Source of the DNA: an uncultured delta proteobacterium
Lineage (GTDB): Bacteria > Desulfobacterota > Binatia > UBA9968
DNA length: 64,000 nucleotides
Assembly (NCBI GenBank): GCA_963760795.1
Contig: CAVXEP010000016.1
Span: forward strand, 64,001-128,000
Direction of reading: 5' to 3'
How positions within the stretch are numbered: position 1 is the first letter of the stretch; the number at the start of each line of letters is the position of its first letter. The position numbers were made by a program, and so were the translations under genes. Of this stretch, positions 1 through 64,000 are shown one piece after another. Under the pieces are notes generated by a model that ran no database searches, was not told the origin of the DNA, and saw nothing but the letters and a program-made list of their open reading frames with translations.

Positions 1-706
1 CAATGTATTGATGTACCTGCCGACGATTCTCTACCTGTTCATCCTGCCCTACACCGGCCATGGCCGGGATGAGCCGAATGCGCCGACAGCCGGCCGGGTA
101 AGTCTCCGCAGCGCGCTGCAATTGTTGCGCGAAACCGCGTCCAATCCGACGATCCTGTCGATGATCTTGTTGGGCGGCGCCACGTCGTTGCTCGTCGGTA
201 ATGCATTTCAAGCGCAGATGCCGGAGTTTGCCCATGACTTTGGCCACGATAAGCAAGACTTGGCGTACAGCATGTTGCTCGGCGCCAATGCCGCCGGCGC
301 GGCGGTCGGAGGCTTGCTCCTGGAAGGCACCGGTTGGCTCAAGGCTAATGCGCGTAACGCATCGATCTGTTCGATCCTGTGGTGCATGACCATCGTCGGC
401 TTCGCCGCCGCGACCAACTACATACTCGCGTTGACGCTGCTTTTTGGCTCCGGGATGCTCAACCTGGCGTTTCTCTCGATGGCGCAGACGCTGGTGCAGT
501 TGCAAGCGCCGCCGCAGTTGCGCGGTCGACTGATCGGCCTGTTCAATACTTCGAACAACGGCCTGCGCGCCTTCAGCGGCGTCACGGTCGGCGTCGTCGG
601 CGGACTGATCGGCATTCACTGGTCGTTAGCGATCAGCGCCATGGTGTTGTTGGCAGTGACCATCGCGCTCTTCGCCCTGGTGATTCCCAGCCGGAGCGCG
701 GAGTAG
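1..706 (+). CDS. MFS transporter, C-terminal part (starts before window)
   Basis: Multiple hydrophobic helices; QTLVQLQAPPQLRGRLIG motif typical of the C-terminal half of MFS_3/H+-antiporter-like proteins. Confidence 0.85.
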   Translation, partial: NVLMYLPTILYLFILPYTGHGRDEPNAPTAGRVSLRSALQLLRETASNPTILSMILLGGATSLLVGNAFQAQMPEFAHDFGHDKQDLAYSMLLGANAAGAAVGGLLLEGTGWLKANARNASICSILWCMTIVGFAAATNYILALTLLFGSGMLNLAFLSMAQTLVQLQAPPQLRGRLIGLFNTSNNGLRAFSGVTVGVVGGLIGIHWSLAISAMVLLAVTIALFALVIPSRSAE

Positions 707-757
707 TAGCAGTCGAAAATAAAGCAAGGATTGTGAAAGGTCTTTGGATTTTCTCTG

Positions 758-1717
758 CTAAGCTGCTTGATGGGCGCTTTGGAGGCGGAACTCGTTGTTC
801 TTGAGGGCGCGGTAGCTTTCGAGCAGTTGATTCTTTTCCGCTTCTGAGATGCCCAACTGCGGGCGGCGCACGGTGGCGGTTTTGATCAGTCCTTCGTAGT
901 GCAGCACGACTTTGATGCGCGCGACGGCTTCGACGATCGGTTCGCTGAAGACCAATTCTTTCACCGACTCCAGTTCTTCTTGTATTCTAAAAGCTTCGTC
1001 GAACCTACCGGCACGGCCGGCGAAATCCATGGCGCCCCATTTTTCGGTGGCGACGTTGGCGACGCCGATGAGCGCGCCGTTGGCGCCCAATTGATAACAC
1101 TCGGCGACGAAACGGTCGTTGCCGGTGAGGATTCTCATCGGCGGATTTGTCGCGCTGTAGTTGCTTGGCGGTGCTGGTAAATAATTCTTTATCGAACGAA
1201 GCTTCTTTGAAGGCGACGACATTGTCCAGCCGGGCGATGCGGCAGATGGTGTCGGGATCGTAGTAGTAGCTTTTTACCGGTATCTGAAACAGCACGACGG
1301 GGAGCTTGGTTTCGCGCGCCAGATCTTCGAAGAAGCGCACTTTCAGATTGTTATCGACCTTGCCCCAGGAGAACAGCAGTGGCGGAAAAATCATCACGCC
1401 GTCGACCGCGAGATTTTCCAGATCGTTCATCAGCGCCACCGCTTCGTCGGTGGACTGGGGCGCGATGGCGGCGATGTGGACTTTGCCGGCATCGCGGGCG
1501 ATCTTGCCGCAGACTTCGTAGACCTGGCGTTTTTCCTGAATGGATAAAACCGGGCTCTCGCCGATGCGCGCGCAGGAAACCAGGCCGGCGACACCGGGAG
1601 GGCGGCAAGATGTTTGGTCAACCGGCTTAAGCTCTCGCCATCCAAGGAGCCGTCGTGGTTAAACGGTGTAACGTAGGGGATAAATAGACCGGTGAATTTG
1701 TCGTGAATCGCTGCCAT
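758..1717 (-). CDS. Dihydrodipicolinate synthase (DapA/aldolase) family protein, split by 2 frameshifts
   Basis: Pieces in three frames: FTGLFIPYVTPFNHDGSLD; DGVMIFPP...NVVAFKEAS (Schiff-base Lys); ILTGNDRF...GANGALIGVAN...VRRPQL. Confidence 0.8.
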
Positions 1718-1817
1718 GAGATCCTCCAGGGAGAGCGCTTGAATTTGCCGCAGAGCCAAGTAGAACAGAATCCGCCAATGGGTTCAAGTTTTACTTGGTT
1801 TGGGAGCATAGAAGACT

Positions 1818-3373
1818 ATGATCAAACAGATTTCACCCAGCGATACGTCCCAGTTGACGGCATCAGATGGCTTGTTCGCGGTCTTCGACGTGCGCGAACG
1901 CGGCGAGTACAACGACGGCCAGATTCCGCATGCGACTTCGTTGCCGCGCAGCCAGATCGAGTTTCGCATCGACGCTTTGGTGCCTAACCGAAAAGTACCG
2001 ATCGTCGTCTACGACGAGGGCGGAAGGCGGGCGGAACTGGCTGCCGATACCCTGGCTGATCTCGGATATCAGGATGTGGCAGTTATGCGCGGTGGCTTAG
2101 GCGCATGGGAGAAGGAGCAACGGCAGACCGTCAGCGGCGTCAACGTGCCGAGCAAGGCGTTCGGCGAGCGAGTGCATCACGAGCGCGCAGTGCCGGACTT
2201 GTCGCCGGAGGAGCTGAAATCGTTGCTCGACAGCAACAGCGACTTGACGATCCTCGATGTTCGCACGCCGGAGGAATACGGCAGGTTTTGCATACCCGGT
2301 GGCATCAATGTTCCGGGCGGTGAATTAATTCTCTGGGCCGAAGAATTGCGCCACAAGCCGGCGGTAATCGTCAATTGCGCCGGACGGACGCGCAGTATCA
2401 TCGGCGCCGCGGCGTTGCGCCGTATGGGCTTGACCAACGTGCGCGCGCTGCGCAACGGCACCATGGGCTGGGTGTTGGCGGGATATGACTTGGAAACCAA
2501 GCCAGCACCAAAATGCAGTGGTACCGCAAAACCAGAGTCAAGCGATTGCGGTGGCACTGGAGATCGCAGGCGATGAAAAGATTGCCTGGACCACGCCGGA
2601 GCAACTCGTTGATCTAATTGCGCATGCCGCCGATGGTGTCAATTACATCATCGACGTGCGTTCCGAGGCCGAGTTTGCCGCCGGTCATATTGCGGGTGCG
2701 CTCAATGTCCCGGGCGGACAAGCCGTGCAGCGTGCCGATGATTTTGTCCCGGTGCGCAACGGTCATATCGTGTTTGTCAGTAATCAATCGGCGCGCGCCG
2801 TGATGGCGGCATACTGGTATGGGCAGATGGGATTCAAGCATGTCAGCGTCCTGCAAGGCGGCCTGGAAGCCTGGCCGGGGAGCGGCGGAAAGCTTGTTAC
2901 TGTTGTGACAGCGGCTGAGCCGTTGGGCTTCGACTTGGCAAAGCGTAGCGCGCGGATTATCGATGCGACAAAGCTGCGGCAGCTGAGCAGCGAAGGGTCG
3001 TTGATCCTCGATGTCAGTACCAGCTTGGAATATGAAAGCGCTCACATCCCGGGAGCCGAGTGGATTTCCCGTGGCTGGATTGACATCAAGCTGCCGGAGC
3101 TGGTCCCAGATCGCACGCAGCCGATTGTTCTGACCTGCGCCGATGGGCGGCACTCGATCTTCGCGGCGCGCCAGCTTGCACAGACTTGCTTACAGCGATG
3201 TACAGGTTCTCGACGCTGGTGTGCGCGGTTGGATGGCTGCCGGACTTGAAACCGCCGCGGGCCTGGAAAAATGCTTGGTCAAAGCCAATGACGTTGTGTT
3301 GTCGCCGTCAATCCGCGGCAACAAGGAAGATATGCTGAATTATTTGAATTGGGAGCTGAAGCTGAAGCACTAA
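1818..3373 (+). CDS. Multi-domain rhodanese/sulfurtransferase (4 rhodanese repeats), split by 2 frameshifts
   Basis: Repeated DVR..EY/F..GHIPGA motifs and VNCAGRTRS active-site loop; ORFs 1818-2576, 2485-3249 and 3143-3373 join; ends YLNWELKL. Confidence 0.85.
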
Positions 3374-3437
3374 CCTGGGATCGGCTCTCCCGCCGTAGAC
3401 CTCGTCGTGGCACTATTCCCAGCCGAGTGATTGCGTC

Positions 3438-4005
3438 TCAACAATTGTCGTACTTGGCGCTGGCGAAAAATTTGACCGAGCGACTGACTAATGTCGAATT
3501 GCAGACGTTGCATGTTGGCCAGGTCCTTGCCGTAGACATGAACCTCCACAGTATTTTTTTGCGTGGTGTTGAGCATCTGGTGGATGTCGTCGTCCGGCGC
3601 GACTAGAGTTGAAACCGTTCCCGCCTTGTTGCTGTTGACTCCGGTTGGCTCTAGTTCGGCGTAACCTGCTTTGCTGCCGTCGTCGCGGCGCTTGAAGCGG
3701 GTTTCCTGCAACTCATTATCCACCACGCCCACCAGCCCCCAGGTGTCATGGTTATGGGCTTTGGCGCCGTCGCCCGGACCCCAGACCACCGAGGTGACAT
3801 TGAACAACCGCGCGCGGTGCAGCATGTAGCGGCCGTAGGTCTTGCCGCCATGGCGTTTGAACTGCGGCTCGATGCAGGCGGGATCTTTGACCAATTCCGC
3901 GAGCAGCGGTTTGGCCACGGCGACGATTTTCTCCTGCTCCTGGTAGCGGCCGGTGATGTCGGTTAAATCTTTAATGAATTGTTGCAGCGAGTAAGGTGAG
4001 TTCAC
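3438..4005 (-). CDS. Cysteine dioxygenase / thiol dioxygenase family (cupin)
   Basis: WGPGDGAKAHNHDTWG, DIHQM and VHVYG motifs (3-His iron site); probable frameshift near 3480 gives natural end SVKFFASAKYDNC* at 3438. Confidence 0.8.
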
Positions 4006-4052
4006 TTTGATTTACACCACCACGGACATGAAATTCACGAAGTCAAAAAAGT

Positions 4053-4077
4053 GAGGGCGGGTTAAGTACCCGCCCTC
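4053..4077. repeat. REP-like hairpin GAGGGCGGGT-TAAGT-ACCCGCCCTC
   Basis: Perfect 10-bp inverted repeat; same family as AAGGGCGGGTTTAAAACCCGCCCTT at about 30707-30731. Confidence 0.7.
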
Positions 4078-4153
4078 TGATTTCCATTTTGCGATCTATG
4101 CGTGGCTCAGTTCCTTCGCATCCGCGCAGGACAAGCTTTGCGGCCAATCGTTC

Positions 4154-5206
4154 TTACGCCGCCTGCTTTTGCACGCGCGGCAGTTTCGATGCGTCGATGT
4201 CATAGAGCCGGCAGACGTTGTCGCAGACGACTTTGCGTTGCGTCTCTTCCGGCAAGTGGCCGAGATCGCGTTGGATGATCTTGATCGAGTTCGGCCAGGT
4301 GGAATTGGGATGCGGGAAATCGTTGGACCACATGATGTTGTCCTGGCCCCAGAAGGCCAGGTTCTCGCCGCAGACATGGTCGTTGAAGAAGCAGGCGAAG
4401 ATCTGATCCTTGATATAGCTGCTGGGGTTGCGCGAGAAGGCCGGCGGATTCTCTTTCTTGAAGCGATTGTAGTAGTAATCCCACTGCTGAAACATCCATG
4501 GCATCCAGCCCGATTCATTTTCCACCGAGACGATTTTGAGCTTGGGATTTCGTTCGAGGACGCCGCAGAAGACCAGCTCGAACAACGCGTTGGCGATGTC
4601 CATCAGCTTTAGATTGACGCTGCCGCGATAGCGCTCGACGCCCTTGCGGTTTTTGTCCTTGTTGTAGCTGTGGCCGGTGAGGATATGCAGGCTCACCGGC
4701 GCCTCGAGATCGGCGCAGGCGGCCCAGAACTTTTCATAATGGTCGGAGGTGAAGGGGATGTCTTTGTGCGGCGCCTGCCAGATGATCGCGCCCTTCAATC
4801 CGGCCTTGTGGCAACGCTCAAGCTCCTTGATGCCGTTGTCGACGTTATAAACCGCGATGGCGGGAATGCCGATCAACCGGGCCGGGCCGGCGCTGCAGTA
4901 GTCGATGAGCCAGTCGTTGTAGACGCGAAAGCATTCTTCTTGCAGTCCGGCGTCGTCGAGGCCGAAAAGGTCCAAACCTAGCGTCGGATAAAGCACCTCG
5001 GCGCTCAAGCCGTCGGATTCCATTTCGCGCATGCGCGCGTTGGCATCCCAGCCGCCTGCATGTTGCTGGAACCCTTCGCCGACCTGGTGCGGCGGAAACA
5101 GCGGCGCGGTGTCGCGGTATTTTGCCGACACGCCTTTTTTCCATAGGTCTACCGGTTCCATGACATGGGAATCGGATGAAATGATGAGATCGCTGACAAA
5201 AGCCAT
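4154..5206 (-). CDS. Amidohydrolase family protein (Amidohydro_2)
   Basis: ISSDSHVMEP, SLHI, WSNDFPHPNSTWP motifs. Confidence 0.9.
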   Translation of the reverse strand: MAFVSDLIISSDSHVMEPVDLWKKGVSAKYRDTAPLFPPHQVGEGFQQHAGGWDANARMREMESDGLSAEVLYPTLGLDLFGLDDAGLQEECFRVYNDWLIDYCSAGPARLIGIPAIAVYNVDNGIKELERCHKAGLKGAIIWQAPHKDIPFTSDHYEKFWAACADLEAPVSLHILTGHSYNKDKNRKGVERYRGSVNLKLMDIANALFELVFCGVLERNPKLKIVSVENESGWMPWMFQQWDYYYNRFKKENPPAFSRNPSSYIKDQIFACFFNDHVCGENLAFWGQDNIMWSNDFPHPNSTWPNSIKIIQRDLGHLPEETQRKVVCDNVCRLYDIDASKLPRVQKQAA

Positions 5207-5244
5207 ATATCGATCCTCCTTGATTTGGGACGATTGAGGGATTT

Positions 5245-5280
5245 AGCCGCACCTTAATAGATAGAAGGTGCGGCTGTCAA
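5245..5280 (-). promoter_or_regulatory. 11-bp inverted repeat abutting a TTGACA -35 box; possible operator
   Basis: AGCCGCACCTT-N9-AAGGTGCGGCT next to TTGACA (minus strand 5275-5280), upstream of the amidohydrolase. Confidence 0.4.
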
Positions 5281-5295
5281 TTGGCGAAAGACGAG

Positions 5296-5373
5296 CTGGA
5301 GTGATGGAGTAATGGAGTGGTGGAGTGTTGGGTCTCGGTCGGAACCCAGTACTCCAATACTCCATTACTCCAG
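5296..5373. repeat. Palindrome of 8-bp tandem units (TGGAGTNN)n ... (NNACTCCA)n
   Basis: CTGGAGTGATGGAGTAATGGAGTGGTGGAGTGTTGGG ... CCCAGTACTCCAATACTCCATTACTCCAG; half copy at 11700-11725. Confidence 0.85.
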
Positions 5374-6024
5374 TTATTCATTCTCGTCCGGTTTGCGCCA
5401 GACCGATGCCAACCATGGTTGTTGTTCGCGCGGTAAGCCGGCGGGGCGGTAGTAGTGATCTATCAAGGTGAAGCCGGCACCCGTAACCAGGGCTTGCCAA
5501 GTTTGCCAATCATGGTAGGCACCGAAGCGTTCGCCGTTCCAGCCCTCCTGGTCGTCACCGCGCGGGTTGGAGCTGAACAGCACGCCATTGGCTTTCAAAG
5601 TCGCCCACAGTTCTTTTAAGACACGCGGCAACTCTTGGCTGGGCACATGGAACAGCGCAGCGTTGGCGAAGATGCCGTCGAAATATTCCGCCGGCAATTG
5701 CAGCGTGAGAAAATCCTGATGCCAGACTTCGCAGCCAGTGAAGTTGCGCGCCATCTCGGCGAAGCGCGCCGAGCCGTCGAGACCGACGGGCTCATGGCCC
5801 AAATCTTTGAAGGCCTTCAAGTCGCGGCCGGGGCCACAGCCGAAGTCGAGGATGCGAAAGGGTGGCGTGCCGACCATCGCTTGCGACAATGCCTGGATGT
5901 TTTGGCTGACGTCATGGTCGCGGGTATCGCGCCAAAAAATTTCGGCGCGCCGATCGTAGTGGTTGACCGTGACCGTTGAAATGCGGCCGAGCTCTGCGCT
6001 GCTAAGTTTGGGATCCCTGACCAT
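5374..6024 (-). CDS. Class I SAM-dependent methyltransferase
   Basis: ILDFGCGPGRD motif I and FDGIFANAALFHVP; start placed at MVRDPK. Confidence 0.9.
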   Translation of the reverse strand: MVRDPKLSSAELGRISTVTVNHYDRRAEIFWRDTRDHDVSQNIQALSQAMVGTPPFRILDFGCGPGRDLKAFKDLGHEPVGLDGSARFAEMARNFTGCEVWHQDFLTLQLPAEYFDGIFANAALFHVPSQELPRVLKELWATLKANGVLFSSNPRGDDQEGWNGERFGAYHDWQTWQALVTGAGFTLIDHYYRPAGLPREQQPWLASVWRKPDENE

Positions 6025-6086
6025 GATCGCCTGAACGAACCATGGCCAAATTTTGATTGCAAGAGAAGCCGAGCCAGCGGGAGCGA

Positions 6087-6678
6087 TTAGAAATCGTAGC
6101 CTTCCCAAAGTTCGGAGGGGCCGTTGCGGCGTTGTTGGTCGAGCTGTTGTTGGTTGCGGTACAAGATTACGGTGGTGAGCTTGGCGGACTGCAGTTGGTT
6201 TTGCCGGTCCCAGTATTCGACGACCAGGTGATCGGCATCCTTGCGCAGGTGCTTGAGCCGCCCGTTTTTGCCGTCGACGATCGCCCCCATCGTGCGCAGC
6301 CGTTCGCCTAAACTGTAAATATCGGCGCGCCGGTAATTGTCCAAGCGATACGCCCGATTGAGTTGGTCGAGACGCTGGATCTCGGCGGGCTCGTAGCGGC
6401 GGCTGAAGGACGTGGTGGCCGCCGCCGGCAGTGCCGGCGCGATGCCACGCAGCTTGTTCCAAGCACTGGCAAAGAACCCCTCCGGGATCGTCTCAAATGG
6501 GTTGGGGTGGCTCTCACCGCGCGCTTCGAACACCGTCCCATCGGTCTCAATTTCTAGAACTCTGGGGAATAATTGGGCTAAATCCTGGCCGACGACTCGC
6601 AATGCCGTAGCGTAACTGGGCTCGGCGACCTCGGCCCCGGCGATGGCCGTACCGGCGTCGGCTTGCTGCGGTGACATG
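6087..6678 (-). CDS. Hypothetical protein
   Basis: About 197-aa ORF co-oriented with neighbours; no recognised motif. Confidence 0.65.
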
Positions 6679-6756
6679 AGCGAAATTTTAATCTGCTTTG
6701 CCGGCCAAGGCAACGACAAAATAATCTGCGTGCTCGAATGTGCGAGGCGGACCTGG

Positions 6757-7749
6757 TCAAGTAGCGTTGCGAATTTGCACGTGCGGATTGATTAAGCTGG
6801 ATGGGTTGCCGTCGAGGTAGGCCAAGAGGTTGGTGATGGCTTGCTCGTAGCGCTCCCTGAGAATCTCCACCGTGGTGTAGCCGCGATGGGACATCAAGAT
6901 GGCATTATCGAAATGGCGCAGCGGGTGACCCATCGGCAACGGTTCTTGGTCATAGACGTCGAGGCCGACGCCGCCCAACTGGCCGCTTTCGAGGGCGGCC
7001 AGCATGGCCTTTTCGTTGATGATCGGGCCGCGGCCGGTGTTCACCAGGAACGCGCCGCGTTTCATAGAGGAAATTTCTTTTTCACCGATTAAGCCCGTGG
7101 TCTGGGCACTGAAGTGGACATGGACCGTGACGAAATCGGATTCTTTCAGCAGGGTTTCCATCGGCACCGCTTCGGCGCCGACTTGGGCGGCCCGTTCCGG
7201 CGTCAGGCTGCGTGACCAGCCCAATACCCTGGTGTTGAAGGCTTTCATGATGCGCGCGACTTCGTTGCCGATGCGGCCTAGACCAAGGACGCCGATGGTT
7301 TTGCCTTCGAGCAGCATGCCGGTGAGCGCCGGCCAGCGCTCCTCGCGCATGCGTTGATTGATTTGGGGAATTTTGCGCGCCAACGCCAGGATCAAGCCGA
7401 CGGTGAGTTCTTTGGTCGCTGCACCGGTATCGCTAGGTGTGCCGGAGATGGCGATACCTCGCTTGGTGGCATTGGCCAAATCCAAATGGACACTGGTGCG
7501 GCCGGTCTGCGAGATGAATTTCAACTTCGGCAGTTGGCCGTATTCCTTGTCACTGAAAAACGTCCGTTCGCGCATGAGCAACAGCGCATCGAAGTCGCGC
7601 AAGCGCTCGACGATCTTTTCACTGGAGTCCAGCCGTTCGCGCAGGAGCGTGATGTCGGCGCGGGCTTTGAGTTTGGCGTAGGCCGGCACGGTGTCGGCGA
7701 TCTTCTCGAAGTCGTCGAGAATGGCGATCTTGAAACTGCTGGTTGCCAT
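6757..7749 (-). CDS. D-2-hydroxyacid dehydrogenase family protein
   Basis: GVLGLGRIG Rossmann motif, VNTGRG, LDVYDQEP, SHRGY. Confidence 0.92.
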   Translation of the reverse strand: MATSSFKIAILDDFEKIADTVPAYAKLKARADITLLRERLDSSEKIVERLRDFDALLLMRERTFFSDKEYGQLPKLKFISQTGRTSVHLDLANATKRGIAISGTPSDTGAATKELTVGLILALARKIPQINQRMREERWPALTGMLLEGKTIGVLGLGRIGNEVARIMKAFNTRVLGWSRSLTPERAAQVGAEAVPMETLLKESDFVTVHVHFSAQTTGLIGEKEISSMKRGAFLVNTGRGPIINEKAMLAALESGQLGGVGLDVYDQEPLPMGHPLRHFDNAILMSHRGYTTVEILRERYEQAITNLLAYLDGNPSSLINPHVQIRNAT

Positions 7750-7755
7750 GGGATT

Positions 7756-8436
7756 TTATCTCGTCGCGGTCACTTCGACTTCGCAGAACTTTCCTTCCGA
7801 GGAATAACCGTCGACGATGACATACTCCATTCGTGGAATTTTTGCCGTTACCTGGCGCGAAAACAACGCTTTCAAGTTCGCCAAATCCTGGCTGCGGTGG
7901 AAATAGAATGAAACCTGCGCGACCTTGTCCCAGGAGCTGCCCGCGTCGCTGAGAGAGCCGGTGATGCGCGGCAGAATGTTGTCGAATTGGTCGGCCAACG
8001 TCGGCAGCACGGTAGTGACGCCCGAAAGCACCACCACGGAGTCGTAAACCAAGAAGCGGATGGGCACGATGGCTGGCTCGTATTCGACGATCTTTTTTTC
8101 CAGATCGGCGCGGGCGGGGCGCATGGCGAGCAAGTCGACGGCGACCTTGGCCGGCGAATCGAAATGGCCCGGCGCGATGTAGCTTGAGCTGGCTGAGCGC
8201 GCCTTGCCCGAAAGTACTTTAACCCGCTCGTTGCTGCCGGCGTCTCGGCTGGCCCGGTCGCGGCCCCAGAGCCGCGAGCGCACGGTGTTGTCGAGGGACA
8301 AGCCATGGGCGCGTAGTTCACGATCAAAGCGTTGAAAAAGTTCGCGCGCTTCGCTGCCGGCATCGGCGCCGGATGGCGCTTCTCCCGACAGCTCGATAAA
8401 CTCATGGCCTAGCCAATTGAAGATTCTTTTGCGCAT
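7756..8436 (-). CDS. RidA/YjgF-like protein with two Rid-like domains
   Basis: LSLDNTVRSRLW in the first half; LSDAGSSWDKVAQVSFY...CEVEVTA in the second half. Confidence 0.7.
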   Translation of the reverse strand: MRKRIFNWLGHEFIELSGEAPSGADAGSEARELFQRFDRELRAHGLSLDNTVRSRLWGRDRASRDAGSNERVKVLSGKARSASSSYIAPGHFDSPAKVAVDLLAMRPARADLEKKIVEYEPAIVPIRFLVYDSVVVLSGVTTVLPTLADQFDNILPRITGSLSDAGSSWDKVAQVSFYFHRSQDLANLKALFSRQVTAKIPRMEYVIVDGYSSEGKFCEVEVTATR

Positions 8437-8574
8437 GACGGATTCCTCCGATCTGAACGGCGCGATCCTATTACAGGGCGGCGTTAGGATCAACGCCAAT
8501 CCTGGTTCGATCGCGCCGGTGACAACGCCGTGGCTGCACCATCGCGCTAAAATCGCTGGCCCGAACAGGCACGG

Positions 8575-8721
8575 TTATTTTCTCGTGAGGAGAAACAGAA
8601 AGTCTTTGACTACCGCGAGCAACGACTTTTCGTAAAATGTTAGCGACAAGAAATTAGCTATCCCGATTGCCGCGACGAAGACAATAAAAAAGAAAAATAA
8701 CGCGCCTAACTTCGTCAGCAT
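8575..8721 (-). CDS. Small membrane protein (48 aa)
   Basis: GGGGGA RBS and hydrophobic MLTKLGALFFFFIVFVAAIGIANF. Confidence 0.5.
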   Translation of the reverse strand: MLTKLGALFFFFIVFVAAIGIANFLSLTFYEKSLLAVVKDFLFLLTRK

Positions 8722-8753
8722 GATTCCCCCTCGCTCTGCCCTCGGATAACCTG

Positions 8754-10298
8754 CTAGGGCGTTAGTCCACAGCAATTTGCTTGCGCGGACTTTGATCCGG
8801 TTGGCGCCGCCTCCCAAACGGTGCGCAGGTCCGGTGAGTAGGGATAGCGGATGCCGTTCTCCTCGAGAATTTTCCCGGTCGCATTCAAAAGATCGGCGCG
8901 ATTGAACACCATGGTCTCGTGGGTCAATACACCTGACGAGGCAAACTTGAAGCTGATCTGCTCGTCGCGATTGTCGCGCAGCAGTTCGACCAAATGGCGC
9001 ATGTTGCGCACCGGCACGCCGTTGACCTCGCTCAGTACCGAGCGATTGGGGTCGTCGTAGCCCTTGGTGATCCGATCCGGGAACAGCGGCGAGGCGACAA
9101 CGATGAGCTCTTCGTCATCGAAGGCCGGCCGGTCTTGGCGCCGGGTCACCAGCGGACTCGGGCGCCGGCCGAATGAAGTCGGGCGTTGGTTGCCGAGCCG
9201 TTCGAGGTAATCCTGGGTGGTTTGTGAAAAGACGAACGGTCCGAATATGAAATAGCGCGGACTGGCGTCCATCAAATAAGGGATCACCAGCTCTCTTTGC
9301 GAACGCACCGGCAAATCGATCGATATCAACTTGCCAGCGCGGAATACGGTCAGCGGCAGCGAGCCGTTCTTGGCATGCTTCTGGACCAAGTAGGATGCCG
9401 ACAAACGCAGGTCGTAACGAATGGCAACTTTGCCGTCGCTGTCGATGGGCGTGTCGCCAACTTTGGTGATGACATCCCACTCTTTCAACGGGTAGTTGGA
9501 ATCGTCGCGGTAAGGCTGCGAGACCATGACGCCGTTGATGCCCTTGGGCAGGCCGAGGCGCTGGCGCAGGGCATCGTTCTCTACGGTTTGGATCAAATCA
9601 TGAGTCTGCGGTTTGCCGTCGTACACGCCGTCTTTGATGTCGGTGAGAAAATGTTGAATTTCCTCGATGGGAATCAGATAGCCGATGTTCTGGGCGTTTT
9701 GAATTAAGCTAAACACCAATCCAACCAGTTTGCCGTCGGTTACCGCCGGGCCGCCGCTGTTGCCGAAATTGAGCGCTGCGTCGACCTGTATGCGCAAACC
9801 GGTGGCCTGGTAGTAATAGTCGGTGTACTCGATGCGCGATACGATCCCTTGGGTCACCGAGAGCTCCGTGCCGCCGGTAGGATAGCCGTAGACATTGATG
9901 TTGTCTTTGACCCGCGGCAGTTCCTCGGCGAAGGGTAGGGCGCCGCGCTTATCGAAAAATGATTCGTCGTCCAGTTTCAAGATCGCCAGATCCATTCCTG
10001 GGGTGATCGCTTCGACCCGCGCCGAAATATGGTTCGCCGATTGGTTCGGTTGCACGTAGATTTGGCTGGCGTATTTCACCACATGGGCGTTGGTGAGAAT
10101 CCGTCGGCCGTCGATAACCACGCCGGAGCCTTTAACCTGCTGAGGACTATTTTTCGTCCACGGCCGGAGTAAATCCGGGGCATGCTGGACCGCATGAATC
10201 TTGACGACCAGGTCGCGTATCTGATCCTGCGCCGAGGCTTGGCGCGCAGCTAGGGCGAAAAGCAGGACGCTGAATAGTCCGGTAACAGTTCGGCGCAT
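8754..10298 (-). CDS. Secreted HtrA/Deg-type trypsin-like serine protease with PDZ domains
   Basis: Signal peptide; LTNAHVV, DLAILK and NFGNSGGP catalytic triad motifs; C-terminal PDZ-like regions. Confidence 0.92.
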   Translation of the reverse strand: MRRTVTGLFSVLLFALAARQASAQDQIRDLVVKIHAVQHAPDLLRPWTKNSPQQVKGSGVVIDGRRILTNAHVVKYASQIYVQPNQSANHISARVEAITPGMDLAILKLDDESFFDKRGALPFAEELPRVKDNINVYGYPTGGTELSVTQGIVSRIEYTDYYYQATGLRIQVDAALNFGNSGGPAVTDGKLVGLVFSLIQNAQNIGYLIPIEEIQHFLTDIKDGVYDGKPQTHDLIQTVENDALRQRLGLPKGINGVMVSQPYRDDSNYPLKEWDVITKVGDTPIDSDGKVAIRYDLRLSASYLVQKHAKNGSLPLTVFRAGKLISIDLPVRSQRELVIPYLMDASPRYFIFGPFVFSQTTQDYLERLGNQRPTSFGRRPSPLVTRRQDRPAFDDEELIVVASPLFPDRITKGYDDPNRSVLSEVNGVPVRNMRHLVELLRDNRDEQISFKFASSGVLTHETMVFNRADLLNATGKILEENGIRYPYSPDLRTVWEAAPTGSKSAQANCCGLTP

Positions 10299-10446
10299 GG
10301 GTGCTCCTTGATGGATATGTCGTAGAACTTAATTGGAACGGTTCGGATTATATACGAAAAGAGTGGCTATAGGTAAGACGCCTGTGCTTAATCCATCCTT
10401 TGACTGGCCGGCAAGGCTCTAGTACACCCGATGGAGCCAACTGAAC

Positions 10447-11310
10447 ATGAGCTCCGAGGTTACCGCACTGCTGGCGTCCATTTCTTTTGCTCTGTTTGCC
10501 GTCTATGGCTGGCTTGGCCTGCGCCATTCGACGCCGCTAACTGCCACCATCGTTTCCTTGGCCGCGCGCACGATCACCCTTGGCGTAGCGGTAATTTTGT
10601 TCGGCGGCGTGCCCGGCTTCGCGATGGCGGCGTTAGTCGTGTTTGTCATCCTCGGCGTGATGCAGACGGGGATCAGCTTGCTGACTTTTATCGGCTTGCA
10701 AAAGATCGGCACGTCGCGCAGCCAGCCGCTGCGCAATAGTTATCCATTATGGAGCGCGGTAATCGCTATCTCACTGATGGGTGAAAGCGCCGGCGTCGCG
10801 GTCATGCTCGGCACTCTCCTGGTGGTCGCCGGCGTGGTGATGATTTCCTGGAAGCCGGAAGCGGCGCCGCCGAGCTACCGCTGGTGGCATGTGGTTTTTT
10901 CTGCCGTTGCCGGATTTCTCGCCGGCGTGGCGTTCCCGCTGCGGCGCTACGGATTGACAATGACCAACGAGCCGGTGTTTTTCAGCTTCGTTGTTGCGAT
11001 CGTCTCTTTGTTCGGCGCCATCCCGTATACGCTCTGGACCAGTGGAGAGCGGAAACTGGTCTGGCATCGGCGCGCGGTAATCGACTTTTCCCTATCGGGA
11101 TTCTTCGAAGCTCTCGGCGCCTTGCTGACCCTGATGGCTCTCACCACCGGCCGCGTCGTCATCGTCTCGCCGATCGTTGCCACCACGCCGCTCTTCAGCC
11201 TGGTAATCTCGATGATATTCCTGCGCGGCAAGGAAAAAGTCACGGCGATTACTATTCTCGGCACGATCGCGGTGGTTGCGGGGACTATTGCGATTGCGCT
11301 GGGACGCTGA
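10447..11310 (+). CDS. DMT/EamA family transporter
   Basis: About 10 TM helices in two repeats; VSPIVATTPLFSLVIS...GKEKVT. Confidence 0.88.
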   Translation: MSSEVTALLASISFALFAVYGWLGLRHSTPLTATIVSLAARTITLGVAVILFGGVPGFAMAALVVFVILGVMQTGISLLTFIGLQKIGTSRSQPLRNSYPLWSAVIAISLMGESAGVAVMLGTLLVVAGVVMISWKPEAAPPSYRWWHVVFSAVAGFLAGVAFPLRRYGLTMTNEPVFFSFVVAIVSLFGAIPYTLWTSGERKLVWHRRAVIDFSLSGFFEALGALLTLMALTTGRVVIVSPIVATTPLFSLVISMIFLRGKEKVTAITILGTIAVVAGTIAIALGR

Positions 11311-11389
11311 ATATTCTTGACAGGCACAGCTCACGGGCATAACGATTGGAATCAGCCCGTATTAGTTGGGAAATTCTCAGGAGGCAAAC

Positions 11390-11695
11390 ATGTGGTATTT
11401 AACTCTGCGCCAGGCAACCAAGCCGCGCGATCAGTGGACGGTGTCGTTGGATCAACATCTTGTCTGGATGAAGCAACAGCATGATGCCGGCAGGATACTT
11501 TTTTCCGGGCCGACTACCGACCGGAAGTATGGCATCTATGTGATTCGCGCCGATTCTAAAGAAGAGGCTTCGAAGCTTGCCGCCAGCGATCCCTACACCG
11601 CGGCGGGTTTCTGTTCCTTCGAACTGCTCGAGTGGGAAGTGCATCAGATCATGGGCGCGGGGAATTTTACCGCGGCGGGTCTTGGGCACAAGTGA
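11390..11695 (+). CDS. YciI family protein
   Basis: H..W...GRILFSGP...ASDPY motifs; GGAGG RBS. Confidence 0.85.
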   Translation: MWYLTLRQATKPRDQWTVSLDQHLVWMKQQHDAGRILFSGPTTDRKYGIYVIRADSKEEASKLAASDPYTAAGFCSFELLEWEVHQIMGAGNFTAAGLGHK

Positions 11696-11731
11696 CGGAT
11701 TGGAGTGTTGGAGTAATGGAGTGATGCGGGA

Positions 11732-12856
11732 ATGCGAAGAATTATATCGTTCGGTATTTTTGTCGTTATCAGTTGCTATTCAAACTTTTCGTCTTCCACG
11801 GCGAACGCTCAATCGGACTGGAAGAAGCAGTGGGAGACGACAGTTGAAGCCGGTCGGAAAGAGGGAGAGGTCGTCATCTATGGGCCGCATAACCCGGCGT
11901 ACCAGCAGATCTGGGCGATTTTTCAAAAGTCCTATCCAGAGGTCAAGTTCGCTTTTGTGCCGGGCAAGGGCTCCGAACATGTGCAGCGGATTGTCGCTGA
12001 ACGGCGAGCGGGAAAGTTTCTCGCCGATCTCATCATGGGCGGTTCTTCGACCTATGCGGGATTCGCGCCGGGCACTTTGGAGCCGCTTAAGCCGCTGTTG
12101 ATTCTGCCGGATGTGAACGACTCGGCCAACTGGTTCGATGGCCGACTGCACTTCGCCGATGCGCAGAACAATGCCGGGGTGATCATCTCCGGTGAGATCG
12201 GCACACGGCGCGGTTCGTACAACACCAAGCTCGTCGATCCCAAAGAGATTCAATCCTGGTGGGACCTGCTCAAGCCCAAGTTCAAAGGCAAGTTGGTGAC
12301 CTTCGATCCGCGCGTGGCAGGCGGCGGCGGTGAAACTTTTATGTTTTTTTACTACACGCCGGCATTGGGGCAGAGTTTTATCACACGGATTTTGACCGAG
12401 ACCGATATTCTCATCACCCGCGATCTGCAACAGGGAACCGACTGGTTGGGTCAGGGCAAGGTGCTGTTTCAGATCGGCAGCGGCCAGCCGGTGATGAAAG
12501 CGAACAAACAAGGCTTGCCGGTGGACCTGATGCCGCATGCATTGAAGGAAGGCGACATCATGGGCGGCGGTTCCTGCTGCCTCGCGGTGATGAGCAAAGC
12601 GCCGCATCCCAACGCGGCCAAATTATTCGTCAACTGGGTACTGTCCCGTGAAGGTCAGATCGCCTGGCAAAAATACGCTGAAGTAAATTCGCTGCGGGTG
12701 GACATTCCCAAGACTGACTTGCCGCCGGATGACGTGCCGCAGAAGGGCGTGAACTATTTCATGCTCAACTCGGCAAGATATAACGGCATGGAAGGACGCA
12801 AGGCGCTGCATCAGATCGTCGAGGACGCGCTGAAGAAGGCCGGCAAGGCCAAATAG
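11732..12856 (+). CDS. ABC transporter extracellular solute-binding protein (Fe3+/thiamine-like fold)
   Basis: Signal peptide; KEGEVVIYG, WWDLLKPKFKGK, APHPNAAKLFVNWVLSREGQ. Confidence 0.88.
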   Translation: MRRIISFGIFVVISCYSNFSSSTANAQSDWKKQWETTVEAGRKEGEVVIYGPHNPAYQQIWAIFQKSYPEVKFAFVPGKGSEHVQRIVAERRAGKFLADLIMGGSSTYAGFAPGTLEPLKPLLILPDVNDSANWFDGRLHFADAQNNAGVIISGEIGTRRGSYNTKLVDPKEIQSWWDLLKPKFKGKLVTFDPRVAGGGGETFMFFYYTPALGQSFITRILTETDILITRDLQQGTDWLGQGKVLFQIGSGQPVMKANKQGLPVDLMPHALKEGDIMGGGSCCLAVMSKAPHPNAAKLFVNWVLSREGQIAWQKYAEVNSLRVDIPKTDLPPDDVPQKGVNYFMLNSARYNGMEGRKALHQIVEDALKKAGKAK

Positions 12857-12865
12857 CGGCCGGAG

Positions 12866-12940
12866 GATTGGCCGCAAAGAACGCAAAGTACACAAAAGAG
12901 AATCGAACCTTTGGGTGCCTCATGCGTGCCCTCCGTAGTA
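12866..12940. repeat. 9-bp periodic repeat family (CGCAAAGAA)n
   Basis: GATTGGCCGCAAAGAACGCAAAG also at 27330-27352; related copies at 21746-21775 and 32371-32400. Confidence 0.75.
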
Positions 12941-12974
12941 TGAGATAAGGCGAGGTCCCGATGCAGGAAGTTAG

Positions 12975-13937
12975 ATGAAGCAGATGCAAAAAATTGGTTT
13001 GATTGGACTTGGAAATGCCGGGCGGCCGATGGCGGAGAGGATTCTGGCGGCGGGTTATGCATTGACGGTGTTCGACATCGATGCCGCTGCGGTGGCTGCG
13101 GTGGTGCAGCTCGGTGCCCAGGCTGCCGACACGGCGGCGCAAGCAGTAGGCGACATTACCATCACTTTGGTGCCATCGTCGGTGGAGGTGCGCAGTGCGG
13201 TGTTCGGTGCTAACGGCGCGTACCAGGCGTTGCAGCCGGGCATGGTGTTGGTTGACCTAAGCGGCACTGACCCTGACTGTGCCAGGGAGCTGCAAGAACG
13301 GTTACAGGAAAAACGGGCAACCTTTATCGGTGGGACGATTCATGCCAGCGGTGCGCCGGCGGTGGTCATTCCCAAGGGGCAGTTTGCCATTGTCATTGGC
13401 GGCCCGAAGAGCCAGATCGAGGCAACGGCAGGCTTTCTAAATCATGTAGCCCAGACCGTCGTTTGCCTGCCGGAACCGTGGATGCCCAAGGCGTTCAAAA
13501 TCGCCATCATCTTGTACTCGACCACCAACAACATCATCACCGCGGAAATATGTTCGTGGCTGACGGCCCAGGGCGCCGATCCCAAGTTGTTCCTTCAGCT
13601 CATGCAGACAACCGGCTCGCCGGCTTCGGCGGCGCGCATGGAAGAGTTCATGAAACGCAACAACAATAACGGCGGCGCGCTCAGCAATAGCTATAAAGAT
13701 TTCCGCCAGGCCTTGAACATCGCTGCCAAGCTGGAGATTCCAATGCCGTTGGCATCGATGGCGAATCAAATTCAGGAAATGGGCCGCGCAGCCGGCTTCA
13801 AGCGCTTCAACAGCCCGGCGGCCATGGGCAAGCTGTACGAGCTGCTCACGGGTGAAGATTTGAGCGGCGCGACCCTGAACTCAGAAAAACGCGTTGTCGA
13901 GAACCGCGCGCCCCAAGTGGTCTGGTTAGGCGAGTGA
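12975..13937 (+). CDS. NAD(P)-dependent beta-hydroxyacid dehydrogenase family
   Basis: IGLIGLGNAG Rossmann motif; AFKIA catalytic Lys region. Confidence 0.85.
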   Translation: MKQMQKIGLIGLGNAGRPMAERILAAGYALTVFDIDAAAVAAVVQLGAQAADTAAQAVGDITITLVPSSVEVRSAVFGANGAYQALQPGMVLVDLSGTDPDCARELQERLQEKRATFIGGTIHASGAPAVVIPKGQFAIVIGGPKSQIEATAGFLNHVAQTVVCLPEPWMPKAFKIAIILYSTTNNIITAEICSWLTAQGADPKLFLQLMQTTGSPASAARMEEFMKRNNNNGGALSNSYKDFRQALNIAAKLEIPMPLASMANQIQEMGRAAGFKRFNSPAAMGKLYELLTGEDLSGATLNSEKRVVENRAPQVVWLGE

Positions 13938-13982
13938 TGTCGAGTTTGTCCTATCGACGGAGCGTGTCAATTTCGCCAACGA

Positions 13983-14690
13983 TCAGGCGAGTAACCGGCC
14001 AAAGCCGGGGACGGGCGCTTTGATACTCAGCGTTTGCATTACCCACCATAGCGCAGCCGCAGTGGACGCGACCACCGGCAGCCGGGTGTCGTTTTCCAAC
14101 TCCTGCACGTAAGCAACAGTGCGCCAGCGGCCCTGCAGCAGCAGGCTTTCGGCGCCGGGATTTTGCCGCCACAGTTCGCGGGCGACCTTGTAGGAAGAGT
14201 AGTCCGGCAATTTGACCTGGTCGACCGGTTTGGCAACTTCCAAGCCCTTGATCGCCAGCACTTGGATCCCGCCATCGTTATAATATTTTTTAACGGCTTG
14301 GTTTATCGATTCTTTATAAGCGGTGGCAATCACGGTGGATTTGACGTTCAAATGTTTGAGCGCGTCGACCGTGGCGCTCATCGCGGTGCTCACCGGCAGA
14401 CCGACCTGCTGGGACAGCTTGGCGACCACCTCTTGCTCGACGGCGTAACCGCGCTGGGTGCCGAGAGTGATTCCGCCCATGAGAATCGCGTCGCACTCCT
14501 CGGCTTTGAAGATGCCGAGGCCCGCGCCGAGGGCGTCGATCGCTTTGTTGAATTCCACCTCCGTGTGGGATTGAACGTTTAGGCCGGAGGAGACGATGGT
14601 AAATCCTTCGGGGAGGATTAGATCCCAATCCGACGGCGTTTCAAATACCGATGGCGACAGGTAACCGATGCGCGCTTTCCAACCAGACAC
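13983..14690 (-). CDS. Maleate isomerase / Asp-Glu racemase superfamily protein
   Basis: RIGYLSPS, VIATAY, PVVASTAAALW, PVPGFGRLL pattern. Confidence 0.8.
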   Translation of the reverse strand: MSGWKARIGYLSPSVFETPSDWDLILPEGFTIVSSGLNVQSHTEVEFNKAIDALGAGLGIFKAEECDAILMGGITLGTQRGYAVEQEVVAKLSQQVGLPVSTAMSATVDALKHLNVKSTVIATAYKESINQAVKKYYNDGGIQVLAIKGLEVAKPVDQVKLPDYSSYKVARELWRQNPGAESLLLQGRWRTVAYVQELENDTRLPVVASTAAALWWVMQTLSIKAPVPGFGRLLA

Positions 14691-14950
14691 CTTGCGCTCC
14701 TTTCAACCCATTACTTTCGACCAGCGGTGCAGCCGTTTCTTATCCCATGCGGCAGCGAATAGGAAACGATCATGGTAAAGACATTCGTAGTCCCTTAAGA
14801 AGCTATCATTTCGAGTAGAATTCTCACAGTAATTGATACATAACCGAGTGAAAATGCTATTCTAACGTCTAATCGACGAAAGCTAACTGATTCACTGTTG
14901 GTCAGGTTTTTAGCAAACGAAAGGATTAATTGCGATATTGGTAATGAATT

Positions 14951-16126
14951 ATGTATTTTAAAAGAGAATTTTTTAGATTCACCGTTCTCTGGATGCACTT
15001 CGGTTGGCTGATGGCAGGAGCCATGCTGGCGGCAGTTGGAACAGTTGCCGCGATTGAAGCGCCAGCCGGGGAATTCAATCGGCGCGCCACCGCCACGGCG
15101 CAGATCTTAGCCGGAATAACGCCGAACCCCGCCGATCCAGTGTTGAATCGTTTGCTCGAGCTCGATGTTTGGAAAGAACACCAGAAGTGGATGACGGCGC
15201 AATGGGCTGAGGTGCGCGGTCGGATCAAGACCGTCGAAGGATGGCGCGATCACGAACTCAAAGTCGTCAATGCCCAGAAAAAGACTTTGCTCTATCCGTT
15301 CAGCGGCCCGGATTTTTTCAACGCTTACGCTTTTTTCCCGGATCATTCTCGCTATGTTTTTTTTAGTCTAGAGCGGCCCGGTGCCTTGCCCGATCTCGAA
15401 TCGGTGACGACGCTACAGTTCGGCAAGCTATTGACCGACGTGCGCGGCGCCTTTCGCGATATATTCGAGCGCAACTATTTTATTACTTCCTACATGAATA
15501 AGCAGCTCACCACGCCCTGGGTGCGCGGCACCGTGCCGGTGATGGCGACGATGATGGCGCTAATGAATCGCCGCATCGTGCGCATCGAGCCTCTCGATTT
15601 GTTTCCGGAGCTGACCAAAGCTTATGACACGCCCGATGGCAATCGGCCGCGCGTGACCATGCGTGGCGTGCGCATTGAGTTCTCCAATCCTACTGCGCCG
15701 GGTGTCCAACAGCTGTATTATTTTTCTTTAGATGCGACCGATAAGGCTTTGGAATATTATCCGGATTTTATCAACTGGGTGGGGCAGAACCGGCCTGCCA
15801 GTGCGCTGATCAAATCGGCGTCGTACCTGTTGCACGATAGCCAATTTTCCAGGACCAGGACGATGCTGCTGGAGTCAGCGGATTTATTGATCCAAGACGA
15901 CACCGGCATTCCCTTTCGCTACATCAACCAATCGCCTTGGCAGGTAAAGCTTTACGGCAAATACCACAGGCCGATCAAGCCGATGGGATATGGTTATCAA
16001 AAAGATCTCGACAGCGCCTTCAAGGCGAAAATACCGACCAGCGACTTGCCCTTCGCCTTTGGTTATCATTGGCGCGCCAGCCAGGGTGGCTTGATCTTGG
16101 CGAGTAAGGACCGCAATTCAAATTAG
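14951..16126 (+). CDS. Hypothetical exported protein
   Basis: 391-aa ORF with signal-like N-terminus and enzyme-like motifs YPFSGPD, KSASYLLH, QDDTGIP. Confidence 0.75.
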   Translation: MYFKREFFRFTVLWMHFGWLMAGAMLAAVGTVAAIEAPAGEFNRRATATAQILAGITPNPADPVLNRLLELDVWKEHQKWMTAQWAEVRGRIKTVEGWRDHELKVVNAQKKTLLYPFSGPDFFNAYAFFPDHSRYVFFSLERPGALPDLESVTTLQFGKLLTDVRGAFRDIFERNYFITSYMNKQLTTPWVRGTVPVMATMMALMNRRIVRIEPLDLFPELTKAYDTPDGNRPRVTMRGVRIEFSNPTAPGVQQLYYFSLDATDKALEYYPDFINWVGQNRPASALIKSASYLLHDSQFSRTRTMLLESADLLIQDDTGIPFRYINQSPWQVKLYGKYHRPIKPMGYGYQKDLDSAFKAKIPTSDLPFAFGYHWRASQGGLILASKDRNSN

Positions 16127-16136
16127 CCTGCGCCAA

Positions 16137-16948
16137 TTGTGCATCGTCAGCTGTCTTGTCTTGATGGCACAAAACTGCGCCGCCCAGATCGTCCGCCGCT
16201 CGTTTCACACTAGCGACGGCGTGGCGCTTTCCCTCCTCGAATCGGGGCGGGAACATGCTAGCAGCGACAAACTCAAGATCGCTCTCATCCCCGGCTGGTC
16301 GATGCCCGCAAGTATCTGGCAGAAGCAACTCGAAGAGTTCGGCCGCAGCTACCATACCCTCGCCGTCGATCCGCGCGGCCAGGGCGAATCGCAAGTGCCC
16401 AGCGGACGGTTTCACTGCTGAACGGCGCGCTGGCGATCTTAAAGAGTTCCTCGACCCGCTCAAAAACGTCTTATTGGTTGGTTGGTCTCTAGGCGCCATC
16501 GAGTCGTTGCAGTACGTGCACATGTTTGGCGCCGACCGGCTGGCGGGCATGGTGCTGGTGGATAGTTCTGTGGGTGAGGAGCCGGCGCCGGCGCCGGACG
16601 GAGCATTTTTGAAAGCGTTGCGCGATGATCGCGACAAAACTTTGGATGGCTTTGTCCGGGCGATTTTCAAGTCCGCTCCGCAGCGATGCCGCAGTGGCGC
16701 AGCTGGTCGCCGGCGCCAAGCGCATGTCGGTGGAGCAAAGCATCGCGCTGTTATCCTATCCGTTTCCGCGCAGCCATTGGAAAGAGATCGCTCACGCCTT
16801 CAAGAAACCGCTGCTCTATGTCGTCACGCCGCAGTTCGAAGCGCAGGCGCACAATCTTCAGAAAAACCGCCCCGGCACAGAGGTGGAAGTCTTCAAGGAC
16901 GCCGGCCACACCCTATTTGTCGACCAGCCGGAACGGTTCAATTCCTGA
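16137..16948 (+). CDS. Alpha/beta hydrolase (non-heme haloperoxidase-like), frameshifted
   Basis: LIPGWSM, VDPRGQGES, GWSLG nucleophile elbow and DAGHTLF spread over three frames. Confidence 0.8.
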
Positions 16949-17098
16949 TCCGAAATTTGCCGATCGTTCTCGCGACGCTAACGCGTTCGCTACCGGCGGA
17001 GACTTGTTTGGTTGTTGCCGGTCAATTCCCAGCGAAGCTAACGTCGGCACAGCCACCCAGAGAGAGAATTCAAAACCTCGGAGCGGCTTTGCTTAACT

Positions 17099-18258
17099 TT
17101 ACGGCGCGCCGAAGAAGCGCACGGTGTTGTCATAGAGCAGTTTGCGCTTCTGAGATTCTGAAAGATCCTGCCGTTCGAGAATTTCCAGGGCGGCGTTGTC
17201 GCGACCTTCACCATGGGGGAAGTCGGAGGAGAACAGTACATGATCTTCGCCGATCAAATCGAACAGCTGTTGCAGCATGCGGTCGTCGGCTTCGGCGGCG
17301 ATGAAAATTCTGCCGGATTTGACGTAATCGCGGATGCTGGCGCGCGGCAGGTCGCCGGCGTTCGGCATGCTCAAACCGAACGGATGGGCGCCGCGGTCGA
17401 GCGGCAAGTAGTGATCCATGCGCGAGACCATGTAAAAAATCCACTCGGCGCCGAATTCTAAAAACGCCACTTTCAAGTCTTGATAGCGGTCGAGCATGCG
17501 GTGGCCGACGATGGCCATAAAGGCCAGCTGGGCCGGCAGCGACATGCCGATGATGTGGCCGTCGTAAATGCTCCGGCCCAACTGCGCCAGCGGCGGATAG
17601 CTCATACCCATGTGCACGCACAGCGGCAGCTCGGTGCGGGCGAACTCATCCCAGATCGGCAGGAAGCTCGGATCGGAAAGCAGCCGTTCGCCGGCGGTGC
17701 CGAAGACCACCGCGGCGCGGGCGCCGAGGCGCTGCATCTCCTCGATGGCGAGTAATGCCTGGCGCGGCTCGCGCAGCGGCAGCAGGCCCGACCATTTGAG
17801 CCGCCGCGGATTCGCGGCGCATTGTTTGGCGACGAAGCGATTATAGGCGCGGCACAGCGCCGCTTCGAACTCCGGGTCGCTGGTCATATGAGCGTAAAGC
17901 GTGCTCGGAAAGATCATCTGGACGTCGAAGCCCATGCGATCCATATCGGCCAGCCGTGCGCTCGGGTCGTTGAGTGTCATGCTGCCGACCGAACAATGCT
18001 CGCGGTTCATGTTAGCGCCAAATTCGCTTAACACATTGCGCGGCGTGTTGGCTTGTTGGGCGCCGGGGCCGAGAGCGTGGGGCTCCAGCGAACCTTCGAT
18101 CAGCCAGCCGGCGTTGAAATTCCCCAGACCCGTTGTCGTCGTGAATCGTCACCGGGCGCGGCCGGCGGGCGCGAAACTGCTCGCGGTAAATCTTCCCACA
18201 TGCTGGGATTGATCGAGCCATGAGCGTCGGCGTCGAAGACGCGGTAACCTTGGAGCAT
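17099..18258 (-). CDS. Amidohydrolase family protein, frameshifted near N-terminus
   Basis: MLQGYRVFDADAH start in another frame; CVHMG, FLEFGAEW, FSSDFPHGE. Confidence 0.85.
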
Positions 18259-18390
18259 GATCTAAACTCTTCCTTTCGATTGGTGCTTCGAATGATGTGA
18301 CATGTTCCGTCTTTTTCTAACTCACCACGAAGGCACGAAGAGCACGAAGTTCGGAAAAATATTTATCTGAACCCTTCGTGTCCTTCGTGC

Positions 18391-18595
18391 CTCCTTCGAA
18401 AATACACGTGCAGCGATGATCTCGCATCGATGAACGACTCTCTGTTCCGTCATACCGGCGCAGGCCGGTATCCATGCCCGCCTCCCGCCTCTGGATGCCG
18501 GCCTGCGCCGGCATGACGATTCCAAGGAATGAACTCTCGGGAGGGTGCTTCCGGTATTTTCATGCTCTATAGGCGAGCGTAAGCTCACGGACACT
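18391..18595 (+). mobile_element. Putative non-autonomous site-specific element (copy A) with CT at both junctions
   Basis: Ends CT-CCTTCGAAAATACA and TATTTTCATGCTCTATAGGCGAGCGTAAGCTCACGGACA-CT shared with copy B at 30756-30992; excision restores CTTCGTGCCTTCGTGGTG. Confidence 0.7.
18448..18518. repeat. REP-like palindrome CGTCATACCGGCGCAGGCCGGTATCCA...TGGATGCCGGCCTGCGCCGGCATGACG
   Basis: Long inverted repeat; 18492-18519 is identical to 59128-59155. Confidence 0.85.
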
Positions 18596-18652
18596 TCGTG
18601 GTGAATATTCCCTCACGTCAAAATTAGAAAACCATGACTTTACTTCGGTGGT

Positions 18653-19675
18653 TCAGCGCAGTTTGCGCCGGGCATCGGCCAAAAAGCCGCTTTCTTCAAG
18701 ACTTCGGACGAAGGCCGGGTTGTTGAGCTGGTTGATATCGACTTGGGTGACTTTCGGATTGATGCGCGCGACGATTTTCTGAACGAGTTTCCAGGCGGCT
18801 AGATCGGGCAACAGATCGATGGTCGCCATTTGCCCCAGCACTTTGTACGAGGCCTCGGCATCTTCCAATCTTGGAAAGCGGAAACTTTTGCGCAGGATTT
18901 CCGTCACATCGAGTTTGGCGCTGGGGTCGTGAATCAACAGGACTGAATCGACCAAGCCTTTGAGCAACCTGGTGATGGTGTCGGGGTTGTGCGACGGCGA
19001 GTCGCGCAGGAAACAGATGGTCGTGCCTTGATAGGGGATCGGCAGTTTGCCGATGTCGGCGAGCACATTGGCGCCGGCGCGTTTGGCGGCTTCGCTGAAG
19101 CTGTACGGAATTACCGTGGCGTCGACGCCGCCGGAGCCCAACGCTTGGGTGACCGTCGCGGTATCGCCGAGGATGCGCATCTTGAGATCGTACTTATCGG
19201 CATCGATGCCGAGGTGATCCAGGGCGATCATCGTCTGCAGCCAAAAGCCGCCGCCGATGCTTTGCACGCCGAAAGTTTTGCCGCGCAGATCTTCTAACGT
19301 GCGAATCTCTTTGCGCGCGACCAGCTCGCGGGGAATTTTTGCCACGGCGGAGGCGACACACTGGAGGCGCATGCCGCCGGCGCTGGCGCTGAGCGCGTTG
19401 GCCGGCGAACCGTAGTTGTATTGCACCTGGCCTGAAGCGAGGGTCGACATGCTGAGCGAGCCGTTGCGCAGCTGCACCATGCGGACGTCCAATCCATATT
19501 TTCGGAAGGTGCCGCGCTCGACGCCGACCCACATGGGTCCGGCGGTTTCATTTTGGCCGGCGTAGGCGACCAGGATCGGCGCCAGAGGTTGCGCGCGGGC
19601 TGCAAACGAAATGAGGAGAAAAAGACTCACCACGAAGGCACGAAGGACACGAAGGTTTCGGATGGTTGTTTTCAT
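18653..19675 (-). CDS. ABC solute-binding protein (SsuA/NMT1/TauA-like)
   Basis: Signal peptide; FRKYGLDV, LEDLRGKTFGV, ALGSGGVDA. Confidence 0.88.
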   Translation of the reverse strand: MKTTIRNLRVLRAFVVSLFLLISFAARAQPLAPILVAYAGQNETAGPMWVGVERGTFRKYGLDVRMVQLRNGSLSMSTLASGQVQYNYGSPANALSASAGGMRLQCVASAVAKIPRELVARKEIRTLEDLRGKTFGVQSIGGGFWLQTMIALDHLGIDADKYDLKMRILGDTATVTQALGSGGVDATVIPYSFSEAAKRAGANVLADIGKLPIPYQGTTICFLRDSPSHNPDTITRLLKGLVDSVLLIHDPSAKLDVTEILRKSFRFPRLEDAEASYKVLGQMATIDLLPDLAAWKLVQKIVARINPKVTQVDINQLNNPAFVRSLEESGFLADARRKLR

Positions 19676-19706
19676 ATTTGAACCCCGCACCTTTGCGACA
19701 TTTAGC

Positions 19707-20736
19707 CTAGATTTTGTAGTAGCGCCGCGCGTTCTCGCCCAGGATCGCGGCTTTGTGCTCGTCCTTTAGATCCTTGCGCACTTGGATTTCGTCGATCTCT
19801 TCCAAGCAATTGTCCAGGGAGATTTCATGGGGAAAGTCCGAGGCGAACATGAACGGCGCCGGGCCGACGCGCTCGATGGCGTAGGCGAGCGCTTTCTCGT
19901 TGCCTTCGCAGCTGCAAAAGATTTTACCGCTGGTGAAATAGTCCACCGGTTTTCGTTTGATCTTCAGACCGCCGTACTCTTGTTCTCGCGAAAGGCGATC
20001 GAGGACCATGGGGATCCAGCAGGTGCCGCCTTCCAAGAAGCCGACGCGCAACGTCGGAAACTCATCGAACACGCCGTCGACGATCATGCCGGTGGCGGCG
20101 ATGGCCAGAGGCACAGGCATGCCCAGGGCGCGGGTGGCCGGGAAAACCGTGTAGGTGTTGAAACCCAAGTCGCCGTAGCAGCCGCCGTGCACCGCGAGCG
20201 CGCAGTCGAGTTTGGCGGCTTCCTCGTACACCGGCCAAAAATGTTTCGCGCTCAAGTGCGGGTTCAGACCATTGGACGGCAGCATGGCGCCGACCATGCC
20301 CAGCTCTTTTACCGCCCGGCGCAGTTCCGTCACCGCGGCCGGCACATCCTGGAGCGGGATCAAGGCGATACCTTTGAGGCGCGAGTTGTATTTCATATAG
20401 TTCGCGCACAGCCAGTCGTTGTACGCTTTCGCGTAGGCGATCGCCCAAGGTGCAGAAAGCCACTTGCCCGTAGGCGAGCCCTTCGGTGGGGAAGAGCGCG
20501 CTGAATTCGAGCCCCATCTTGTCGAGAAACTGCACCCACTTCTCCGGGCCGACGCTGGGATCGAAGGTGCCGGGCTTGCGCTCTTCCAAGCGCGGGGTGT
20601 GAAAGCGGTCGAGGCTCGGCAGGACCCGCCGAGGATTCATATGGCCGGTGGTCTTGAACGGTTCGCCGACCAGTCTGATGATCTCGTCGGTGTTTTCCAT
20701 CACATGACCGTCACAGTCGACAAACTTGTTTGGCAT
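19707..20736 (-). CDS. Amidohydrolase family protein, one frameshift near 20450
   Basis: FVDCDGHVME (ORF 20062-20736) joins LAVHGG, FLEGG and FASDFPHE (ORF 19707-20396). Confidence 0.87.
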
Positions 20737-20880
20737 TGGTTTTCCTCCGATCGTTACTCTGTCTTGAATAGTGGGGGCGATGGCCCGCTGTCAAATGGAA
20801 TTTCTAACCCGTGACTCTAGACCTCAGACTTGTCATCAGCACCGTTCTTGGTTTATTGCTACAACCAAGGAGACGGATCC

Positions 20881-21693
20881 ATGCCCTACGCGAAAGCCAA
20901 AGATGGTGTCGAGATTTACTATGAGGCGATTGGGAAAGGCACGCCGTTGTTGTTTTTGAGCGAGACCGCTTGCGACGGCGCGGTGTGGAATCTTTATCAG
21001 ACGCCGGAGTTTTCGCGCGATCATTGCGTCGTCACGCTGGACTATCGTGGCACAGGCCTGTCGGGAAAGCCGTCAGCGAAATATAGCACAGCCATGTTCG
21101 CGGAGGATGCCGTTGCGGTATTGGATCATCTGGGCCTCGACGGCGCCATCGTTTGCGGCCACTCCATGGGCGGGCGGGTGGCGCAATTGCTCGCCCTCGA
21201 TCATCCGCGCAAGGTCAGTAAACTGATTCTCGCTTCCAGCGGCGCGGCTCATCCGGGCGACCGCGGCATTCCGCTGCGCATCGCCAAGGAAATGGTCGAG
21301 TGGGGCTACGTGAAATATGTCCGGGATCACACCATCGTCGTCGGCTGGACCGAAGAGTACGCGCGCAATCATATGAACGAGATCGAAAAATATCTCCAGG
21401 TGCGCATGGCCAATCTCTGCCCGGTGGAGTTTTATTTCCGCCATGTGCTGGCGCGCCAGGAACATGACACCGGCGGGCGGCTGAAGGATATAAAAATTCC
21501 GACGCTGATTTTCGTCGGCGATGACGATCACTTCGTCGTCAGCGATATGTCGCATCGTAGCGGCGCCGATATCTTGGCCAAGGGGATTGCCAACTCTAAA
21601 CTGATCGTCCTGCCGGGTGCGCGGCATAGTTATTTCTATACCGAGCCGGAAAAGGTCCATGGCATGATGCGCGAGTTTCTGCAGGAAAATTGA
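20881..21693 (+). CDS. Alpha/beta hydrolase
   Basis: DYRGTGLS, GHSMGG, GDDD, GARH motifs; AAGGAG RBS. Confidence 0.9.
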   Translation: MPYAKAKDGVEIYYEAIGKGTPLLFLSETACDGAVWNLYQTPEFSRDHCVVTLDYRGTGLSGKPSAKYSTAMFAEDAVAVLDHLGLDGAIVCGHSMGGRVAQLLALDHPRKVSKLILASSGAAHPGDRGIPLRIAKEMVEWGYVKYVRDHTIVVGWTEEYARNHMNEIEKYLQVRMANLCPVEFYFRHVLARQEHDTGGRLKDIKIPTLIFVGDDDHFVVSDMSHRSGADILAKGIANSKLIVLPGARHSYFYTEPEKVHGMMREFLQEN

Positions 21694-21712
21694 CAAAGAT
21701 TGTTCACCACGA

Positions 21713-21867
21713 AGGTCTAGCCGCACACCGCAACCGAATTGAAGAATGGCCGCAAAGAACGCAAAGGTGCGCAAAAACCAGATCTGGTAGGGGCGAATTG
21801 CGATACGCGCTCGCGGATGACGGCGCGGCGATCGCATGATTGCGCAGACGGAAAACTATCACGGTAG
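21713..21867 (-). mobile_element. Second insert type (copy C) at the same CT of the CACGAAG repeat
   Basis: Minus strand CTTGGTGCT-CT-ACCGTGATAG...GGTTGCGGTGTGCGGCTAGAC-CT-TCGTGGTGAA; removal restores CACCACGAAGAGCACCAAGTTCACGAAG. Confidence 0.5.
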
Positions 21868-21915
21868 AGCACCAAGTTCACGAAGGAAAGGCAAAAGATC
21901 TAGACGGAGGAAGCC

Positions 21916-23235
21916 ATGGCTTACAGTGCAAAAGGCAGAACTAAAAACTTTCCGGTGTTCGACTGCGATAGTCACATTTACGAACCGCCGGAGATTTGGG
22001 ACAAATATATTCCGCAGAAAAATCGCGATTTTGCCAAGACGCACTTCTATCGGGATTCGGACCGGTTGTTTTTGGTGCGCAACTCGCGCATCAGTTTTCG
22101 CGATCCCGACACCTGGAAATATCCCGGCGAGACTTGGCATCCGGGATTGACCAAGAAGATTATCGGCCAGACTCAGCCGGGCACTAAAGACTGGGACGAA
22201 ACCATCGGCCGCAACAAGAGCGCCCGCGATCCCCACGCGCGGTTGAAAGACATGGATGCCTCCGGCATCGACCAGGTGATGATCTTTCCGTCGACCTTTG
22301 TTTATTTGCCGCTGGTGGCAAACGCCGATGCTGCCTACATCTGCGCGCGGGCATACAACGACTGGGCCTACGATTATTGCAGTGCCGACAAGAAGCGCCT
22401 GTTTCCCGCCGCCGTGCTGCCGACGCAGAACGTCGATTTCGCCATCGAAGAGTTGCGCCGGGTCGCCAAGCGCGGCTTCAAATCGGCGTTAATCCGGCCG
22501 ATCATCGCCCAGGGCAAGTATCCGACCTTTCCTGAATACGATCCGCTATGGCGCGAGTTCGAGGAGCTGGGCATCGTCCTCGGCATGCACACCTTCCCAT
22601 CGCGCGGCGAGGCGATGTCGCCGGAGCTCGACCAGCGCATGGGCGCCAACCGCAAGCGGCTATTTTCCGACGAAGACATCATGGTCTATTCGCCGGGGCA
22701 GTTCGTCGCCAACATCATGCAGATCATGGGCTCCAAACAGGCCGGCGACGCGGCCTACGGTTTCATGGCCGAGGCGATGACCTGGACCGGCGTGGTGCTG
22801 ATGACCGGCTGGCTGGAGAAATTTCCCAAGCTCAAAGTGGCGATCCTGGAGTCCAACTCCAGTTGGCTGCCGCTGGTCCTGGAAAAAGCCGAAACCTATC
22901 TCGATCTCTACAAACATATCGGCGAAAAAATCGGCGATCCGCATGAGGTGTTTTACAAACAGTGCTTCATCGCCTTCGAAAGCGACGAGATGATTACGCT
23001 GCGGTTATGGGATCTGTTCGAGAACATCGCTCTGTGGTCCTCCGACATGCCCCATCTCGACGCGTCCGATGTCTGGGAAGCGATCGATCATATGGACAAG
23101 TACAAAGTGCCGCAAAGCGCGCGCGAGAAAATGCTCGGCGGCAACGCCCGCCGGCTCTACGGCATCGAGCCGGAGCTATGCGTGACCAAGGCGCCGGATG
23201 AGTATAAGCCGCAGACGATGTCGCGGTTTGCTTGA
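21916..23235 (+). CDS. Amidohydrolase family protein
   Basis: VFDCDSHIYEP, LGMH, ILESNSSW, WSSDMPHLD. Confidence 0.9.
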   Translation: MAYSAKGRTKNFPVFDCDSHIYEPPEIWDKYIPQKNRDFAKTHFYRDSDRLFLVRNSRISFRDPDTWKYPGETWHPGLTKKIIGQTQPGTKDWDETIGRNKSARDPHARLKDMDASGIDQVMIFPSTFVYLPLVANADAAYICARAYNDWAYDYCSADKKRLFPAAVLPTQNVDFAIEELRRVAKRGFKSALIRPIIAQGKYPTFPEYDPLWREFEELGIVLGMHTFPSRGEAMSPELDQRMGANRKRLFSDEDIMVYSPGQFVANIMQIMGSKQAGDAAYGFMAEAMTWTGVVLMTGWLEKFPKLKVAILESNSSWLPLVLEKAETYLDLYKHIGEKIGDPHEVFYKQCFIAFESDEMITLRLWDLFENIALWSSDMPHLDASDVWEAIDHMDKYKVPQSAREKMLGGNARRLYGIEPELCVTKAPDEYKPQTMSRFA

Positions 23236-23240
23236 ATGAA

Positions 23241-23398
23241 TTGAACGCGTTCAAAACGTTCGAGTAGTTCAAGCCGTTCAAATCGTTGACGGAAGAAACT
23301 CGGTCGGATTTGTCTGAATGGTTGGAACTGGGGGGCCATGTCGCGCATCTATCCGAAAACGATTTGAACGATTTAAGCGTCTTGAACGGTTTGAGCTT
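23241..23398. repeat. Palindrome of 9-bp periodic GTTCAA/TTGAAC units between convergent genes
   Basis: GTTCAAAACGTTCGAGTAGTTCAAGCCGTTCAAATCGTT ... AACGATTTGAACGATTTAAGCGTCTTGAACGGTTTGAGC. Confidence 0.75.
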
Positions 23399-23421
23399 GG
23401 GCGGGGTGCTTCCCCGCTCGT

Positions 23422-24403
23422 CTATCTTTTATACAGCTGCTTGACGAAGCCGGTCGCTTCGACTTCTCGCACCAAACTCGCGTCGACAAATTGTCGCGGA
23501 TCGGCGCTTGCCGCTTTCGGATCGCGCGGCGCCATTTCGTCGAGCAGGGTTTTTACCCCTTCCGGGGTCGGCAGCAGATTATCGGGATAGGCTGCGGTAT
23601 AGGTCTGCCAGGCGCGCTCGAGCCCTTCCTGGTCGGAGACGCGTAGATATTTGCCCCAGATCGCTTTCGACTCTTCTTTATGGGTCTTGTTGAAATGAAT
23701 CGCTTCGATCATGGCGCGGGTGAATTTCAGCAGCAGCGGCCGCTTGGCTTTGACGATCGCCTCGCGCGTTAGCACGCCGTTCCACCAAAACGGAATCTTC
23801 AACGAACCGATATCGAACAAGTGGCGGAAGCCCAGCTGCAAGGCCTGGCGCACAAAGGGCTCGGGCATGATGGTGAAATTGATCACGCCCTTGGTCAGCG
23901 CGGCGAAGCGCTCGGGGTTGCCGCCGGCGGTGATGATCCTGGCGTCTTTTTCCGGATCGATATTCAAACGGCGCAGAGCGAAGCGCAGTCCCATGTCCGA
24001 CGTGCTGCCGATACGATTGACGCCGCCGATCTTGCCTTTGAGCTGGTCGGCGGCGGTAATGTTTTGCTGGCTGATGATGTGATCGACGAAGGTGCGGACG
24101 ATGCCCAGGATCATCACGGTGTCAGCGCCGGCGAGGCGCGAACTGACCAGCGTCGTTACCGAGATCGCCGAGACATCGATTTCGCCGGCGAGCAGCGCTT
24201 GCAGGACGATGGGGCTGGCGCTGATGCTGATGATCTCAGGTTCGACGCCGTACTTCTGCAGCAGCTTTTTCTCTTGCAGCACCCAGATTGCAGCGTTGGC
24301 CGGGCTGGCGCCGGCCCAGGCGATGCGGATGCGCTCTTGAGCGTGCGCCATGGCTGCTTTGGCACAAGATGATAAGAAGCAGGCTGCACAGTTTGACGAT
24401 CAT
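23422..24403 (-). CDS. ABC solute-binding protein (SsuA/NMT1-like); frameshift in signal peptide
   Basis: KYGVEPEII, QLKGKIGGV; upstream MIVKLCSLLLIIL with GAGG RBS in another frame. Confidence 0.85.
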
Positions 24404-24448
24404 GCTTCCTCTTCGGCTAAGGACTTTACAGAATGCGCGAGCTTAGAT

Positions 24449-24528
24449 TGTCATGCTGAGCAACAGCGGAAGCATCCACTTTCATATAATAGCAAGACGA
24501 GATTCTTCGCCTTCGGCGCAGAATGACA
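24449..24528. repeat. REP-like palindrome TGTCATGCTGAGC...GAAGCATC / GATTCTTCGC...GCAGAATGACA
   Basis: Imperfect terminal inverted repeat, intergenic. Confidence 0.65.
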
Positions 24529-24559
24529 TCGTGCGCACGCTCAGACGATTAATCAATGC

Positions 24560-25294
24560 TTACCCCGGCATCTCGGCGAGCAGCTTGCCGTAGCCTTTGA
24601 TCGGGTGGCGCAAGCCGAGACTGAGTTGTGTGCCCCAGGCGCGCGCCGGGCCGGCGTGGACGACGGTTAAACCCGTTTGGTTTTCCAGCCGCTCGACGAT
24701 CTCCACCGATTTCCATGCCGAACCGAGCATGTAGATGCCATCGGCGTTTTTGTGCTTGCTCGCGACGCTGAGCATGAACTCAAGAACTTTCTCCGGCGGC
24801 ACTTTAGGAACGTCGGCGAAGGGGGCGCCGATGCCTTCCATGGCCAGGACTTCAAAGCCGGCATCGGTGAAGTAGCGGGCGAAGATGTTGTTCATCTTTT
24901 CCGGAAAGTAGCTGGCGCCGACGAATTTCTTCATGCCCAACGTGCGAAAGGCTTTGACGTGATTTTGCCCCGAGGTCCACATGGGCACGTTGTATTTCTT
25001 TTCCCAGCTGGCGATGAGCTCCTGTTCCTTCTTATACCCCAACAGCATGAACGGCGGCGCGCCGCTCGGGCGAACCAGATTGGCGCCCATCTTGGCGAAC
25101 TCGGCGGCTTTCGCCTCATAGCCTGGCATCGAGGTGCTGAACTCTTCCTCGGTGCCGCGGGTGAAGTTCATCGTCGAGTAGAGAAACTTGATTTTGGCGG
25201 GTATCAAGGTGTCGAGATCGAGCTCTTGTCCCGCTTCCGGACGATTGGTCGGACGGACGGTGCCGACGACGTATTCTTTTTCATCTGCCGCCAT
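24560..25294 (-). CDS. Maleate isomerase / arylmalonate decarboxylase superfamily protein
   Basis: VGTVRPT, FVGASYF, ADGIYMLG, PIKGYGKLL pattern; GGAGG RBS. Confidence 0.8.
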   Translation of the reverse strand: MAADEKEYVVGTVRPTNRPEAGQELDLDTLIPAKIKFLYSTMNFTRGTEEEFSTSMPGYEAKAAEFAKMGANLVRPSGAPPFMLLGYKKEQELIASWEKKYNVPMWTSGQNHVKAFRTLGMKKFVGASYFPEKMNNIFARYFTDAGFEVLAMEGIGAPFADVPKVPPEKVLEFMLSVASKHKNADGIYMLGSAWKSVEIVERLENQTGLTVVHAGPARAWGTQLSLGLRHPIKGYGKLLAEMPG

Positions 25295-25431
25295 GTTTAA
25301 TTCCTCCATTTAGAATTACGGTCCGAATCTAATCACTTACAGCGGGCCGCGGTCAAGGGTAGCTTTGCTGGACAATTTGGCGGTGCTTACCTATTATCGG
25401 CCTGCCCGTAAGATCGCGCGGCAGGTGAGCG

Positions 25432-26274
25432 ATGGATGAGCGAGTGAACAGAATTGGTTTTATCGGTTTGGGGCGCATGGGCGGCCCGATTGCGCGTAAT
25501 ATCTTGAGCGCCGGTTTCAAGCTCACGGTATACGATTTACTGCCGGAGAACGCCGTCGAGTTGATCGCCCGGGGCGCAGCTTTCGCGCCATCGCCGCGCG
25601 CCGTGGCGGCACAGTCGGCGATCGTCGCGCTGGCGGTGGTGGACGACGCTCAAGTGGACGATGTGCTGACCGGGGCCGAGGGCGTGTTCGCCGGCGCCGA
25701 CCCAGGAACAATCGTCGTGGTTCACAGCACAGTGTTGCCGGCATCGATAAAGCGCTTGGCCGAGATCGCCAAAGCGAAGGATGTCCATGTCATCGACGCG
25801 CCGGTTAGCGGCGGCGAGGCCGGCGCTCGGCAGAAGTCGCTTTGTTACATGGTTGGCGGCGACATCGCGTTGTTGGAGCGCTGCCGGGAACTGTTTGCCA
25901 CGTCCGCGCAGGAGATCATTCATATGGGCGAGTTGGGCAGCGGCGCGGCGGCGAAGCTGATCGTGCAAGTCGCAACCTGTCTCAATATGCTCGCGGCCAG
26001 CGAAGCGGAGCTGATGGCGGCGCACTGCGGTCTCGACTTTGGCGCCATGCAGCGCGTGCTGAAAAACAGTTCGGGACAAAGTTTTGTCGTCGACAATTGG
26101 CTCGACCGTTTCAAGCTGACGGAGGATCCGCTCGCGATCCGGCGCCGGCGCACCGAAGTGTTTCAGAAAAGCTTGATGCCGGCCCTGGAGTTGGCTCGCC
26201 AACTGGGGTTTGCTCTCGACGGCGCGAACTTGGCCGAGCGCTTGATGCCGAGAATCATGGGACTGGAAAAATAG
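25432..26274 (+). CDS. 3-hydroxyisobutyrate dehydrogenase family oxidoreductase
   Basis: IGFIGLGRMG, DAPVSGG, GAAAKL. Confidence 0.9.
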   Translation: MDERVNRIGFIGLGRMGGPIARNILSAGFKLTVYDLLPENAVELIARGAAFAPSPRAVAAQSAIVALAVVDDAQVDDVLTGAEGVFAGADPGTIVVVHSTVLPASIKRLAEIAKAKDVHVIDAPVSGGEAGARQKSLCYMVGGDIALLERCRELFATSAQEIIHMGELGSGAAAKLIVQVATCLNMLAASEAELMAAHCGLDFGAMQRVLKNSSGQSFVVDNWLDRFKLTEDPLAIRRRRTEVFQKSLMPALELARQLGFALDGANLAERLMPRIMGLEK

Positions 26275-26288
26275 CCCGTGGATGTTCG

Positions 26289-27263
26289 ATGGGAGACACC
26301 GTGAGATTTGCCGCGATACTTTTACTGTTGCTGCTGGCCGCCGGCATCAGCCGCGCCGAGGTCTTCAAGGTGGCGATGCCGAGCACGACCCAGGCGGTGC
26401 TGGCCTTCACCATCGCCCGCGACAAGGGCTATTACCGCGCCGAGGGGCTGGATGTCGAGCTCATTCTCATGAGTGCGCCCACGGCAAGCCGGGCCCTGTT
26501 GAGCGGCGATGTCAGCGTGGCCACCGTCGGCGGCGCCGGCTTGCCGCCGGTGCTGCGCGGGTCGCCGATGAAGTTTTTGTTCACGACTTACAACCGGGCG
26601 ATGTTTTGGCTCTACGCTAAAGCGGAGATCCGCGACGTCAAAGCGCTGAAGGGCAAACGAGTCGGCGTTTCCGGTATCGGCAGCGGGCCGGACTCCTTGC
26701 TGCGCGAGGTTCTGCGGCTCAACGGTCTCGATGCCAATCGCGATGTGACGATTCTTAGTCTCGGCGTCATGCCGACGATTTACGCCGGACTGCAAAGCGG
26801 TATGGTGGACGGCGCGATGCTATCGCCGCCGGTGACCTTCAAGGCAGAAGAGGCGGGCTTTCGCGAGTTGGTGGCGTTTCCAAAACAAGATCTGGTCGAA
26901 CCGCAAGGCGCCATCTTGGTTCGCGATGCTCTATTGCAATCCGATCCGGCCCAGGTCGAACGCTTCGTCCGCGGCAGTTACAAGGGATTTCTCTATCTGA
27001 GAGATAACCGCGCCGGATCGATTCCAATCGTCGCGCGCTACTTGCAGGTGAGCGACGTTCAGGCAGGGAAAGCCTACGATCAAGTGGTGCGGCCGGCGCT
27101 GACTCAAGATGGCACACTCAGTCCGGACTTGCAGGCCAAAGCGGTGGAGCATGTGCTCAAACGGCTCGATCTCAAGGACGCGCCGCCATTGGCGAAGGTC
27201 TTCGACTTCACGCTGACGCGCAAGGTGATGGCTGAATTGCAGAGCAAAGGGTGGAAGCCGTGA
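26289..27263 (+). CDS. ABC solute-binding protein (SsuA/NMT1-like)
   Basis: Signal peptide; GYYRAEGLDVE, LKGKRVGVS, LQSGMVDG. Confidence 0.88.
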   Translation: MGDTVRFAAILLLLLLAAGISRAEVFKVAMPSTTQAVLAFTIARDKGYYRAEGLDVELILMSAPTASRALLSGDVSVATVGGAGLPPVLRGSPMKFLFTTYNRAMFWLYAKAEIRDVKALKGKRVGVSGIGSGPDSLLREVLRLNGLDANRDVTILSLGVMPTIYAGLQSGMVDGAMLSPPVTFKAEEAGFRELVAFPKQDLVEPQGAILVRDALLQSDPAQVERFVRGSYKGFLYLRDNRAGSIPIVARYLQVSDVQAGKAYDQVVRPALTQDGTLSPDLQAKAVEHVLKRLDLKDAPPLAKVFDFTLTRKVMAELQSKGWKP

Positions 27264-27280
27264 GCTTGAATGGGAAGAGA

Positions 27281-27362
27281 TTTAACCACAAAGGGCACAA
27301 AGGTCACGAGAGATATTCGGATTGGGCGAGATTGGCCGCAAAGAACGCAAAGTTCGCAAAGG
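27281..27362. repeat. Composite of CACAAAG- and CGCAAAG-periodic repeats
   Basis: TTTAACCACAAAGGGCACAAAGGTCACGAG and TTGGCCGCAAAGAACGCAAAGTTCGCAAAG. Confidence 0.7.
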
Positions 27363-27424
27363 GAAATGATGCTGAACTTGGCGCCTTCGCTGGCGGGAGT
27401 AATTTCCGAGGAAGTAATATTTAA

Positions 27425-28382
27425 ATGGCTTTGCAACTTACCATGACCTGCGCGGAGTACGATCGCAGCCGGCCGTTGATCGATGGCACCGTGAAGGCGC
27501 GGGACATCGATTTGGCTATTCACGTCAATTCCGATGACCGCAGCCGGCAGCGCGATATTCGCGAGGGCAAGTTCGACATCGGTGAGTTTTTCACCGGCAT
27601 TTACATGGCCGACCTGGAGCATCGCACACTCGGATTGACGGCGATCCCGATCTTCGTCAAGCGCATGTTTCGCCACTCGTATATCTATGTCAACAAACAC
27701 TCCGGGATTCGCACGCCCCAGGATCTCCACGGCAAGCGTGTCGGCCTGCAGACCTGGTTCACGACTACGGCCTTATGGGCGCGCGGTATCCTGGCGGACG
27801 ACTATGGCGTCGATCTGAGCAAAATTTGCTGGGTGGCCAACTGGAATGAAAAAATCGGCAACTGGCAACCACCGTCGTGGCTACAACTTGAGATTGCGCC
27901 GCCCGGTGCCAAGCTGCATGACTTGCTGATCGCAGGAAAAATCGACGCCGGCATCACCACCGAAACTTGGGCGCCCTTCGGCCATCCGGATATCGACTTT
28001 TTGCTTCCCAACTACGCCCAAGAGGAGCGCGCTTACTATCGCAAGACCGGCTTCTTTCCGATCCAGCATATTCTTGTCATCAAAAACGAGGTGCTGGAAA
28101 AGCAGCCTTGGGTGGCCATGAGTATGTTCGACGCCTGGCAATCGGCGAAGCTGGAGTGTTATCGCTGGCTCGAGCGGCAACGAGTTCACATGACCGGTTT
28201 GTGGTACCGCTCGCTTTGGGAAGAGGAGCGGGCTGCCGCGGGCGCCGATCCATACCTATGGGGATTTAACCAGAGCTCGCGCCGAAGTGGATAAGATGCT
28301 CGAATATGCCTTTCGCCAGGGATTGGTGACCAAGAAGTTCCAGCCGGAGGAGATGTTTCATCCGAGCATGCTGGAGACATGA
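27425..28382 (+). CDS. 4,5-dihydroxyphthalate decarboxylase-like protein (SBP fold), frameshift near 28270
   Basis: YDRSRPLIDGTV, IPIFVKRMFRHS, TALWARGIL, YYRKTGFFPIQH; tail LEYAFRQGLV...EEMFHP in shifted frame. Confidence 0.8.
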
Positions 28383-28456
28383 AAACGGTAAGGGGTAAGG
28401 GGTGAAGGGTAAGGCGTCCCACCGCCGCCCCGAAGATCAGATTGGAGAGGTTACAG

Positions 28457-29590
28457 ATGGATTTTAGCGAATTTGTTCACACCGGACCGGAAACGCTAGC
28501 CGGGCGATTTTTGCGCCGGTTCTGGCAACCGGTCGCTTGCTCCCATGAGCTTAGCGCCGGTCAGGCGTTGCCGATTCGCATTTTGAGCGAGGATTTTACC
28601 CTCTACCGCGGCGCCGGCGGGACGGCTCATCTGGTCGGCAACCGCTGCGCCCATCGCGGTACCCAGCTGTCGGCGGGCTGGGTCGAAGACGACTGCATTC
28701 GTTGTTTTTATCACGGCTGGAAATACAACGGCGCGGGACAATGCGTCGAGCAGCCGGCAGAGGGCGAAAGCTTTGCGTCGAAGGTGCGCATTGCCAGTTA
28801 TCCGGTTAAGGAATATCTCGGCCTGGTCTTCGCTTATCTGGGCGAGGGCGAGGCGCCATCGCTGCCGCGTTATCCCAGGTTCGAATCTCCGGAAATTTCC
28901 CTCGACGTCGCCGGTCTCAAACGTATCTGCAACTACTTCAACAACGTCGACAATTCGCTCGACAACGCTCACGTGCGCTTCGTGCACCGGCGCCACCGCG
29001 ACGCGTCCGAGGACCATGTCGTGCTTGGCGATCCGATTATTTCCGTCGAAGAATCCGACTGGGGCATCCGGCGCTACGTCAAATATCCCGACGGCAAGGA
29101 TCTGACTTTTTTCTTCGGCATGCCCAACATTAATTTTATCAACGGCCAGGTGGTCGATCCGGTGATCAAGCGGGCTGACGTGATGGTTTTCAAAGTCCCG
29201 GTGGATGATGAAAACCATATTCACTTCGAAGTGCGCGCCATCGCGCTCTCCGGCGCGCGGGGCCGGGCGTGGATCGAGGAGCGGCGCGCGCTGCGCGCCA
29301 AGGCGGAAGAAGACCGCCCGGAACTGGTGCGGGCGATTCTCGCCGGAAAACTGCGCCTGAGCGATATCGATCCGCAGCGCATCGATTTCGTCATGTTGGA
29401 AGATGAGATAGCCCAGACCGGCCAGGGCCGGATCGCCGTGCGCGGCAACGAACACTTGGGCCGCAGCGACCGCGGCGTGTTTCTCCTGCGCAAAATCTGG
29501 GAACGGGAGTTGCGAAATCTAGCGGAAGGCCGACCGCTTAAATCTTGGACCTATCGCCCGGACATGGTGCCGACGTATCCGGAGGGGTAG
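28457..29590 (+). CDS. Rieske aromatic ring-hydroxylating oxygenase alpha subunit (phthalate 4,5-dioxygenase-like)
   Basis: CAHRG...CFYHGW Rieske ligands; NSLDNAHVRFVH mononuclear Fe site; EHLGRSDRGV. Confidence 0.9.
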   Translation: MDFSEFVHTGPETLAGRFLRRFWQPVACSHELSAGQALPIRILSEDFTLYRGAGGTAHLVGNRCAHRGTQLSAGWVEDDCIRCFYHGWKYNGAGQCVEQPAEGESFASKVRIASYPVKEYLGLVFAYLGEGEAPSLPRYPRFESPEISLDVAGLKRICNYFNNVDNSLDNAHVRFVHRRHRDASEDHVVLGDPIISVEESDWGIRRYVKYPDGKDLTFFFGMPNINFINGQVVDPVIKRADVMVFKVPVDDENHIHFEVRAIALSGARGRAWIEERRALRAKAEEDRPELVRAILAGKLRLSDIDPQRIDFVMLEDEIAQTGQGRIAVRGNEHLGRSDRGVFLLRKIWERELRNLAEGRPLKSWTYRPDMVPTYPEG

Positions 29591-29678
29591 ACGAGGAATT
29601 AGGTTTGGTTGCTGATTTCGAGTTTTAAGTTCGCGAGCTATAGGTGTCAATTAATCCAAGGCGATCGCGTTAGCACAG

Positions 29679-30665
29679 TTAATCATCGGTTGCTCCCCCA
29701 GACTTCGCCAAGTCTTCGACTTTGATCTTGTCGACATTCATCTTTTCGGCGGCGTTGGTCATCCGTTCCAATACTTCATCGAAACCCAGCGGCGCTGCGT
29801 CCTTGGGGCGAAAGCGGATCGGGTTGATGCGCGCGACCACGAAGCTTTTGAGGTACGGACTGGTCAAACCTTTGGCTTTGAGCGCTTCGACTTTTTCGAT
29901 GACAGTTTTATCGAGATCCATCAAAGCTTTGGCCCGCGCACGGCGAATCTCGATGGCCGAGACAAGAGATTTTTTTAGAAACTGATCCGAGCGTCGCAGG
30001 ATCGGATGATAGGCGCCGCCGCTGAAGCGGCCGTTTTCAAGATAGCACAGGCCGAGGGTGATCAGCGCGGCTTCCTCGAACTCCAGCGCGTAGCTTTCTT
30101 CGCTGGCGTCGTCCAATGTCGCCAGCTCCTGGTACATGCGGATGACTTCCAGGGCGCGCTCGCGCAGGTTGTGCGCCTTCTCCGTGTTCAACGCGAGAAT
30201 CTGATAGGCGGTCGCCGCTTCGGGGACGACGATGGCGATGACGGTCTTGGCGCCGAGGGTTTTCATCGCCTGCAAGCGATGATTGCCGTTGGGTGTCCAG
30301 TAGCGCGTCGGGCTGTCTTTGACTTCTTTACGCACGGTGACGATGGGGTCGAGAAAACGGCCGAGCCTGGCGATGACGCTTTCGAGCTTGCGCGCGTGGG
30401 TATCGGATAGGTTGCGTTGGTACGGCGTCGGTTCGACCTGGTCGATGGGCAGAGCGGCGATGATGAGCCAGTGATCGCCGAACGGTTCGCGGTAAGTGGT
30501 TAGAACGGTGCCGCCGTCTTGGTCGATGGCATCTTGCAGTGCGGCGACGCTATTGGGCGGCGTGGCCGAAAGAACTTCTTTGGCACCCAACCCAGTCGAC
30601 TTGCCGGCGAGCTTGCGCCGCTTGCGCGGACCGGCGGATTTTTTCTTGGCTTTCTTGTCAGGCAT
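29679..30665 (-). CDS. ParB/Srx N-terminal domain protein (orphan)
   Basis: PIDQVEPTPYQR, FLDPIV, PNGNHRLQA, LALNTEK; basic N-terminal tail. Confidence 0.8.
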   Translation of the reverse strand: MPDKKAKKKSAGPRKRRKLAGKSTGLGAKEVLSATPPNSVAALQDAIDQDGGTVLTTYREPFGDHWLIIAALPIDQVEPTPYQRNLSDTHARKLESVIARLGRFLDPIVTVRKEVKDSPTRYWTPNGNHRLQAMKTLGAKTVIAIVVPEAATAYQILALNTEKAHNLRERALEVIRMYQELATLDDASEESYALEFEEAALITLGLCYLENGRFSGGAYHPILRRSDQFLKKSLVSAIEIRRARAKALMDLDKTVIEKVEALKAKGLTSPYLKSFVVARINPIRFRPKDAAPLGFDEVLERMTNAAEKMNVDKIKVEDLAKSGGATDD

Positions 30666-30701
30666 GGGCGCTGCTTAGATTATTTAATTTTTAGGCTCCC
30701 A

Positions 30702-30733
30702 GTAGGAAGGGCGGGTTTAAAACCCGCCCTTAC
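30702..30733. repeat. GTAG-type REP hairpin
   Basis: GTAGGAAGGGCGGGTTTAAAACCCGCCCTTAC. Confidence 0.7.
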
Positions 30734-30755
30734 GAAACCTTCGTGCTCTTCATGC

Positions 30756-30992
30756 CTCCTTAGAAAATACATCTGAGGGGATGATATGCACAATGAAGCA
30801 TCCGGCCCGCCATGCCGGCGCAGGCGGCATCCAGCCCATCATCCACCTGGATACCGTTTTCAACGGTATGACGGACTCTGTCCGTCACCTGGATTCCGCC
30901 TGCGCGGGAATGACGAATCGAAAAGGGAAGCAACTTCTAGGAATGCGAACCATTTTCACGCTCTGTAGCCGTGCGTAAGATCATGATTCACT
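30756..30992 (+). mobile_element. Putative non-autonomous site-specific element (copy B) with CT at both junctions
   Basis: CTTCGTGCTCTTCATGC-CT-CCTTAGAAAATACA ... CATTTTCACGCTCTGTAGCCGTGCGTAAGATCATGATTCA-CT-TCGTGGTGAA; internal REP-like arms. Confidence 0.7.
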
Positions 30993-31038
30993 TCGTGGTG
31001 AAAACCTCTCCACAGCAAATTCAGTCCATTATGCAAAT

Positions 31039-32331
31039 CTACTGTTGCAAGCGTCGGATGGTCGGCATCGCCACGGCGATGACAAATGCCATGCCGCCGA
31101 CCATCAGACCGCCGAAGGCCACCGCGATCGGCGCGCCGGCGAATTCGGCGATGGCGCCGGCGATCAAGCCGCCGATGGGCATGAGCTCCCAGGCCAATCC
31201 ATGAATACCCATGACCCGGCCGCGCAATTCGTTGGGTAAGTTCATCTGCAAGATGGCGTGGATCGTCGTCATGTAGAACTGCCCGGCCATGCCCAGGGCG
31301 AAGGCGGCGACGAGGGAGAGCGGAAACCAACTCGACATGGCGAACAAGATCAAGGTGACACCGAACACCACCGCGCCATTGATCGCCTGCAAGCCTTTGC
31401 CGGGGAAGTGGCTCAAGTAGGCGGCGAGCAGGACTCCGGCCAGGGCGCCGCCGCCGCCGGCACTTTGGAGGAAGCCGAACCCCTGGGAGCCGACATGGAG
31501 CACGTTGCGGGCAAACACCGGCATCATGATGACGTAGGACATGCCGAACACGCTGTTGAAAAACGTCATGCCGATGAACACCCAATAGATTTCATTTTGA
31601 CGAATGAAGCTCAGCCCTTCGGTCATATCTTTGAGCAGGCCGCGGGAGTTTGACGCCGCCGGCTTGCCGGCGAGATGGATGGCGAGCCACAGCCCGATGG
31701 CCACGGCCGAAGCGAGGAAACAGACAAAATAAGTCGGTCCGATGCCGACCAAGTAAATCAGCATGCCGGCGACCGCCGGGCCGACCAGCTTGTTCAACTG
31801 CCAGATGGTGCCGCCGATGGCGACGGCGTTGGGGATGTCTTCCTTGGGAACCATTTGGGGTAAGAGCGCCATCCGGCTCGGCCGGTCGAATGCGCGCACG
31901 CAGCCGGTGAGAAACGCCAATACCATGACATGCCAGAGGGCGACCCACTTGAGCATGACGAGCGCTGTGAGAATCAGAAAGACCAATGCCGAACCCACCT
32001 GCGCCCAGATCATGATGCGACGGCGGTCGGCGCGATCGGCGACGGCGCCGCCGAGGAGAGTCAAGGCGACTGTCGGGATCGTAAAGGTCAAGCCGGTGAG
32101 TCCAAGCATCAGGGGAGAATTTGTCAGCTCCAGGACCAACCAACTTTGCGCCACCGCTTCCATGTTTTGCGCCAGCACCGAGGCCAACTGGCCGAACCAG
32201 TAGAGCCGGTAGTTGCGGTGCTTGAGCGCGCTCAGCGACTGCGCCACGCGCTGGCTGCCGGAGAGCGCGTGCGTGGTGGATTGTGACAACGGCGGTGCGG
32301 AAGATTTGCTCATGAGGGAATTGCCGTCCAT
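31039..32331 (-). CDS. MFS transporter (MFS_3-like)
   Basis: ALKHRNYRLYWFGQ, GGAVADRADRRR, ELRGRVMG; about 12 TM helices. Confidence 0.92.
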   Translation of the reverse strand: MDGNSLMSKSSAPPLSQSTTHALSGSQRVAQSLSALKHRNYRLYWFGQLASVLAQNMEAVAQSWLVLELTNSPLMLGLTGLTFTIPTVALTLLGGAVADRADRRRIMIWAQVGSALVFLILTALVMLKWVALWHVMVLAFLTGCVRAFDRPSRMALLPQMVPKEDIPNAVAIGGTIWQLNKLVGPAVAGMLIYLVGIGPTYFVCFLASAVAIGLWLAIHLAGKPAASNSRGLLKDMTEGLSFIRQNEIYWVFIGMTFFNSVFGMSYVIMMPVFARNVLHVGSQGFGFLQSAGGGGALAGVLLAAYLSHFPGKGLQAINGAVVFGVTLILFAMSSWFPLSLVAAFALGMAGQFYMTTIHAILQMNLPNELRGRVMGIHGLAWELMPIGGLIAGAIAEFAGAPIAVAFGGLMVGGMAFVIAVAMPTIRRLQQ

Positions 32332-32336
32332 TGTTT

Positions 32337-32464
32337 CCTAAATCGGCGGCAGCCGCAACCGAATTGAGGAATGGCTGCAATGAACGCAAGGGGCTCAAAA
32401 AAGAATCGGGATTGGTCCAAGGGCGGAATTCGAACACTCCGAAGTTCGTGTCCTTCGTGGTGAG
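32337..32464. repeat. Composite repeat: GCCGCAACCGAATTGA end motif, CGCAA periodic units and an empty CT target
   Basis: CCGCAACCGAATTGA(A/G)GAATGGC(C/T)GCAA shared with 21728-21755; TTCGTGTCCTTCGTGGTGAG at 32445-32464. Confidence 0.7.
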
Positions 32465-32554
32465 TGTCCGTCGTCCTATTCGCGTTCGCCTGTTGAGGAT
32501 TCTGCCGCTACCTTTTATGATCCCACGACATCTAACTTGAAAAGGCAAACTCTC

Positions 32555-33910
32555 ATGGCTCAATTCGATTACGATCTATTTACCATCGGCGCCGGTTCCG
32601 GCGGCGTGCGCGCCAGCCGCATGTCGGCATCCTTCGGCGCCAAGGTAGCGGTGGCCGAAGAGCGCTATCTCGGCGGCACCTGTGTCAACGTCGGCTGCAT
32701 CCCGAAAAAACTCCTGGTCTATGCTTCTCATTACGGCGAAGACTTCGACGATCTCCACGGCTACGGCTGGACGGTGGGGGAGAGGCGGTTCGATTGGGCC
32801 AAGCTCATCGAGAATAAAAACAAAGAGATTATCCGGCTGAACGGCATCTACCGGAAGATTCTCGCTGACGCCGGGGTGACACTGTTTGAAGGCCACGCCG
32901 AGGTGGTCGATGCCCATACCGTTGCCGTCGATGGCAAGCGGATCACGGCGAAATATATTCTCGTCGCCGTCGGTAGCTGGCCGACGGTGCCGAAGTTCCC
33001 CGGCTCCGAGTATGCAATTACCTCCAACGAAGCTTTTTACCTGCCGTCGCTGCCGGAGCGAGTCATCGTCGTTGGCGGCGGTTACATTGGCGTGGAGTTT
33101 GCCGGCATCTTTCACGGTCTCGGGGCGCAGACCACGCAGATTTACCGCGGCGAGCAATTTCTGCGCGGCTTCGACGATGACATTCGCAAAACTTTGGCCG
33201 ACGAGATGCGCAAGCGCGGCATTGATCTCAGGTTCAAAAGCCGCATTACTAATATTGAAAAAAGCGGCGCGGTTCTGAAAGCGACGCTGACCGATGGCAA
33301 CATATTGGAAGCCGATCAGATCCTCTTTGCCACCGGACGCGGCTCCAAGACGCCGGATCTCGGTTTGGAAAAAGCCGGCGTCAAACTAAAAGTAAACGGC
33401 GCGGTGATAGTTGACGAATATTCGAAATCCACGGTCGACAGCGTCTACGCCATTGGCGACTGCACCGACCGGATGATGCTCACGCCGGTTGCCATCGCCG
33501 AAGGGATGGCGTTGGCCAACACTTTGTTCAACAATCAGCCCACCATGCCGTGCTATTTGAATGTCCCGACCGCGGTGTTCAGCACGCCCAGTTGCGGCAC
33601 CGTCGGACTCACCGAAGCGGAGGCGATAGAGCGCGGCCATCAAGTCGACATCTACCGGAGTACCTTCAAGCCGCTCAAACACACGCTCACCGGCCGCGAT
33701 GAGCGTACCATGATGAAACTGGTCGTCGATCAAACCACCGACAAAGTCCTCGGTTGCCACATGGTCGGCGCCGACGCCGGCGAGATTACCCAAGGGCTCG
33801 CCATCGCGCTTAACTGCGGCGCGACGAAAGCGCAATTCGATATGACCATCGGCATCCACCCGTCCGCCGCGGAGGAGTTTGTCACGATGCGCAGCAAGGT
33901 GGCCGTCTGA
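32555..33910 (+). CDS. gor: Glutathione-disulfide reductase
   Basis: [19 protein letters not shown] redox motif, [24 protein letters not shown]. Confidence 0.95.
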
Positions 33911-33994
33911 GCGCAGCCGGGGCGGGCGGTAAGTTACACTTTTGGAACTGGCAAACATGCCAGCCCAACCGCTGTAGAATTAGCGCGGCGGTTG

Positions 33995-34024
33995 TTGACT
34001 GATTCTTTCGCTCTAGTTTATGAT
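33995..34024 (+). promoter_or_regulatory. Candidate sigma70 promoter
   Basis: TTGACT-N18-TATGAT about 230 bp upstream of the radical SAM gene. Confidence 0.4.
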
Positions 34025-34254
34025 CCGCCAGTTGGATTTCGTCGTCCGGTTACTTGTTTTCGGGGGCGGCCTCCTGCATGCTCTCGCCAGGGAGTTTCGC
34101 TGCGATTCGGTAAGCCCAGCAGTATCTCCGTCCGACTTGTCGATTTGGATAACAACGAAGTTTTGCTTTTAAGAGTTACAGTTGTGGGCGCTGACGCGTA
34201 ACGGTTGGCGCAAAGAGGCGATTCTCGGGCCGAATCGATTGTGCTGAATTGACC

Positions 34255-35820
34255 ATGGCTAAACGACTGAAGATTTGCATCATCAATCCCCAATTCGAAC
34301 CCTCCTACTGGGGGTTTGAATATGCCTTGCCGCTTTATCCCGGAAGCAAGAAGTCGTCGATGATCACCGGCGCGCTGCCTTATCTCGCCGGGCTGGTGCC
34401 GGACCACGACGTCCGTTTACTCGATGAAAATGTCGAGGAGATTGTTTGGCCGGAGCTAGGCGATTTCGACATTGTCGCTGTCACCGGGATGAACGTGCAA
34501 AAGGAGCGCATGCGGCAGATCCTCGAGAAGCTGCGCGCGATGAAGCTGTTCACCGTGGTTGGCGGCGCTTACGCGTCGGTGGATGAGAGGTATTTCGATA
34601 ATCTCTGCGATGTCCTGTTCACCGGCGAGGCCGATGAGACCTGGCCGGAATTTGTCCAGTGCTTTGCCGAGGGGCGCGCCTACCGGACGCTTTATAAGCA
34701 AGAGAATCCGACGGATATGCGCAACGTCCCCAAGTCGCGCTACGACCTGCTCAAGGTCGATCGTTATGCTTCGGGGGCGCTGCAATTCTCCCGCGGTTGT
34801 CCGTTTCAGTGCGAGTTCTGCGATATCATCGTCACTTTCGGCCGCCGTCCGCGCACCAAGCGGCCCGAGCAAGTCATCGAAGAACTCGATGAAATGCGCC
34901 GGGTCGGTTTTTACTCATGCTTTATCGTCGATGACAATTTCATCGGCAATAAGAAAGACGCCAAGGCGTTGCTCCGGTTGATCATTCCTTGGCAGCAGAA
35001 GCATGGCTATCCGCTGCGCTTGACCACCGAGGCGAGCGTCAATTTGGCCGACGATGCCGAGTTGCTCGACCTGCTCTACCAGGCGAACTTCCGCTCGGTG
35101 TTTATCGGCATCGAAACCCCGCGGGAAGCCTCGCTCAACGAGACCAAGAAATATCAAAACATCCGAGGCGATTCGCTCCAGGCCAAGCTCGCGCGGATTC
35201 GCAACGCCGGGATGGAAGTGAGCGCCGGCTTCATCGTCGGTTTCGACAACGACGACGCGACTATTTTTGAAGATCAGTATCGCTTCATTCAGGACAACGG
35301 GATTCTTTTAGCGATGGTCGGCATGCTCACCGCGGTGCCCAAGACGCCGCTCTATGAGCGGCTGGAGAAGGCCGGACGCCTGCGGCTCGACGACCCCAAT
35401 TGCAACATCGTGCCTGCGCAGATGACGCCGCAGGAACTGCAGCAGGGCTACTGGCAACTGCTCAAACGGCTGTACGATCCACAGGCTTTCTTCGATCGCT
35501 ATTTTCAGATCACTGCCTATCCCGACTTCAAACAGCGGCGCGCCGAGATTAGCATCCGCGCCAACGAAGGCAAGGCGTTGCCGACGCTCGTTTACGGGCT
35601 GCTATTGCTGAAGACTCTCGTGCTCGCCCTGATCAAAGAGCGCAGCTTGACCACCGTCGGCGCGGTATATTTAAAAAACTTCTTTCAACGCAGTCTTAAG
35701 GTGCGCGCAGATATCATCGGTTTCGCGCAATTCATGAACCGTTGCGTGACCCACTGGCATTTCTATAAGTTTACCCAAGAAGGCACGGCAGGGAAGTTGC
35801 GTTTGTTTAACTCTGGGTGA
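34255..35820 (+). CDS. B12-binding radical SAM protein (HpnP/DUF4070-like)
   Basis: N-terminal cobalamin-binding region (DENVE, VVGGAYAS, GEADE); QFSRGCPFQCEFCDI CxxxCxxC; VDDNFIGN. Confidence 0.88.
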   Translation: MAKRLKICIINPQFEPSYWGFEYALPLYPGSKKSSMITGALPYLAGLVPDHDVRLLDENVEEIVWPELGDFDIVAVTGMNVQKERMRQILEKLRAMKLFTVVGGAYASVDERYFDNLCDVLFTGEADETWPEFVQCFAEGRAYRTLYKQENPTDMRNVPKSRYDLLKVDRYASGALQFSRGCPFQCEFCDIIVTFGRRPRTKRPEQVIEELDEMRRVGFYSCFIVDDNFIGNKKDAKALLRLIIPWQQKHGYPLRLTTEASVNLADDAELLDLLYQANFRSVFIGIETPREASLNETKKYQNIRGDSLQAKLARIRNAGMEVSAGFIVGFDNDDATIFEDQYRFIQDNGILLAMVGMLTAVPKTPLYERLEKAGRLRLDDPNCNIVPAQMTPQELQQGYWQLLKRLYDPQAFFDRYFQITAYPDFKQRRAEISIRANEGKALPTLVYGLLLLKTLVLALIKERSLTTVGAVYLKNFFQRSLKVRADIIGFAQFMNRCVTHWHFYKFTQEGTAGKLRLFNSG

Positions 35821-36076
35821 GCGCCTGAACGGCGAGTTGACTCGCCTAGCCGTTGTCAACCGTGAAATCCAACGCGCCAATGTTTTCGATCCCGCCTTTG
35901 AGTTTTTCTCCGACGCTCCACTTGCCCTGAAAGGCCGGTGCAATTGGCATTGACGATCGCAATCAGCTCGCCGGATCAGCGCCGCGAAAAAGACCGGGTA
36001 ACTGCTAATCTTGATTGGCGGGCAATCGACGTATAATCTTGCGGATGTCGAGGACGATGCAGTGGAACCGCCGCCG

Positions 36077-38137
<2,061 letters not shown>

Positions 38138-38173
38138 CGCCTGTATTTCGGCGCCTGCCGATAACTCGTCACA
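38138..38173 (+). promoter_or_regulatory. Putative enhancer (UAS) copy 1
   Basis: ATTTCGGCGCCTGCCGATAACTCGTCACA matches ATTTCGGCGCGTGCCGACCGGTCGTCACA at 40202-40230. Confidence 0.55.
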
Positions 38174-38257
38174 AACTTCTCGTCACACTCGCTGCCAACG
38201 ATCGCTTAATATCTTTCGGGTAAAGAATTTAGTTGTCTTTTCCGGCACTGCCCGTTG

Positions 38258-38274
38258 TTGGCACAATCCTTGTT
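38258..38274 (+). promoter_or_regulatory. Sigma54 -24/-12 promoter
   Basis: TTGGCACAATCCTTGTT vs consensus YTGGCAC-N5-TTGCW (one mismatch). Confidence 0.6.
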
Positions 38275-38358
38275 AGAACAAGCTGGTATATGGCCCAGTC
38301 TGCATTGATCATTGGCAAGCGGTGGCCAAAATCAGGATTCAATAAGGAGGAGTCATTT

Positions 38359-39090
38359 ATGTCGCTCCCGCTTGAAGGAAAAACCGCGCTGGTTACCGGC
38401 GGCTCGCGAGGCATCGGCAAAGCCATCGCTGAAAAACTCGCCGCCGATGGCGCGAGTGTAGTTATCAACTATACGCGCAATCAGCAACCGGCGCAGGCGA
38501 TTGTCAGTGCCATCAAGGCGCAGGGCGGCGAGGCCGTCGCCATCCAGGCCGATGTTGCCAAACCCGCGGAGGTGCGCCGATTGTTCAGCGAAGCCGAGAA
38601 GGCGATGGGCAGACTCGATATCGTCGTCGCCAACGCCGGTGTCCATATCTCAAAACCGCTGATCGATAACACCGAGGCGGATTACGATTACATTTTCGAC
38701 GTCAATACCAAAGGGGTGTTTTTCACCTTGCAGGAAGCCGCCCGCCGGGTGCGTGACGGCGGTCGCATTGTCGTCGTGTCCAGCGCCGGAACCAAAATGC
38801 ATTTTGCCAATATGTCGCTCTATCTTGGCAGCAAAGGAGCCATCGAGCAGTTTGCTCGCTCGCTGGCACTCGAACTCGGCCCGCGCAATGTTACGGTAAA
38901 CGTTCTCTCGCCGGGATTTACCGATACCGACATGCTGCCGGAAGAGTACCGCGCTTTCGGCGCGAGTTTGTCGCCGTTCAATCGCGTCGGCACGCCGCAG
39001 GAAGTCGCGGATGTCTCCGCCTTTCTGGCGAGCGGGGCATCACGGTGGATAACCGGGGAAAATATCCAAGCCGGCGGCGGGGTGGTGTGA
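38359..39090 (+). CDS. Short-chain dehydrogenase/reductase
   Basis: TGGSRGIG, ANAG, YLGSK, LSPGFTDT; AAGGAGG RBS. Confidence 0.93.
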   Translation: MSLPLEGKTALVTGGSRGIGKAIAEKLAADGASVVINYTRNQQPAQAIVSAIKAQGGEAVAIQADVAKPAEVRRLFSEAEKAMGRLDIVVANAGVHISKPLIDNTEADYDYIFDVNTKGVFFTLQEAARRVRDGGRIVVVSSAGTKMHFANMSLYLGSKGAIEQFARSLALELGPRNVTVNVLSPGFTDTDMLPEEYRAFGASLSPFNRVGTPQEVADVSAFLASGASRWITGENIQAGGGVV

Positions 39091-39155
39091 GCGCGGGCGA
39101 AGTGATTCGCTAACTCGTAACCGTCGGATGACAAGAAGAAAAAAGGACAGATAAT

Positions 39156-39326
39156 ATGAAATTTTCACTCGTGCCATTGCTGATCGCCGGACAAACCATT
39201 TCCGCCAAGGCCAGACAAGCTTTGCTTGAGAACCGTCTCAAAGATGCGGCGACATTACTGATGCAAGAGTATGGGCTAACTTGCGCTGAGGCGGGAGATC
39301 TCCTCAACGTAACCCAGTGCGAGTAG
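39156..39326 (+). CDS. Small hypothetical protein (56 aa, below ORF-track cutoff)
   Basis: AAGGA RBS; MKFSLVPLLIAGQTISAKARQALLENRLKDAATLLMQEYGLTCAEAGDLLNVTQCE. Confidence 0.6.
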   Translation: MKFSLVPLLIAGQTISAKARQALLENRLKDAATLLMQEYGLTCAEAGDLLNVTQCE

Positions 39327-39485
39327 TGTTGCTCGTTTGTTTGGATACTCAAACGATGTGGCAGAGCCGTTGCCCCGATCCTGTACAGCCGGGCCGGCTC
39401 AGCTCGGCGTTTGCGACCGATGCGCGTACCGCCGGGAAGCGCGAAGCTAACTGCGTTGACCGCGAATTTCCTGAGGAGTGTTGCT

Positions 39486-39893
39486 ATGGCGCGAGATGAA
39501 GAGGCGATTGCCCAAACCTTTCGGAATTACGTGGCATCGTTCCAGAGGCTAAAGCCGGACGGCGTAGTTTCTTATTGCGACGCCCCGTGTTTGTTTATCT
39601 CCGCTCAGGGCGTCCGCATGATGGCGGATGCGCAAGAAGTGGCGGCGTTTATCGCCGAGCTAATGGAAAGCCTCCAGGCGCGCGGGTTTTTACGCAGTGA
39701 AATAGGCGAGCTGCATGTGAATCAGATGAGCGCCAACATCGCTGTGGTGAGTGTGCAAAGGGTTCGCTACCATGCGGACGGGCACGAGCTTGAACGGCTT
39801 GGCGAGACCTACGTCTGGCGCAAAATCGACAACGACTGGAAGATTGTCAGCGCCATGACCCACGACGCCGACCGGGTATTGCGGCTCGGTTAA
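39486..39893 (+). CDS. NTF2/SnoaL-like (DUF4440-type) protein
   Basis: GAGGAG RBS; ETYVWRKIDNDWKIVSAMTH C-terminus. Confidence 0.8.
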   Translation: MARDEEAIAQTFRNYVASFQRLKPDGVVSYCDAPCLFISAQGVRMMADAQEVAAFIAELMESLQARGFLRSEIGELHVNQMSANIAVVSVQRVRYHADGHELERLGETYVWRKIDNDWKIVSAMTHDADRVLRLG

Positions 39894-40195
39894 AGATTGT
39901 CGGGCGGCAGAACCGCGCTGGTCGCAGTGAGATTCCTCGACCGAATATTGACCCTATTCGGTTCCATGGCAAAAATTGATCGAGATTGTCGATGAATGTT
40001 TCTCTCCCCTCTGAAAGTCGTACATCGCTGTCGACAGCGAGTTCACGCATTATCACCGTCGTCACTGAACGCAGCTGAAGTCTGAGCGTAGCCGGCACGG
40101 TTGCCTCGCAGCTCGCCGGGCCCAGACGAGTTTCCCCATCATTAGCCGTTCAGACAAAGCCTTATCGAAGACTCTCCTTCACCCGCTCTGATCAA

Positions 40196-40243
40196 GCCAA
40201 CATTTCGGCGCGTGCCGACCGGTCGTCACATTTATTTCGGCGC
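40196..40243 (+). promoter_or_regulatory. Putative enhancer (UAS) copy 2
   Basis: GCCAACATTTCGGCGCGTGCCGACCGGTCGTCACATTTATTTCGGCGC; ATTTCGGCGC occurs twice. Confidence 0.55.
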
Positions 40244-40324
40244 CAATCTCGAAGCTGAAATGTGCACGGCACTTAACTCTCGTAGTTCCAAACATTTACA
40301 TCGCGTAAGCACCACAGGACGTTG

Positions 40325-40340
40325 CTGGCACGCGCCTTGC
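40325..40340 (+). promoter_or_regulatory. Sigma54 -24/-12 promoter
   Basis: CTGGCACGCGCCTTGC, consensus GG-N10-GC spacing. Confidence 0.75.
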
Positions 40341-40380
40341 CATTATCGGTTTTAACGAAACTGGGAAGGCGGTTAGACCG

Positions 40381-40545
40381 ATGAAGTTCGAGAGTATTGT
40401 TGTCGCGTTGTTGCTTATAGGCGGGAGTAATCTGTTTGCCCGGGTACTAACCCAGGGATTCGAACCGGCGCTAGCCGGGACGGCGATCGAATGGTCGGCA
40501 ACCCGAATCAGAACGGCGATTAAACTGGTTCGCTCACATCTTTAA
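40381..40545 (+). CDS. Small hydrophobic protein (54 aa)
   Basis: First ORF after the sigma54 promoter: MKFESIVVALLLIGGSNLFARVLTQGF... Confidence 0.45.
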   Translation: MKFESIVVALLLIGGSNLFARVLTQGFEPALAGTAIEWSATRIRTAIKLVRSHL

Positions 40546-40587
40546 AATTGATCGGCAAGGCGAAGTGGCTGCCAAGGAGACGATGTG

Positions 40588-40749
40588 ATGGAAATTGATA
40601 AAAGATGGTTTGATCTCGCAGCAGCGCCTGTGGCGATGCTTGCCGGACTCATTCACGTAGATTCAAATTTTTGTTGGTGCGAGCCAATCATTGAGATAGA
40701 CGAGATCGGCGAGGAAATTGTCATTCATCGGCAGGTTACCTGGAACTGA
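40588..40749 (+). CDS. Small putative metal-binding protein (53 aa)
   Basis: AAGGAG RBS; H-x5-CWC-x-P ... VIH motif. Confidence 0.6.
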   Translation: MEIDKRWFDLAAAPVAMLAGLIHVDSNFCWCEPIIEIDEIGEEIVIHRQVTWN

Positions 40750-40776
40750 GAGGGCAAGAAACGGGAGGATCGGACG

Positions 40777-41190
40777 ATGTCATTAAAACCTAACAACTAT
40801 TTGCGAGCCTTCATTGCCGCAGGGGTGATCGGCGGTTTCATTCTGTTCGGGTGGATCGCCGGCGCTGGAGCGCAAGATGCCGACAGCAGGGCGCAGCCGC
40901 GCTACGCCAGGCTGGAGGCGGGGCTGCCGCAGGTCACATTTACTATGGTCTCGTTCTCGCCGCTAACGGCGCACGGTCAGACCGTGGGTGCGATCGCGAT
41001 TTATGACGATCCGACGACGCCAAGACCGGTGGATTATCTCGAAGTGTTCGACAGCGGCGGCGCGCTTGTTGTGGTTAACTGGTTCGATCGGTTCGGCATC
41101 GAGAGGTTGGTTGTCGACCGGGGACTGCTCGAGGGAGGACAAGAGCTTGAAGGTGTATTCGTCGCGGTGGTTAACGGCGAGGCCATATAA
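40777..41190 (+). CDS. Hypothetical exported protein
   Basis: GGAGG RBS, signal/TM segment, beta-rich mature region. Confidence 0.7.
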   Translation: MSLKPNNYLRAFIAAGVIGGFILFGWIAGAGAQDADSRAQPRYARLEAGLPQVTFTMVSFSPLTAHGQTVGAIAIYDDPTTPRPVDYLEVFDSGGALVVVNWFDRFGIERLVVDRGLLEGGQELEGVFVAVVNGEAI

Positions 41191-41207
41191 AGCTCGTTGT
41201 CCAGCTT

Positions 41208-41485
41208 ATGCTTAAAATCACGGTCGATATCGAAGGCGAGCGCGCGGCCCTTGAACTCGAGGGCCGGCTTGCCGGTCCCTGGGTGCAGGAATTGCGCGAT
41301 TGCTGGCAGCGGGCGGAAAGCGACGGGCGCCAGATCAGCGTGGTGTTGAAGCAGGTGACGTTTCATCGACGGCGCGGGAAGACAACTGCTTGGCGGAGAT
41401 GCGTCAACGGGGAGCCGTCCTGGCGGCTGAAGGGTGCATGACCAAAGCGATTGTCGAAGAGATCAGCGGAGGAGAAAAACCATGA
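41208..41485 (+). CDS. STAS-like (anti-sigma antagonist-like) protein, frameshifted
   Basis: LELEGRLAGPWVQELRDCW...VLKQVTF(IDGAG)...LAEMRQRGAVL. Confidence 0.7.
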
Positions 41486-41820
41486 GAGAATTTGTTCAAG
41501 AAGTGAACGATGGGAATTTTACCGAGGCGGTGCTGAATTCAAAAAAACCGGTGCTGGTGGATTTTTGGGCCCAATGGTGCGGACCGTGCCGTGCCCTCGC
41601 GCCGATCGTCGATGAGCTCGCCCAACAGTACGCCGGCACGGCGCAATTCATGAAACTCAACGTCGATGATAATCCGCAACTTGTCGAGCGCTATCGGGTG
41701 CAGGCGATACCGACGCTGATACTGTTTCGCGACGGCGAGGAAAAACAGCGCATGGTCGGTGCAGCGCGCAAGGAACTGATCACACAGGCCATCGATGCTC
41801 AGGTTGGCGAGAACAATTAG
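41482..41820 (+). CDS. trxA: Thioredoxin
   Basis: VLVDFWAQWCGPC and IPTL; GGAG RBS. Confidence 0.93.
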   Translation: MREFVQEVNDGNFTEAVLNSKKPVLVDFWAQWCGPCRALAPIVDELAQQYAGTAQFMKLNVDDNPQLVERYRVQAIPTLILFRDGEEKQRMVGAARKELITQAIDAQVGENN

Positions 41821-41832
41821 GAGGAAGTGATC

Positions 41833-42255
41833 ATGGAACCAAAGCTGGCAAAGTCAGGGAACACGGAGAATGCAACCGCTTCCAGGGGCGACGAAAAGAT
41901 CACCTCGCTTTTTCAGCCGGACACGCTGCTGTCGGCCCAATACTTTGACACCCTGCGGAGAAAAACCCGGCTTGAGCCGGAAAAACGGCTCCTGCTGGCG
42001 GTCTTAGAGGATGCGATCATTAGCTTCCAGGACAATCTGTTTTCTCAGCGCAGTAAAAACCAGCGGTTGTTCGACGAAGCTGAACAGTGGATCACAACGC
42101 CGGGCGGCGAATGGATGTTTTCCTTTGACAATGTCTGCGAATCGCTTGGCTTTAACCCTGAGTATGTGCGCCGCGGGCTGTTGCGCTGGCAAGAAAAGCA
42201 TCGGCAAAAACCGTCTGCCAGTGGCGCTCCGGATGAAAAACGGCTGGCCAGTTAA
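41833..42255 (+). CDS. Conserved-looking hypothetical protein with possible HTH-like C-terminus
   Basis: EPEKRLLLAVLEDAI...FSFDNVCESLGFNPEYVRRGL; GGAGG RBS. Confidence 0.7.
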   Translation: MEPKLAKSGNTENATASRGDEKITSLFQPDTLLSAQYFDTLRRKTRLEPEKRLLLAVLEDAIISFQDNLFSQRSKNQRLFDEAEQWITTPGGEWMFSFDNVCESLGFNPEYVRRGLLRWQEKHRQKPSASGAPDEKRLAS

Positions 42256-42320
42256 CTTCGCGCCGGAGATGGCTCGGACGCGGAAAACACAAAGAAGGCT
42301 AATAGAGAGGGGACAGGATC

Positions 42321-42503
42321 ATGAATTCATGGGAAATAATCTTTCGTCAGAGCAGGGTGAATAACGCCAGCTATGACGGCGAAGCACTCCCCGCGCAGAA
42401 TTGGCATTGGCCACGGGGCACCTGGTTTCAGCGCCGCCTGCGCTATCTCCGCAACGGTTACGGCAGATACGCCAGGGCGCTGGCGGAAGAACGCTGGCAA
42501 TAG
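42321..42503 (+). CDS. Small hypothetical protein (60 aa)
   Basis: Purine-rich RBS; co-oriented within the cluster. Confidence 0.4.
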   Translation: MNSWEIIFRQSRVNNASYDGEALPAQNWHWPRGTWFQRRLRYLRNGYGRYARALAEERWQ

Positions 42504-42520
42504 TCGATAACGGAGCGGCC

Positions 42521-42921
42521 ATGAAGACAGCGGAAATAAACTGGGAGCTCTTTTGGCAAGTCGCGAGCCAACAAACTAACGCGGAAAAAAACTCCTGGCT
42601 CGGGCGCTGGGCATTTGCCGACGACAGCGTAAAGCTGTCGATGCAGCCGGCAAGAACGGAGACGGACGATGCCATCGCAGCGCTGGCGACACGGTGTCCA
42701 ATAACTTTAGCAGGAGAGGGGTCAGAAGGCGCCAATCGCGATTTTCTGCGAAAAACGGCGCGTCCCGCGTCCTCCTACCTACCAGCGCACGCCAGCAATT
42801 GAACGAACTACCTGATGATGTGCTGACAAAAGTTACGCTCTTTTACTACGGAGATCTGCAGGTGGCTGTTGACCAAATGCTCAAATTTTTGGTCGTTACC
42901 GAATCCGTGTCAGACAGCTAG
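42521..42921 (+). CDS. Hypothetical protein, probably frameshifted near 42695
   Basis: GGAG RBS; MKTAEINWELFWQ... continues into ...LNELPDDVLTKVTLFYYGDLQVAVDQMLKFL in another frame. Confidence 0.45.
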
Positions 42922-42948
42922 CGATCCGCGGTACCGCACGAGGGGCGA

Positions 42949-44472
42949 TTACATGCTCCGATCCAAACTCCGATACTGAATCGCCTCGGCGATGTGCGAC
43001 GATTCGATAATTTCTGCGCCGGCTAAATCGGCAATGGTTCGTCCGACTTTCAAGACTCGACTATAGGCGCGCGCGCTCAAGCCGAGTTTGTTGATCGCGG
43101 TTTCCAGTAACTTCTCGGCATCTTCTTTCACCGCGCAGTAGCGTTTGATCTCCTTGGCGCCCATCTGGGCGTTGCTGTGGAGCTTGGTTTTGTCGAAGCG
43201 CTGTAGTTGAATCTTGCGCGCGTCGTTGACGCGCTGGCGAATGACGTTCGACGATTCGCCGGCATCTTTGCTGGCGAGCTCCTGATAGCGCAGGCCGGGG
43301 ACTTCGACTTGGATGTCGATGCGGTCCAAGAGCGGGCCGGAGACTTTCGAGCGGTAGCGCTGGATTTGCAGCGGCGTACAAATGCATTCCTTCTGTGGGT
43401 CGGTGAAGAATCCACAGACGCAGGGGTTCATCGCCGCGACCAGCATGAAGCTTGCGGGATAGTTGATCGAACCCATGGCGCGCGACACGGTGATGCTACC
43501 GTCTTCCAAAGGCTGGCGCATGACTTCCAGGACATTCCGACGAAACTCCGGCAGTTCGTCGAGGAACAAGACGCCATTGTGGGCGAGCGAGACTTCACCC
43601 GGTCTCGGCACCGTGCCGCCGCCGACAAGGCCCGCATCGGAGATCGTGTGGTGCGGCGAGCGGAACGGCCGGGTGGCGATGATCGCTTGGCCGCCGAGGG
43701 TGCCCATGACGCTGTGGATCTTGGTAGTCTCCAGAGCCTCGGCCAATGTCAGATCGGGGAGAATGGTCGGCAGCCGTTTGGCCAGCATGGTTTTGCCTGA
43801 GCCGGGCGGACCCACCAGGATGACGTTGTGACCCCCGGCGGCGGCGACTTCCAGGGCGCGTTTGACATGTTGCTGACCTTTGACGTCGTTGAAGTCGGCG
43901 TTGTATTGAGAGTGCTGGCTGAACAGATCGTCGAGGTTGGCGCCGGTGGGGATGATGGTTCCGGTGCCATTCAAAAATTCGACCACCTGCGGCAAGTCGC
44001 GCACGCCCAGCACTTCGAGATCGCTTACCACAGCGGCTTCCGAGGCGTTTTGTTCGGGGAGTATCAGCCCGCGAAATTTTTCTTTTTTGGCGGCGATGGC
44101 GATCGACAGCGCGCCGCGCACCGGTTTGACGGTACCGTCGAGGGAAAGCTCGCCGATGAGAAAATATGAGTCGAGGAGAGTTTTATCTAAGGTGCCCTCG
44201 GCGGCGAGTATACCGATGGCCATCGGCAGGTCGTAGGCGGAGCCTTCTTTTTTGATGTCGGCAGGCGCGAGGTTGATGGTGATGCGCTTGGCGGGAAAGG
44301 TGTAGCCGCAATTTTTAACCGCGGCGCGGATGCGGTCCTTGCTTTCCTTGACCGCGCCTTCGGGTAAGCCGACAGTCGCTAGTTGCGGCAAGCCGGAGGC
44401 GAGATCGATCTCGACCTCGACGCGGAGTGCATCGATACCATAAAGAGCGGCGCTGTTGACCTTGGCGAGCAT
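42949..44472 (-). CDS. comM: YifB/ComM family Mg-chelatase-like AAA+ ATPase
   Basis: [55 protein letters not shown]. Confidence 0.93.
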
Positions 44473-44527
44473 ATCCGGTTGTGAAGGTGCCGTACGCTAA
44501 CAAAGGCGGCTCTCGAGCACAAACGGA

Positions 44528-44558
44528 TTGATAATTGATAATTGAGAATGGAAAATGA
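44528..44558. repeat. 7-bp tandem repeat (TTGATAA/TGGAAAA-like)
   Basis: TTGATAATTGATAATTGAGAATGGAAAATGA; similar ATGGAGAATGGAAAATTGAGAA at 53204-53225. Confidence 0.55.
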
Positions 44559-44602
44559 CCGGATGGGCCATGCTAGCTGCGCTGCTGTTTTTGCCGAGTG
44601 CG

Positions 44603-44836
44603 CTAGAACTTGTCTTTCTTGAAGGACTTCAAGGATGACGGCCGGCCGCGCAGGACATCGTCGCCGGTGACCCGGTCGAAGACATGGACGCCGTGATTGT
44701 GTAGCAAGGTGGTCTGCGATACCGCTCGTTTGGCGCCGGCGCGGCACTTGTCGCACTTATTGAGCGGCTTTTCGGAGACCTTCTGGAGAGCTTCGAAGCG
44801 ATGGCCATTGGTGCATTCGTATTCGTAAAGCGGCAT
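44603..44836 (-). CDS. FmdB family zinc-ribbon protein
   Basis: MPLYEYECTNGHRFE...CDKC. Confidence 0.88.
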   Translation of the reverse strand: MPLYEYECTNGHRFEALQKVSEKPLNKCDKCRAGAKRAVSQTTLLHNHGVHVFDRVTGDDVLRGRPSSLKSFKKDKF

Positions 44837-44889
44837 GTTCTGTGTCTCTAGCTACCATATCGATGACAGTGGCTCAATCTTGGCTGTTC

Positions 44890-44918
44890 TTGCCGTGAAA
44901 AATATTTCTTGGTATAAG
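44890..44918 (+). promoter_or_regulatory. Sigma70 promoter of guaBA
   Basis: TTGCCG-N17-TATAAG. Confidence 0.6.
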
Positions 44919-44956
44919 ACTTCATGTTTGCTTTGAAACAATCGGTGTGCGTCCTC

Positions 44957-44985
44957 AACCCAGGCCCAGGTCTGGGTTTTTTTTT
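44957..44985 (+). terminator. Intrinsic terminator in guaB 5' leader (candidate attenuator)
   Basis: AACCCAGGC-CCAG-GTCTGGGTT stem running into a T9 tract, 21 bp before the guaB ATG. Confidence 0.65.
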
Positions 44986-45003
44986 ACTTCGGCGCGGAGG
45001 TGA

Positions 45004-47999
<2,996 letters not shown>

Positions 48000-48070
48000 G
48001 TCACTCGACGGTTGCTTGCCGTTGGCGAATCGGCCGTCAAAAGTCCAGCTAACGCAGGAGTTGTGAACCG

Positions 48071-48853
48071 ATGTCGAATGAGAACAATGAGATCGTCGCG
48101 ATCGATGGTTGGGGCATTACCCCCGGATCGCCGGAGGTTGTGCGCTTTCTCGAGGGGCCGCAGCGCCGCTTAACCGAGGTGGCGCTGGCGGTGCGGATCT
48201 TTTGCGAGTTTATCCGCGGCTTTCGCGCGCTCCATTTTGCCGGCCCCTGCGTCACCGTGTTCGGCTCGGCGCGCTTTACCGAAGTCAATCCTTACTATCG
48301 CATGGCGCGCCAAGTGGGCGCCGGTCTGGCCACCGCGGGTTTCACGGTGATGACCGGCGGCGGCCCGGGGATCATGGAGGCGGCCAATCGCGGCGCCAAA
48401 GATGTTGGCGGCCGCTCCATCGGATGCAATATCGTTCTGCCTCAGGAGCAGGAGCATAATCCTTATCTCGACCACTGGGTTACCTTCCGTTATTTCTTCG
48501 TGCGCAAAGTCATGCTGGTGAAATACTCCTATGCGTTCATCGCCTTCCCTGGTGGTTTTGGCACCATGGATGAGATTTTTGAGACCGCGACCTTGATTCA
48601 GAACGCGAAGATTCGTGAGTTTCCGTTGGTTCTGATGGGCAAGGAGTTTTGGGCGCCGTTGGTCGAATTCATGTCCGAGCGGTTGGTTAAGGCGCGGACA
48701 ATCGACGCTATCGATCTTGAACGGATCACCGTCACCGATTCCGCCGACGAAGCGGTCAGTGTGATCACCGAGGTGGCCAAGCGCCGCTTCGGTTTGACCT
48801 ACGGCGCGCACATGAAACGGCACTGGATCTTTGGCGAGCGTGGGTCGGCGTAG
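48071..48853 (+). CDS. LOG family nucleotide phosphoribohydrolase (TIGR00730-type)
   Basis: VTVFGSAR, TGGGPGIMEAAN, FFVRK, PGGFGTMDE. Confidence 0.9.
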   Translation: MSNENNEIVAIDGWGITPGSPEVVRFLEGPQRRLTEVALAVRIFCEFIRGFRALHFAGPCVTVFGSARFTEVNPYYRMARQVGAGLATAGFTVMTGGGPGIMEAANRGAKDVGGRSIGCNIVLPQEQEHNPYLDHWVTFRYFFVRKVMLVKYSYAFIAFPGGFGTMDEIFETATLIQNAKIREFPLVLMGKEFWAPLVEFMSERLVKARTIDAIDLERITVTDSADEAVSVITEVAKRRFGLTYGAHMKRHWIFGERGSA

Positions 48854-48900
48854 GGTGCACACGTCACGGACGATATCTACCGGCTCTACAGCCGCACCGC

Positions 48901-49401
48901 AGTGAGGCGTACGCCCTCGGCCAACGCATCCCTCTGTTGGATCGCGGCCGCTTGATGAAACTCGGCAGCCGGGAGGATGTTTTTCAACAGTCCGGCAAAC
49001 GATCTGGTGGCCGCAATAGTCGGCTGCGAAAATCGCCTCACGGCAATCGTCGAAGCGTCGGATGGAAAATCCACTAGAGTTGTGATCGGTGCGCTAGCGA
49101 TACCGGTATCGGGGAATTTTTCTGTGGGATCGCGGGAAATCTCTGTATCCGCGCCAACGCTGTGCGCGTCATGCCGGCTGTGCCAGGCCGGGAGAGCCCC
49201 TTTCGATTTGACGGAAAGATCCGGGAGATCTTCAGCGCCCGCGAACATCACCGCATGGTTATCGATTGCCCCGGGTTTGAGCTGGTCGGCTCGGTAGAAT
49301 GGGCGCCCGGTCAGTTCTGCGGTCTGAGTGAGCCAATCGCGATGACGGTTTCGTTAGAACTCAGCGCGATTCATGTCATCTTAGCTGACAGCTCTCTTTG
49401 A
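48901..49401 (+). pseudogene. C-terminal remnant of ABC ATPase (TOBE-type)
   Basis: EAYALGQRIPLLDRGRLMKLGSREDVFNSPANDLVAAIVGCEN...; no Walker A/B upstream; frameshifted. Confidence 0.6.
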
Positions 49402-49651
49402 TACCGCGTTGCGGGTTGAGCACTGCCAACCCGCCATTGTCTTCAGCGAGCTTGCAGGCGTAGGCGACCGCGGCGCGGAGATCGTCGCTCTCCAGATCGG
49501 GGTAGTGTTCGAGGACTTCTTCAGGAGCAAGGCCTTGGCACAGCGCGTCGAGAATGATCGCGATATGTATTCGAGTCCCGTAAATGTAAGGACGGCCAGA
49601 GCAGATTCTGGGATCGACTCGCACGCGGGAGATCAACTGTTTATCGGTCAT
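49376..49651 (-). CDS. DUF433 family protein (antitoxin-like)
   Basis: VDPRICSGRPYIYGTRI...EEVLEHYPDL..DDLRAAVAY. Confidence 0.85.
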   Translation of the reverse strand: MTDKQLISRVRVDPRICSGRPYIYGTRIHIAIILDALCQGLAPEEVLEHYPDLESDDLRAAVAYACKLAEDNGGLAVLNPQRGIKESCQLR

Positions 49652-49908
49652 GTTTAACGCACAAGTTCTGGTCGTGGATGGTTCGAATATCATAATCATA
49701 CAACGCTTGGATAGTTTAGGGCAAGAACCAAACAATTAGCCGAGAAATTATTTTGCTTTCAAGAATACCGGAGGTCACATCAGGGACCGTCCTTTCCGCC
49801 AAATCGGTCTTCCCGGAGATGAAGTAAGAAAAGAGTCGCAAAATTATCAACATCTGTGCCAGGATCTTTTGAGCATAAAGGGCAAAATGCTCCGAAGACG
49901 GTGACGTT

Positions 49909-49936
49909 GTAGGGGCGTTTTATCAATCGCCGCTAC
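49909..49936. repeat. Degenerate GTAG REP of the RAYT family
   Basis: GTAGGGGCGTTTTATCAATCGCCGCTAC vs GTAGGGGCGATTCATGAATCGCCCCTAC. Confidence 0.65.
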
Positions 49937-49939
49937 TTG

Positions 49940-50047
49940 CAGATGCCGGATGATCTGCCGGGCACGCTGGTTTTTCTCTGGTCATCCGAAAGTGACTTCA
50001 TGATTGGATAGGCGATTGTGGTGGATGGGGGAAGGGTATTTCACTGA
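49940..50047 (+). pseudogene. SDR C-terminal remnant
   Basis: QMPDDLPGTLVFLWSSESDFMIG*AIVVDGGRVFH*; internal stop and no N-terminus. Confidence 0.6.
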
Positions 50048-50151
50048 GATAAATTCCGGAAGCGTCGGATAGGCATACCGTGCATCGGCCGCCGTATCCG
50101 CTCTTTCGTTTTCTGGTGGACGCGGCGGCTTTCGTTGGCTATATTTCGCCT

Positions 50152-50775
50152 ATGGCTGAACACGATCACGATCACGATGAGGGTTCCAATCTTTCCGAGA
50201 TGGAGCTGCGGGTGCGCGCGCTGGAAACGATTCTCGTCGATAAGGGATATATCGAACCCACGGCGCTCGATCGCATCGTCGAGCTTTACGAAACCAAAAT
50301 CGGTCCGCATATCGGCGCTCAGGTAATCGCCAGGGCGTGGAGCGATCCTACCTTTCGCCAGTCGCTCCTAGAGGACGCGAGCAAGGCGGTCAATGCGTTT
50401 GCCCAAGCGGGACACGTGGGCGAGCACCTGGTGGCGATCGAGAACACACCGCAGCTGCACAATATGATCGTGTGCACGTTATGTTCCTGTTATCCCACCG
50501 ACGTTCTCGGCCTGCCGCCGATGTGGTACAAGTCCTTCGCCTACCGCTCGCGCGTCGTGAAGGATCCCCGCGCGGTGCTGGCGGATTTCGGCGTCGCGCT
50601 GCCGGTTGAGACGGAGATCCGGGTTTGGGATTCGACGGCCGAGACCCGCTATTTGGTTGTGCCCATGCGTCCGGCCGGAACCGAAGGCTGGAGCGAGGCG
50701 CAGCTTGCCAAGTTGGTTACGCGCGACAGCATGGTCGGCACCGGTCTGCCAAAAAACCCAAGTGAGGTGACGTGA
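50152..50775 (+). CDS. nthA: Cobalt-type nitrile hydratase subunit alpha
   Basis: VCTLCSCYP metal-binding motif (Thr/Tyr indicate Co-type), WYKSFAYRSR, VWDSTAE. Confidence 0.95.
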   Translation: MAEHDHDHDEGSNLSEMELRVRALETILVDKGYIEPTALDRIVELYETKIGPHIGAQVIARAWSDPTFRQSLLEDASKAVNAFAQAGHVGEHLVAIENTPQLHNMIVCTLCSCYPTDVLGLPPMWYKSFAYRSRVVKDPRAVLADFGVALPVETEIRVWDSTAETRYLVVPMRPAGTEGWSEAQLAKLVTRDSMVGTGLPKNPSEVT

Positions 50776-51434
50776 TGGACGGCGTCCACGACATGGGCGG
50801 CATGGACGGTTTCGGTAAGGTCGAGCCCGAGCCCAACGAGCCGGTTTTTCATCATCGCTGGGAGGGACGGGTGCTGGCGATGAGCCGCGCGATTGGCGTC
50901 TTCCGCGCTTGGACCATCGATACCAGCAGGCATGCCATTGAGTTGATGGCGCCGTCGTTCTATTTGAACCGCCCCTACTACGAGAAATGGTTTGTGCGTA
51001 ATCAAAACTTGCTCATCGAGCGCGGTTTGATCGACGCCGACGAAGTTGCCGCCGGTCGGGCCTTGCGTCCCGCGAAAAATGTGAAGCGCGGGCCATTCAC
51101 ACTGGACGATGTGGATAAGGTCACCAAGCGCGGCTCGTTTTACCGGCCGGCCCAAGGACCGGCTCGATTCAAAATCGGCGACCGCGTGCGCACGAAGAAC
51201 ATTCACCCGCAGACGCATACGCGTCTGCCACGCTACGCGCGCGGCCACGTCGGCGTAGTCGAGCGCTTGCATGGCACTCACGCCTTTCCCGATTCGGTAG
51301 CCGCCGGTAAAGGCGACGATCCGCAGTGGCTTTACACCGTGCGCTTCGATGCTCAAGAGCTTTGGGGCGCCGACGCGGAGCCGAAGTTGAAAGTCTCCAT
51401 CGAAGCCTTTGAACCTTACCTCGAGCATGTCTGA
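50775..51434 (+). CDS. nthB: Nitrile hydratase subunit beta
   Basis: MDGVHDMGGMDGFG, YYEKW, HTRLPRYARG, LYTVRF. Confidence 0.95.
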   Translation: MDGVHDMGGMDGFGKVEPEPNEPVFHHRWEGRVLAMSRAIGVFRAWTIDTSRHAIELMAPSFYLNRPYYEKWFVRNQNLLIERGLIDADEVAAGRALRPAKNVKRGPFTLDDVDKVTKRGSFYRPAQGPARFKIGDRVRTKNIHPQTHTRLPRYARGHVGVVERLHGTHAFPDSVAAGKGDDPQWLYTVRFDAQELWGADAEPKLKVSIEAFEPYLEHV

Positions 51435-51951
51435 ATCATTGATCGAACCTGAACCCGCCCGGCGCGCCGCGGAAGCCGTTCCAGGCATCCCGCGTGACGC
51501 ATCCGGACCAGTCTTCCGCGCGCCCTGGGAGGCCCATGCTTTTGCCATGGCGCTGGCGCTGCACGAAAAGGGTCTATTCGCCTGGCCTGAGTGGTCCGCG
51601 ATGCTTGGCGAGGAGATCAAAAGAGCGCAGGCCGCCGGCGATCCCGACACCGGCGAAACGTACTACCGCCATTGGCTAGCAACGCTCGAACGCATGGTTG
51701 CAGCAAAAGGCGCAACCTCGGCGCAAGCACTTGAGCAGCATTACCAAGCCTGGGAGCGCGCGACGCAGCGCACGCCTCACGGCAAACCGATTGAACTTAG
51801 GCGCGGAAGACTTTCGCAGTTGAGGGGCTGGACCAACGCGGTATTGCCGCAGGTAATTGAACAAAGGCAGGAGATCATCATTATCTCGCCGTCCACTCTC
51901 GCATTAAATGACAATTCATTGATTCGCAAGATAATCTTATCGCGCGGTTAA
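51427..51951 (+). CDS. Nitrile hydratase accessory (activator, P14K-like) protein; 3' end may be extended by a frameshift
   Basis: PVFRAPWEAHAFAM, YYRHWLATLE, RTPHGKPIEL. Confidence 0.88.
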   Translation: MSESLIEPEPARRAAEAVPGIPRDASGPVFRAPWEAHAFAMALALHEKGLFAWPEWSAMLGEEIKRAQAAGDPDTGETYYRHWLATLERMVAAKGATSAQALEQHYQAWERATQRTPHGKPIELRRGRLSQLRGWTNAVLPQVIEQRQEIIIISPSTLALNDNSLIRKIILSRG

Positions 51952-51990
51952 TGCATGGCAAGAGCCTAGGGGTGGGTATTGACCGAGCCT

Positions 51991-52035
51991 CCGGCTCGTC
52001 TCGCTCAAGGCGTTGCTATGGGCGAGACGAGCGGG
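51991..52035. terminator. Stem-loop between convergent genes
   Basis: GCTCGTCTCGCTCA ... TGGGCGAGACGAGC. Confidence 0.5.
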
Positions 52036-52048
52036 CGTTTTAGACTGG

Positions 52049-53131
52049 CTACTGAATCGGCGTCGGCACCGGAATGTTATACAACTTCGCGACGTTTTCA
52101 CGCACCAGCTTGGCGCGTACCCCTGCGGGCAGGGTACCCAGGTCGCGGGCGATGACCTCGCGCGACTTGGGCCAGGTCGAGTTGCCGTGAGGGAAGTCGT
52201 TGGACCACATGCAGTTGTCCTGACCCCACCAGGTCAGCGTGTGGCCGCCGACGGCGTCGTTGAAGAATGTCGTGTAGATTTGTCCGTGGAAGTATTCGCT
52301 CGGCAGCTTCTTGATCGCTAGGCCTGCGCGATTGGCGCCGTGGCGTTTGAAGTAGTAGTCCCACTGCTCCAAGACGAACGGAATCCAGCCGAGCTCGTTT
52401 TCGACCAGGACTATTTTTAGTTTAGGAAAGCGTTCCAACACACCGGAATAGATCAGGTCGTAAAGGCTATCGACCGACTGGAACAGTTTCATATTGACGC
52501 TATTGTGCTCGGCGGTCATGCCGGTGGGCGTGTCTCCCTGGCCGAAGGAACGGCTGCGGCTGTAGCCATGGCCGCTCAAGATATGCAGGTTGACCGGCAT
52601 GTTGAGATCCTGAGACGCGGCCCAAAACTTGTCGTAGTGCGGCGAAGAGAACGGCAGTTCGGGCGGCGGCACCTGCCAGATCACGGTGCCGCGCATCCCG
52701 GCCGCGCGGCAGCGCTCCATCTCTTTCACCGCGCCGTCAATGTCGTACATCGACAGCATGGCGATGCCGATGAGCCGGTCAGGCGCGGCGCTGCAATAGT
52801 CGATCAACCAATCGTTGTAGACTCGTGCGCAGGCAGCCTCCAACTCGTGATCCTCGAGGCTCAAACACTTCAAGCCGTGGGTGGCGTAGAGTACCTCAGC
52901 GCTGACGCCGTCAGCGGCCATTTCGGCGACCCGTTTGTTCTTGTCCTGGGCGCCGCCCGGTGTGTCGTTGGGACGCTGGCCGCCGAAGTCAGGAGCCCGG
53001 TCCTTGAATTGTTTCGGCAGTTCTCGTTGCCACAGCCCCGCCGGTTCGATGACGTGGGAGTCCGACGAGATCAAGACTTCGTTGATGGTGACGTTGTTAT
53101 CTTTGCCGTAGGTTCTTTCGAGTATACCCAT
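52049..53131 (-). CDS. Amidohydrolase family protein (paralog of 4154-5206)
   Basis: ISSDSHVIEP, NLHILSG, WSNDFPHGNSTWP. Confidence 0.9.
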   Translation of the reverse strand: MGILERTYGKDNNVTINEVLISSDSHVIEPAGLWQRELPKQFKDRAPDFGGQRPNDTPGGAQDKNKRVAEMAADGVSAEVLYATHGLKCLSLEDHELEAACARVYNDWLIDYCSAAPDRLIGIAMLSMYDIDGAVKEMERCRAAGMRGTVIWQVPPPELPFSSPHYDKFWAASQDLNMPVNLHILSGHGYSRSRSFGQGDTPTGMTAEHNSVNMKLFQSVDSLYDLIYSGVLERFPKLKIVLVENELGWIPFVLEQWDYYFKRHGANRAGLAIKKLPSEYFHGQIYTTFFNDAVGGHTLTWWGQDNCMWSNDFPHGNSTWPKSREVIARDLGTLPAGVRAKLVRENVAKLYNIPVPTPIQ

Positions 53132-53367
53132 AGGTTTTTGCTCCTTTTCTTCTCTATTCAAATAACTCAGGCGCAGGGTAGGGTGCAAGAGGGGCTGTAC
53201 TGTATGGAGAATGGAAAATTGAGAAATAGAGCATTAGCAGAGCGTCGAGGACAGTCTTTTTGTTTTGCAACGGCTTCGAAACGTTGTTTAGGCGATTCTC
53301 AGTGTGCTAGGACGCGAGTAGACAAATCGGAGTTACATTCTGACCTGGCGTTGGGTGCGACCATTGG

Positions 53368-53394
53368 GTAAGGCGATTCGTGAATCGCCCCTAC
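53368..53394. repeat. REP upstream of RAYT
   Basis: GTAAGGCGATTCGTGAATCGCCCCTAC. Confidence 0.85.
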
Positions 53395-53441
53395 AGAATT
53401 CCCGATTTGGACCAAGGCAACGTGGAGGATCTGTGAAAGCA

Positions 53442-54014
53442 ATGGCGACGGAGTCAAATGGCAGCGGCATACATAAACGTAGGTCGATTCGTTTGCAAGG
53501 ATATGATTATTCTCAGGCGGGGGCCTATTACTTTACGGTCTGCACAAGGGATCGTAAATGTTTGTTTGGTGAGGTAGTGGATGGGCAAATACATGTGAAC
53601 CGAACGAGACAGATCATTCAGACAGTGTGGGATAATTTGCCGCAATTTTATGAAGGCATCGAACTGGATGCATTCGTGATCATGCCCAATCACGTGCATG
53701 GGGTTGTCTTGATTGGTGAACCCGTAGGGGCGATTCATGAATCGCCCCTACCACCTATGCCCATTGCAGAACGCCGGCGGATGCTGTTATCGAAGATTCT
53801 CGGCCGATTCAAAATGGTTACGGCAAAACAGATCAATGCATTACGCGGATCGTCAGGCCAGCCTCTGTGGCAACGTAATTACTACGAACATGTCATCCGT
53901 GACGACCAATCCCTGAAGCGCATTCGACAATACATCGCCGACAACCCGGCACAGTGGAAATTCGATTTTGAAAACCCGTACGTTTCAGCGTCGGAAAGTA
54001 GGGCCGATTCATGA
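53442..54014 (+). mobile_element. REP-associated tyrosine transposase (RAYT, Y1 HUH)
   Basis: RRSIRLQGYDYS, YFTVCT, MPNHVHG (HUH), WQRNYYEHVIRD, YIADNP (catalytic Tyr); flanked by REPs. Confidence 0.92.
53724..53751. repeat. Perfect 28-bp REP palindrome inside the RAYT ORF
   Basis: GTAGGGGCGATTCATGAATCGCCCCTAC, translated as VGAIHESPL. Confidence 0.9.
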
Positions 54015-54021
54015 ATCGCCC
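53998..54021. repeat. REP overlapping the RAYT stop codon
   Basis: GTAGGGCCGATTCATGAATCGCCC. Confidence 0.85.
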
Positions 54022-54044
54022 GTCCGTTGGTCGGAATCAATTCC

Positions 54045-55491
54045 ATGCCTAAGAGTCTAAGAACCTTCCTTGACGACATGCGTCGAGCCTATCCGAGCGA
54101 GGTCGTGTCCGTATTCCAAGACCGTCAATCCGCTCACCTACGACATTACCGCCATCGTCAAGCAGCTTGGCGCACTGAAGAAATTCCCTGTGCTGATCTT
54201 CGAACACCCGCTCAATACTCATGGCAAGCCGACCGATATGAAGGTGGTCATGAGCGCGGAGAATTCGCAGAAGAAAATTCAGGTCGCATTGGGTTTGCCT
54301 GCGGAGATGAATCGCGCTGAGATGGCACGCGAGTGTTTGCGCCGGGAGGCGGGCAAGATCGGGCCGGTGATTGTCAGTAAAGATGCGGCGCCGGTGAAGG
54401 AGATTATTCAGACCGGCGAGCAAGTCGATCTCTACGAACTTCCGTTGCTCAAGCACCACGAGATGGATGGCGGGCCTTATCTCGACATGTCGAGCGTCGC
54501 GAATGACCGCAACAGCGGCGTCTACAACTGCTCCTATCACCGCATGGAAGTGAAGGATCGCAACCACACCGGCTTCTTGATGACGCTGCAGCATATGTGG
54601 CGGATTTTTCGCGGTTACGAAGAGGCTGGCGAGGAATGTCCGGTGGCGACCGTCATCGGCCATCATCCGGCCTATCAAATGGGCGCTTGCTACGGTGGGC
54701 CGTTCGACATCAGCGAGTACGACATCATCGGCGGTTACATGCAGGAGCCTCTGCGCTTGACGCCGTCGGAAACTTGGGGTGAACGACTGCTGGTACCGGC
54801 CGACGCTGAGATCGTCATCGAAGGGGCGCTGCTTCCCGGTAAGCGCATGGTCGAAGGACCGTTCGGCGAAGTGAATGGTTATCTCGGCGTGCAAGGCTAC
54901 CAGCAATCGGCACATTACGAAGTGCGCGCGATCACCCGGAGGCGCGGTGCGCTGCACACTTCGATCCTTACGCCCGAAGGGGACAAACCGTGGATGGATC
55001 TGGCGCGCGAGGGCGCTTACCTGCGCCGCGCTAGCGAAGCGGTGCCGAGCGTGCTGGCGGTCTGCACCAGCGGCAGGCATGCGCTGCTCAACGTTTTTAT
55101 TTCAATGAAAAAAATGTCCGAGGGCGATCCCGGCCGCGCCGCGGCGGCGGTGTTGACCTGGGACTGGTGCAAGAATGTCTTCGTCTTCGATGAAGACATC
55201 AACGTCTACGATCCCACGGAGATCCTCTGGGCGATCGCGACTAGAGTGCAGCCGCACCTGCAAGTGTCGATCATCAAGGAGATCATGCGTGGCAGCTTGA
55301 TCGACCCGTCCATGGTCGATGCGCGGAAGACTTCCGCGATGATCGTCGATGCCACCAAACCCTTGGACAGACCGTTCTCACCTGTGTCGAAATGCCCCGA
55401 CGACGCCATGGCGCGAATTCGCATTGAAGACTTTGTGCCGGGCGAAGTCCTGCAGCATATTCCCATCGACCGGACGACTTATTGGGCTTGA
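54045..55491 (+). CDS. UbiD family prFMN-dependent (de)carboxylase, frameshift near 54110
   Basis: MPKSLRTFLDDM start; DGGPYL, YHRMEV, VPADAEIVIEG, EGPFGE, WAIATRVQP, IVDATKP. Confidence 0.9.
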
Positions 55492-55493
55492 TA

Positions 55494-55592
55494 ATTCGTT
55501 CAAGGTTCAAGGGTTCAAAAGTCCAAGGCCGGATCGCCGAAGCTAGCGTGAACTTCCGATTGAACCTTGAACTTTTGAACCGTTGAACGAAT
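55494..55592. repeat. Palindrome of 7-8-bp GTTCAAG/CTTGAAC tandem units
   Basis: ATTCGTTCAAGGTTCAAGGGTTCAAAAG ... TTGAACCTTGAACTTTTGAACCGTTGAACGAAT. Confidence 0.8.
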
Positions 55593-55605
55593 AGTATTCT
55601 GAATT

Positions 55606-56607
55606 ATGTCCGGGATCTTCATCAGTTATCGCCGCGAAGACAGTGCGCCCTATGCTGGCCGGTTATGTGACCGGTTGAGCCAGCATTTTGGCGGGGACCG
55701 AGTTTTTATGGATGTCGATGACATTCCGCCGGGGACAGACTTCGCTGCACATATCAGCGCCAAGATTGGCGCTTGCGACGCGCTGCTAGCGGTGATCGGC
55801 AAACAGTGGCTCACCACTCGCAACAGTGGGGGCCAGTTGCGCCTTGGCGACCCCAACGATCTGGTCAGCCGCGAAATAGCGCTAGCCTTACAGCGCCGCA
55901 TCCTCGTCATTCCTGTGCTGGTCGAAGGTGCGAGCATGCCCAAAGCCGCCGAACTGCACAGTGATTTAAAGCCCTTGGCGCAGCGTAACGCAGTGATCAT
56001 TAGCGATCACGATTTTCAAGGTGATACCGCTAAGCTGATAAAGGCGCTCGAAGCGCTGCCGGCACTGCGCAAACAAACGCCGCAGGGTACCGATAACTGG
56101 AAAGCTGAATTGCGCCAACGGTTGCGGCGGCGGCTGGTGTGGAAGATTCCATTGATCATTTTGCTCGTCAGCTTCGCAATCTGGTGGCAGTGGCGAAACA
56201 ATGCCGACCCGCCCTTGAGCAGTGCCGAACAGGCGGCCGCCGACAAGAGCGCGGCGGCATTGTCTGGCACCTGGAGTGGCGATGTGACTTACCCATGGGG
56301 TGATAAGTACAGCGAAAGATTTCTGTTCACTGCCGAGGGAGCGAAGCTATTTGGCACAGCGACGTTCCTGGCTTCCAAGCGAGCAATCGAAGATGGGCGG
56401 ATCGTAGGCGCGACGATTCTATTCAAAGTCAGATACGAAGAAGTGAGCGGCGGCGACTCGCGCACCCGTTTGAACAGTTACGAGGGCACGCTCTCGGGAG
56501 ACCAGATTCAGCTGCGGGTCTTCGACGATAAAGGTAGCCCGCCGGTGGAATTCAGATTAGCCAGAAGCGCCGATGACGGCACGGCGGTCGATGCTGCCAA
56601 GCGATAA
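55606..56607 (+). CDS. TIR domain protein with one TM helix and C-terminal extracytoplasmic beta domain
   Basis: IFISYRREDS, VFMDVDDI, VIGKQW, VSREIALAL, IPVLV; TM IPLIILLVSFAIWW; C-terminal LSGTWSG beta-rich region. Confidence 0.88.
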   Translation: MSGIFISYRREDSAPYAGRLCDRLSQHFGGDRVFMDVDDIPPGTDFAAHISAKIGACDALLAVIGKQWLTTRNSGGQLRLGDPNDLVSREIALALQRRILVIPVLVEGASMPKAAELHSDLKPLAQRNAVIISDHDFQGDTAKLIKALEALPALRKQTPQGTDNWKAELRQRLRRRLVWKIPLIILLVSFAIWWQWRNNADPPLSSAEQAAADKSAAALSGTWSGDVTYPWGDKYSERFLFTAEGAKLFGTATFLASKRAIEDGRIVGATILFKVRYEEVSGGDSRTRLNSYEGTLSGDQIQLRVFDDKGSPPVEFRLARSADDGTAVDAAKR

Positions 56608-56676
56608 TCTTGAGCCAATGCCGCGCGCTTTGACTTGACCCCCAGGTAACCAGTCGATATTCTCGCCGATAATTTC

Positions 56677-57789
56677 ATGGATCAAGAAATAATCTCACGG
56701 CTAAAACAACGCGTCATCGCCGAGGGTCTCGACGCCATCGTTGCCATGTCGCCGGAAAATGTCACCTATGTTTCCGGTTTCGTCGTGCCGTCCCAGTCGC
56801 TGATGCGCTGGCGCCATGCGGCTTGTATTGTCACGGCGGACGGCAGGATTTCCATGGTCGCCATCGACATGGAGGCGACTACGGTAAAGGCTCACGCCGG
56901 CATCGACGATCTGCGGATTTATCGCGAGTTCAGCGACGATCCGATGGAAAAGCTGGCGGAGGCGTTAATAGATTTGAAGCTCGATCATGGCAAGGTCGCC
57001 ATCGAGATGGAGTTTTTACCGGCAAAGGATTTCGCCACGCTGCAAAAGCAGTTGCCGAGCGTGCACTGGATCGCTGCGGATTCGATTTTCAACAAGGCGC
57101 GGCAGATCAAGACGGCCGCCGAACTCGCGTTACTGCGCTCCCTGAGCAAGCTCACGGATAACGCGATCGGCACGGCGTTGCGCTCCGCCAAGATCGGCAT
57201 GAGCGAGATGGAGCTGGCGGGCACGTTGCTGACGACGCTGTTTGCCGGCGGCGCTGAGAGTTACAAGCTGATGATTATCGCTTCCGGCGAGCGCAGCGAG
57301 TTCCCCAACGTCGGACCGAGCGAGCGTAAGCTTAAACATGGCGACATCATTCGCATGGAAATCTTCGGCCAGAAGAGCGGCTACCTCACCGGCGTTTGCC
57401 GCACCGCGGTGGTTGGCGAGGCGACGCGTGAGCAGTACAAGATCTGGTCTAATTTGATCGAGTGCAAATATCTGGTCATGGATCTAATTAAACCCGGGGC
57501 GAGCTGCGCGGAAATCTACCGAAAGTTTCTTGAAAAGTTCAGCCAGCTGGGCTTCGCGCCGATCAGTTTCGTCGCCCATGGCATCGGCCTACACCTTCAT
57601 GAAGAGCCGTACATGGGGCGCTACGGCAATGAGATTGTCGAAGCCGGCATGGTCGGCGCTTTCGAACCTCTGGTTTACATTCCTGGGCGCTTCGGCATGC
57701 AGAACAAAGACATGTTTTGCGTGACTGACAAGGGCTGCGAGCTGCTTTCCGATGTGACACCGACAGATACTTTGTTGAGAGTGGGATAA
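56677..57789 (+). CDS. M24 (Xaa-Pro peptidase/creatinase) family protein
   Basis: ARQIKTAAE, AHGIGLHLHEEP, AFEP. Confidence 0.88.
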   Translation: MDQEIISRLKQRVIAEGLDAIVAMSPENVTYVSGFVVPSQSLMRWRHAACIVTADGRISMVAIDMEATTVKAHAGIDDLRIYREFSDDPMEKLAEALIDLKLDHGKVAIEMEFLPAKDFATLQKQLPSVHWIAADSIFNKARQIKTAAELALLRSLSKLTDNAIGTALRSAKIGMSEMELAGTLLTTLFAGGAESYKLMIIASGERSEFPNVGPSERKLKHGDIIRMEIFGQKSGYLTGVCRTAVVGEATREQYKIWSNLIECKYLVMDLIKPGASCAEIYRKFLEKFSQLGFAPISFVAHGIGLHLHEEPYMGRYGNEIVEAGMVGAFEPLVYIPGRFGMQNKDMFCVTDKGCELLSDVTPTDTLLRVG

Positions 57790-57870
57790 TGCCTTTTTTC
57801 AGCGACTTGAACATAGGTTTGGCCGTCGACCTGGCCTCTGCCGCAGCGGGCGAGTGGATTTCGGAGACAA

Positions 57871-59025
57871 ATGAAAATTACCAAGATCGAAACGATTCCA
57901 ATCCAGTTACCGACGCGGCGCGTGCACCAGTGGGCGAGTCTCACCACGCCGATCGGTGTTTATGTCATCATTAAGCTTCATACCGACGAGGGCTTGATCG
58001 GCCTCGGCGAAGCGCCGGTGTTGAAAGACTGGGGCGGCGATCATGGCAAGTATTTCGGCGAGACGCCGCAGACGACGGCGCATATCATCGGAGATATTCT
58101 CGCGCCGGCGTTGGCGGGCCAAGATCCCGGCCGTTTCGAATTGATTCACGCGCTGATGGATAAGGCGGTGAAGGGCTATCCATACTGTAAAGCCGCCATC
58201 GACGCGGCGCTCTATGATGTTGTCGGTAAGGCTCTCCATGTCCCGGCGTACCAATTGCTCGGCGGTTTGTATCGGGAGCGGATTCCGATTGCTCACAGCC
58301 TGGGTTTGATGGAGATCGAAAAGGCGGTGGACGAAGCGCTGCAGGCCAAGGCTGAAGGCGTGAAGACCATCAAGCTCAAGGGCGGCGTCGAGCACAAGCG
58401 CGACGTCGAGCTGGTCAAACAGATTCGTCAAGCGATCGGTCCTGACTTGAATATCTGTGTCGACGCCAACCAAGGTTATCCGACCGCCAAGACCGCGGTG
58501 AAGATCATTAGGGAGATGGAAATATATAACCTCCTCTACATGGAACAACCGGTGGAAGGCATCGATCAGATGGCCGAAGTGACGCGCCGCGTCGATACCC
58601 CGATCATGGCCGATGAAAGCGCCTGGACAGCGCAGGACGTTATCGAGATCATTCAGACGAAAGCCGCCGACGTGATTTCAATCTATACGACGAAACCGGG
58701 CGGAATGTTCAAGGGCAAAAAGGTCGCTGCCGTCGCCGAGGCGGCGGGTTTGAAATGCAACGTCAACGGTTCGGTGGAAACCGGAGTGGGCAATGCCGCC
58801 AACATCCATCTCGCGGCATCTACCGGCGTGGTGACCTACGGCTGCGTCGTGCCGGTGTCGACGCCGAAGGGCAAAGGCAAGGGTGGTATTGCCGGCATAT
58901 ACTATCAGGACGATATTATCACCGAAGCGTTCGACTTCGCCGACGGCGATGTCATCGTCTCGTCCAAGCCTGGACTCGGGATCGAGCTGGACGAAGATAA
59001 GATCAAGCATTACCGGGTGAAGTAG
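57871..59025 (+). CDS. Enolase superfamily, muconate cycloisomerase/epimerase subgroup
   Basis: KAAIDAALYD, KLK, VDANQ, EQP, ADES, PGLGIELD. Confidence 0.9.
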   Translation: MKITKIETIPIQLPTRRVHQWASLTTPIGVYVIIKLHTDEGLIGLGEAPVLKDWGGDHGKYFGETPQTTAHIIGDILAPALAGQDPGRFELIHALMDKAVKGYPYCKAAIDAALYDVVGKALHVPAYQLLGGLYRERIPIAHSLGLMEIEKAVDEALQAKAEGVKTIKLKGGVEHKRDVELVKQIRQAIGPDLNICVDANQGYPTAKTAVKIIREMEIYNLLYMEQPVEGIDQMAEVTRRVDTPIMADESAWTAQDVIEIIQTKAADVISIYTTKPGGMFKGKKVAAVAEAAGLKCNVNGSVETGVGNAANIHLAASTGVVTYGCVVPVSTPKGKGKGGIAGIYYQDDIITEAFDFADGDVIVSSKPGLGIELDEDKIKHYRVK

Positions 59026-59079
59026 GTTGCAACCTCTTTGATTGAGTCAATTAACGATATAACCGTACAAGGAAGTTCT

Positions 59080-59209
59080 GCCATGCCTGCGCAAGCCGGT
59101 ATCCAGGTGGGACACAGGGAACGAAGATGGATGCCGGCCTGCGCCGGCATGACGAGAGGAACGGAGCGTTGGCGCAGAACCTGAATTCCTGCGTGCGCGG
59201 GAATGACGA
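59080..59209. repeat. REP-like cluster (one left arm, two right arms)
   Basis: CATGCCTGCGCAAGCCGGTATCCA / TGGATGCCGGCCTGCGCCGGCATGACG / GAATTCCTGCGTGCGCGGGAATGACG; same family as the cargo of inserts A and B. Confidence 0.8.
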
Positions 59210-59250
59210 GCGGGAATGGATCGGTTCGGTAATTCCAATTCTCTAAATCT

Positions 59251-60357
59251 ATGACCATCAAGAAGATCGCGATCCTCGGCGCCGGCAACGGCGGCTGTGC
59301 GGCGGCTGCCGATCTAACGTTGCGCGGTTTTCAGGTCCGTTTATTCTCGCGCTCGGAAAGCACCACGGTCAAACTGGGCAAGCTGGGCGAAATTGAATTA
59401 ATCGAAGGCGGCGTGAGCAAGAAGGCCGCGCCGTTCTTCGTCAGCCCGCATTTGCCGCCGGTGGTGCGGGGCGTGGATCTCATCGTTGTCACCACTCCAG
59501 CGGTCGGCCACGAGTATTTAGCCAAGGGAATCGCCAACTACTTAACCGATGGTCAGAAGGTTCTTTTGAATCCCGGCCATACCGGCGGCGCACTGCATTT
59601 TGTCAACTTGTTGCGCCAAGCCGGTTGTGCGGCCGACGTGCAGCTTTGCGAGACGGTGACGCTCACTTACATTTGCCGCATGCCGCAGTTCGGCCGGGTG
59701 GAAGTCTACCGGCGCACGACCAACCTGCGTTGTGCGGCGTTCCCGGCTAAACACACGGCGGCATTGGTGGAAGAAATTCACAGCGTCTTTCCCAACGTGG
59801 TCCCGGCTGCCAATGTGATGGAGACGGGCTTCTCCAATATCAATGCGATCATGCATCCGGCGGGGATGCTTGGCAACGTGGGCTGGATCGAGAAGAGCGG
59901 CGGCGATTTTCTCTATTACCGCGAAGGTATCACGCCGGCGATCGGCGCCTGGATCGACGCCGTCGATCAGGAACGACTGGAAATTGTCCGTCGGCTTGGC
60001 TTGCAAGCGTTGCGCTTTGTCGACATTTTTCACCAGGCTGGGCTGACGACCGCTGAAGCGCGCGATACTGGTTCCGCATATCAGGCAATTCACAACAGCG
60101 AGCCTAACTTTACCATCAAAGCGCCGCCGTCGCTCGATCATCGCTATATTCGTGAAGATGTCGGCTACGGGCTGGTGCCGATGGCGGAGGTCGGCAAACT
60201 GCTGGGCGCCAGGAGCCCGGTGATGGACGCGCTGATCACGCTGGCGTCGACGGCGCTTGGCGTCGACTTTCGCCGGGACGGTTTGACCCTGGATAAGATG
60301 GGGCTCGCTGGCATAGCGCCGGAAGCGCTGCCGGCACTGCTTGCCGATGGCTTTTAG
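59251..60357 (+). CDS. NAD/NADP octopine/nopaline (opine) dehydrogenase family
   Basis: ILGAGNGG, LNPGHTGGAL, ETVTLTY, NINAIMHP, HRYIREDVGYGLVP. Confidence 0.9.
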   Translation: MTIKKIAILGAGNGGCAAAADLTLRGFQVRLFSRSESTTVKLGKLGEIELIEGGVSKKAAPFFVSPHLPPVVRGVDLIVVTTPAVGHEYLAKGIANYLTDGQKVLLNPGHTGGALHFVNLLRQAGCAADVQLCETVTLTYICRMPQFGRVEVYRRTTNLRCAAFPAKHTAALVEEIHSVFPNVVPAANVMETGFSNINAIMHPAGMLGNVGWIEKSGGDFLYYREGITPAIGAWIDAVDQERLEIVRRLGLQALRFVDIFHQAGLTTAEARDTGSAYQAIHNSEPNFTIKAPPSLDHRYIREDVGYGLVPMAEVGKLLGARSPVMDALITLASTALGVDFRRDGLTLDKMGLAGIAPEALPALLADGF

Positions 60358-60365
60358 GAGTTCTT

Positions 60366-61349
60366 ATGCGTGTCGGACTTTGCTTTGACGGCTTTTATTC
60401 GATCCAAGAGATGATCGAGTTGGCGCAACTGGCTGACGATATCAGCATGGATTCGATTTGGATGTCGGATCATCTATGCTTTCGCGATTCCTTTACCACC
60501 GCGATGGCGCTGCTCGCGTCCACCAATAAGATCAAAGTGGCGGCTGCGCCAGCGAGTCCCTACTCGCGCAATCCAATGATCACGGCGATGGCGATCGCGA
60601 CCATGGACGAATTCGCGCCGGGCCGAGTGATCGGCAGCCCCGGCACAGGCAACGCGGCGGCGCTCAAGGAAGCCGGCATGGAGTCGCCTCATCCGCTCCA
60701 GACCATGCGCGAGTATGTCGAGATTTTGCGTGGTTATTTGCAAGGCGACACCGTCAACTTTCACGGCAAGATGTTTCAGATCAACGGCGCCAAGATGGGT
60801 TTCACACCGTCGACGCCAATTAAAATGTATATCACCGCGGTGCGCTCACGCATGCTGCAATTGGGCGGCGAGATCGGCGACGGCGTTTTGCTCTCAGCGG
60901 GATGCGCCGCCGGTTACATTCGCAAGTGCGCCGATGATATCGCCGCTGGCGCTAAGAAAGGCGGCAAGTCCGCTGAGGATGTTGACGTCGCCGGTTTTGT
61001 TACCGCGGCGGTATCGGACAGCGTCAAGGAAGCGATCGAAGCCAACAAACATTTTCTTGCGTATATCTTTCGTAACGTGCACCACGCCGAGAATATTCGC
61101 CTCGGCGGCGGCCATGTCGATCAGGAAGGACTCGCCGCAGCGGTAGCAAAACGCGACTGGGAAGCGGCAAAGAAATTCATCAGTGACGAAGTAGTCTTCG
61201 CCCACTCGGTTGCGGGCACGCCAAGCGACTGCGCCAAACAGCTCGAAGCTTTCACCAAGGGTGGCCTCGATTTGCCGATCGTGCTGCCGACCGGAACTCA
61301 GGAGGCGCGCAAGCGCGTGGTGCGCATGGTGCGCGAGATTGTTGGATAG
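60366..61349 (+). CDS. LLM class flavin/F420-dependent oxidoreductase (Mer-like)
   Basis: SIWMSDH, PYSRNP, MLQLGGEIGDGV, VAGTP. Confidence 0.85.
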   Translation: MRVGLCFDGFYSIQEMIELAQLADDISMDSIWMSDHLCFRDSFTTAMALLASTNKIKVAAAPASPYSRNPMITAMAIATMDEFAPGRVIGSPGTGNAAALKEAGMESPHPLQTMREYVEILRGYLQGDTVNFHGKMFQINGAKMGFTPSTPIKMYITAVRSRMLQLGGEIGDGVLLSAGCAAGYIRKCADDIAAGAKKGGKSAEDVDVAGFVTAAVSDSVKEAIEANKHFLAYIFRNVHHAENIRLGGGHVDQEGLAAAVAKRDWEAAKKFISDEVVFAHSVAGTPSDCAKQLEAFTKGGLDLPIVLPTGTQEARKRVVRMVREIVG

Positions 61350-61429
61350 CTAATTGACTTGCTCAGAGAGGTTCACCTACGAATCTGTCATGCCGATTTG
61401 TCTAATGCACCCTAGGAGGTCGAGGTACC

Positions 61430-62435
61430 ATGTTGCAAGACTTTAAACTGTTGATCATGCTTGCGCTGCTGTTAGCTTCTGCCGTTGCAAGTCCGAGGGC
61501 AGGGCGTCAGCCTCGAGGCTGCCAAGAAGGAAGGCAAGGTCTTGGTCTACGGCACGATCATTCCCCAGGTGATGAAACTGATAGAGGCCGGCTTCGAAGC
61601 GAAGTATGGCGTCAACATCGAGTACTGGCGCGGCGATGCGACCAAGGTGGTCGACCGGGTTTTGACCGAATGGCGTGCCGGCAAACCGGGCTTCGATATG
61701 GTGATCGGCGCGCGCGGCCCATTGTCGCTGGCCAAAGCGGACGGGGTCTACGCTAAGTTTACCCCGGCAAGCGCGGCGAATTTTCCCGCCAAGTTTCGCG
61801 ACAAGGATGGCCAATTAACCGCATGGCGCGTTACCCCAGTGGGGATTCTCACCAATACCGACTTGGTAAAAGCCAACGACATGCCCAAGAGCTGGGACGA
61901 TCTGCTCGATCCCAAGTGGCAGGGCAAGATCACCATGCCTGACCCATCGCGCCACGCCAGCACGGCGACTTTTTTGTGGAACTTGCAGAAGATCAAAGGG
62001 GACAAGTGGATGGAATTCGTGCGGGCGCTAGCCAAGCAACGGCCGCTACTGGTCGAATCCTATTCGTCGGTGCCCAACGCCATCGTCCGTGGCGAGGCCG
62101 CGCTAGGCATTTCCTATATTCAATACGTGCCGCAGACCAAAGGGCCAATCGGCTTCGCACCCATCGATCAGATCCTCGCCGATCCGAGCGACTCGGCGAT
62201 TAGCGCCAAAGCCGCCAATCCCAATGCGGCGCGCTTCCTGGTCGATTATCTGTGTTCTCCCGAAGGTCAAAAGAAAGTCGCCGAGACTCATGAGTTCGTG
62301 CTTTCGCCCGGCGTCTATCCGGCGATCAAAGGCGCCGACCGGATCATGGCCAATTTGACCTTGCTCGAGGATCCGAGCTCCGAACAGCTGCAGAAACTCC
62401 TTAGCGATTTTCGCCAGTTGTTCATGGCTAAATAG
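61430..62435 (+). CDS. ABC solute-binding protein; frameshift after signal peptide
   Basis: AGGAGG RBS, MLQDFKLLIMLALLLA signal; AAKKEGKVLVYG, WDDLLDPKWQGKI, NPNAARFLVDYLCSPEGQ. Confidence 0.87.
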
Positions 62436-62516
62436 CCTTACACAATGACACCCCTGCTTGACTTAGCCGGGTACGGTCGATACGTTCGGCACGGTTCGGA
62501 TAAATTGGAGGAATCG

Positions 62517-63527
62517 ATGAAAAGCGGCAAGACACTTTGGCTACTGTTTCTCAGCTACTTCGCGCTCGGCGCTGCGCCGCTGTGGGCGCAAGCGGTCAAC
62601 GTCGAGGCGGCCAAGAAGGAAGGCAAAGTCGTCGTGTACGGAGCCCAGGTGCCTCAAGCCATGAAACCGCTGCACACCGCATTTGAAAAAAAATACGGTA
62701 TTACGGCCGAATATTGGCGAGGTTCGTCGACACAGGTTTCGGAACGGGCGCTGACCGAATGGCGGGCGGGTAAACCCGGCTTCGATGTCGTCGAAGGCAA
62801 TCGCGGAGTTCAGCTGATCATGCGCGACGACGGGCTATTCCAAAAATACATCCCGCCATCGTCTGAGAAATTTCCGGCCCAGTTCAAGGAAAAAGACGGC
62901 ATGATCACACCCTGGCGGGTGCTGCCAATCAGCATTTTGTATAACACGGATATGGTCAAGTCCGGCGATATTCCGAAAACCTTCGACGAGCTTGCGAGTC
63001 CCAAATGGACTCGCAAATTGACTATGCCCGATCCTACCCGGCACACCACGACGGCGCAGTTTCTGTGGAATCTGAGCAAGTTCAAAGGCGATAAATGGCT
63101 GGATCTCGTCAGAGCGCTGGCCAAACAACAACCGCTACTCGTCGAATCTTTGGCTCCGGTTACGACCACGATTATCAAGGGCGAGGCGCCGGTGGGCATT
63201 ACCTACATCAAATATGTAAAACAGTACAAAGGCCCGGTTGCCTACGCCTTTATGGACAAATATTTGACCGATCCGAATTATATGAGTCTAGGCGCCAAGG
63301 CGTCTCATCCGAACGCGGCGAAGTTATATCTTGAGTTTATATGCTCGGAGGAGGGCCAAAAACTGGTCGCCGAGGAAGGCGAGTTCGTGATGTATCCGGG
63401 AATTTTTCCGCCGATCAAAGACGCGGAGAAAGTCGCTCCCAATATGATTTTTATGGATAACCCATCCGAAGATGAGTTTAAAAAACTGATGAGCAACACC
63501 TTTCGGGAAATTTTCTTCGGCAAATAG
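62517..63527 (+). CDS. ABC solute-binding protein (tandem paralog)
   Basis: GGAGG RBS; signal peptide; AAKKEGKVVVYG, HPNAAKLYLEFICSEEGQ. Confidence 0.9.
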   Translation: MKSGKTLWLLFLSYFALGAAPLWAQAVNVEAAKKEGKVVVYGAQVPQAMKPLHTAFEKKYGITAEYWRGSSTQVSERALTEWRAGKPGFDVVEGNRGVQLIMRDDGLFQKYIPPSSEKFPAQFKEKDGMITPWRVLPISILYNTDMVKSGDIPKTFDELASPKWTRKLTMPDPTRHTTTAQFLWNLSKFKGDKWLDLVRALAKQQPLLVESLAPVTTTIIKGEAPVGITYIKYVKQYKGPVAYAFMDKYLTDPNYMSLGAKASHPNAAKLYLEFICSEEGQKLVAEEGEFVMYPGIFPPIKDAEKVAPNMIFMDNPSEDEFKKLMSNTFREIFFGK

Positions 63528-63562
63528 CTGGTAGCGGGATCGCTCTGAATCGATTGCAGCAC

Positions 63563-63616
63563 AAGAGGGCTGGCCTGTGCGCGATAGGCGCGCGCGGCCG
63601 GTCCTCTTTTTGTTTT
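63563..63616 (+). terminator. Stem-loop plus T tract between SBP and permease genes
   Basis: AAGAGGGCTGGCC...GGCCGGTCCTCTT followed by TTTGTTTT. Confidence 0.55.
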
Positions 63617-63626
63617 AGCGACATAA

Positions 63627-64000
63627 GTGAAAGACACGGCGTTAACTGATTCGGCGGCTCCGAGCCGACTTTTTGATCGCCCGCTGCGGGCATTTCGGCA
63701 GAATCCGCAGCTCGGGGTGGTCGTCTTTGTCGGCGTGGTGATCGCCTATCTGAGCCTCTCGCCGACGCTGATGCTTTTCTACGGCAGCTTTCGCAGCAAG
63801 CCGCTCGGCGTGCCGGGAGAGTTTACCCTGGCGCATTACGTCAGCGCGTACAGCGATCCGCTCACCTATCAGCTGTTGTTCAATTCGTTCGTCTTCGCCG
63901 GCGGTTCCGCCTTGCTTGCCACCGCATTGGCGGCGACATTGGCCTGGATCTCGATTCGCACCAACGCGCCGTTGCGCAGGCTCTTTGAAATAACCGCCAT
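63627..64000 (+). CDS. ABC transporter permease (FbpB/ThiP-like), runs off window
   Basis: GTG start; PTLMLFYGSF...FTLAHYVSAY...LLFNSFVFA...LAWISIRTNAPLR. Confidence 0.85.
   Translation, partial: MKDTALTDSAAPSRLFDRPLRAFRQNPQLGVVVFVGVVIAYLSLSPTLMLFYGSFRSKPLGVPGEFTLAHYVSAYSDPLTYQLLFNSFVFAGGSALLATALAATLAWISIRTNAPLRRLFEITA

Follow-up and report, generated by a model that had tools for sequence, protein, structure and literature searches.

A gene-less, MITE-like element, probably derived from an IS110-family insertion sequence, in the CACGAAG hairpin repeats of an uncultured soil lineage

What kind of sequence has split the arm of a palindromic repeat between two adjacent genes of an uncultured soil bacterium, and by what machinery could it have arrived there? 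The DNA studied, referred to here as the window, is a stretch of 64,000 nucleotides (C16:64001–128000) of a 6.58-Mb assembly (G000), which consists of 35 contigs and is 89% complete. The two genes flanking the locus lie on the minus strand, and the 394-bp spacer between them (18259–18652) contains the hairpin repeat in its filled state. The hairpin repeat in question is built of CACGAAG-periodic units: its left arm comprises three of them (TCACCACGAAG-GCACGAAG-AGCACGAAG, 18322–18349, plus strand), and is followed by the inner stem and loop (TTCGGA...TGAACC, 18350–18373) and by the inner two units of the right arm (CTTCGTG-TC-CTTCGTG-C, 18374–18390, plus strand). Exactly between these and the last unit of the arm, CTTCGTGGTGA (18594–18604, plus strand), lies a non-coding insert of 203 bp (18391–18593), hereafter copy A. 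It begins with CTCCTTCGAAAATAC (18391) and ends with ...CACGGACA (18593); CT is found at both junctions, and the boundary is ambiguous by this shared CT. Removal of 18393–18595 (201 bp plus one CT) restores CTTCGTGCCTTCGTGGTG and with it a perfect arm, just as an earlier note on this DNA, made from the letters alone, had proposed. The empty site that the note placed at 19627–19654 (minus strand) is likewise a true uninterrupted version of the target, located in a half-repeat. In its longest reading, the ORF at 18653–19690 has first codons that overlap this half-repeat (region 19627–19690), and its real start is, to judge from its sequence, probably a downstream GTG.

A second copy in the window, copy B (235 bp, 30756–30990, minus strand), has an extra nested hairpin and is located in a half-repeat; CTTCGTGGTGA comes directly behind it, at 30991–31001. 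It provides the second window match of both the left-end and the right-end motifs, and the pattern counts exclude chance: two matches against 0.11 expected for the left-end motif, two against 0.00 for the right-end motif, and six against 0.03 for the two-unit motif with at most one mismatch. On the minus strand, the outer unit of the left arm (18322–18332) constitutes a second target 11-mer, which is unoccupied, and further unoccupied CTTCGTGGTGA 11-mers are located at 21704–21714 and 32453–32463; in total, the window has six sites, two of which are occupied.

Both internal features reported earlier for copy A are present, namely a GAAAATAC/GTATTTTC pair and REP-like hairpins. The latter (18449–18474 and 18492–18517) constitute a cargo of two inverted, REPIN-like hairpins (18449–18517), and similar hairpins stand alone at many places elsewhere in the genome, including 59080–59207 of the window, where a REPIN-like pair and one more hairpin of the cargo type are found. 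Another periodic repeat family, with GCAAAG units and palindromes of its own (e.g., GCAAAGAACGCAAAG), is seen at 12874–12888, 21752–21766 and 27338–27352 of the window, and stands in place of the CACGAAG repeat at some orthologous sites of congeners. The minus strand of copy A contains a stop-free frame of 90 codons, which qualifies the earlier statement that the insert has no credible ORF; the frame is not a credible gene all the same, since the lengths of the copies (192–245 bp) differ by non-multiples of three.

The search for the ends suggested in the note, performed here with BLAST and with nhmmer profiles of both ends, revealed 18 left/right end pairs (192–245 bp) and six solo right ends in this genome, and none of the 18 pairs encloses a gene. 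The common left end is a conserved stretch of 13–17 nt (CTCCTTCGAAAATAC), the common right end extends over ~40–45 nt (..CATTTTCAT..TCTGT.GGCG.GCG.AAG.TCATG...CA), and the cargo between them is variable, consisting of one to three REP-like hairpins or, in some copies, of a different palindrome. Minimal forms of 81–88 bp, present in other genomes, are nearly cargo-free and essentially LE+RE. The claim that terminal inverted repeats are missing holds, as the two ends are unrelated to each other; no duplication is seen beyond the ambiguous CT. Since terminal inverted repeats and target-site duplication, the two hallmarks of classical MITEs, are both absent, the element is best termed MITE-like. 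The left-end motif is matched 0–59 times per genome among 31 congeners (59 in G019, 40 in G013, 39 in G022 and 17 in this genome), with control counts of 0–6 per genome, and are well above the control in about ten genomes. One genome carries near-identical young copies. Upstream of nine of the unpaired right ends of G019, no long copies were found, all nine being small variants. An E-value scan of 18200–18750 against Rfam yielded only sub-threshold chance matches and no family at the gathering score, and no convincing sigma-70 site was recognized by eye in the joined ends. An RNA library (X17) has two contigs that cover the element; carry-over of DNA is possible there, and transcription is not proven thereby. 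In public runs, compared as contigs only, neither a circle nor an excision product appeared, and at most 0.21 of the sampled words occurred in any one run. A single soil-run contig skips 18392–18597, with just 30 letters on one side, and most likely comes from another, empty repeat.

A right-end pattern scan of public genome contigs returned at least 115 stretches, 80 of which became loci. Among the matches listed, the titles of these 80 loci name MAGs called Deltaproteobacteria, Candidatus Binatia, Thermodesulfobacteriota, Syntrophobacter(aceae) and a few others, and 34 of 85 right ends are paired with a left end at 191–249 bp. In at least three loci, an opposite-strand open frame starting MSKK..GLDVHKK lies beyond the right end. 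Long copies with the same ends around an ORF, which the earlier note had proposed to look for, are represented by two complete elements of 1537 bp (L221 = G008:C456:9972–11508) and 1548 bp (L165:3069–4616). Flanked by CACCACGAAG and G(G)ACACGAAG, both are organized as LE, a leader of 242–245 nt upstream of the transposase gene, the gene itself (421–424 aa), 29–30 nt and RE. Pfam analysis of the protein encoded at L165:3313–4584 revealed the DEDD_Tnp_IS110 (PF01548; E-value, 9.2e-30; residues 19–167) and Transposase_20 (PF02371; E-value, 2.6e-18; residues 266–351) domains, and the L165 and G008 transposases are 78% identical, so the suspected link to IS110 now has a gene behind it.

Reverse-complemented, the right end of the small element gives the parent LE and its left end gives the parent RE (..AAATTTTCGAAGGAG), and full-length and miniature elements share the same two ends at the same position and orientation in the same repeat. 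The RE-derived end of copy A (18391–18407, minus strand) shares all of its outer 13 nt with the RE terminus of the G008 element, ATTTTCGAAGGAG (12/13 in copy B), the RE homology of the window copies to the parent being confined to 13 nt. The LE-derived end (~40 nt; 18553–18593, minus strand), the most conserved module of the family, matches the G008 element at 34 of 45 nt in both window copies; the minimal forms match it at 38–40 of 45 LE and 22–26 of 30 RE positions. At the parent's junctions (...CACGA-AG-TG...LE and RE...GAAGG-AG-G(G)ACAC), the dinucleotide is equal on both sides, with neither terminal inverted repeats nor target duplication, and the junctions of the miniature copies behave alike. 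Because complete elements with the same ends surround a DEDD_Tnp_IS110/Transposase_20 gene, the small element is interpreted as a derivative that arose by deletion and is antisense to that gene: the parent's transposase sense is the minus strand at copy A, and the CT of the window is AG in the gene sense. Genome G008 carries both the parent and a miniature copy.

The sequence CACCACGAAG occurs 117 times in the window's genome and its complement 130 times, compared with 6.3 expected for each. Tabulation of filled and empty sites, another suggestion of the note, gave 13 occupied sites and 161 empty repeat arms (a CTTCGTG unit before, no insert) among the 213 exact CTTCGTGGTGA 11-mers of the genome. 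That a lineage-specific repeat is targeted is borne out by the 37 two-ended copies from four genomes (18 from this genome, 17 from G019, and one each from G003 and G022). CTTCGTGGTGA adjoins the right end in all of them; on the left, 29 are flanked by a CTTCGTG unit and the other eight, outside a hairpin arm, by unrelated sequence. In the sense of the gene, the unit at 18594–18604 reads as TCACCACGA plus the core AG (left target and core), and these 9 nt and the core are conserved in 32–37 of the 37 copies; to the right of the core, G prevails at +1 (27 of 37) and the other positions are mixed, and the inner two units of the right arm represent a weakly constrained 'right target'. The nucleotides next to the constant target vary among copies. 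Insertion is thus site- and orientation-specific, with stronger target recognition on the left of the core. In other MAG lineages (L128, L142 and L118), the element adjoins variant units (CTCCGTGGT, CTCCGTAGTG and CTCTGTGGCG) of their own repeats, and the CT after the right end is constant there though the rest of the target differs, which extends the earlier observation of CT at both junctions of copy A. A third small module of ~42 bp (..AAACTCTTTCCCATTTGGTTGC.GCTGTGCCGCGCTAGGA..) is found between two direct copies of the CTTCGTGGTGA 11-mer, with examples outside the window at G000 C32:187047–187112, C1:209819–209881 and C32:57155–57218. It is often arrayed beside hairpin repeats, and its right-hand 11-mer, too, receives miniature elements (C5:39443, L044).

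Comparison of 18259–18652 with loci L021–L035 revealed that the genes flanking copy A are adjacent in congeners as well. In six congeners, the orthologous spacer is 22–23 bp long and free of repeats, and another genome has one of 52 bp; the spacers of G013 and G006 (154 and 153 bp, respectively) contain the hairpin repeat in a precisely empty state, the very orthologous configuration that had been looked for. G009 has a diverged copy in the repeat's other arm, and the spacers of G019, G021 and G008 hold other repeats; in G019, the closest relative (flanks 94–95% identical), a GCAAAG-periodic repeat stands at the site of copy A. This spacer is a repeat-turnover hotspot. Elsewhere in G019, a partial copy is joined head-to-tail to a full copy (right end-CT-left end). 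Independent mobility of the element is supported by the empty orthologous sites, the opposite-arm copy of G009, the insertions at CTTCGTGGTGA outside a palindrome, the head-to-tail junction and the range of left-end counts. One could argue instead that the insert has no mobility of its own and is a fixed module of a composite repeat, which spreads as a whole together with the hairpin, as 29 of 37 copies occupy the same position of the same hairpin repeat. This is hardly conceivable, however, with eight copies outside the hairpin arm, 161 arms empty and a full-length IS in the same site. Moreover, inserts that are 91–94% identical sit in hairpins with unrelated, strongly variable loops, and this, along with the empty orthologous sites, the counts of 0–59 and the head-to-tail junction in G019, refutes a fixed composite repeat.

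If the insert moves by itself, its mover might belong to a different class, and its history might have run in the opposite direction. A single-strand HUH/Y1 element, either an IS200/IS605-type miniature or a RAYT-moved REP/BIME module, could cleave at C|T and thereby insert 3′ of TCACCACGAAG. Such a mover would agree with the one-sided target, with the absence of terminal inverted repeats and duplication, with a cargo of REP-like hairpins, with the three Y1_Tnp matches in this genome, and with the cleavage by E. coli TnpA-REP at CC|T and C|T (PMC3333891). Single-strand HUH transposition nevertheless predicts a replication-strand bias, and none is seen: 13 right ends are co-oriented and 11 anti-oriented with the GC skew (n = 24), which is itself clear (mean absolute value, 0.037). 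Furthermore, the two ends have no similar subterminal hairpins, the nucleotides beside the constant target are variable, none of the 32 Y1_Tnp loci in 31 genomes is bounded by the ends (one nearby case is 1.4 kb off, behind another ORF), and an IS110 parent with both ends exists, making an HUH/Y1 origin very improbable. Scarcely better placed, though slightly so, is the proposal that the miniatures came first, the full-length form being a recombinase gene that landed in or was captured by a small element, or that the copies are selected small-RNA genes which hitch-hike like ssr9 in ISPpu9. Miniature forms do far outnumber full-length ones (recombinase in 3 of 31 genomes versus raised left-end counts in about ten), the LE part, at ~40 nt, exceeds what RNA-guided donor recognition requires, and the RNA-library contigs cover the element, with the reservation given above. 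Yet the 81–88-bp minimal forms are plain LE+RE fusions, as predicted for deletion derivatives; as for small RNAs, no Rfam family reached the gathering score, and the cargo is unrelated between subfamilies, meaning that there is no conserved RNA body. Both versions are improbable.

Two of the Y1_Tnp genes in this genome are intact and of the long RAYT-like type (G000 C9:1000–1960 and C25:48080–48790; L002 and L003), with HxH and YIHxNP motifs recognized by eye and no CACGAAG units around them. A further copy (C25:43983–44156) is truncated beside another IS-like ORF, and the ends accompany none of the three Y1_Tnp matches.

Taken together, these results identify the insert, with a probability of about 0.88, as a derivative of an IS110-family insertion sequence that arose by internal deletion, is non-autonomous and is MITE-like. 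Both of its ends are homologous to those of the parent, and the transposase gene is absent between them: ~13–17 nt of RE and ~40 nt of LE have been kept, the 245-nt leader and the DEDD recombinase gene have been lost, and REP-like hairpins occupy their place. According to the proposed mechanism, a full-length element would supply in trans the recombinase and a bridge/seek RNA encoded by its leader. The ends of the miniature would be joined into a circle with the junction RE-AG-LE in the transposase sense (...GGACA-CT-CCTTCG... in the window sense), and the circle would be recombined at the 2-nt core into TCACCACGA-AG, the outermost unit of the lineage-specific CACGAAG hairpin repeat, with no duplication and in a fixed orientation.

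Possible guides were sought in the leader. In the RNA sense, it contains CCACGAAG (G008) or CACGAAG (L165), corresponding to the left target plus core, and CGAAGGAG, corresponding to the left donor plus core (8-nt matches); both 8-mers occurred together in 11 of 20,000 Markov-resampled leaders. RNAalifold applied to four leaders predicted a closing helix and two stem-loops, in which the target-like and then the donor-like string are each located on the 3′ side of an internal loop; 1 of the 60 predicted pairs is compensatory, the four leaders being nearly identical and the fold a thermodynamic consensus. Right-guide counterparts were not convincingly found in the leader (best matches, 4–6 nt), and an Rfam search of the leader gave no match. 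From this predicted fold, we infer that the arrangement may resemble a bridge RNA. In IS621, the left guide reads 9 nt and the right guide 4 nt, core included, and the first loop binds the target (PMC11208160); the one-sided target described here agrees with these guide lengths.

The earlier note was right that no recombinase gene lies in the window, and none of the cognate type was found in the whole assembly (89% complete), where the IS used as a DNA query had its sole match in the ~40-nt LE of a miniature copy. The cognate recombinase is present in three of the 31 congeners (G004, G008 and G024), and was not found in G019, G013 and G022, the genomes with the highest left-end counts. The copies in this genome are therefore orphans, which may be immobile relics or may depend on an unassembled or foreign helper; current mobility in G019, G013 and G022 is unproven. 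Draft metagenome assemblies may lose repeated insertion sequences, but this is a weaker explanation for G019 and G013, as they comprise just 30–50 contigs each. The resident IS110 gene on C32, the sole PF01548 gene of this genome, was rejected as the parent, being 25% identical, devoid of the ends and located in a different repeat; seven IS110 matches in G003, G013 and G019 were also rejected, as they lack the ends. The C32 gene (G000 C32:23800–25800, L001; 408 aa) and an ORF beside it, which we take, from a sequence motif, to be DUF559-like, both lie among copies of that different palindromic repeat (CCCTCGCCC.TTGGGAGAGGGAAGGGT.AGGG), with which the gene may form another IS110/REP pairing. 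More distant relatives of the cognate recombinase (36–57% identical) are found in 21 of 401 genomes from the phylum, and were not used for guide/target covariation because their ends and non-coding regions are organised differently.

A more far-reaching reading, which is tentative and on balance doubtful, is that the family constitutes a cargo-swapping miniature replicator that persists without a cognate recombinase, the recombinase and guide RNA being supplied horizontally or transiently, with the ~40-nt LE acting as an extra cis-acting site (recombinase-binding or promoter). Such a role is ascribed to the LE since an RNA guide would need a far shorter sequence than this invariant segment. 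As a corollary, the CACGAAG hairpin repeat itself may have been shaped by the element's recombination, given that the repeat unit equals the left target plus core and resembles the RE terminus.

REPs are reportedly targets of insertion sequences; for IS110/IS1111 elements, such homing is known (PMC12288879; PMC5896051). The deletion-derivative reading opens no new category, as a 2025 publication had already described REPs as the destination of a non-coding module moved by an IS110 transposase. MITEPpu9, the ssr9 module of ISPpu9 (IS110 family) in Pseudomonas putida, is a gene-less satellite with IS ends that forms its own circles (PMC12288879). The likeness includes a gene-less module between copies of IS ends, insertion into REP/BIME palindromes at a dinucleotide, AG (=CT), that is invariant and stands on both sides of the module, orphan copies remote from the IS, tandem copies and a proposed mobilisation in trans. 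MITEPpu9 differs in having eight copies, compared with 24 in this genome and up to ~59 left-end matches in a congener, in carrying one sRNA gene in contrast to the interchangeable hairpin-repeat cargo found here, and in its own circles, the circle here being putative; in addition, most host genomes here lack the parent, and the host is an uncultured soil lineage (PMC12288879).

With the IS621 bridge RNA (PMC11208160) and the IS1111/IS110 seekRNA (PMC11187229) systems, the full-length elements share a DEDD recombinase, a long non-coding stretch that precedes the gene (IS110 type), a 2-nt core with no duplication, a repeated-palindrome target, an asymmetric target (long left, short right) and two predicted leader loops, target-like and then donor-like. 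The core here is AG in the transposase sense, as in ISPpu9, and not CT as in IS621 (PMC11208160), and guide pairing is putative here, unlike in both of these systems. A short subterminal repeat, ATGAAAAT/ATTTTC, whose copies stand ~30–40 nt and 7 nt inside the left and the right end, respectively, is at odds with the 7-bp/3-bp extensions given for IS1111 (PMC11187229). IS1111 in the QMITE2/GTAG-REP repeats of Coxiella is an IS110/IS1111-type element that homes to a species-specific palindromic repeat, and presence or absence at orthologous repeats dates insertions there too; the full IS inserts in that case, whereas here it is mainly a miniature derivative (PMC5896051). REPINs and BIMEs with their RAYTs are similar as mosaic, nested palindromic intergenic repeats, and the cargo hairpins are REPIN-like, but the ends, target and parent are of the IS110 type here, and no RAYT is associated (PMC3333891). 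A search of literature listings for a paper on these repeats in this lineage found none; IS110 catalogues or ISfinder could already list the IS.

Natural and high in copy number, the family exemplifies the cis requirements of an IS110/bridge-type recombinase, namely ~13–28 nt of RE and ~40 nt of LE, with the 81–88-bp forms as the most direct case. It also demonstrates asymmetric target reading in an uncultured soil lineage, and that miniature IS110-type elements can carry other repeats as cargo. For the genomes concerned, it accounts for part of their dense, nested repeat landscape and, at this locus, explains how a 22-bp gap between adjacent same-strand genes has grown to 394 bp.
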